A DNA stretch of 64,000 bases, taken from the NCBI RefSeq assembly GCF_035084215.1, contig NC_090325.1:194618001-194682000 (forward strand). The letters are read 5' to 3'. Under the pieces are notes generated by a model. The model was not told the origin of the DNA. It ran no database searches and saw nothing but the letters and a program-made list of their open reading frames with translations. Shown here piece after piece: positions 1 to 64,000 of the stretch (its first letter is position 1; every line of letters starts with the position of its first letter). The position numbers were made by a program, and so were the translations under genes. Origin of the DNA: Heptranchias perlo (Eukaryota).

Positions 1-432
1 TTATTAATTGAGCTAGCATCTACTGCTTTTTGTGGGAGAGAGTTCAACACTTCTACCACCCTTTGTGTGAAGAAGTGTTTCCTAACTTCTCTCCTGAATG
101 GCCTGGCTCTGATTTTAAGGTTATTTCCCCGTGTCCTAGACTCCCCCACCAGCGGGAAACGTTTCTCTCTATCTACCCAATCAATTCCTTTCAAAATCCG
201 AAACACCTCAATCAAATCACCCGTTAACCTTCTATATTCCAGGGAATACAAGCCCAGTTTATGTAATCTCTCCTCATAATCTAATCCTTGGAACCCTGGT
301 AACTTTCTGGTGAGTCTGCGCTGCACTCCTTCCAAGACCAATATATCCTAAGGTGCGGTGCCCAGAACTGTACACAGTACTCCAGATGTGGTCTAACCAG
401 GGCTTTTTATAACTGTAGCTAAACTTCCACCC
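1..432 (-). mobile_element. CR1 LINE fragment
   Basis: Similar to other CR1 ORF2 C-termini in the window (KHFFTQRVV motif). Confidence 0.8.
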
Positions 433-772
433 TGAGGGCGTGACAGGTCCAACTTTGATTTGTCTCGTGCCTCACAGAGACGACTCTGGGACAGATAAAT
501 TGGGTCAGGACGAGGTCAAGTAGGTTACTGCTCAAGTTGGTTCCCTCACAGCTCAATGCATGCCCAGTCTGGCAGCTTCAGGATTCGGCCAGTGTGGTTC
601 TACCAAGTCACTCTTGGTGGTGGCCACCAAAGATCCCACCCATCTAATTATCCCATGGTGCTCATCATCAGGCAAAACTTTACCTGGTGATACTGTTATA
701 CACAAAAATGTACAATTAATCACAAATTTAATCCACTGCGTGGAGACAGAACCCCTTGAAAGGAGGGTTATA

Positions 773-778
773 TTTATT
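773..778 (-). promoter_or_regulatory. Candidate DCK polyadenylation signal AATAAA
   Basis: tttatt on the plus strand ~240 nt past the stop; an ATTAAA variant at 727-732. Confidence 0.5.
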
Positions 779-1016
779 CCGTTCCTTGTTTCTCCTCATT
801 AAAAAATTAACAGAAAAAATAGCTATTTCCTAATATCTTTCACAGTTATCAAGATGTGATTCAGTTTGTAACTATAGAGAATACAAAACGCACACAGTTA
901 AAAAAAAAACACAAGGTAAACAGAAATGTTAAAACGTTCTTATTTCAGCAGCTCTGTCATTCCCTCAGGTTTGTCCAACGGACGGCTGGTGTCTTGTTCC
1001 ACAGAATTTACATACG

Positions 1017-1043
1017 TTATAAAGAGTGCAGAAATTCCTTGAT
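1017..1043 (-). CDS. DCK: DCK exon 7 coding part (IKEFLHSL*)
   Basis: Pyrimidine tract plus tacag| acceptor; TAA stop at 1019-1017. Confidence 0.9.
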   Translation of the reverse strand: MKEFLHSL

Positions 1044-4000
1044 CTGTAGAAGAAAAACATCAGCCTTTTTGAGAGCTTTTAAATGGGCATAGTATTCTAC
1101 GGCTGATTCTGAGCCCCATTCATATATCTAGCAAGGCTCTGCGCTGGCAGTGACAGCTTACAACTTCTGCCCTACTTCATACATAGAAGTATCACGCTGC
1201 ACCTTTGTAACATTGGTCGAGTTACATCGAAACTACAGCACAGAAACAGGCCACGTTTTTAAATACATCTTCCTGGTTTCATAAAGACAGCACTTGAATT
1301 TTCTTAGTCATCAGGGAAACTACTTTCTAAATGACACTGCGAACAATATAAATTTAACTGCACCCCCTCCAACTTTTGCAAAGGATATGAGGTTTTGGGA
1401 CAGTTTATTTTGTAACTATTTCCAGATATAAATTAAAAGAGGGTATGTGAGGTTTATCCCTCAACCAACATCACTAAAACAGATTATCTGGTCATTATTT
1501 CATTGTTGTTTGTGGGAGCTTGCTGTGGGTAAATTGGCTGCCGTGTGTCATACATTACAACAGTGACTACACTTCAAAAGTATTTCATTGACTGTAAAAG
1601 TATTTTGGGATGTCCTGAGTTCGTGAAAGGCGCTATATAAATGCAAGTTCTTTCTTTCTAACCAGTGAACTAGAAAAGGGAGAGACTATTAAAGGGTAAT
1701 GTACTCTTAAAAATAACTATAGGACAAATAAAAATGATTATCACACAATCTATTTAAAATTGACTTATTTCCTTCAATGTTATTGTGAATCTCCTTACGT
1801 TTTCTGAAGCATTCCAACATCCTCAACATGTAAACTTATCTTAAAAACAAATGGGTGAATTTTACGCTCATCAGCATGAAGCATGTACCTTTTCAATCAG
1901 ATCTTCACACTTGGCTTCATTCCCCTTGAAGTCTTCATTAACATCTAATGTCAAAACCGGAACTTTATTCAGGTATTGAAAGTGAAGCCTGCAAGTTGTA
2001 AACCGTATTAAATTGAAAGTCAAACAAACCAATGCTTTCCCTTCCTAAATTGCCAATATCAATAAAGATATAAAACCAGCACCCCACAGAACCGTTGGTC
2101 TTCCAAGTGGGATTTTAACAGGAAGAACATCTGCACAACAGATGTCTGCCACAAACACTTCATAATGACTTCTGTGCGAGAATAACAAGTATTTTCTTTT
2201 TTAAATCAGAAATTCTTTAGCAAATAGTTAAAAGTTTTCTTCATCTTCACTGAAGTTTCTAAGTCATGTTTCACACCACAACTCTGTCCTATCTGACTCA
2301 ATCTCCTCTACAACCTTACATAGGAACAAAGGAACAGGAGGAGGCCATTCAGCCCCTAGAGTCTGTTCCGCCATTCAATTAGATCATGGCTGATCTGTAT
2401 CTTAACTCCATTTACCCACCTTGGTTCCGTAACCCTTAATAACCTTACCAAACAAAAATCTATCAATCTCAGTTTTGAAATTTTCAATTGACCCCCAGCC
2501 TCAACAGCATTTTGGGGGAGAGAGTTCCAGATTTCCACTACCCTTTGTGTGAAGAAGTGCTTCCTGACATCACCCCTGAACTTGTTAGGGCCTTGATTCT
2601 GTATTGAATGCAATTGTGATAGTGCTTTCAAATAATCGCTTCACGTTTGCACTTAGAAATTCGGACACTTAACAAAAATGAAAGAAATAAAGAAATGTTG
2701 TCTTACTGCATCGTCCTGTGTTGCAGCCAGCACTCATGTTTAGAGTGCAGCTTCTCCAGATACTCTATTGGAATTCCCTGCTCCTCCTGTCGTCCTCTCA
2801 GCGTCAGTCTTTTCATACAGGTCTGAAAAGCAAATATAAATAGATATCTAGCTTCTCTATTTCCAACAATCAATGTGCAAACTTTTTTTTTTAAGTTCTC
2901 CACTCCTCATTTTGAAAGTTTTCCTCTTCATAGTGTCAGCTGTGGCTCAGCGGGTAGTACACCTCCCCTCTGAGTCACGAAGGCTGTGGGTTCAAGTCCC
3001 ACTCCAGAGACTTGAGCACCAAAGCAATGGGATCGCTGTGCGAGCATGTTCACACGTTTCAACGTTTTTCATTAGCTCAAATCAAACCTTCCACTCAAGG
3101 ACCGAATCGTGCATCAGATTTGTGCCTTTAAACCTCTGAGAATTGGGTTAGATTTCAGACCAAACTAATGGGATTAAGCCATCTGTCTCTGTTGGCTGTA
3201 AGGTCTGATGTAGAATGGGTTTTGGCACTTTTAATCCAGTTCCCAGTAGATGGTTCCAAAAATGATTACAAAAGGGCATTCGGGAACCCTCCCCCACAAA
3301 ATATGGCCCCCCCCAACCCAAGATGACAGCCGTAGCACACACTCGCCTCTGAGACAGAATGTTGTGGGTTCAAGAGAATTGAGCACAAAAATCTAGGCTG
3401 ACACTCCCAGTGCGGTACTGAGGGAGTGCTGCACTGTCGGAGGTGCTGTCTTTCGGATGAGACATTAAACCGAGGCCCCGTATTTTTTCCCTTTTTAGCC
3501 CTGGGTTTTTTTTTTGCCTCTCCTTGGAAGTTACATAGCTGAGGCGGGGTTAGGAAGGGTCTAGTCAGGACGCTCCAGGCATGTTGAATGTGGGGCAGGC
3601 TTGATGGACCAGTTGGTCTTTTCCTGCCCGTCATTTTCATATGTTTGTATTTTGTGGGACTGGGGTTATGTGTGGACCGGGTAAGGACAGCAGGTTCCCT
3701 TCCCAGAAGGACATTAATGAACCAGTTGGGGTTTTCACAACAATCCAGGAACTTTGCATCGTCATTTTTCCAACGACAGCCCATAAATAACCAGATTTAT
3801 TGACTTCAGTTTCGCCCCTTGCCATGTTGGGAGGGATTGAATTCATGACCACCTGGATGACCAGTCCAGTGCCATAACCGTTAGCCACCAGATTATCATC
3901 CGATCCCAATGGCGAAGATGCAGGTACTCTCACCTCAGGCGTCGCTCGAAGATAGATGATGCCATCGAGTTCAATCTTTTTACCAAAGCAGCTGTGTATC

Positions 4001-7000
4001 CAGCCATGCCAGTCTTGGTACAGGGTCCATTCAGTCTCACTGAAGCAATGGGATTCATGCAAGTTGGAGGCAAAGACGTATCTGTCATTTAAAAAAAAAA
4101 TTCAGTGTAGTTTAGCATTAGTTTTCCCAATTGCTGTTATTGTTGATAGTGAATGGTTACATGCTTAAGTCAGAGATTGATACGACATCTATCACCTCAC
4201 ACAGCTGAAGGGAAAGCTTTGCTCATAGTCTATATCAATATACATTACATAGAATTACACAGAATGTTATAGCACAGAAAGAGGCCATTCGGCCCAACTG
4301 GTCTGTGCCGGTGTTTATGCTCCACACGAGTCTCCTCCCACCCCTTTTTATCTCACCCTATCAGCATATTCTTCTATTCCTTTCTTCCTTCATGTGTTTA
4401 TCTAGTTTGCATTAAATGCATTAAATGCAGTAACTTGCCATTTTAGTCATTGAATTAAATCCTTTCTATTTTCCTGCTTCCAATTCTCTTCTTTCCTCTC
4501 CCTGAAGCTGCTCCCTAGCCCTCCCGCATCTCCCGCAGGTGGCCATTCCTCACACGTTACCCAGTATTGCACGGCCAATATTGGCTCGCACTGGTTTGAG
4601 CTCCCAAAGTGCACAGTACAAATTCAACCCTAAATTTGCTTAAGATACTGCCGTAAAGAAAGAAAGAACTTGCATTTATATAGCACCTTTCATGACCTCA
4701 GGACGTCCCAAAGGCTTCACAGCCAATGAAGTACTCCTGAAGTGTAGTCCCTGTTGTAATGTAGGAAACACGGCAGCCAATTTGCGGGCAGCAAGGTCCC
4801 GCAAACAGCAATGTGATAATGACCAGGTAATCTGTTTTAGTGATGTTGAGGGATAAATATTGGCCTGGACAGCAGGGAGAACTCTACTGCTCTTCTTCAA
4901 AATATTGCTGTGGGATCTTTTACATCCACCTGAGAGGGCAGACAAGGTCTACGGTTTAACATCTCATCTGAAAGACAGCACCTCCCAACAGTGCAGCAGT
5001 GGGTGTGTTAGCAGCATAGATTTTGTACTCAGGTCTCTAGGGTGGGACTTGAACCCATAAGCTTCTGACCCAGAGGTGAGAGTGCGACCCACTGAGCCAA
5101 GGCTGGCAGCTTATGTTACTTTACTAAGTCTGATGGGATACAGAGAAATTAGCCAACACTGGTAAACATTTCTCGAGTACACTTGTGAAATATTACAGGT
5201 GCCCCTTACCTGTCACTGTAAAGGGATCGCTCAAAGAACTGAACTGGGTGGGCAGCATCCTTCACCATGTCACCGAGAGCCTTCAGCTGCGACCTCACCC
5301 GGCTTAGACAGGCATAAGTCTGGAAGGTGTAAGACCAACGTTCCGGCTTGTTGTACATCATCTGCAGGAGGTTCCCGCCACTCTTCTGAGACGCCGTCAG
5401 CTCCTTCAATACACAAGCGCATGGACTTTGGTTTAAGCGAATCTTGCCATTAGTTGCAAAAAAAACACCAAATAAAGCAAAGCAAAGCGTTTCTGTAACA
5501 TTCTTCAAAAAAGTATTCCACGCAGGTCCAGAACCAGCCGGTCCCCACTCAATCCCCATTAACAGATACCCACTTTTAAACAGGAATGGCTGGATCAAGA
5601 GATGGGAACTTTGGATAATTTTACTCCTCCTTAGCCCAATCGGAGGGGTCGTATTTCAGATGAGACGTTAAACCGAGGCCCCGTCTGCCCTCTCAGGTGG
5701 ACGTAAAAGATCCCATAGCCACTATTTTGAAGAAGAGCAGGGGAGTTCTCCCCGGTGTCGTGGCCAATATTTATCCCTCAACCAACATTGTTAAAACAGG
5801 TTATCTGGTTATTCATTTCATTGCTATTTGTGGGATCTTGCTGTGCGTAAATTGGCTGCTGCGTTTCCTACATTACAAGAGCGACTACATCCAATTAAGT
5901 GCTTTTAAAGTGTGAAGCGCATTGGGACATCCTGAGATCACGAAAGGCGCTGCATAAATGCAAATCTTTCTTTCTTTCCCAGTGGGGAGCTACACTAGAA
6001 GGGCGGTCAGAACAGAGACAGGGCCGAGACACCGCAGCTCTGATTGCCCAAGTACGCTCCCTTCCCCTTCGAGGGAAGGAAGGGCAGAAGAGAGTACGAT
6101 AGGATCGCAGAATTCACCCTTATATTGTGAAATGAATTACCGGTATGGAATGAAATTGCAAACTTCTCTGGTACGGGACCTAGTGACAAAGATTCAGCGC
6201 TATCGCACAGCCGCTAAGGCCAGACCACCTATTAAGCAGCCTTATAGATCCGACTTGACAAAGCACAGCTGCTGCTGATGTAAGACTAGCTGACAGATGG
6301 ATTCCAACGTTCCAGGCAGTGGATTAGTCGCACTGTATATTAGCTGATGTCCCATGATATTACTCACGGGCAGTCTGGGACCCGGAGCATGGTTGTGCTG
6401 AATATAGCAATGAAACTGTCCTGTCCCTTCAAGGCCATTGCTTACATATTGCATAAACCCACGACCTCTACCACCTAGAAGGGCAAGGGCAGCAGGCACA
6501 TGGGAACACCATCACCCGCACGTTCCCCTCCAAGTCACACACCATCCCGACTTGGAAATATATCGGCCGTTCCTTCATCGTCGCTGGGTCAAAATCCTGG
6601 AACTCCCTCCTTAACAGCACTGTGGGAGAACCGTCACCACACGGACTACAGCGGTTCAAGAAGGCGGCTCACCACCACCTTCTCAAGGGGCAATTAGGGA
6701 TGGGCAATAAAATACTAGCCTTGCCAGTGATGCGCACATCTCGAAAAGGAATTTAATAAAATATATATATATATATTCCTGTTGGGGAATTAGTCTAACT
6801 AGGTCTTGAGGTCAGAGTTTAACTGCTGTTTGATAGAAGTTTTTGCAAATTTCCAGGTGCGTGTAAATTTCTGGCTACAGCTCAGGATACACCTGCCTGC
6901 CTTCCTTCCTTTTTTATTATATTTGATATTTTGAAGTGTGACATCTGAGTCTGTTGAATACTCTTAAAAATTTTTCTTTCCTGCTGAAAGTCTTGAGGCC

Positions 7001-8765
7001 AAAAGAGAATCCTCAGCCTCAACAGCGGACTTGTTGCTCCAGTCGGGCACAGGAGTCCTGCTGGAACATAGGAACAGGAAGAGGCCATTCAGCCCCTCGA
7101 GACTGTTCCGCCAGACAATTAGATCGTGGCTGATCTGTATCTTAACTCCATCTCCCTGCCTTGGTTCCGTAACCCTTAATACCCTTGCCCAATAAAAGTC
7201 TATCAATCTCAGTTTTAAAATTTTCAATTGACCCCCAGCCTCAACAGCTTTTTGGGGGAGAGAGTTCCAGATTTCCACTCCCCTTTGTGTGAAGAAGTGC
7301 TTCCTGACATCACTCCTGAATGGCCTAGCTCTAATTTTAAGGTTATGCCCCCTTGTTCTGGACTCTCCCACCAGAGGAAATAGTTTCTCTCTGTCTAGCA
7401 ACTCCTTTTAACACCTCAATCAGATCACCCCTTAATCTTCTACACTCAAGGGAATACAAGCCTAGTCTATGCAACCTGTCCTCATAATTTAACACATCTA
7501 GCCCCATTTGAGGGATGTGATCATCACCTGCTGACGCTTATAGTTGCACAGCATCCAACGAAAGCCTATTTGAGTTCATTATTATTTGAAAGTGCTGTTT
7601 GGCTTTTGAAAAAGGATGCCAAGACTCTCTCCACAATACCACAATTGGCTAAAATGAACCCATTTTCACTGCGGTTCCCTGAATTATTCAACTGAAGGGA
7701 ACATGCAGACTTTTGAACTGGAGAAAGCTTTTCAAGGTCAGTGGAAAGGTCACATGCAAAAACAACTCACCTCACAATCTTCTTTCTCCGTTTGTACATT
7801 ACACCAACGGGCAATAGGCTCGGCTAAAACATCCCATTCCTCGTTGGCTTGTCCCAATATCTGAATCAATGTCGATTTGCCAGCAGCTGCAGTATATTTT
7901 AAAATAACAATCAATATAACAGCTCCTCATTTAAACAAACAATTGCAAGGTAAAATGTAATTCAATGGTGGAAGAGGCTCGAGGGGCTGAATGGCCTATT
8001 CCTATGTTGAAAAGGAGAAATTTGCAGGGCTATAGGGAAAGAGCAGGGGAGTGGGACTAATTGGACAGCTCTTTCAAAGTTCTGGAACAGGCATGATGGG
8101 CCGAATGGCCTCCTTCTGTGCTGCATGATTCAACGATCTCCCCAGAGACTTCAACCTTTTATTAAAAATTAATTTTAGAAAGTGCCAAGCTTAAGTAACT
8201 AGTGTGATCATAAAAAGAACAACTTGCATTTATATAGCGCCTTTAACGTAGTAAAATGTCCCAAGGTGTTTCACAGGAACGATTATCAAACAAAATTTGA
8301 CACCGAGCCACATAAGGAGATATTAGGACAGGTGACCAAAAGCTTGGTCAAAGATATATATTTGAGGTTCTGCTCTTTTATTTAGTTTGGGTCACGAAAA
8401 ATACCTTGTCCTTAATTTAGAAAAAACACAGGGGGTTTGTCCCTTTAAATGTGATGCAGATTAAACGTGCTGCTACCACGACTGATACGCGGCAAGATCG
8501 CAAACAAGAATTTCATGTTAACAACACCAGAGCTCTACGCAAACCAAACGCAAAGAGGAATTAGATGGGGCAAACGGCGGCTGGTGTCGACCGTGCTCCC
8601 CGGGGGCCGACTGCTGATCTGCGGCGTGTTGCAGGCAGTCCATTGCCTGGGCGGGGGGACGGGTAAACTATTCCATCACTCACCTATATTCCCCTCGATG
8701 GCAACCTTCTTGAGCGTGTTCTTGCAAGAGTGGGCACGGCTCCGTTTGCTCGGCGGGGCAGCCAT
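1017..8765 (-). CDS. DCK: Deoxycytidine kinase, complete spliced CDS, 7 exons, 783 nt / 260 aa
   Basis: Exons 8684-8765, 7771-7886, 5210-5403, 3934-4081, 2707-2822, 1889-1988, 1017-1043; all introns GT-AG with consistent phases. Translation has P-loop [43 protein letters not shown], lid RGRQEE and C-terminal IKEFLHSL*. Lies next to MOB1B as in human. Confidence 0.96.
1889..1988 (-). CDS. DCK: DCK exon 6 ([33 protein letters not shown])
   Basis: ttgcag| acceptor, |gtacat donor, 100 nt. Confidence 0.93.
2318..2583 (-). mobile_element. CR1 3' end (same subfamily at 7065-7505 -, 34510-34775 -, 58284-58810 +)
   Basis: [16 protein letters not shown] motif; shared 3'UTR ctcgaggggctgaatggcctcctcctgttcc. 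Confidence 0.85.
2707..2822 (-). CDS. DCK: DCK exon 5 ([26 protein letters not shown]...)
   Basis: ttttcag| acceptor, |gtaag donor, 116 nt. Confidence 0.95.
3655..3890 (-). mobile_element. Second tRNA-derived SINE family, decayed
   Basis: tRNA-like head (ggtggctaacggtta...ttcaatccc) and a body ending aactggttcattaatgtccttctgggaagggaacctgctgtccttacc. Confidence 0.5.
3934..4081 (-). CDS. DCK: DCK exon 4 ([10 protein letters not shown]...YLRATPE)
   Basis: cag| acceptor, |gtgag donor, 148 nt. Confidence 0.95.
5210..5403 (-). CDS. DCK: DCK exon 3 ([11 protein letters not shown]...FERSLYSDR)
   Basis: Within ORF 5206..5598; aag| acceptor, |gtaag donor, 194 nt. Confidence 0.95.
6462..6760 (+). mobile_element. 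3' fragment of the same LINE family
   Basis: Matches ~61975-62260. Confidence 0.85.
7771..7886 (-). CDS. DCK: DCK exon 2 ([39 protein letters not shown])
   Basis: ctgcag| acceptor, |gtgagt donor, 116 nt. Confidence 0.95.
8684..8765 (-). CDS. DCK: DCK exon 1 ([27 protein letters not shown])
   Basis: ATG at 8765-8763, donor G|GTGAGT, 82 nt; basic NLS-like N-terminus. Confidence 0.93.
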
Positions 8766-8911
8766 GCTCCGGGTTCGGGGCTGGGGAGTAGAGTGTTGGA
8801 AGAGATGTTAAACCCCTTCTCTTCTCTCCTCGCTCTCCACTAAATCCAACCCAGCTGGGTGAGTGACAGTTAGTGACAGGATGCACTCTCCCTCGTTGAT
8901 TCTGTACCAGC

Positions 8912-8937
8912 TGTGTGTGTGTGTGTGTGTGTGTGTG
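8912..8937. repeat. (TG)13 microsatellite upstream of DCK
   Basis: Direct reading. Confidence 0.95.
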
Positions 8938-9091
8938 ACTTCAGGAAATCATTTTTAACAGTTTTGCAAACACCACCTAATTTTCTCTTCTGAAATTACT
9001 GACAGCAGATGTCCCATTTCACGCTCGTTTCTGGAGAGTCCGCTGCACATGAGGTTTTTTTTTCTAAGACAAACCACATTGATAGCTGGGA

Positions 9092-9905
9092 TTTTTTTTT
9101 TATTCGTTCATCGGATGTGGGCGTCGCTGGTAAGGCCGGCATTTATTGCCCATCCCTAATTGCCCTCGAGAAGGTGGTGGTGAGCCGCCTTCTTGAACCG
9201 CTGCAGTCCGTGTGGTGAAGGTTCTCCCACAGTGCTGTTAGGAAGGGAGTTCCAGGATTTTGACCCAGCGACGATGAAGGAACGGCCGATATATTTCCAA
9301 GTCAGGATGGTGTGTGACTTGGAGGGGAACGTGCAGGTTGTGGTGTTCCCATGTGCCTGTTGCCCTTGTCCTTCTAGGTGGTAGAGGTCGCGGGTTTGGG
9401 AGGTGCTGTCGAAGAAGCCTTGGCGAGTTGCTGCAGTGCATCCTGTGGATGGTACACACTGCAGCCACGGTGCGCCAGTGGTGAGGGGAGTGAACGTTTA
9501 TGGTGGTGGATGGGGTACCAATCAAGCGGGCTGCTGTGTCCTGGATGGTGTCGAGCTTCTTGAGTGTTGTTGGAGCTGCACTCATTCAGGCAAGTGGAAA
9601 GTATTCCATCATGCTCCTGACTTGTGCCTTGTAGATGGTGGAAAGGCTTTGGGGAGTCAGGAGGTGAGTCACTCGCCGCAGAATATGCAGCCTCTGACTT
9701 GCTCTTGTAGCTACAGTTTTTATGTGGCTGGTCCAGTTAAGTTTCTGGTCAATGGTGACCCCAGGATGTTGATGGTGGGGGATTCAGCAATGGTAATGTC
9801 ATTGAATGTCAAGGGGAGGTTGTTAGACTCTCTTGTTGGAGATGGTCATTGCCTGGCACTTGTCTGGCACAAATGTTACTTGCCACTTATCAGCCCAAGC
9901 CTGGA
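9092..9905 (-). mobile_element. 3' fragment of the same LINE family as 59320-62266
   Basis: [16 protein letters not shown]...; same 3' end with a T-run on the plus strand. Confidence 0.88.
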
Positions 9906-9934
9906 TGCCTTGATAATACTTCAGCGTATTTACT

Positions 9935-10432
9935 CTGTAAACTTGAGCTCATCCAGAACTCTGCTGCTCTTATCCTAACTTGCACCAAGTCCTGTTCATC
10001 CAGCACTCCCGTGCTCGCTGTCCCACAGAGACTCCTGGTCCGGCATCGCCTCGATTTTAAAGTTCTCACCGTTGTTTTCAAATCGCTCCGTGGCCTCCCC
10101 CCTCCCTATCTCTGTAACCTCCTCCATCCCTACAACCCTCCGAGATCTCTGCGCTCCTCCATTTCTGGCATTTTGCACATCCCCGATTTTCATCACTCCA
10201 CCATTGACGGCCGTGCCTTCAGCTGCCTGGGCCCTAAGCTCTGGAATTCGCTCCCTAAACCTCTCCGCCTCTCTCTCCTCCTTTAAGACACTCCTTAAAA
10301 CCTACCTCTTTGACCCTCACCTGTCTTAATATCTCCTTATGTGGCTCGGTGTCAAATTTTGTTTGATAATCGCTCCCGTGAAGCGCCTTGGGACGTTTTA
10401 CTATGTTAAAGGCGCTATATAAATGCAAGTCG
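9935..10432 (+). mobile_element. L2 LINE 3' fragment (copies also at ~16240-16522 +, 22490-22965 -, 26665-27240 +, 27930-28398 +, 30120-30370 -, 30915-31255 +, 34778-35292 -, 44400-44800 -, 47035-47310 +, 48258-48685 +, 51375-51737 +, 55235-55488 +)
   Basis: [26 protein letters not shown] motifs; tail aaggcgctatataaatgcaag(ttg)n. Confidence 0.85.
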
Positions 10433-10886
10433 TTAAGATTCCTGAACCTTCAGTGAGTGTATCCACATAGGGTGTGGTGAGACATTCAGTGGTGCAAAAA
10501 ACTTAAGACAAAAAAGGTTCATTCTGATTAACTTTAATTTTCTTTATAAACGGCCTCACAACATAGATCCTTTAACTTTGAATATTTCAACAATTTTCAA
10601 ACCCATCACATAACAACAAGCTGTACATGTTATTTACGTATCTGAAGAACACGTGAAATTAATGTTGGAAATAACTCTCGAAAAGGGCTATTGTTCGGAT
10701 TGCAAAAAAAATTCCTCAAATCTGTGAAACAGGCAGTTTTCTTGGCACAAATAGAGTACATCACAAGTAGAGTACCCAATATCACTACACGGGAAAATTA
10801 ATTTTCCAAAGGCAATATCCAGCTTTTGTAGCCTTTCCAAATCTTACTTCCACTTCTCTGGCCAACTCTCCTCCCAAGTTAACATT

Positions 10887-11300
10887 CATAAAATCATAGA
10901 ATGATACATCACAGGAGGCCATTGTTCGGCCCATCATGCCTGCTCTTTGAAAGAGCTATCCAATTAGTCCCACTCCCCCTGCTCTTTCCCCATAGCCCTG
11001 CAAATTTTTCCCCTTCAAGTATTTTATTCAATTCCCTTTTGAAAGTTATTATTGAATCTGCTTCCACCGCCCTTTCAGGCAGCGCATTCCAGATCATAAC
11101 AACTCGCTGCGTAAAAAAAAATTCTCCTCCTCTCCCCTCTGGTTCTTTTGCCAATTAACCTTAAATCTGTGTCCTCTGGTTACTGACCCTCCTGCCAGTG
11201 GAAACAGTTTCTCCTTATTTACTCTATCAAAACCATTCATGATTTTGAACACCTCCTATTAAATCTCCCCTTAACCTTCTCTGCTCGAAGGAGAACAACT
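10887..11300 (-). mobile_element. CR1 3' fragment (same subfamily at 14620-15295 -, 28845-29179 -, 33110-33358 +, 33758-34035 +, 50675-50980 -, 56100-56302 -)
   Basis: [21 protein letters not shown] motif; (ATTCTATG)-type tail. Confidence 0.85.
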
Positions 11301-11844
11301 TCCTTTCCCTTCCAGTGACCAGTAGGTTAAGAAAAGCATAAAATTCAAGATACTGCTTCAGCCGGTAACTTAGCCTGGAGTTTGCTTTCAGTTCTCTGCC
11401 CACTCTTGCTTCAAACGAGCTTACTTTGCTGCTCAGCTAATGACTAGGACTGTGCTCAAAGGCCTTGGATTTGAAAACCATTCTGCCTGGGAGATCTGGC
11501 TACAAATTATGAGTTGAGTAATTAGGTAAAATATTTTTTTTGTTTCAGGGGCCAGCTCAAAACTGAAGGCACATTGGTAGCTGCTTAGAGACTGGGTGTG
11601 AAAACGGAGTCCTGTAACACATCAGCGTCTCATTGTGTAAACTGCTGTTCTAGGCGGATGCTCCTCCCATTTGGACTGTGGCCAGGTGACAGACTAGAGG
11701 AGAGGTATTTAAAAATGCCAATGTTGCTCAATTAGTGGGACCGTGAAGAAGACGCACAGCATAACCACCATAAACTGAAAGACAAGAGGATGAATCATAA
11801 CTGGTCTTTTAAGACTGTATCGTGAATTCATAGGAAGCACATTA

Positions 11845-12272
11845 TTTAGAATTCACAGCACAGAAACAGGCCATTCGGCCCAACTGGTCTATGCCGGTGT
11901 TTATGCTCCACACGAGCCTCCTCCCACCCTACTTCATCTCACCCTATCAGCATATCCTTCTATTCCTTTCTCCCTCATGCGTTTATCTAGCTTCCCCTTA
12001 AATGCTAGTTGCCTCAACTACTCCTTGTGGGAGCGAGTTCCACATTCTCACCACTCTCTGGGTAAAGAAGTTTCTCCTGAATTCCCTATTGGATTTATTA
12101 GTGACTATCTTGTATTTATGGCCCCTCGTTCTGGTCTCCCCCACAAGTGGAAACATCTTCACTACGTTGACCCTATCAAACCCTTTCATAATCTTAAAGA
12201 CCTCTATCAGGTCATCCCTCAGCCTTCTCTATTCTAGAGAAAAGAGCCCCAGCCTGTTCAGTCTTTCCCGAT
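11845..12272 (-). mobile_element. CR1 3' fragment (same subfamily at 4245-4420 -, 20512-20985 -, 32430-32965 +, 47405-47590 +, 52905-53148 +)
   Basis: [22 protein letters not shown] motif. Confidence 0.85.
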
Positions 12273-15200
12273 AGCATTTATATGGTCATAACTATCTGCC
12301 ATGCAAGTCACATATTGCTTTTAATAGCAGTCAGAATACATTGGTCTACGCAGTTCTTTATAAATTTTTAGATCCCAAATGTCTTATCAGTGAGTCAAAA
12401 TGTGAATTTCAATGAATACCGTTAACTGTACTACTGCTAAATTTCTCACTGTGCCGATCTTCTAAGTATTGCTGATTCTGCATAATTTGCATATTCCTAG
12501 GCAACAGTAGTTCCAAACTTCTCACTGTTTTCAGTTTATGGTCCAAATGACAATTCTTTTTCCTCTTCAAACTGAAAGTGACAATTGCATCTTTATTTTT
12601 TTGTTGAAATGCCACTCAAAGGAGTTCCATTTAAAATTTCAGAAACCTGCCCTCGGGAAAACAAAAAATCCATTCCTCACCGCAAAATAAATCATAACAG
12701 TAACGTGTAATATGATCGCCTCGGAAATGTTTTAAAATGTAACTCTTTGGAAACGAGAAGCCTTTTATCCAAGTCTCTTGTCCTTTCCCTCTGTTATTCT
12801 TGTTTTGTAGGAACTAAAAGGTAGTGAGGGAGCTTTCTACAAGCTGTGAAATAGACGGTATCCAAAGCATTTTGGCCGACTGATGGAATTTAACCATCAA
12901 ACGCAACAAAACTCTTTTTTTTATAAAGTACGTTAGCCTTCTTGTAAATATCCCGTGAATTGGAACAACAGTAACCGGCCAACAATTCTGACATGGTTCA
13001 TATTAAAAGTTATGCAGCATCAAACTCAATTTGTTTGCTTGAAAGTGGAGCTCAGTTTCAGAAGGTTAAATATTCAGGTATGGACATTGTTTACAGAGGA
13101 AAAAAAGAAATCTATTCAGGCCAATTAAGGGACCAAGGCTTAACAAATTGGGGGAACTCACACTTTAACATCCAGAGACTCGAGTACAAAATCCAGGCTA
13201 TCACACCAGTGCAGTACTGAGGGAGCGCTGCACTGTCAGAGGTGCCGTCTTTCGGATGAAAGGTTAAACGGAGGCCCCATCTGCCCTCTCAGGTGGACGT
13301 AAAAGATCCCATGGCACTATTTCGAAGAAGAGCAGAGGAGTTCTCCCCGGTGTCCTGGTCAATATTTATCCCTCAACTAACATCACTAAAACAGATTATC
13401 TGGTCATTATCACGTTGCTGTTTGTGGGATCTTGCTGTGCAGAAGTTGGCTGCCCCGTTTCCTGCATTACAACAGTGACTACACTTCAAAAGTACTTCAT
13501 TGGCCGTAAAGCGCTTTGGAATGTCCTGAGGTCGTGAACGGTGCTATATAAATGCAAGTCTTTCTTTTTATGAATATCTAGCACAATTTAAGAGGTGATT
13601 TGTTAGTTGTATAGTTAGCTACAGATTATCCGTGTTACAGATACAAGGAGGTTCATACACATTAAGGTTCGAGTTTGCTTAACTAATCACGACTTTGACT
13701 CGACTAAACACCGTCATTTTCATTCGCAATTCAGAAGCAAGTGTGTGTTTATTTATTTTACAAACCCTTTGGCAGTCTTACATATATTTGGCAGCAACAC
13801 TTTCAGCATGGAGTTATCAGGCCCCAGAAAATCCATTACCCTGAAGAAAATCTTGTAAAGCAAGATTTGGGGAGGGGAAGAAAAAAAATACATTTCTTTA
13901 CAGTGTGACAGAATTTTCCCTCCGATCTGCTGCTATGAATTTGAGGCCTGAGCTAATGGCTAGACAGCACGTTTCAACAGCCGAGTCTCGATATGAAACA
14001 TGACGGGAGGAGCATGCTTGGAGGACCCGATGAAACCTATTCAGGAGCAGAGCTCACGTTCCCACTAGCTGGCAAACAGCCCATGAGGTTGGAAAATAAA
14101 AGTGCACTGGTGAAATTGCCAGTACTGAAAGTTAGCAACGTCCAGTCTGGGTCATCTTGTTTTCCATCCTCACTGGACGGTTAATACCGGCCCTTCCTAT
14201 AAAATTTGGTCAGTGTCTTTATAGGTAACACATGGTCCATTTGATCTCCCGGACCGGTTTCACTCGTCGGAGGGGGGAGGTTGCAGAGAGATTTTCCAGA
14301 ATATTTTTTCCCTGAATGGCCCTGGATTTTTTCTCGTTTCTTTTTTGTCTCTCCCAGGAGATTATATGACTGCTGTGGGGGAGTAAAGGAGGCAATGTTT
14401 AGTCACGCTGCTCCAGCCGTCATGGTGTGTGTGTGGGGCAGGCTTGATGGACTGGCTGGTCTTTTCCTGCCCGTCAATTTCGGATGTTCGTGTCTGTACT
14501 GTGGAAGTAGCGTACAAGTTTATTCTCTCCTGGCCAGAGTTTAGTTATCTTTTGCTCTGCCGATGATCTCTGCGTTGCCTATTATGGTAAAATAGGAAAC
14601 TGCACCCTGGTACAGTGCCAGAATCATAGAATCATACAGCACAGAAGGAGGCCATTCGGCCCATCGTGCCTGCTCTTTGAAAGAGCGATCCAATTAGTCC
14701 CACTTCTCCTGCTCTTTCTCCATAACCCTGTGAATTATTTCCTTTTAAAGAATTTATCCAATTCCCTTTTGAAAGTTACTACTGAATCTGCTTCCACCGC
14801 CCTTTCAGGTCATAACAACTCGCTGCGTAAAAACATTTCTCCTCATCTCCCCTCTGGTTCTTTTACCAATTATCTTAAATCTGTGTCCTCTGGTTACCGA
14901 CCCTTCTGTCAGTAGAAACAGTTCCTCCTTATTTACTCTATCAAAACCCTTCAAAATTTTGAACACCTCTATTAAATCTCCCTTAACCTTCTCTGCTCTA
15001 AGGAGATCAATCCTAGTCTCTCCACATAACTGAAGTCCCTCATCCCTGATACCATTCTGGTAAACCTCCTCTGCACCCTCTCCAAGGCATCGACATCCTT
15101 CCTAAAGTGTGGTGCCCAGAATTGAACACAATACTCCAGCTGAGACCTAACCAGTGATTTATAAAAGGTTTAGCATAACTTCCTTGCTTTTGTACTTTAT

Positions 15201-15962
15201 GCCTCTATTTAAAAAGCCCAGAATCCCGTATAGTTTTTTTTTAAAAACAGCCTTATTGACTTGTTCTGCCACCTTCAATGATTTGTGTACGTGAATGCTA
15301 GCCATTATCACTAATGTGCACTGATGACGTATTCAGTCTCTAGATTCTTGTCGAAGAAATATAAAGCCTCACTTAACTACGCACAAAGTTACCAAAACAC
15401 AAAACACCTTCAGTACCACAAAACTAATCAGCGTCTCAAAAGAACGTGCAAAGGCTGTGCTGTGTGAATCTCGAGAAACAACAGTGCTTTTCAGTGAAGA
15501 TTTAAAAAACATATATAAAATAGAAAGAGTGTTTCTAACCAATGGCTTTCTTCCCTAGTTGAGCATCGGTTCGGAACATAATTTCACTTTGACAACATGT
15601 TAGAGAGAAGCAAAAATAAAAAGAGTACGCATTATGAACCAGTCCAGGCACTTGGATAAAAGTAACTTGTCTTCTAATGGGTGACAATAAATACCTCCCA
15701 TGGATCACAGGAGGATCTTATGCTGTGAGTACAATAGCCACACTTCAACTGAAGCTGCCTGTGTATGTGGTGACCTGCTAAATAAACCTGGAAAGTGTAT
15801 AATCATCCTGTTTGAAGCCTTCAAATCAGGGCTCAACATTTCATCAATGCTACCAAAGGGTGTTATCCTACAAAGCCCAGACCAGCAGTGTGCTAATTGT
15901 TGCGTTTTTTTCAAAAAAAAAGAAAAATGGATTGCGTTCATCTTCATCTGCTTATTTTTTTT

Positions 15963-16040
15963 TTATCTGTCTTTTGTGGTGAGTTTTTCAATCAGTTCCT
16001 GAAGTGGGGCCAATTCTCTCCTGTCCATGAGGTTAAACTC
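15963..16040 (-). CDS. MOB1B: MOB1B exon 6 coding part
   Basis: [25 protein letters not shown]; 78 nt. Confidence 0.95.
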   Translation of the reverse strand, partial: EFNLMDRRELAPLQELIEKLTTKDR

Positions 16041-18791
16041 CTGAAAATGAAAGACATGTTGTATTATTGTATGGCTACCAAGTTTGTACATGATGTAGCT
16101 GCTCTTTGCAGGGGTACTATAGCAATGAATGGTTGACGTCACATGTAACATGATGAATACACATGACTTTGTATTTGCATTACAGTCCCCGCTGCTTATA
16201 GCGGTATAGAGTTTAACGTTTAATGTAGAACATTAGACGAACCTTCCCTATCTCTGTAACCTCCTCCAGCCCTACAACCCTCCGAGATCTCCGCACTCCT
16301 CCAACTCTGTTCCTCTTGCGCATCCCCCCCGATTTTCATCGCTCCACCATTGGCGGCCGTGCCTTCAGCTGTCCGGGCCCTAAGCTCTGGAATTCCCTCT
16401 CTAAACCTCTCAGTCTCTCTCTCCTCCTTTAAGACGCACCTTAAAACCTAACGCTCCTGTGACGCGCCTTGGGACATCTTGCCACGTTAAAGGCGCTATA
16501 TAAATGCAAGTTGTTGTTGTTTTTGTACATTGCAAGGTGTACAATCGAGAAAAGAGAGAGAGCGAGAAATAAACTGAATCAAACCGCGGATCTGATACAA
16601 TTTGTATCTCTCTCTCTCTCTCTCTCTCTCTCCCCCAGATATTACAGGAAACACTGAAAAAACTTCAGGTAATTATTTTCCAGTCACTGACAATGAACCT
16701 CACTCTGTTCCAATTCCTCATATTTCAGGGCTCACTCTATGTAAATACCAGGCCTGTGGCCCCAGGTCTTTGCAGTGTGTGTGTGTCTGTATCCCGGGAT
16801 ATAAACGGGCAATGGGAGGGGGGAGATTGGCACCGTTACAAAACCAGCAGATTTGAGCCTCTAAAACCCGTCTCTTTGTTTTGGGTGAATAGTTGAGAGA
16901 CTTCTTTGCTGATACAATTTCCCAATTAGTATTACAGCTACAATGTGGGGATGGTAATATTATTTTAACATTCAGTGTGCCTTAACCGGGTCCGAACTGG
17001 TGAGTAAACACAGCCGTTTCTGCCCGAAATAAACTGAGCGTTTAAGACACTGTAACCGGCAACTTTGAAACTGATGTTAATGCAAATGGATAACGATTAT
17101 CGCTTTTTGGCCAATATAAGCAACTGCCCATTTTAAGCACGAAGGTTTTTAGTGGTGGGGATAGTACTATATAAATGCATGTTTCTGGAGTATTAAAAAA
17201 AAAGGTCCAAACTCTGACATTAGCTTTCTGTGTAAAGAGCCCCCTCCCCAACAAGGAGGGCAGCGGATTCATGAGCAGAACTTTCTGCCAAGACCGCTGC
17301 ACGATTTTCAGTTAGGCTGAGCAAATTTTATTCTTTCCCAAGCTCCCTATTTTTCCAGTCCTTCAGATAATTTTCAACTCCTCCTGTCCCCCCACTCCGC
17401 TCCCCCATACGAACCAGCGGAAAAGCAACTCCTTCCACAATGGGAAAAGGTTTGTGAATTCCCTCTCCCTTTCCTTGAAAAGATATTCTTAATGATCAAA
17501 ATAAATCCAATTGTCATGTTTTGACTATTTGGTCTAGAAGGGATATTGGGTTAATTGATATTAAGACTTGCTATTAAATTAAATTCAGCACACAATGAGT
17601 TAAAGTCGCACGAGATACAAGCTCCTGGGAACGTGAGTTAGATTTTGACAAAGTGACTGTTCAGAATGGTGTTTGTCGCGTACCATGTCAGTTTGAGACA
17701 ATGGGGTTTGACAATACATTTTAGTAACATTGATACATAATATTACTGGTACAGCTCTATTCATTCGAGCCCAGCTTGGGGGGGGGGGTGGGGGGAGTGG
17801 AGGAGAAGAGGAGGAGCCTGTTGGAGAGCCCACACCTAGGACGGCAGTAGTAGAATTGATTGATAGCTCAACTCGTCAATCTCAGACATGGAGAGCTGTG
17901 AAGCGATCAGAGGTCATGTTTTTGGTGTCCTGTCTAGCTGGAACTCGAGGTCCTTCTGCAGATCTGTCTTCCTAAGGTTGGAGCCGACTAGTTTCAGAGA
18001 TTTGCTAGACTGTGAAAGTAAATTTAGCCCATTAACAGCGATGTGTTTTGTTAATTTCAATGTTACGAGGAGCGTTATGAAATAGATTAAAGTTCACTGA
18101 TGACTATATTCTGCTCACGCTATTGTATGACGAGATAGTTGGCAGAAAAAGGCAAATTTTTATGGGCTAATTGATAATAAGACGTTGCTATTAAATTAAA
18201 TTCAGCACACAATGAGTTAAAGCCCCATGAGATACAAGCTCCTGGGAATGTGAATTAAATTCTGACAAAGTGACTGTACAGAAAGGCGTTTATCGCGTAC
18301 CATGTCAGTTTGAGACAATGGGGTTCGTCAATACATTTTAGTATCATTCGAATGAATGGAGCCAGTGCAGTGTATTGGGCCAGAATTTGCCGTCAATAAA
18401 ACGGTGAGGTTAATGGCGCTTGCCGGTATTTATGTGTAAACATCAGGAGAGGGGCAGATGCGCGGTTAATTGCGGAAATCCAAAAGTCACCGTCCGAGAT
18501 GCGTCGCTCCACCGTTAGCTTCGGGGAAATGGCATCGCGCCGTCTGCCTCACCGTTGACATGCGTTGAACGGCGTGAAGTTGCTGTATTTGCGCGGTAGA
18601 TACGAACTAAACTCACCGCAGAAAGTTAAGTCATTTCAAGTGTAAGTGCCGTTTTGATGGCATGATGTGTGTTAATTACTGCCAATCAACATCAAGTGTG
18701 GATTCTCATTCCTTCAGCTTTTAATTGTTGTTGGAGATTTTAAAAATGTAAATTTAAAAAAAATTTAACTTTTCCTTTCTGTCTCATTTTT

Positions 18792-18823
<32 letters not shown>

Positions 18824-21800
18824 AATCCAGTCTTTCTTTCCCTCTCTATTTCTCTTTCTGTACCTGATTTGACATTGAATTCACCCACTCTAATTTACAC
18901 TTCCTTCTCAATCCTTGTGCTGTTTATTTCCCAATCCTTCAGTCTGATTGATTAAGGAGATACCCGGTTACTTGCCCTGTTCACTCAGGTCCCAGATGCC
19001 CCGTTTCCCTCACTGAGACGTTACCAGCTCGCACTTTCAGCAACTTGACACGCAAAAAAATTTTAAAACCTAAACGTGCAGGGGCAATTCTAACTAACGG
19101 CAGAGGCTGTTAAGATGTCCTGCTACTGCAAAATTATGGCCCGTTATGTGTGAATGTTACACAAATGATTCTAAGGGTTGGGGGGGGTGGGGATTGGTCC
19201 CTTTATGGGAGGGACGGGTGACGCCAAACCCGAGATTATCGGGCGCAGACCCCAACTTTGTAACAACAGGACATACGATTCCTGTCAGAGTCTCTTACTG
19301 ATTAATCCGCGTTTGAATTCTAGAACCTCTTGCAGGAATTTGTCAACTGGCCGTACCTGAACAAAGAAGATAAAGTGCTTGAAGGAAGTATTCAGATGGG
19401 CCTCCTCCTGCAGTTGGATCACGGAATCAAAGTGCTGATGGTAAATATGGGCGTACACTCGAAACAGGCGTTTCAGGATGGTTTTTGCCACAGACATGAA
19501 ATTCCTTGGAAAAGGAACACCTAGTGAGAGAGAGTAGACTCGTTTTTCTACTGCACTGTGCTGGTGTTAACACTCATTAATCCAGAGCGACTCCTTGTCG
19601 AACAAGTAACGCTCCCCCCACCCCGTTCACTTCTCTTAATCATCATCCATGCAGTGCCTTTACTGCAGAAAACATCCTTAGGGCAACTTAGATTAGGAGG
19701 AAGAAGAAGAAGAAAAATAAGATAAATAGCTCTTTTAAAGAGCCGGCACAGGCATGATGGGCCGAACGGCCTCCTTCTGTGCTGTATCATTCTAACCAAT
19801 AAGACCAAAAGAGAGATTAATTGTCAATTCACCTCACTGCCGCTTGTAGGATTGCACTGTGTGCAATATGATTGGTTGCTGCGTTTTCTTGCATAGCAAC
19901 AGCCACAACACACTTAAAAATGAATGAATTATATGTGGAGTGCTCTGGGGCGTTTCAAAGAGGTGATCAGATGCAATAAATGTCTCTTTACAGAGATACC
20001 GAAAGGCAGGGAGGGGGACAAATTAAAACAATGTGATTGGAGTTGGCAAGGTTACGTGTACCACCACTTCAACGTGCGATATGTGAAGGGCATATTTACA
20101 AAGTCGTACAGTTTTTACAATGTTACAGGCATTGAAATATTGGATTATTGTCACAACAGCAACAAAAAACACCAAATATTGTGACTTTTATTAAATATGA
20201 ATCCCTCAAAATTTACTACCTTTTTTTAAAAAAAAAATCTACAGAGGCATTGTGAAGTTTAAAAGAAAACACATCAGAGTGGTCAAAATCGAGCTTTTCC
20301 CCCTGGTTTAAACTTTTACCTATTTTGGACGGGAAGAGTGTCTCATCGTCCAGTTGCTCCTGTACCCAGGTCATCAGGTAATCAATGTATTTTGGTGCTG
20401 AACATTTAATCGGTTTCTTAATGTTTGTTCCATCAGCCCAGTGATACTCGTATCTGGAACGTGGCGAGGAAAGACAGACAGACAGACAGTCTCATTAATA
20501 TACAAGATTATTACATAGAATTTACAGCACAGAGACAGGCCATTCGGCCCAACTGGTCTATGCTGGTGTTTATGCTCCACACGAGCCTCCTCCCTCCCTA
20601 CTTCATCTCACTCTATCACCATAACCTTCTATTCCTTTCTCCCTCATGTGTTTATCCAGCTTCCCTTTAAATCCATCTATACTATTCATCTCAACTACTC
20701 CTTGTGGTAGCGAGTTCCACATTCTCACCACTCTCTGGGTAAAGAAGTTTCTCCTGAATTCCTCATTGGATTTATTGGTGACGATCTTATATTTATGGTC
20801 CCCAGTTTTGGTCTCCCCAACAAGTGGAATCATCTTCTCTGTGTCTACTCTATCGAACCCCTTCATAATTTTAAAGGCCTCTATTAGGTCACCCCTCAGC
20901 CTTCATTTTTTTGTAGAGGAGAGAGCCCCAGCCTGTTCAGTCTTTCCTGATATTTATAATCTCTCAGTTCTGGTATCATCCTTGTAAAGTATGTTTCTAA
21001 ATCGTGCAATGTAACTTCTATATACCCAGAGGTATTATAACTGAATGGAAATATAACCACAAAAACATAAACTTCTTACTCACATTAGAAGGCAAAATCC
21101 AGCAATGGAAGAGATGAATTTCCAATACAGTGAAACTCATAAAATCATATATTATAATTCCATAAATCAAAATAACCCATTCAAAATCAGTGAATATCCG
21201 TGTGCACCCTGGGGAGTCATGTATTCTGGATTAGGACGACAATTAGCTTGCTGTGTTCTCAGATGCAATTGTACACTAATATCAGGGTTGTGCAACATCA
21301 CTCAAGTACATCACAACAGCTCATACAATGGACGTAGCCTCTTGGGCATTGCAATACCACTGTCTTCTTGGGACAACTCTCAAGCAGGAGGTTGAAATAT
21401 GTGATTGGGTTTCGTTGTGCTGCTCGCACTCTCGTCGAGTCACAGTCCAGTCTTTATCCCTCTTGTACCATCGGCTAAACTACAAAATAATCATCAGCTT
21501 AAAGCTAAGATGTAAAAACTATCTGCAGTCACTGAAACACTCGGACGCCACAAGGAGCCAAATCTCAGTCTACGAACCAAATCAATCAACTGCAACCATG
21601 ACTCCATACGTCAATAGGAAGGATGGTCCGTTATTTCTTACAATGTTTTTATCTCGTAACTAAAGTCTTTACGTGACTAGAGTACTGCATGGGTCCTGAT
21701 ATGAAATCGTTAAAAACAACTCCACGGGCCCCACTGAACACAGCCCACTCCAAACCTTTGTGGCTTATGTGCTACGCAGTCAACGCATCAGTGAATGTGG

Positions 21801-24800
21801 TTCAGGAACTGGGACCATGATACCAATAGATCGCTGACCCTGGTATCTGCTATTCTCTGCACCGAGAGCGTCCAGGGTGTTTGCAGGCATGGGCCACGCG
21901 TGAAGTTTAAACGAGTGTCACAGTTATCGAGCTCGTGGATGCCAACAGCTCTTGGGGTTCTGATTTGGGATTTATGCACCAATGAGGCAACACCATGAAG
22001 AACAGTCTTTCCCAAATCTCAACAAAACTCAAACAGGACAAAACAGCGAATGAGAAATGTAAACCAGAAATAGGACGGAGTTGCCTGGTCATTACGGGTC
22101 AGAGTGAGGGGCCCATCTCACTGCAGTGCTAGTATACAACAAGTAAAATAGGATGACTGCAGTTTTAAAAGCACAAAAAGCCTATTAGCGACACAGTACT
22201 GTAAATGCCTCTTTTATGATTTGGGGTCCAATTTGCTTCAAACAAACAGTCATCACTGAAAGGTTTCAGTTTTGACAAAAAGCAGAACTAGTAAATTTTT
22301 TTTTGTTTTGTCACACGACTGCACACAGCAAGGTCAGCACAGTCATGCGGAGAATGGCACGCAACACCGTCAATCAGATCACTCCTTGAGAATTCAGAAT
22401 TGTGCAAAATCCTGTTTCAGACACTGTTTCAAACCCTGGGCCCCAGTAAATAATTTCACTGCACTCTTTGCAAGTTATACAATTACTTTACAACAACTTG
22501 CATTCATACAGCACCTTTACTGTAGTAAAACGTCCCGAGGCGCTTCACAGGACCAATTATCAAACGAAATTTGACACCACGCCACGTAAAGAGATATTAG
22601 GACATGTGACCAAAAGCTTGGTCAAAGAGGTAGGTTTTAAGGAGTGTCTTCAAGGAGGAGAGAGAGGAGGAGGAGAGGCGGAGAGGGAATTTCAGAGCTT
22701 ACGTCCAAGGCAGCTGAAGGCACAGCCGCCAATGGTGCAGCGATGAAAATCAGGGAGGAGCGCAGAGATCTCGGCAGGTTGTAGGGCTGGAGAAGGTTAC
22801 AGAGATAGGGAGGGGTGAGGCCATGGACATAAGGATGAGAATTTTAAAATCGAGGCGTTCCCGGACCGGGAGCCAATGTAGGTCAGCGAGCACAGGGGGT
22901 GATGGGTGAACGGGACTTGATGTGAGTTAGGATACGGGGCAGCAGAGATTTGGATGAGCTGACGTTCACTAAACGTGGGTCATAAAGGAACTGAAGCCCA
23001 GAAATCACTGTTTGTACAAACATCTAACATGTTCCTATGACATTCCTCTCTCTCTGTGCGCTATGTTAACAGTGAGCCTAAACCCATTTTATTTTGAATA
23101 GGTTAATGCCTCTTTTAAAACAGCTGAGAGAGGAATGTCATAAGATGACGTCAAGCCATTGTACATTGATACTGCAAACAATAATTTCTCGGCTAAAATA
23201 CACTGCAATTAAAAAGATAAATCTTTCAATGTTCAAACCCAAATTATTTCCTCCCAGGGCTACACATCATTCCAACAAAAAGGCAATTGAGGCATCAGTC
23301 GTGGGTATCACTCTCACCTCTGAGTCAGAAGGTGGTGAGTTCAAGTCCCACTCCAGAGACTTCAGCACATTGCGCAAGCTGACACTCCCAGTACAGTGCT
23401 GCGGGAGCGCTGCGCCGGCGGAGGGGCCGCGCCGCGGGAGCGCGGACTGGCGGAGGGGCCGTGCTGCGGGAGCGCGGACTGGCGGAGGGGCCGCGCTGCG
23501 GGAGCGCCGCGCCGGCGGAGGGGCCGCGCCGCGGGAGCGCTGACTGTCGGAGGCCCCGCGCCGGCGGAGGGGCTGCCTTTAGGATGAGGTGTTAAACCGA
23601 GGCCCCGTGATTACATTTCAAAAGTACGTCATTGACTGTAAAGTGCTTTGGGACGTCCTGAGATTGTGAAAGACGCTATCGAAATGGAAGTCCTTTTTCT
23701 CTATTGATATTTTACAAAAGGTACTTTAAATACCTCTTTATGGTTTTCTAATTTGCTTATGATAGTCATCATTTAAAGGTTTCAGTTTTAACAAATAAAG
23801 GGGAAAAAGCAGAACCAGTATTTTTTTGTTTGTTTGTCAGGTGACTGCACGGATCAGCAATAATCAGCAGATTTGTGCGGAGAAACACACGAGATACTGT
23901 CAATGAGATCATCGTTTGAGAATTCAGAATTGCGTAAAACCTTGTTTCCGATACTGTTTGACCCCTGAGCCGAAATAACTAGTTGGGCTGCATCCTTTGC
24001 AAGTATGCTATTAATTAACCTCATTAAATATAAGAACATAAGAACATAAGAAATAGGAGCAGGAGTAGGCCAATCGGCCCCTCGAGCCTGCTCCGCCATT
24101 CAATAAGATCATGGCTGATCTGGTCCTAACCTCAAATCTAAATTCATGTCCAATTTCCTGCCCGCTCCCCGTAACCCCTAATTCCCTTTACTTCTAGGAA
24201 ACTGTCTATTTCTGTTTTAAATTTATTTAATGATGTAGCTTCCACAGCTTCCTGGGGCAGCAAATTCCACAGACCGACTACCCTCTGAGTGAAGAAGTTT
24301 CTCCTCATCTCAGTTTTGAAAGAGCAGCCCCTTATTCTAAGATTATGCCCCCTCGTTCTAGTTTCACCCATCCTTGGGAACATCCTTACCGCATCCACCC
24401 GATCAAGCCCCTTCACAATCTTATATGTTTCAATAAGATCGCCTCTCATTCTTCTGAACTCCAATGAGTAGAGTCCCAATCTACTCAACCTCTCCTCATA
24501 TGTCCACCCCCTCATTCCTGGGATTAACCGAGTGGTTATACATGGAATGGTTATACATCTAGCAGGACCTCTTAAGAAAGGCACTGGCAGTGTCATGAGA
24601 CCAAGAAAGAACTTGCATTTCTATAGCGCCTTTCACAACCTCAGGACGTCCTAAAGGGCTTTACAGCCAATGAATTACTTCTGAAGTGTGGACGCTTTTG
24701 TAATGTAGGAAACGCAGCAGCCAATTTGTGCACAGCAAGATCCCAAAAACAGCAATGTGATAATGAGCAGATAATCTGTTTTAGTGATGTCGGTTGTGGG

Positions 24801-36800: not shown

Positions 36801-39638
36801 CCTCAAAACTCAAGCACAGGTGACGCAAAGTAGCGTCTGATGTTTCTGATGTTTAGTAAAGGAGAGCAGCTCACCGAGATACGTTGAGGGCCAGCTGGCC
36901 GAGATAACCGGGAAACAGTTTCAGAACAAAACGGACAGATAGAGGTGGGAGATGGGCTTCACCGAAACCGACCAGGAACAATGAGACTTGTGAGGCAGCA
37001 GCAATCGAGGAACCATTTAAATTCTATGGCCCAGAATTTGTCGTCAAAATAACAGGGGAGACTAATGGCGCTCAGCCGTTATTTCTGGGTAAACGGTACC
37101 GTGACTTCAGGCGAGGGGCAGATGCGCGATTAAACGCGGAAATCCAAAAGTCGCTGTCTGAGATGTGCCGCGAGCTTCGCGAAAACGGCATCTCGCCGTC
37201 TGCCTCACCAGTGAAAAGCGTTGAACGGTGTGAAGCTGCTGTATTTGTGCGTTAGTTACGAACTAAACTCGCCACAGAAAGTTACGTCTTGTCGATTTCA
37301 AGACTAAGTACCCTTTTATCAATGTGGTAAGTGTTAATTACTGCCAGTCAACCTCCCTGGCACTGAAAATTAACTATTACAAAAGAGTGGAGTCTCATTC
37401 CTTCAGGTTTTAATTGTTGCAGATTTCTAAAAAAAAATTTAAATACAATTTTTTTAAAAAACTTTTCCGTTCTGTCTTTTTTCTCTCCCTTAATCCAGTC
37501 TTTCTTTCCCTCTCTTTATTTCTCTTTCTGTACCTGATTTGACATTGAATTCACCCACTCTAATTTACACTTCCTTCTCAGTCCTTGTGCTGTTTATTTC
37601 CCAATCCTTCAGTCTGATTGATTAAGGAGATACCCGGTTACTTGCCCTGTTCACTCAGGTCCCGAATGCCCTGTTTCCCTCACTGTGACGTTACCAGCTC
37701 GCACTTTCAGCAACTTACCATGCAAACAATCATGGACAATCCCAGCTTCTCCAGTCTCTCCACATAACTGAAGTCCCTCATCCCTGGTACCATTCTAGTA
37801 AATCTCCTCTGCACCCTCTCCGAGGCCTTGACATCCTTCCTAAAGCGCGGTGCCCAGAATTGTGTCTGGAGAAGCTGGGATTGTTCTCCTCAGAGCAGAG
37901 AAGGTTAAGGGGAGATTTAACAGAGATGTTCAAAATTTAAGGGTTTTGATAAGAGTAAACAGAATCATAGAATGGTCACAGCACAGAAGGAGGCCATTCG
38001 GCCCGTCAAGCCCGTGCCGACTCTCTGCAAGAGCAAGCCAGCTAGTCTCGCTCCCCCGCCCTATCCCCGTAACCCTGCACATTTTTTCCCTTCAAGTACT
38101 TATCCAGTTCCCTTTTGAAGGCCATGATTGAATCTGCCTCCACCACCCCCTCGGGCAGTGCATTCCAGATCATAACCACTCGCTGTGTAAAAAAGTTTTT
38201 CCTCATGTCACCGTTGGTTCTTTTGCCAATCACCTTAAATCTATGACCTCTGGTTCTTGACCCTTCCGCCAATGGGAACAGTTTCTCTCTATCTACTCTG
38301 TCTAGACCCTTCATGATTTTGAATATCTCTATCAAATCTCCTCTCGACCTTCTCTGTTCCAAGGAGAACAACCCCAGCTTCTCCAGTCTATCCACGTAAC
38401 TAAAGTCCCTCATCCCTGGAATCATTCTAGTAAATCTCTTCTGCACCCTCTCTAAGGCCTTCACATCTTTCCTAAAGTGCAGTGCCCAGAACTGGACACA
38501 ATACTCCAGTTGTGGCCAAACCAGCGTTTTATAAAGGTTCAACATGACTTCCTTGCTTTTGTTCTCTATGCCTCTATTTATAAAGTCCAGGATCCCATAT
38601 GCTTTTTTAACCTGCCCTGCCACGTTCAAAGATTTGTGTACATATACCCCCAGGTCTCTCTGTTCCTGTACCCCTTTTAGAGTTGTGCCCTATAGTTTAT
38701 ATTGCCTCTCCTCGTTCTTCCTACCGAAATGTATCACTTTACACTTTTCTACATTAAATTTCATCTGCCACGTGTCCGCCCATTCCACCAGCCTGTCTAT
38801 ATCCTCTTGAAGTCTATCACTATCCTCCTTCCTGTTCACTACCCTTCCAAGTTTTGAAATTGTGCCCTGTACACCCAAGTCCAAGTCATTAATATATATC
38901 AAGAAAAGCAGTGGTCCCAGCATTGACCCCCGGGAAACACCACTGTACACCTCCCCCCAGTCCGAAAAACAACCGTTCACCACTACTCTCTGTTTCCTGT
39001 TACTTAGCCAATTTTATATCCATGCTGCCACTGCCCCCTTTATTCCATGGGCTTCAATTTTGATGACAAGCCTATTATGTGGCACTTTATCAAACGCTTT
39101 TTGAATGTCTATATGCACCACATCAACTACACTGCCCTCATCGACGTTCTCTGTTACTTCATCAAAAAACTCAGTCAAGTTAGTTAAACATGATTTGTCT
39201 TTAACAAATAAAGAGAAACTATTTCCACTGGCAGAGGACACAGATTTAAGATAATTACCAGAGGGGGAGATGAGGAGAATTTTTTTTTAACGCAGTGAGT
39301 TGTTCTGATCTGGAATGCGCTGCCTGAAAGGGCGGTGGAAGCAGATTCAATAATAACTTTGAATTGGGCAGCTCGTTCAAAGAGCCGGCAGAGGCACGAA
39401 TGGCCTCCTTCTGTGCTGCACCATTCTGTGTTTCTAAAGAGCAATCTGATACATCTGAGAATGTTTCCGAATGATACAAAGTGATGCAAATCTGATACAT
39501 TGCAAATCTGATACATTGCAAATCTGATACATCAGTGACTGTATCAGGAGGGAGGGAGGGGAGCGCCTCCTCCTCCAACGGGGGGGGGGGGGGGGACATG
39601 CAGACAAGCAGCCGCCGCACTCACAATAAAAAGCTCAT
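15963..39638 (-). CDS. MOB1B: MOB kinase activator 1B, complete spliced CDS, 6 exons, 651 nt / 216 aa
   Basis: Exons 39625-39638, 30679-30845, 28550-28643, 20320-20453, 19357-19520, 15963-16040; GT-AG introns with consistent phases. [17 protein letters not shown]...KLTTKDR*, with T12 and T35 phosphosites retained. FGSRS, RMAVM and TDFCTEE are MOB1B-type; flanked by DCK and GRSF1. Confidence 0.96.
16607..16632. repeat. (TC)n microsatellite in MOB1B intron 5
   Basis: Direct reading. Confidence 0.9.
18377..19142. mobile_element. Non-autonomous DNA transposon (MITE-like) with ~15-bp imperfect TIRs
   Basis: Starts GGGCCAGAATTTGC and ends GCAAAATTATGGCCC; a second, 3'-truncated copy at ~37028-37728. 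Confidence 0.7.
19357..19520 (-). CDS. MOB1B: MOB1B exon 5
   Basis: [30 protein letters not shown]...KHFIFFVQ; 164 nt. Confidence 0.96.
20320..20453 (-). CDS. MOB1B: MOB1B exon 4
   Basis: [44 protein letters not shown]; 134 nt. Confidence 0.96.
24030..24533 (-). mobile_element. CR1 LINE 3' fragment
   Basis: ORF 24144..24596; (TTCTTATG)n tail. Confidence 0.9.
25090..26016 (-). mobile_element. CR1 LINE 3' fragment
   Basis: ORF 25251..25763 [13 protein letters not shown]; ADDTK at the 5' end. Confidence 0.9.
28550..28643 (-). CDS. MOB1B: MOB1B exon 3
   Basis: [31 protein letters not shown]; aag| acceptor, |gtgcgt donor; 94 nt. Confidence 0.94.
30679..30845 (-). CDS. MOB1B: MOB1B exon 2
   Basis: [55 protein letters not shown]; 167 nt. 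Confidence 0.96.
37736..39430. mobile_element. Compound CR1: plus-strand copy with inverted 5' part, split by a nested minus-strand CR1
   Basis: Inverted part 37736-37863; sense part 37866-37959 resuming at ~39206-39430; nested minus CR1 at ~37960-39205 (ORFs 38042..38629, 38690..38983, 39014..39241). Confidence 0.82.
39625..39638 (-). CDS. MOB1B: MOB1B exon 1 coding part (MSFLF)
   Basis: gccATGAGCTTTTTATT|gtgagt, 14 nt, at the edge of a GC/CpG-rich region. Confidence 0.92.
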
Positions 39639-39639
39639 G

Positions 39640-39960
39640 GCCTCATCCGGGGGGACTTAGGACCCGGCGACAACCCGTGGAACGCGGCCCCGGGATGACG
39701 ACACAATGGGGGGGGATTCTACCAGCCTGGAGCTCGTGCCGCTCCCGGTGCTCCCGGTCCCGGTCCTGGTGCCGCTCCTCTTCCTGCTCCTGCTCCTGGT
39801 GCTGCTGCTGCTGCTCCTCCTCCCGGTCCCGGTGCCGCTCCTCCTCCTCCCGGTTCTGGTGCCGTTCCTGCTCTTCCTGATGTGCGGATCCGCTCCACTC
39901 GCGAGATTGCCGCCGACCTTCCGCTCACCTCCAGTCAGGCAGCTCCTGCTGCAAAAAAAA
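39640..39960 (-). promoter_or_regulatory. MOB1B CpG-rich 5'UTR and promoter
   Basis: GC/CpG-rich with CAG, GAG and CCGGGA low-complexity runs; a 9/10 match to the TCTCGCGAGA (BANP-type) promoter motif at 39897-39906. Confidence 0.7.
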
Positions 39961-41000
39961 ACCCCTTCACCCGCACCACGCACTCAATTCAATGTTAATA
40001 ACACAAAATGTACAGCGGGTCCCGGCACCTGGATCTGTACAGGAAGAAAACAGAGAGGGTCAATTACTGATCGAAATCTACCGCAAATCAAAATACAATG
40101 TGATGTAAGTTTCATTACATTCTGAATACAACTTTATTCAATCAGTTGATAAAACCATTTCTCAGTTTTGGGTGGACGCCCTTGTTCAGAACACGTTGTG
40201 TAATTTTATTATTCCCACTTTTACAGATGTAAACTGTTGGACTATAACCTGATGTAAGATTCCTTACATTGGTCCACCCCAGTCCATCACCGGCATCTCC
40301 ACATCACCACTTTTACAGAGGTTGACTGACCTGCTGTGCAATTCCAGCATTTTGTGCGGTTATTTTCAGCTTTTTACATTTTTTTCTTTTATTATCCTGA
40401 ATGAATGAAACCAGGGAACATGTAGTTCTTGCTATCGGACTAACATGATAATGTTTAATAAACAAAAGAGTTTGCATTTATAAAGCTTTTAAATCACGTC
40501 CTCGGGACATTCCAAAGCGGTTCATAACCCTTGGATTACTTTTGAGATACAATCACCGATGCCATGCAAGAAAACACAGCAGCAATTTGCACAAACATTA
40601 AATGAGATGTGTTAAGTTTTTTTTGGTGGTGTTGGTTGAGTGCACTCTCGGAGAACTCGCTGCCCTTTCAACAATACCATGGGATCGATTAGGTGCACCT
40701 ATAAAGACGGACTTCCAGTTTCTCATTACTCTGACGATGCAGCACTCATTCCCATTACTGTGTCAGCCTAGATTGTGTGCTCGATTCCTGAAGAGGGGCT
40801 TGCATAAAGCAAGCAGGCAACTTTGCGACTCACAATTGCTTCGTAATATCAGAAGGTCTAAATTAACTTGTAAAATACTGACTGTAACGTTTATTCATTG
40901 AAACGTGGAATTTCCACAGTCCTGCAGGAGGACGTGAATGTTGAAACGTGTATTATCTCCATGCGCTGTGAGGTGGTGCTGTGCAGGTATGTCAGTGTGT

Positions 41001-42402
41001 ACACTGCCAGCACCAGTTGGTGTCCGTCTCAGTGCGTCCCCGGGAACAGCCCGTAGAGCACAGAGTCCTGTGTTACGGAACTGCTCGGGACGAACCTGGA
41101 CAGATACCACTGCATCTCTCTCCAGACCTTCTTTGCAAAGGCACATTCCAGAAGGAGATGGGTGACGGTCTCGTCTCCACCGCAGCCTCCTCGGGGACAG
41201 TGCGCGGTGGCGCTGAGACGCGGGGAGTGCATGAAGGATCTGACGGGAAGGGCCCTTCTCACCACCAGCCGAGCTATGTCTTGGTGCTTGTTTGAAAGCT
41301 CTGGCGATGAGGCGTTCTGCCAAATGACATTGAAAGTCTGCTCAGAGAACCAACCGCCAGGATCCACCATCTCCTTTTCCCGCAGGGTCTCGAGGACGTT
41401 ACGTGCGAACCACTTACTGATCGCCTTGTGGTCAAAGGTGTTTTTCTGCACAAACTTTTCCCCGAAGGAAAGATGGGGCGGAACAGTCCAACTGGATGGA
41501 GCGTTCCGTGGCAGCATGGCCGGGCCCATCCTTCACAACACTAGGGACAGGTAGAACCTCAGCACGTAGTGACACTTTGTGTTTGCACACCGAGGGCCCA
41601 TGCACAGCTTGATGCAGCCGCACACAAAGGTGGCCATCAGGATGAGGGCCACGTTGGGCATGCCTGGCCCCCTCTCTCTGGAGATTTGTACATCGTGTCC
41701 CTGCGGACACCATCCATTTTTGATCTCCAAACAAAGTGGAAGATGGCTCGGGTGACTGTCGCGGCGCAGGAGCGAGGTATGGGCCAGACCTGCGCCACGT
41801 ACAGCAACACCGAGAGCACCTCGCACCTGATGACAACTCGGTGAAAGATGCCCTTTGGTCTGCCCGAAACTTGCTGGTCTTCCTGTAAAAGGAGCTGTCC
41901 TCGACCGAGTGTTGCAGACTGGAACTTTCTAAGGTCCAGGACTACGTGCTCAGGGACGCAATGAGACTGGATGCGGCCGCCGCAAAGGCTCTGTGGGGAA
42001 AGGCAACCATTTAGAGCCTTCCCGCCATTGTATACCGAGGGGATGCAATCAGGGAAAACCCCCCCGGGCAGAATGTAAAATTCAAACTGATATAATGAAA
42101 TGTAATGCACCTGTAATGACTCTGTAATGAATCATCTGTATTGATTGTGATGCAATGAGGCACCCTAGAGTGTCGTGAACTGTAATTATGTACAATGTGT
42201 TCATTGAACTGTATTTGATGTAACCTGCAAATTGTATAATCTGTATTGTGTATGTTTGGACCTGACGAAGGAGATAATCTCCGAAAGCTTGTGATTTTCA
42301 AATAAAACTGTTGGACTATAACCTGGTGTTGTAAGATTCCTTAGAACTGTATTGTATGTATTGCTGCAAATTTTATGAATAAAGTATATTTTTTGAAAAA
42401 AA
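41001..42402 (+). mobile_element. Tx1/L1-clade non-LTR retrotransposon, 5'-truncated and 5'-inverted
   Basis: 41005-41834 (minus) encodes ORF2 C-terminal region with a zf-RVT-like motif CPRGGC..ETVTHLLLEC. From 41835 (plus) it continues NSVKDALWSARNLLVF...WGKATI*, then a 3'UTR, AATAAA and A-tail. TSD GTATGTCAGTGTGT at 40987-41000 and 42403-42416. Confidence 0.9.
42257..42343 (+). mobile_element. Penelope-like terminal-repeat fragment with hammerhead-like core, nested in the Tx1 3'UTR
   Basis: CTGACGA-aGGAGataatCTCC-GAAA-GCTT; the downstream ctgttggactataacctg..gtaagattcctta also occurs at ~40230-40267. Confidence 0.6.
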
Positions 42403-42423
42403 GTATGTCAGTGTGTGCATTGT

Positions 42424-43812
42424 CTCCAGTGCTGCAGGTGGCGCTGTGTGTGGAGGTCTGGGCATGGCCTCCAGTGCTGCAGATGGCGCTGTGGGCGGAG
42501 TTCTGGGCACGGCCTCCAGTGCTGTAGGTGGCGCTGTGTGTGGAGGTCTGGGCACGGCCTCCAGTGCTGCAGGTGGCGCTGTGTGTGGAGGTCTGGGCAC
42601 GGCCTCCAGTGCTGCAGGTGGCGCTGTGGGCTGAGGTCTGGGCATGGCCTCCTGTGCTGCAGGTGGCGCTGTGTGTGGAGGTCTGGGCATGGCCTCCAGT
42701 GCTGCAGGTGGCGCTGTGTGTGGAGGTCTTGGCACGGCCTCCAGTGCTGCAGGTGGCGCTGTGTGTGGAGGTCTGGGCACGGCCTCCAGTGCTGCAGGTG
42801 GCGCTGTGTGTGGAGGTCTGGGCACGGCCTCCTGTGCTGCAGGTGGCGCTGTAGGCGGAGGTCTGGGCACGGCCTCCTGTGCTGCAGGTGGCGCTGTGAG
42901 TGGAGGTCTGGGCACGGCCTCCAGTGCTGCAGGTGGCGCTGTGTGTGGAGGTCTGGGCACGGCCTCCAGTGCTGCAGGTGGCGCTGTGTGTGGAGGTCTG
43001 GGCATGGCCTCCAGTGCTGCAGGTGGCGCTGTGTGTGGAGGTCTGGGCACGGCCTCCAGTGCTGCAGGTGGCGCTGTGTGTGGAGGTCTGGGCATGGCCT
43101 CCAGTGCTGCAGGTGGCGCTGTGTGTGTGGAGGTCTGGGCACGGCCTCCTGTGCTGCAGGTGGCGCTTTATTTGGAGGTCTGGGCACGGCCTCCAGTGCT
43201 GCAGGTGGCGCTGTGGGCGGAGTTCTGGGCACGGCCTCCAGTGCTGTAGGTGGCGCTGTGTGTGGAGGTCTGGGCACGTCCTCCAGTGCTGCAGGTGGCG
43301 CTGTGGGCGGAGGGTGGTGAGGCCTCTAGTGCTGCAGGTGGCGCTGTGGGCGGAGGTCTGGGCACGGCCTCCTGTGCTGCAGGTGGCGCTTTATTTGGAG
43401 GTCTGTGCACGGCCTCCTGTGCTGCAGGTGGCGCTGTGTGTGGAGGTCTGAGCACGGCCTCCAGTGCTGCAGGTGGCGCTGTGTGTGGAGGTCTGGGCAC
43501 GGCCTCCAGTGCTGCAGGTGGCGCTGTGGGCGGAGTTCTGGGCATGGCCTCCAGTGCTGTAGGTGGCGCTGTGTGTGGAGGTCTGGCCACGTCCTCCAGT
43601 GCTGCAGGTGGCGCTGTGGGCGGAGGGTGGTGAGGCCTCCTGTGCTGCAGGTGGCGCTGTGGGCGGAGGTCTGGGCACGGCCTCCAGTGCTGCAGGTGGC
43701 GCTGTGGGCGGAGGTCTGTGCACGGCCTCCTGTGCTGCAGGTGGCGCTGTGTGTGGAGGTCTGGGTACGGCCTCCTGTGCTGCAGGTGGCGCTGTGGGCG
43801 GAGGGTGGTGAG
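42424..43812 (+). repeat. 45-bp GC-rich minisatellite, 31 units, in the GRSF1 promoter region
   Basis: Unit GGCACGGCCTCCAGTGCTGCAGGTGGCGCTGTGTGTGGAGGTCTG; 31 cores counted by hand. Confidence 0.97.
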
Positions 43813-43918
43813 TCCCCGGCTCGCCGGCTGCTGTGTGACCGTGTCGATGGGCTGTGTGTGAGGGGAGCTCGCTGCTGGCGGCGGTGAGCGATTCGGTCCG
43901 AGGTCTGATCCGGTCTCC

Positions 43919-44107
43919 ATGGCCGTCAGCTGCAGGGTCGGGGTCTTTCTCAATCTCCGTGCCCTGTCCCGGGCCTACAGTTACTCGGCGGCCGGTAGCT
44001 TCAGGCCCTGCTTCCCCTTAGTGTCAGTGAAGGAGCCGCAGGCCCGGAGCTGGGCCTCGGCGTTGAGTAAAGTGAGGACGGTGCTTCATCCCCGTTATTC
44101 GCATCAG
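43919..44107 (+). CDS. GRSF1: GRSF1 exon 1 (putative mitochondrial targeting presequence)
   Basis: [23 protein letters not shown]...PRYSHQ|gtgag; phase 0 matches exon 2; basic and nearly free of acidic residues. Confidence 0.82.
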
Positions 44108-47100
44108 GTGAGAAGCTGCAAGCGCAAAAACTGAGTCTAAATCCAGACATTCAGACCGTGCATTGATCGCACGACCGAATAATGCAAATATATAAATACA
44201 GGAATATAAATACACATAAATACAAATAGTACATGTGTAGATACATATAAATACACATAATGTGTATCCTAAAATATATTCAGTTACTAATTATATATAT
44301 AAATATACTGGCATTTCATATATAATTATATATAGTTATATGAGCCCTATATAATATATATACTGTATACATTTAATATAATATAGGCTGGGTATATAAC
44401 TACAACCACTTGCCTTTATCCAGCACCTTTAACATTGTAAAATGTCCCAAGGCGCTTCACAGGAGCGATTATCAAACTAAATTTAATACCGAACCACATC
44501 AGGAGATATTCGGACAGGTAAAAGGAATGTCTTAAAGGAGGAGAGAGAGGTGGAGAGGTTTAGGGAGGGAATTCCAGAGCTTAGGGCCTAGGCAGCTGAA
44601 GGCACGGCCGCCAGTGGTGGAGCGATGGAAATCGGGGATGTGCAAGAGGCCAGAATTGGAGGAGCTCAGAGATCTCGGAGGGCCGTAGGGCTGGAGGAGG
44701 TTACAGAGATAGGGAGGGGCGAGGACATGGAGGGATTTGAAAATAAGGATGAGAATTTTAAATTGAGGCGTTCATCTATACATCGGTCAGCGAGCACAGG
44801 GTTGATAATTTAGTATATTGATGCTTATTGTCATAGAAACACTGGGGAATGATAATGGATCCTGCTCGCCGTTGACTTCTGTGGAGCGGCCTCTCAGGGC
44901 CCTTCGCCCATCTGACGAATTGTGGACATCATACCATCTCCAGAAGCATCTCCTCCCAGCCCACTTGATTGTATCGTGTGAACTCCAGGGCTCCCTCCAT
45001 CCTTAGTCTTCTCTTCACCATTTGTACTCGTTCCCCTCGCCAATATCGTCTGCAGTCAACGTCCGTGTGTAACACGCAGTTCTGTCTTTCTGTCCTCCTT
45101 TGGTACCGTTGGCAATCTTTCCGATTACTTGCCTCCCACATTAAGACCCTGCGGGGATGATTCACGATTCCCTCCAGCTTAATGTTGGTCGAACCGAAAG
45201 CCACAAGCTCCAACGTAACTTCAACCCTCTTCATCAACTTCCCACCCTGTCACCTCAGCTTGAGCCCAGAGGTGTGGAATCTTGTTATAGTACATGATCC
45301 CTGAGCTCAGCTTCTACCCTGTTATCCACTCCCATTACCGAGATTGCCTTCGTCTACCTCCGAAACAGAGCCCCCGATTTCTCTCTCTCTCTGCTGTTAA
45401 AATCCTAATCCATGCCTTTAATACCTCAAAGCTAATTTTTTTTCCTCGTGCCTCCCCGCTTTCACCTTCCACCAACTACAACTCATTCAGAATGCCGCAT
45501 TCAGTGTCTTCATCTGTACAAAGGTCCACGCCCCTCTGTCCACTGATGCCCGGCCCAGTGCTCCATGGAATCGACTTTAAGGTCCTTGTCTTTGCCTTCA
45601 CATCCTTTCCTGATCTCACTCCACCCAACTTAGGGATCGTTCTCCACCCATGCACATCTGTGCGCAGGCTCAATTCCTCCGATAGCAGCTCACCAATCGC
45701 CCCCAGCTGCAGCAACAACAGTTGCCCCTTCCAAACTATGCCCATTAAAAAAAAGCATCCAATTATTTGCCTAACATGGAATAGACAGAATGCAAGAGGG
45801 AGAACTGTGAGTGGTGATCCACCTCCAACTCAACGTTGATGAAGAGAATTCATGCACAGTTTGATTGTTTGTGAGTTTTTGGGCCGGCCTAGTTGGAGAA
45901 CAGGCCTGTCCATCGCAGCATTGCTCAGTAAGCTTGGCACTGTCTTTGACTCACATATCAGCCTCGAGCCCAACATTCTAGCCGTTACCCTGACTGCATA
46001 TTTCTACCTCCATTATATTGCCCACTTCTGCCCCTACCTTACCCCACTGCTGCCCAAACACTTATTCATGCCTTCACCGCCTCCAGACTAAATTTCGCCA
46101 AAAGCCCTTCTGATCAGCCTTCTGCTGTCTGTAATCTCCAAATCGTCCAAATGTCTGCTCCCAGCATCCTGTTCTGCATTAAAGTCTTGTTTGAGCATTG
46201 TCATGGACCTCGCTGACCGACATTGACTCCCAGTTCCCAACAGATCAATTTAAAATCCTCCCCCCTCATCTGCAAGTCCCTCTGTAGCTTTATCCCCTCC
46301 CCCCCCCACACCCACCCGCCCGCCCACCCAACCTCCTTCACCCTAACGTGCCCGCCAGTCCTCTCACTCCCTTCTCACCATCCTCCCCTTGGTGTTTTTT
46401 CCAAAGAGTACAATTCATTCCTTACTAAGCTATCCATTGTAAGCTCAGTTCTGTTTCACTTGCTTTAATTTGATAGGAGGTGTTAAACAAAATGACTGAG
46501 ATGTGAGGTACTTGAGAAATGAGTGAAATATTACTGCGCCCTTCAGAGTGTTACCAGGACCGAAACTGAACCCTGTTCGTCAAAAGGGACTAAGCTTCTG
46601 GGACAGCGTGCCGTTTTGTAATACACTTGGTTGGTTGGCTAACAGCCTGGCACGCCTTAGGCAGCGTTGCTATTTATTCCTCGTTTGATGCGCTAGAATT
46701 TGTTGTGTCGACAGTGACCGCTCACGGTGTTTTATTGTGCTCATTGTTCCTTGTTTTTTTTTAAAATCTCACGCAGGAGACGTCCCACCCTTTCCGAGAC
46801 GAAGAATATCCCCCACTTCCTGACTATGACCCAACTCCATTAGAAATGGAGGGCAACACGGTGTTCGTTGTGAGGGCACGTGGCTTGCCTTGGTCCTGTT
46901 CTGCGGAAGACGTGCTGGGCTTTTTCTCGGGTATGGTATTTTCTAAAGTCTAGACGTGCTTTGGATTACTTCTTTCTCCCTCGAGACTGGTTTATGGAGG
47001 GAGGTGTTACAAAGCTGAGCTGAGAAGTGTGCGATGACCCTCTGTGCTCGCTGACCTACGTTGGCTCCTGGTCCACCAACGCCTCAGTTTCAAAATTCTG

Positions 47101-50100
47101 GCCTCGCCCCCCCCCCTCCCTACCTCCGTAACCTCCTCCAGCCCGACAACTCTCCGAGATCTTTGCGCTCCTCCAATTCTGGCCACTTGTCCATCCCCCA
47201 CTTCCATCGTTCCACCATTGGCGGCCGTGCCTTCAACTGCCTAGGTCCTAAGCTCTGGAATTCCCTCCCTAAACCTCTCCACCTCTCTCTCCTCCTTTAA
47301 GATGCTGCTTAAAATTGCACTTCAAATATTTATCCACTGTTCCTTTAAAAGATGCAATGGTCTCTACTTCAACCACTTACCTTGGCAAAATATCCAAAAT
47401 TCCCAAAGGGTAGTTGAGGCGAATAGCATAGATGCATTTAAGGGGAAGCTCGATAAACACATGAGGGAGAAAGGAATAGAAGGATATGCTGATAGGGTGA
47501 GATGAAGTAGGGAGGGAGGAGGCTCATGTGGAGCATAAACACCGGCCGAATGGCCTGTTTCTGTGCTGTAAATTCTATATAATTCTAATAAGACTTTACG
47601 TGAATAAATTTCTCCTAATCTTAGTCCTAGCGCTTCTTGAGACTATTTTGAAATGGTGATCTCATATCACCAAGAGCATCCCCATTATTGAGAATTTTAT
47701 ATATTTAAAGAAAACAAAACAAGATCAGGAGTCACTGAACAGACTAAGCACTTACGTAATACTTACCGGAGAACTCAATTAGACCTGTGTCCTGTCACTT
47801 AACCTCTTGCATGCTAATGTCCTCCAGTCATCAATGTGAATTTGCAAGTGATGTGCTGCTATCCATGCTAAATGTGAATCAGCTCGGTTAAATTATATAG
47901 ACTTATTAATTTTTGATCTGATAATCAGAAGTTGTCCTGCCAACTTTCCTGTGGTCTTTGTTGAAGATTTCGATGAGTTGCTTCTATTTTACTTCAGTTT
48001 GCCGTGCGTGAATAATGTTGTGCAGAATGTGTACACTTGTCACATCAAACACATAGGAACAGGAGGAGGCCATTCAGCCCCTCGAGACTGTTCGGCCGTT
48101 CAGTTAGATCATAGCTGATCCGTATCTGATCTGACTCTCCCACCAGAGGAAATAGTTTCTCTCTCTCTCCCATATCAAATCCTTAAATTATCTTAAACAG
48201 CTCAACTAGGTCACACCGTAATCTTGTAAACTCAAGGGAATATAAGTCAAATAAGTGTCGCACCAAGTCCCGTTCTCCCATCACCCCCTGTGCTCGCTGA
48301 CCTACACTGGCTCCCGGTCCGGGAACGCCTCGATTTTTAAAATTCTCATCCTTGTTTTCAAATCCCTCCATGGCCCTCGCCCCCTCCCTATCTCTGTAAC
48401 CTCCTCCAGTCCTACAACCCTCCGAAATCTCTGAGCTCCTCCAATTCTGGCCTCTTATGCATCCCTGATTTTCATCGTTCCACCATTGGCGACCGTGCCT
48501 TCAGCTGCCTAGGCCCCAAGCTCAGGAATTCCCTCCCTAAACCTCTCCGCCTCTCTACCTCTCTCTCCTCCTTTAAGACACTCCTTAAAACCTACCTCTT
48601 TGACCAAGCTTTGGTCACCTGTCCTAATATCTCCTTTTGTGGCCCAATGTCAGATTTTCCTGTGAAGCGCCTTGGGACATTAAAGGCGAGTGACTCACCT
48701 CCTGACTCCCCAAAGCCTTTCCACCATCTACAAGGCACAAGTCAGGAGTGTGATGGAATACTCTCCACTTGCCTGGATGAGTGCAGCTCCAACAACACTC
48801 AAGAAGCTCGACACCATTCAGGACAAAGCAGCCCGCTTGATTGGCACCCCATCCACCACCCTAAACATTCACTCCCTTCACCACCGGCGCACTGTGGCTG
48901 CAGTGTGTACCATCCACAGGATGCACTGCAGCAACTCGCCAAGGCTTCTTTGACAGCACCTCCCAAACCTGTGACCTCTACCACCTAGAAGGACAAGAGC
49001 AGCAGGCGCATGGGAACACCACCATCTGCACATTCCCCTCCAAGTCACACACCATCCCGACTTGGAAATATATCGGCCGTTCCTTCGTCGTCGCTGGGTC
49101 AAAATCCTGGAACTCCCTTCCTAACAGCGCTGTGGGAGAACCGTCACCACATGGACTGCAGTGGTTCAAGAAGGCGGCTCACCACCACCTTCTCCAGGGC
49201 AATTAGGGATGGGCAATAAATGCTGGTCTCGCCAGCAATGCCCACATCCCAAGAACGAATAAAAAAAAAACATAAATGCAAGTTGTTGTTAGCAAACTGA
49301 GAACCTAATATGATGTGAACCTATCACGGTACACTTTTTAAGATGGCACAGAAATGTGTTGACCCTGAGATTGAAGAATTGCCATGTTACTCCCAACCAG
49401 TCATTAATGATACGCACATATACATTTTTATATATATATAATTTACCTGTGTTGTGTTGAATCCATTTTACTTGCTGTAGATTATTTTGAGAGGATGATC
49501 TAATGCCCTGTTCGATGTGGATCTAATGCCCTGTTCCATGTGGATCCAATGCCCTGTTCGATGTGGATCCAATGCCCTGTTCCATGTGGATCCAATGCCC
49601 TGTTCCATGTGGATCCAATGCCCTGTTCGATGTGGATCCAATGCCCTGTTCCATGTGGATCCAATGCCCTGTTCCATGTGGATCCAATGCCCTGTTCCAT
49701 GTGGATCCAATGCCCTGTTCGATGTGGATCCAATGCCCTGTTCCATGTGGATCCAATGCCCTGTTCGATGTGGATCCAATGCCCTGTTCCATGTGGATCC
49801 AATGCCCTGTTCCATGTGGATCTAATGCCCTGTTCCATGTGGATCTAATGCCCTGTTCGATGTGGATCGAATGCCCTGTTCCATGTGGATCGAATGCCCT
49901 GTTCCATGTGGATCCAATGCCCTGTTCGATGTGGATCCAATGCCCTGTTCCATGTGGATCCAATGCCCTGTTCCATGTGGATCCAATGCCCTGTTCCATG
50001 TGGATCCAATGCCCTGTTCCATGTGGATCCAATGCCCTGTTCCATGTGGATCCAATGCCCCGTTCCATGTGGATCCAATGCCCTGTTCCATGTGGATCCA

Positions 50101-53100
50101 ATGCCCTGTTCCATGTGGATCCAATGCCCTGTTCGATGTGGATCCAATGCCCTGTTCCATGTGCATCCAATGCCCTGTTCCATGTGCATCCAGTGCCCTG
50201 TTCCATGTGGATCCAGTGCCCTGTTCCATGTGGATCCAGTGCCCTGTTCCATGTGGATCCAGTGCCCTGTTCCATGTGGATCCAGTGCCCTGTTCCATGT
50301 GGATCCAGTGCCCTGTCGCATGTGGATCCAGTGCCCTGTCGCATGTGGATCCAGTGCCCTGTCCCATGTGGATCCAATGCCCTGTCCCATGTGGATCCAA
50401 TGCCCTGTCACTTGGAATGGGGCCATGTTTTAAATTTGCATTTGTCCTTTTTCCTGTATTAGATTGCGGCGTTGTGAATGGTGTTAAAGGCGTGCACTTC
50501 CTATGCACAAGAGGTGGCAAGCCAAGCGGGGAAGCGATTATTGAACTCCAGTCTGCGGAGGATATTAAGAAAGCTCTAGAAAAGGACAGAAAATACATGG
50601 GGCAGCGTTACATCGAAGGTACATTGACAGTGAACTCCAAAATACCGCATCCCAAAAGCCTGCTGTTCTCCTGTAGAATCACTGAATGATACAGCACGTA
50701 AGGAGGCCATTTGGCCCATCGTGTCTGTGCCGGCTTTTTGAAAGAGCTATCCAATTAGTCCTACTTCCCCTCCCCCTCCCCTTCCTCTTAGCCCTGCAGA
50801 TTTTTTCCCTTTAAGTATTTACATCTAATTCCCTTTTGAAAGTTATTATTGAATCTGCTTCCACCGCCCTTTCAGGCAGCGCATTCCAGATCATAACATC
50901 TCGCTGCGTAAAAAAAAAAATCTCCCATCTTGCCTCTGATTCTTTTGCCAGTTACCTTAAATCTGTATCCTCTTGTCACTGACTCGCTGGTAAAAACAAC
51001 AACAATCTAATGTGTTCTGGAATTTTAAAGTTAACAGTCCCCAGACGGGCCCTAGTGCAGTCTAAAGCCTTTATAAAATGGGAAATACTATACTAAAGTT
51101 CAGAGGTGCACCCCTGTTATAGTGAGCTGTCATTAAGCGGTGGTGTACCAGTTCTGAACCCTGGTACGTGGCAGAGTCTCCATGTGTTGGCACTGGCCCC
51201 GGTGTTTGTTACTGTTTGTTGTCACAGTCCCGAGGGACTGAGTGCAGTTGTGCCTGTTCCCGTCCCTGGGGAAAGGAGGGGGGGGGGTGGTAAATAAGGT
51301 AAGATCCAGAAGGCTCTGTGAGGAGAGAGAGATGGGACGTAAAGAGTTTTGCAGTTGCTGACTTGTATAATTGTTTGACCTACATTGGATCCCGGTCTGG
51401 GAATGCCTCAATTTTAAAATTCTTGCTTTTATTTCCTGTGTTCTAATGGTCTCCCCTCTTGCGCATCCCCGATTTTAATCGCTGCACCATTGGCGGCCGT
51501 GCCTTCAGCTGCCTAGGCCCTAAGCTCTGGAATTCCCTCCCATACCTCTCCGACTCTCAACCCCTCTCTCCTCCTTTAAGACATTCCTTAAAACCTACCT
51601 CTTTGACCAAGCTTTTGGTCACCTGTCCTAATATCTCCTTATCTGACTCATTGTCACATTTTGTTTGACAGTCGCTCCTGTGAAGTGCCTTGGAAGGTTT
51701 TGCTACATTAAAGATGCGGTGTAAATGCAAGTTGTTATAAACACACACTGTCCTGATACATGTCCAGAAGACCCCCGTTACTTGATGCTTTTACATGGGT
51801 TTTCATGCTCAATAGGAACAAGCAAAAATTGTTTTTAAGAGCTTAATATTTAGCAACATCGGCAGCGGTAAGAAGACCTGTTTTCTGTTTTACGAGCTGA
51901 CCTACTCTTCAGATATTGTTGGCTTTGTTCAATTTGCACTGAGATGCGAGCGAAAAATAAATCTTAGTGTCAGCCGTGGCTCGGTGGGTAGTACACTCGC
52001 CTCTGAGTCAGAAGGTTGTGGGTTCAAGTCCCCCTCCAGAGACTTGAGCTCCAAATCCAGGCTGACACTCCCAGAGCAGTACTGAGGGAGTGCTGCACTG
52101 TTGGAGGTGCTGTCTTTCAGATGAGACATTAAACCGAGGACCCGTCTGCCCCCTCGGGTGATGTAAAGATCCCACGGCCACTATTTCGAAGAAGAGCAGG
52201 GGAGTTCTCCCCGGTGTCCTGGGGCCAATATTTATCCCTCAATCAACTAAAAAACAGATTATCTGGTCATTATCACATTGCTGTTTGTGGGATCTTGCAG
52301 TGCGCAAATTGGCTGCCGTCTTTCGTACGTTACAACAGTGACTACGCTTCAAAAGTACTTCATTGGTTGTAAAGCGCTTTGGGACGTCCTGAGGTTGTGA
52401 AAGGTGCTGTAGAAATGCAAGTTCTTTTTCTAGCTTTAGAAACAGCTGAATAGAAGGACATGCTCTTCTCTCCTACCCTTAGGTTTCCAAGTGTCACTCA
52501 CCTACCGATAGGTTGCATGTTCCACCGTCCCTGCTAATGGGCTGTTCGTCTGTCCATCAGCAGTGAAATGGAGAGGAAAAAAACGTATATTTATTCGGGC
52601 CTTTCGCAACCGTAGGACATCCCAGAGCGCTTTACAGCCAATGATGTGCATTTTTTTTTGAAGTGTAGTCACTGTTGTAATGCAGGAAATGCGGCAGCCA
52701 ATTTGCGCACAGCAAGATCCCACAAACAGCAATGTGATAATGACCCAGATAATCTGTGTTTTTTATTGATGTTGGTTGAGGGATAAATATTGGCCAGGGC
52801 ACCGGGGAGAACTCCCCCTGCTCTTCGAAATAGTGGCCGTGGGATCATTTATATCCACCTGAGGGGGCAGGTGGAGCCTCGGTTTAACGTCCGAAAGAGA
52901 TAAACCAAAACTCCTTTACTCAGAGAGTGGTGAGAATGTGGAACTCGCTACCACAAGGAGTAGTTGAGGCGAATAGCATAGATGCACTTAAGGGGAAAGC
53001 TAGATAAACACATGAGGGAGAAAGGAATAGGAGGATATGCTGATAGGGTGAGATGAAGAGGGGAGGGAGGAGGCTCATGTGGAGCATAAATACCAGCATG

Positions 53101-56100
53101 GACCTATTAGGCTGAACAGTCTGTTTCTGTGCTGTGCATTCTATGTAATAGGTTTCAGTTATAACACCAGCCCAATTCTCACATCAGTATCAGTATCGAA
53201 ATAAACTTCAGCTTCAAAGTAGCTCAGTCTCTGAGATAGAATAGAATCATAGAAGTTACAACATGGAAACAGGCCCTTAGGCCCAACATGTCCATGTCGC
53301 CCAGTTTATACCACTAAGCTAGTCCCAATTGCCTGCACTTGGCCCATATCCCTCTATACCCATCTTACCCATGTAACTGTCCAAATGCTTTTTAAAAGAC
53401 AAAATTGTACCCGCCTCTACCACTGCCTCTGGCAGCTCGTTCCAGACACTCACCACCCTTTGAGTGAAAAAATTGCCCCTCTGGACCCTTTTGTATCTCT
53501 CCCCTCTCACCTTAAATCTATGTCCCCTCGTTATAGACTCCCCTACCTTTGGGAAAAGATTTTGACTATCTACCTTATCTATGCCCCTCATTATTTTATA
53601 GACTTCTATAAGATCACCCCTTAACCTCCTACTCTCCAGGGAAAAAAGTCCCAGTCTATCTAACCTCTCCCTATAAGTCAAACCATCAAGTCCCGGTAGC
53701 ATCCTAGTAAATCTTTTCTGCACTCTTTCTAGTTTAATAATATCCTTTCTATAATAGGGTGACCAGAACTGTACACAGTATTCCAAGTGTGGCCTTACTA
53801 CTGTCTTGTACAACTTCAACAAGACATCCCAACTCCTGTATTCAATGTTCTGACCAATGAAACCAAGCATGCCGAATGCCTTCTTCACCACCCTATCCAC
53901 CTGTGACTCCACTTTCAAGGAGCTATGAACCTGTACTCCTAGATCTCTTTGTTCTATAACTCTCCCCAACGCCCTACCATTAACGGAGTAGGTCCTGGCC
54001 TGATTCGATCTACCAAAATGCATCACCTCACATTTATCTAAATTAAACTCCATCTGCCATTCATCAGCCCACTGGCCCAATTTATCAAGGTCCCGCTGCA
54101 ATCCTAGATAACCTTCTTCACTGTCCACAATGCCACCAATCTTGGTGTCATCTGCAAACTTACTAACCATGCCTCCTAAATTCTCATCCAAATCATTAAT
54201 ATAAATAACAAATAACAGCGGACCCAGCACCGATCCCTGAGGCACACCGCTGGACACAGGCCTCCAGTTTGAAAAACAACCCTCTACAACCACCCTCTGT
54301 CTTCTGTCGTCAAGCCAATTTTGTATCCAATTGGCTACCTCACCTTGGATCCCATGAGATTTAACCTTATGTAACAACCTACCATGCGGTACCTTGTCAA
54401 ATGCTTTGCTGAAGTCCATGTAGACCACGTCTACTGCACAGCCCTCATCTATCTTCTTGGTTACCCCTTCAAAAAACTCAATCAAATTCGTGAGACATGA
54501 TTTTCCTCTCACAAAACCATGCTGACTGTTCCTAATCAGTCCCTGCTTCTCCAAATGCCTGTAGATCCTGTCCCTCAGAATACCCTCTAACAACTTACCC
54601 ACTACAGATGTCAGGCTCACCGGTCTGTAGTTCCCAGGCTTTTCCCTGCCGCCCTTCTTAAACAAAGGCACAACATTTGCTACCCTCCAATCTTCAGGCA
54701 CCTCACCTGTAGCTGTCGATGATTCAAATATCTCTGCTAGGGGACCCGCAATTTCCTCCCTAACCTCCCATAACGTCCTGGGATACATTTCATCAGGTCC
54801 CGGAGATTTATCTACCTTGATGCGCGTTAAGACTTCCAGCACCTCCCTCCCTGTAATATGTCCACTCCTCAAGGTTAACGCGGATATATCAGCGCTGAGC
54901 TGTATTGCTTTAACACTTTCCCACCTTCACTATTATTTCCCATTTCTCTTTTGTTATCCTCTTTCCCCATAGGAATTAAACTCTCTCCTTACATGTTGTG
55001 GTGGAGCAAACTGCTGTATTTCAGTGGGGATTTAAATTTTAAACCCCACGTGTCACCAAATGTGTATGAGCAGTGCAGTACCACTGGACTGATGATGTGC
55101 TTTGTTCTGAATGTGGGGAATAACAACAGCCAGCCTCTGATTTCCTTCCAAACTGTGACACGATGCCTGTTTGCTTTATTTTAGAAGCATTTGCAGGTTT
55201 TGTTGTGGTTATGTCAGGGTGTTCTGCACATATTTCCTTCGCTCCACCATTGACGGCCGCGCCTTCAGCTGCCTAGGCTCTACGCTCTGGGATTCCCTCT
55301 CTAAACCTCTCCGCCTCTCTACCCCTCTCTCCTCCTTAAAACCTACCTCTTTGACCAAGCTTTTGGTCACCTGTCCTAATATATCTCCTTATATGGCTCG
55401 GTGTCAAATTTTATTTGTTAATCGCTCCTGTGAAGCGCCTTGGGACGTTTTACTGCGTTAAAGGCGCTGTATAAATGCGAGTTGTTGTATAAAGCACTTC
55501 AACTGGTAGCACATATAAATGTTGGCCTTGCCAGCGACCCCACATCTCATGAACGAATGAAAAAAAAACATTAGAGCAACAGCACAAGAACCTTGTTTTC
55601 CGTGCCCCTGGTCTCCTCCTGAGCTCCTGATCTCTGCTGAGTGGATGCAGGGAAGCACTGAGCAGACCCGTTTCTGTACTGCTCTCCTTGTAACCAACCA
55701 ACGGGGCGGTGTCTGGGGGAGCACGCTGCCTGTTTTCGGGGCGACATAGGGAAACCAAATTGATGAGAGAGAAAAGTAAGGGAAATAAAAAGAGCACGCA
55801 AAGTGGAGGCAATATATTTAAATAATTTTCTTTTAAGTATAACTCTCGCAAGAGAAAGTTAAAATAACCAAACTTTTTCTCTCTTTTGCCTTAGTGTTCG
55901 AGCTAAGTAGCAGTGATGTGGACACCCTTCTGAAGCGTCTCCATTCTAGTGAGAAGGAACTGACTGACGGCAGTGTTGTGCGTCTGAGGGGGCTGCCGTT
56001 TAGCTGCACCGCGGAGGAAATCAATCGTTTCTTTGAGGGTTTGTTGATATTTTCTGTGTACTCTTGTCGATTCTTGATGCATCATTCACTGCCTGCGTTC

Positions 56101-59100
56101 TTATAGCACAGAAGGAGGCCATTCGGTCCATCGTGCCTGTGCCGGCTCTTGGAAAGAGCTATCCGATTAGTCCCACGTCCCCCCCCTGCTCTTTCCCCCA
56201 CAGCCCTGCAAATTTTTCCCCTTCAAGTATTTATCCAATTCCTCTTTTGAAAGTTATTATTGAATCTGCTTCCACCGCCCTTTCAGGCAGCGCATTCCAG
56301 ATTGTATCAACTGTCGACGGATGATTTTTTTTGTGGTAGGATTATTCTGACTGCTGCGTGTTGGGCGTCACGAAGTGTCCTGTTTCAGGCTCATGTGGCC
56401 ATTTTTCCCCCACAGAAAATATGAGTTAATTTATAATGTTTTTTTTTAAGTAAAAGTGTATTCTCACATGTTTGCAATCAAGATAAACCTCACACCCGTT
56501 GTGTTGGAAACCACTTTCATTTCTTGTCTGTGAAGAGAGAGATAAAACACGGAGTGGGGCGGGGGGGGGGGGGGAGAGCTTTTGAACACGAACTGCGTGG
56601 ACAGATGACCCTTCCCTAGATGAGAGGGAATGGAGAGAGCTGTGAAAGCGGGCTCAGAAAGACAGGAGAATGAAGGGGAGTTAATTCTGTTTTGAGTAAG
56701 ACGGATCACTGAGTTAACTGGAAGGGTGTAGGATTTTCATTGTTGCCCATTGTTATCATGTGAAGACAAGTTGGTATTGATTGAAATAAGTGAATCTGAT
56801 CATAACGGTTGACCTGTGTGAAATGAAGCAGCTGAACAATTCGCATCGAGCCTCATCTCACCGAGTGTTCAGTCAGTCTGCTCTTGGGGAGATATATGAG
56901 CTATCGGGGTTGTTAATTCCGATATTTGTTTTACTATACAGCGAAATCCCGACCACCTTGCTGTACTTCCAGCCCAGTTAACGTTGTGCTTATCACGTGC
57001 TGGAGAACACGTTTCTAATTTTGGCTCCTGGTGTCATTGTCAACCAGTCCCAAATTGTGTGTATTATGGGTTAGATGTAGATTAAAGGACCCTCTACTGT
57101 GCCCAACAACACATTCTGGCTCAGTCTCGATACAGCTCCTCTAGTACACCCGTGAGAATCAGTCATCCATGTGGACACTCTGAGTGTGCTTCAGAATCCA
57201 CTGCCAATTGAGTTGAATTATAGGCAGTTGTGTGTTGCGGGCCATGTTTCCACTAGGAAGTGGGTCGAGAGTGTCCAGGTCAACTTCACTTAAGTCCCTT
57301 ACAGTCAGCAGAGGGGAGAGATCTTCAAACCCGTCAGTCTGGGCAGGTTCAAGCCAGGTTCCAGAGGTGGAAAGTCAGCATTGTAACCTTTTTGCATCAG
57401 CCATTCAGTCGTTTATGGATTATGACAATGTGCTATCTGCCAGTGATACTGAAGAGCATTTTGTTTTTCTGAACATTATTAACTGCAGGGCTGCAGATTG
57501 TAGAAGATGGCATCACAATAACAAAGGATCATCGTGGCAGAAATACAGGGGACGCTTTTGTGCAGTTTGCATCTCAGGAAATTGCAGAACAGGCTCTGGC
57601 AAAAGACCGGGAAATGATCGGGTCCAGGTACGCATTTGGTAAAAACGACCAAAAGACCTTGCATTTTAGGTAGAATCTTATCTTGTTCTCGGGGCGTGAT
57701 AGAGTGTTTCACAACCAACGAGTTACTTTTTTTTTGTTTGAAGTGTGTAGTCGTTGTTTTGTAGATAAACACGGCAGCTGGTTTGCGAACAGCAAGGTCC
57801 CACAGGCAGCAAATCAATTGACTCAATGACGGTGTTGATTGATGGTAGAATGTTGGCTGGGACACTCTGGGTGATCACCCTGCGATGGGATCTTTTGCAT
57901 CCAGGCAGACAGAGGCCTTAATTTAACATCTTATCCAAAAAAATGGCACTTCCGACAATGCTGCACTCCCACAGTACTGTGCTGAATTGTCAATGGTTCC
58001 TCTGTCCAGCAACACAAGTTAGAAATTTGGTCTGACTGATTTTACATTTGCCACAATCTGCATTCTGCTCTGGGACTGTTATTTTTATATATATAATATT
58101 TATATAAAACACAGTCCCAGAGCAGAATGCAGATTATAAATTTCCTATTTTAACTTGGTTATTTTTACCTACTGGTTTAAGTTATTTTCTTTCCTCTTTA
58201 GGTCCTCACTGACCTGCAATATTCCCTAGCCAAGAGAGCTGGCAGATAACCTACCCGTAGATCTTGTCAGTGATGCCCTGTAACCCCATTTAGAGTACTG
58301 CGTTCAGTTCTGGGCACCGCACCTCAGGAAGGATATATTGGCTTTGGAGGGTTGCAGTGCAGATTCACCAGGATGATACCTGGGGCTAAATTACGAGGAC
58401 AGGTTGCCTAGACGAGGCTTGTATTCCGTCGAGTATAGAAGATTAAGGGGTGATCTAATTGAGGTGTTTAAGATGATTAAAGGATTTAATAGGGTAGAAG
58501 AGAAACTATTTCCTCTGGTGGGAGAGTCCAGAACAAGGGGGCACAACCTTAAAATTAGAGCTAGGCCGTTCAGGGGTGATGTCAGAAAACACTTCTTCAC
58601 ACAATGGGGAGTGGAAATCTGGAACTCTCTCCCCCAAAAAGCTGTTGAGGCTGGGGGTCAATTGAAAATGTCAAAACTGAGATTGATAGACTTGTTAGGC
58701 AAGGGTATTGAGGGTTACGGCAGGTAAGATGGAGTTATGGTACAGATCAGCCATGATCTAATTGAATGACTGAACAGGCTCGAGGGGCTGAATGGCCTCC
58801 TCCTGTTCCCTTATAACCAGCTACCGTGAGGTATCCAGCAGCAATGTGGGTACATCAAGTGCTATTTTACTTTTTAAAAAAGAACGTTTGTGTTGTTGGT
58901 GCTGTTGCACGAACGATCAGAGAATTTACACTCAGTGTTACAGAGCGCGGGTAGCAGTGGTTTGACTCCATCGATTCCTGACCAAATTAGCGATGGGCAG
59001 AGCCTGTGTTGCCTCCCCGTGGAGGAGGGGCAAAAGCCTGAGGAAGATTCGCACCTGGGTGCTGGCCAGTGTCTCCTGGCAGTTGGCTAGGCAATATTGA

Positions 59101-62100
59101 GAGTGTTTTGAGAGCAGATCAGACATCTACCCCTCGCAGCACTGGCTGCACAAGCCTAGATGGATCCGAAATAAAAACAGAAAATGCTGATGAACGCTCA
59201 GCAGTTCAGGCAGCATCTGTGAGCTTCCGTTGAGCTTCATTGGAACTGTGTAGGAGGCCGAGGACAGGGAGGGACAAAGAATTAAAATGGCCAGCGACCA
59301 GAAGCTCAGGGTCACGCTTGCCCTCTGAAATGGCCTAGCAAGCCACTCAGTTGTACAATCTCGCCACAGAAAGTCACAATAGGTATAAAACTGGACGGAC
59401 CACCCGGCATCGGACCACTAGGCACCGGACACGACAAAGGCAAACCAAGCCCAGTCGACCCTGCAAAGTCGTCCTCACTAACATCTGGGGACTTGTGCCA
59501 AAATTGGGAGAGCTGTCCCACAGACTAGTCAAGCAACAGCCTGACATAGCCATACTCACAGAATCATACCTTTCAGCCAACGTCCCAAACTCTTCCATCA
59601 CCATCCCTGGGTATGTCCTGACCCACCGGCAGGACAGACCAACCAGAGTTGGCGGTACAGTGATATACAGTCAGGAGAGAGTGGCCCTGGGGGCCCTCAA
59701 CATTGGCTCCGGTCACCATGAAATCTCATGGCATCAGGTCAAACATGGGCAAGGAAACCTCCTGCTGATTACCACCTACCGCCCTCCCTCAGCTGATGAA
59801 TCAGTCCTCCTCCATGTTGAGCACCACTTGGAGGAAGCACTGAGGGTAGCAAGGGCACAGAATGTACTCTGGGTGGGGGACTTCAATTTCCATCACCAAG
59901 AGTGGCTCGGTAGCACCACTACTGACCGAGCTGGCTGAGTCCTGAAGGACAGAGCTGCCAGACTGGGCCTGCGGCAGATGGTGAGCGAACCAACATGAAG
60001 GAAAAACCTACTTGACCTTGTCTTCACCAATCTATCTGTCACAGATGCATCTGTCCATGACAGTATTGGTAGGAGTGACCACTGCACAGTCCTTGTGGAG
60101 ACGAAGTCCCGTCTTCGCACTGAGGACACCATCCAACGTGTTGTGTGGCACTACCACCATGCGAAATGGGATAGATTCAGAACAGATCTAGCAGCTCAAA
60201 ACTGGGCATCCATGAGGTGCTGTGGGCCATCAGCAGCAGCAGAATTGTATTCCAGCACAACCTGTAACCTCATGGCCTGGCATATTCCTCACTCTACCAT
60301 TACCAACAAGCCTGGTTCAATGAGGAGTGCAGAAGAGCATGCCAGGAGCAGCACCAGGCGTACCTAAAAATGAGGTGTAAACCTGGTGAAGCTACAACTC
60401 AGGACTACATGCATCCTTAACAGCGGAAGCAACATACTATAGACAGCTAAGCGATTCCACAACCAGTGGATCAGATCAAAGCTCTGCAGTCCTGCCACAT
60501 CCGGTCGTGAATGGTGGTGGACAATTAAAGAACTAACGGGAGGAGGAAGCTCTGTGAACATCCCTATCCTCAATGATGGCAGAGTCCAGCACGTGAGTGC
60601 AAAAGACAAGGCTGAAGTGTTTGCAACCATCTTCAGCCAGAAGTGTCGAGTGGATAATCCATCTCGGCCTCCTCCCGATGTCCCCAACATCACAAAAGCC
60701 AGTCTTCAGCCAATTCAATTCACTCCATGTGATATCAAGAAACGGCTGAGTGCACTGGATACAACAAAGGCGATGGGCCCCTACAACATCCTGGCTGTAG
60801 TGCTGAAGACTTGTGCTCCAGAACTAGCCGCACCTCTAGCCAAACTGTTCCAGTACAGCTACAACACTGGCATCTATCCAACAATGTGGAAAATTGCCCA
60901 AGTATGTCCTGTCCACAAAAAGCAGGACAAATCCAATCTGGCCAATTACCGCCCCATCAGTCTACTCTCAATCATTAGCAAAGTGATGGAAGCTGTCGTC
61001 GACAGTGCTATCAAGCAGCACTTACTCACCAATAATCTGCTCACCGATGCTCAGTTTGGGTTCCGCCAGGACCACTAAGCTCCAGACCTCATTACAGCCT
61101 TGGCCCAAACATGGACAAAAGAGCTGAATTCCAGAGGTGAGGTGAGAGTGACTGCCCTTGACATCAAGGCAGCATTTGACCGAGTGTGGTACCGAGGAGT
61201 CCTAGCAAAATTGAAGTCAATGGGAATCAGGGGGAAAACTCTCCAGTGGCTGGAAGATGGTAGTAGTTGTTGGAGGTCAATCATCTCAGCCCAGGACATT
61301 GCTGCAGGAGTGCCTCAGGGCAGTGCCCTAGGCCCAACCATCTTCAGCTGCTTCATCAATGACCACCTCTACATCATAAGGTCAGAAATGGGGATGTTCG
61401 CTGCTGATTGCACAGTATTCAGTTCCATTTGCAACCCCTCAGATAATGAAGCAGTCCGAGCCCGCATGCAGCAGGACCTGGACAACATCCAGGTTTGGAC
61501 TGATAAGTGGCAAGTAACATTCGCGCCAGGCAATGACCATCTCCAACAGGAGAGAATCTAACCACCTCCCCTTGACATTCAACAACATTACCATCGCCAA
61601 ATCCCCCACCATCAACCAGAAACTTAATTGGACCAGCCACATAAATACTGTGGCTACAAGAGCAGGTCTGAGGCTGGGTATTCTGCGGCGAGTGTCTCAC
61701 CTCCTGACTCCCCAAAGCCTTTCCACCATCCAGAAGGCACAAGTCAGGGGTGTGATGGAATACTGTCCACTTGCCTGGATGAGTGTAGCTCCAACAACAC
61801 TCAAGAAGTTCGACACCATCCAAGACAAAGCAGCCTGCTTGATTGGCACCCCATCCACCACCCTAAACATTCATTTCCTTCACCGCGCACTGTGGCTGCA
61901 GTGTGTACCATCCACAGGATGCACTGCAGCAACTCGCCAAGGCTTCTTCGACAGCACCTCCCAAGTCCACACCTCTACCACCTAGAAGGACAAGGGCAGT
62001 AGGCACATGGGAACAACACCACCTGCACGTTCCCCTCCAAGTCACACACTATCCCGACTTGGAAATATATCGGCCGTTCATTTATCGTCGCTGGGTCAAA

Positions 62101-63826
62101 ATCCTGGAACTCCCTTCCTAACAGCACTGTGGGAGAACCTTCACCACACGGACTGCAGCGGTTCAAGAAGGCGGCTCATCACCACCTTCTCAAGGGCAAT
62201 TAGGGATGGGCAATAAATGCTGGCCTTGCCAGTGCTGCCCACATCCCACGAACGAATAAAGAAAAATTCTTCTATCTACCCTGTCCCATCCTATCATAAC
62301 CTTAAACACTTCTATCATATTGTCCCATCACCTGTGCTCTAACGATAAAAGATCCAGTTTTTCAAGTCTTCATATTTGTATTTCCTCGTACCAGGCAGCA
62401 CCCTAGTGAATCTGTGTTGTGCCCTCTCTAAAGCCTTGATATCCTTCCCATAGTGTGGAGCTCAGTACTGCACACAGTACTCCGATATAATTAAGGTTTT
62501 ATATTAGCTCATCCTTACCTCCTAGCTTTTATATTCTATACCTCTTGAGACAAAACCTAGAATTTTATTAGCTTTTTTTAACAGCCTTTAATGTCCCTTG
62601 AACCTGCACCTCCCAATCCCTCTGCTCCCCCACAGCATCGAGCCTACTCACGTTCACGTTATGTAGCAGAAGTGTCGAGGATAGGTGGACAGAAGGTGAT
62701 ACCAGTAAAGATTACATCAAACGAAAGTAACAAATGGCCGTGACTGTAAATGACCAAATTACAAATAAAGCACGTGAGCATTTTGTGAGTACCACTGATT
62801 CTGAATTATATTTATGCTGTTTTGTTTTTGTGGTTAGGTACATTGAAATATTTCGGAGCACAAAGAATGACCTCCGTTTGTACATCCGCCCCTCAAAGAA
62901 GCTGCCTCGATGCCCCACAGTACAGGAAATTGTGACTGATGATGAAAGCTGCAATGTCGTGAACAGTAACAGTGATAATGGGGAAATGACAGAGGGAGAA
63001 GACAGAGTCCAGAGCGGTAAGGGATGTTAGTAAGCAGACTGGAAAAAAATAATATGCTGCAGTGATTGTGAGCCAGTGATTTAATTAAGGGGTTCAGATA
63101 AGCTCATAAACTGCAAAAAGCATAGTTTCTTGTCATCCGAACTCGGAGATTGGATTACAGCCTTGACATAACTCCCTGGCATCTGTTAATCTTAATATTT
63201 TAAACTTCAACGAGAGTTTTTATCCTGTTCTTGATCTGTTTGATCAGTAATGATGTCAACTGTTAATGTGAGACGCTTTGATGTTGGCACAAAATTAATT
63301 AATAGTGGTGCGTTTTAAAAAGAAAAGGTATCAGGAACTCTCTGCCCATATTCTATAACAAGCGTGTTTTGTTTGTACTTCTATCTTGGAATTATAAGGT
63401 AACCCAGGATACAAATCCAAACTTGGTTTTGTTTTACTGGGTTACTGAATGAACTGGACCTGGGTAAAAGTTCCCACATTTCTGCCATTTTGCATCAGAT
63501 TGGAATGACTGAATTAGATTTCCCTGTCTTGGTGTTCCATCTTTATGACTTAACATATTCCCTACTCCTACCTCTAGCATGGCGCGCATGACTTGATGGG
63601 TATTTTTGTAGTGTAAAGCAGCTACATTTCTAAAATGTTTGGCATTTAAATGTTGAGGTTCAATTGGCAATTCCTTTTTTTTAACAGAATTGTGATTTCT
63701 TTTTTATTAGTAGTGCAGCTGTCTAAAAATGATTTGGAATCTAATCATTGTGTTCAGAGATTTGAAGTACACAATGTACATATGAGGGGCCTCCCGTTTC
63801 GTGTTAATGGACAGGATGTTGTGAAA
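43919..63826 (+). CDS. GRSF1: G-rich RNA sequence binding factor 1, exons 1-7 (3' end lies beyond the window)
   Basis: Exons 43919-44107, 46777-46930, 50463-50618, 55895-56038, 57489-57627, 62838-63016, 63711-63826; GT-AG introns with consistent phases. Arg/Ser/Ala/Leu-rich presequence-like N-terminus, then three qRRM starts ([25 protein letters not shown]) and two RYIE motifs. Head-to-head with MOB1B as in human. Confidence 0.94.
44185..44400. repeat. AT-rich low-complexity tract in GRSF1 intron 1
   Basis: TA and ATAC-type degenerate repeats. Confidence 0.75.
44850..46330 (+). mobile_element. Ancient, highly decayed L2-like remnants in GRSF1 intron 1
   Basis: Degenerate [22 protein letters not shown] and LIHAF motifs. 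Confidence 0.5.
46777..46930 (+). CDS. GRSF1: GRSF1 exon 2
   Basis: [51 protein letters not shown]; cgcag| acceptor, |gtatg donor. Confidence 0.93.
48686..49270 (+). mobile_element. 3' fragment of the same LINE family, inserted into an L2 tail
   Basis: Interrupts the L2 tail between ...taaaggc and cataaatgcaagttgtt; ends in an A-run. Confidence 0.85.
49497..50409 (+). repeat. 23-bp minisatellite, about 40 units, in GRSF1 intron 2
   Basis: Unit ATGTGGATCCAATGCCCTGTTCC with C/G and A/G variants. Confidence 0.97.
50463..50618 (+). CDS. GRSF1: GRSF1 exon 3
   Basis: [28 protein letters not shown]...YMGQRYIE; 156 nt. Confidence 0.95.
51967..52430 (+). mobile_element. Full-length tRNA-derived Deu-domain SINE (SacSINE1-like)
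   Basis: A box gtggctcggtgg, B box ggttcaagtcc, central gatgagac.ttaaaccgagg...aagatccc...gttctccccggtgtcctgg domain, L2-like tail. Copies at ~1455-1658 +, 2933-3020 +, 3325-3480 +, 4675-5105 -, 5640-5975 +, 13170-13565 +, 23300-23700 +, 24610-25070 -, 36195-36398 +, 52590-52890 -. Family name from memory. Confidence 0.8.
53236..54871 (-). mobile_element. Young 5'-truncated CR1 LINE with uninterrupted RT reading frame
   Basis: 517-aa ORF with [29 protein letters not shown] and RPHLEYC; TTCTA-type tail at 53236-53254. Confidence 0.95.
55895..56038 (+). CDS. GRSF1: GRSF1 exon 4
   Basis: [13 protein letters not shown]...[21 protein letters not shown]; 144 nt. Confidence 0.94.
57489..57627 (+). 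CDS. GRSF1: GRSF1 exon 5
   Basis: [45 protein letters not shown]; 139 nt. Confidence 0.94.
59320..62266 (+). mobile_element. Near full-length ORF2 of a CR1/L2-group (jockey-like) LINE, APE plus RT, decayed
   Basis: APE motifs (TNIWGL, LTESYL, YRPP, GDFN, SDH) and RT motifs ([20 protein letters not shown]) broken by stops and frameshifts; 3' end GGGCAATTAGGGATGGGCAATAAATGC...GAATAAA. Confidence 0.9.
62838..63016 (+). CDS. GRSF1: GRSF1 exon 6
   Basis: [13 protein letters not shown] followed by an acidic linker; ttag| acceptor, |gtaag donor; 179 nt. Confidence 0.92.
63711..63826 (+). CDS. GRSF1: GRSF1 exon 7
   Basis: ...[19 protein letters not shown]|gtaagt; tandem TAGTAG acceptor (exon start 63711 or 63714). 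Confidence 0.88.
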
Positions 63827-64000
63827 GTAAGTGTTTGTCTTGTTTATTTAAAATATTTTTCAAAAAAAATTATGTGTCATTAACACTTGCCCCATCACAC
63901 ACTTCCAATTCACTGTGAGCAACGTATACTCACTACAGATCCGCACCATAAAAACATTTATCTCGGTTTAACTTTGAAGTAAACTGAGTGGTACAGTCCC

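Follow-up and report, generated by a model that had tools for sequence, protein, structure and literature searches.

The window analysed here, a stretch of 64,000 nucleotides from contig NC_090325.1 of the Heptranchias perlo assembly GCF_035084215.1, holds two divergent genes with a tandem array between their first coding bases. GRSF1 lies on the plus strand: its first coding exon, of 63 codons (43919..44107, donor at 44108), is identical to the N-terminus of the named H. perlo GRSF1-like protein P0002, and a further exon (46777-46929) matches this protein with 100% identity and the GRSF1 of other sharks and rays with 75-82%. The minus strand carries a Mob1 exon and a deoxycytidine kinase exon (89.7 bits for DCK vs. 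63 for DGUOK), and the first coding bases of the Mob1 gene lie at 39625..39638, with an ATG at 39638 that is divergent from GRSF1. We take this gene to be MOB1B from its synteny with the neighbouring DCK. Directly ahead of GRSF1 exon 1 is a unique, CpG-rich 5′ flank or leader (43817..43918, plus strand), and ahead of that a 45-bp minisatellite of 31 units (42424..43816, plus strand), in which positions 8-22 of each unit form a CTCF-like core of 15 bp. About 100 bp separate the end of the array from the GRSF1 ATG, and 2.8 kb lie between the array and the MOB1B ATG; an earlier note on this DNA had put about 110 bp between array and GRSF1 ATG, in agreement with an ATG at 43919, which is 107 bp past the end coordinate used there. 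No description of the locus was found in the literature searched, the coverage of which is thin for sharks and for these genes and excludes most subscription journals.

Other repeats were seen in and around the two genes. On the MOB1B side, a 27-bp repeat of three copies (39784-39877) lies in the probable 5′ leader; its best CTCF score, on the minus strand, is 7.1 bits. The near-palindromic word CTCGCGAG is found in the region of 39897-39906, upstream of the ATG. We presume that this word resembles a BANP/Kaiso-type promoter motif. A GC-rich array of five 32-bp copies (23401-23563) lies inside a SINE in an intron of MOB1B, and several other SINE copies of the window match its flanks. On the GRSF1 side, a second minisatellite (49497-50408), with about 40 copies of a 23-bp unit at 96% matches, stops just ahead of a GRSF1 exon at about 50470-50620. 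This exon is skipped by the shark protein P0002 and also by the Narcine isoform P0009, so the skip need not stem from the 23-bp array. A minus-strand open frame of 535 residues in a GRSF1 intron (53319-54926) resembles, by eye, a CR1-type LINE reverse transcriptase.

The 45-bp array was described in the earlier note as 31 co-oriented motifs, and a pattern search recovered all 31 of the 31 units on the plus strand (42424-43816). Core-to-core spacing is 45 bp in 27 of the 30 intervals, 43 bp in two and 47 bp in one, and TRF reported a period of 45, 30.7 copies and 91% matches. Elsewhere in the window there were no further copies of the core at up to two mismatches and two copies at three. The 13 bases that precede unit 1 (42411-42423) look like unit tails and overlap by 6 bases the right copy of a target-site duplication described below, so the repeat register may begin within that duplication.

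Within the core, C>T occurs in three units (3, 19 and 26) and G>A in one (unit 2), which are the counts given earlier; they represent two events rather than four, because each C>T unit is preceded by one identical variant unit. Units 18-21 and 25-28 are identical at 174 of 178 bases, and this block match, taken with the shared unit that precedes the C>T units, makes the copies non-independent. The GC box GGGCGGAG was likewise found as reported, in 9 of the 31 units with 8 of these in units 18-31, but the block duplication inflates this skew. Head-to-tail units in the 10-60 bp range, variant repeats and block duplications are the features of a VNTR, here on the one allele sequenced, and they show that the array grew by duplication of units and of blocks.

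The core had also been thought less variable than the rest of the unit. For the pre-set 15-bp core this held, with 2 of 19 substitution alleles inside it against 6.3 expected (p = 0.024), and for the 19-bp span of the matrix the value was 4 of 19 (p = 0.047); it did not hold post hoc, in that some 15-nt window as clean as the core arose in 6311 of 20000 simulations. The commonest unit type retains the core and has lost the 3′ half that resembles the ray sequence described below. The CpG observed/expected ratio of the array is 0.43, which is not island-like, and that of units 1-17 is 0.38, in comparison to 0.86 for 43817-44107.

The CTCF match was evaluated with an unconfirmed copy of the JASPAR matrix MA0139.1, the counts of which were not found in print. 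With this matrix, all 31 units scored 11.1-14.3 bits on the plus strand (p = 5e-6 to 3e-5, hence all at p ≤ 1e-4). Beyond the array, eight single sites in the window reached p ≤ 1e-4, the highest at 11.1 bits, and the best scores in the window's three other arrays were -5.8, 0.7 and 7.1 bits. The units thus exceed the score threshold of 8 used in a study of the skate, an animal reported to have ctcf, cohesin and oriented CTCF motifs at TAD borders (PMC10115646). The match is of moderate grade: the unit score was reached by 24 of 5000 mononucleotide shuffles and 71 of 5000 dinucleotide shuffles. The claim of the earlier note that the unit matches the CTCF core is borne out for 31 of 31 units at p ≤ 1e-4 with this unconfirmed matrix, at moderate strength.

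The bases of the unit were read with the finger-to-base map given in PMC10484683. The triplets of ZF3-ZF6 fit within the unit, whereas that of ZF7 is imperfect: C2 is present, but at core position 3, where the map expects a purine, all 31 units have T. The A>T change at this position had been regarded as tolerated; it falls in the ZF7 triplet and lowers the score. The upstream base pair of the high-affinity class (T at -12, C at -10) was found in 1 of 31 units, or in none of the 31 if moved by one position, and a downstream GAG at positions 19-21 was found in 0 of 31, which places the array outside that class. FIMO alone was a poor predictor of CTCF sites at the human Hox loci (PMC5504073). 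Each unit is called here a predicted CTCF site of moderate affinity, and we regard occupancy by CTCF as somewhat more probable than not.

It had further been suggested that the CpG in each core could make binding methylation-sensitive. This CpG is at core positions 12-13 in 31 of 31 units, and a CpG at positions 2-3, which marks the methylation-sensitive class of sites, is present in 0 of 31. According to PMC10484683, CTCF binding is sensitive to methylation at C2 and insensitive to it at C12, so a methylation switch is unsupported as a direct readout of the core CpG. The core CpG is kept in 31 of 31 units, and the CpG at unit positions 42-43 has become TG in 6 of 27.

Other readings of the unit were tried. 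For a SINE origin, the 15 best of 12498 tiles included three SINE copies, but an equally good alignment was obtained with 447 of 1000 shuffled units, and this candidate was rejected; the flanks stood at 12 and 2 of 200 mononucleotide shuffles, a weak signal with no SINE position tied to it. A protein-coding unit was rejected because the reading frame common to shark and ray is not that of the shark ATG and runs into a stop, and the long open reading frames that cross the array are a by-product of the 45-bp period. Searches for RNA genes gave 0 Rfam hits and 0 tRNAs, and the G-quadruplex signal was weak (mean G4Hunter score 0.48, best window 1.32).

The age of the module was evaluated by comparing ten named proteins, among which the manta ray isoform P0008 alone is extended; the ray DNA is known through its codons only. 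P0008 has 68 extra residues ahead of the conserved start, which read through what is upstream DNA. As to its residues 18-29, they fit three units of the array with 3 changes in 36 bases, eight more units including unit 31 with 4 changes, and 30 of the 31 units with no more than 6, whereas the best of 125026 positions outside needs 9. The ray-profile score was 31.7 bits in the array vs. 12.6 outside it, and 0 of 2000 shuffled peptides reached the score of residues 18-29. The ray element is 153 nt from the ATG and shark unit 31 is 148 nt from it, and ray residues 51-68 have their best match directly ahead of the shark ATG (24.2 vs. 12.1 bits); the similar distance and this adjoining match indicate that the region is orthologous. 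The module of unit 31 (43772..43805, plus strand; core 43779-43793) is accordingly taken as the positional orthologue of the ray element, with 24 of 28 codon-fixed positions in agreement.

The sole difference that the ray codons force on the core is at core position 9, a position that ZF5 leaves variable (PMC10484683), and the T at core position 3, off the CTCF consensus, is common to ray and shark. The CTCF score attainable by the ray window was 18.1, the highest of 21 sampled windows of the extension (next, 10.5); 6.5% of its 9216 possible codings score at least 8, and the coding closest to the shark scores 9.2-11.6 bits. The likeness spans about 34 bp and so extends past the core. Agreement was 24/28 in the module vs. 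28/45 in the spacer (p = 0.036) and vs. 34/39 in the ATG-proximal part of the flank (p = 1.0), for one ray and at codon level.

Second copies were not found at significance in the 204 nt of ray flank: residues 31-41 failed the shuffled-peptide control (185 of 2000), though they beat all 125036 outside positions, and residues 2-12 failed it too (191 of 2000). Among 1004 candidate proteins the extension was carried by one, P0008 itself, which leaves one outgroup. These results bear out the proposal of a tandem amplification of one module from the promoter region, since the ray has one significant copy at a like distance from the ATG; the single copy that might be expected at the orthologous site of another chondrichthyan thus appears to be present in the manta ray, for one ray and at codon level. 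The GC box had been counted as part of the amplified module and the unit had been said to contain an E-box; neither is compatible with the codons of the ray copy, and both were rejected as conserved signals. An ETS site in the ray is given by one of 8 possible codings. The divergence of the shark and ray lineages, at the base of the elasmobranchs, dates to about 250-290 million years ago (bioRxiv 10.64898/2026.02.13.705779). By this comparison, the array is very probably, in descent, a lineage-restricted amplification of an old module of the GRSF1 promoter or 5′ flank.

A LINE lies between the array and the MOB1B promoter side. Its target-site duplication has a left copy at 40987..41000 and a right copy at 42403..42416 (plus strand), the two identical at 14 of 14 bases and being the only two occurrences of the 14-bp word in the window; the right copy follows a short A tail and ends 7 bp ahead of unit 1. 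Between them are an inverted piece of ORF2 (zf-RVT; 41001..41837, minus strand) with one frameshift, corresponding to residues 103-371 of P0033, a named shark relative, and a forward piece (41835..42402, plus strand) consisting of the ORF2 C-terminus (P0033 residues 384-442), the 3′ region and the short A tail. The pieces join at 41835-41837, and at the protein level they share 85-87% identity with a further copy from the same species. A duplication that encloses two mutually inverted pieces with a small internal gap is the structure of a twin-primed (5′-inverted) LINE. As in the twin-primed elements of PMC2837659, opposite pieces of one LINE, a target duplication and an A tail are present; those are primate L1 elements, whereas this is a zf-RVT family common to sharks. 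Within the 3′ region, 39 bp (42305-42343) are 90% like a repeat at 40231-40266 and are possibly a nested element, in which case the LINE would have a greater age than one would suppose from its perfect target duplication.

The 30 bases to the left of the left duplication (40957..40986, plus strand) are unit-like and in register, and they are read as a displaced upstream piece of the promoter and a diverged relative of the unit: 0 to 1 of 11346 sampled positions scored as well. A blind nhmmer search for diverged units in the window gave nothing significant (E = 3.6 for this piece). Its match to ray residues 1-17 was modest, with 2 of 866 sampled positions as good; for the flank left unjoined, ray residues 1-13 were matched as well by 21 of 126032 positions, and ray residues 1-16 by 308. 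When the LINE and 30 units were removed, the whole ray extension scored 55.8 bits, compared to 40.5 for the intact locus and a null maximum of 7.9, the spans compared being 194 and 204 nt. The match of the left-flank piece to the ray sequence upstream of the module and the gain in score on joining the flanks suggest that the LINE landed within the ancestral GRSF1 promoter region, probably cutting off its upstream part. The distance between the MOB1B and GRSF1 ATGs would have been about 1.5 kb before both events and is now 4.3 kb. Further to the left, 40914..40956 (plus strand) may be another diverged unit relative, weakly matched (2 of 1680 for its first 22 bases and 448 of 17828 for the unit as a whole). 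In 40898-40950, left of the displaced piece, a 10-base word repeats 43 bp apart, and the unit lying further left of this repeat gave no alignment to the array consensus.

We lean towards a reading in which the array is a promoter minisatellite that forms a candidate clustered CTCF platform. One module of the promoter region very probably became the array through unit and block duplications, and CTCF would bind several units at once, with moderate affinity and partial occupancy. Such a platform would have a single orientation, sit at a housekeeping promoter and point into GRSF1, and methylation of the core CpG would leave it active. Insulation by tandem CTCF sites is independent of orientation and looping is directional, according to PMC7087399; given the orientation of the cores, stalled loops, if there are any, would extend to the GRSF1 side. 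The expansion was probably driven by mutation and tolerated, and an insulating effect, if any, would probably be a by-product. At motif level, the array has the composition of a clustered CTCF site, with at least two motifs within tens of bases of each other near a promoter. Against the platform stand the moderate score, the unconfirmed matrix, the T at core position 3, the one outgroup at codon level, a module conserved no better than the ATG-proximal flank, the low CpG ratio of the array, and the presence in the window of minisatellites that have no CTCF match.

A rival reading is that of a neutral passenger, an array derived from the promoter flank that is methylated or nucleosomal and has no useful CTCF binding, with only unit 31 and the unique flank acting as the promoter. 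We consider this unlikely but of appreciable probability. The moderate score with its two 5′ mismatches, the post hoc non-significance of core cleanliness, the low CpG ratio of units 1-17 beside that downstream, and the poor performance of FIMO alone at the human Hox sites are all in its favour, as is the unrelated array of 40 23-bp copies in GRSF1, which likewise has long invariant stretches. It accounts less well for a core CpG intact in every unit, for a commonest unit type that kept the core while losing the ray-like 3′ half, and for a core that differs from the ray at a free position only. Should CTCF prove not to bind it, the array would be a minisatellite of the ordinary kind at a promoter, and a warning against calling motif arrays insulators. 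An element for some other factor, transcribed or part of the core promoter, is a doubtful proposition. In this case the array would lengthen the leader or feed an alternative first exon through a donor at 43808, and it is equally doubtful that the alternative-first-exon version would yield a GRSF1 lacking the mitochondrial leader. The module is part of the ray gene model and may thus be transcribed, conservation extends over about 34 bp, beyond the core, and 7 upstream ATGs lie in the array; the heptamer GGTGAGT at 43807, one of 7 on the strand, supplies the consensus donor, and human GRSF1 isoform 2 has an alternate 5′ exon and is non-mitochondrial (PMC3593211). The donor is, however, unmatched at the aligned ray position, the named shark reference P0002 begins at the conserved ATG, and neither the E-box nor the GC box stands up to comparison with the ray.

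A selected insulator or loop anchor, in which CTCF sites part GRSF1 from MOB1B or from the LINE and copy number tunes the strength, is improbable in our judgement, if a little less so than the other-factor element. It would fit an array that begins 7 bp from the target duplication of the LINE and has 31 sites in a single orientation, and tandem CTCF sites insulate either way round (PMC7087399). The module is nevertheless older than the LINE, as the ray indicates, and was therefore not born as a shield against it; a single allele cannot order insertion and expansion; the ATGs were once about 1.5 kb apart, so close packing was tolerated; and the proposed methylation switch is on the wrong cytosine. 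We give the same small credence to compensatory rebuilding, in which the LINE would have split an ancient elasmobranch head-to-head promoter and the one CTCF-like module left on the GRSF1 side would then have expanded 31-fold at the site of the break; it is just as hard to credit that the result is a methylation-tolerant CTCF wall, the copy number of which sets the protection of GRSF1 from the LINE and its uncoupling from MOB1B. Were this true, the locus would be a natural titration of CTCF site number at 45-bp spacing against barrier strength, and related species would reveal cause and order.

CTCF sites are usually held to spread by way of transposons. Here, a conserved module of the promoter region very probably multiplied in place by minisatellite growth, and its single-copy state is still visible in the ray. 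If bound, the array would allow a compact test of how barrier strength depends on site number and of whether an insertion prompts arrays to grow. Repeat-borne spread of CTCF sites through transposons is described for the lamprey (PMC5504073).

Among known systems, many co-oriented sites are also found in the Pcdh and Igh CTCF arrays (PMC7087399), but those are large loci of tested function, and here the packing is at 45 bp. The DXZ4, ICCE and FIRRE loci (PMC6125249) are likewise tandem repeats in which the conserved part is a short CTCF-containing stretch; they differ in having kilobase units, in being X-linked superloop anchors and in being tandem across species, whereas the shark array has a 45-bp unit, a length of 1.4 kb and one significant copy in the ray, and so does not fall among the macrosatellites. 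Closer in scale are the 2xCTS sites (PMC4562119), clustered CTCF motifs that mark active promoters at a spacing of 30-40 bp: in both cases a promoter has same-strand motifs about 30 bp apart (the gap from core to core is 30 bp in the shark), with two or a few motifs there and 31 candidate sites here. The CTCF/BORIS-bound VNTRs (PMC5007689), a study that reports 171 CTCF-bound simple tandem repeats forming cluster sites, share with the shark array a short GC-rich unit, the repetition of which builds a cluster of CTCF motifs. They were identified by ChIP in human cells with BORIS, whereas the shark array is described at motif level; unlike them, it carries a full 15-bp core in each unit and is traced to a conserved module of the promoter region. 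By analogy, the shark array would, if bound, work like these CTCF-bound VNTRs or the 2xCTS sites.
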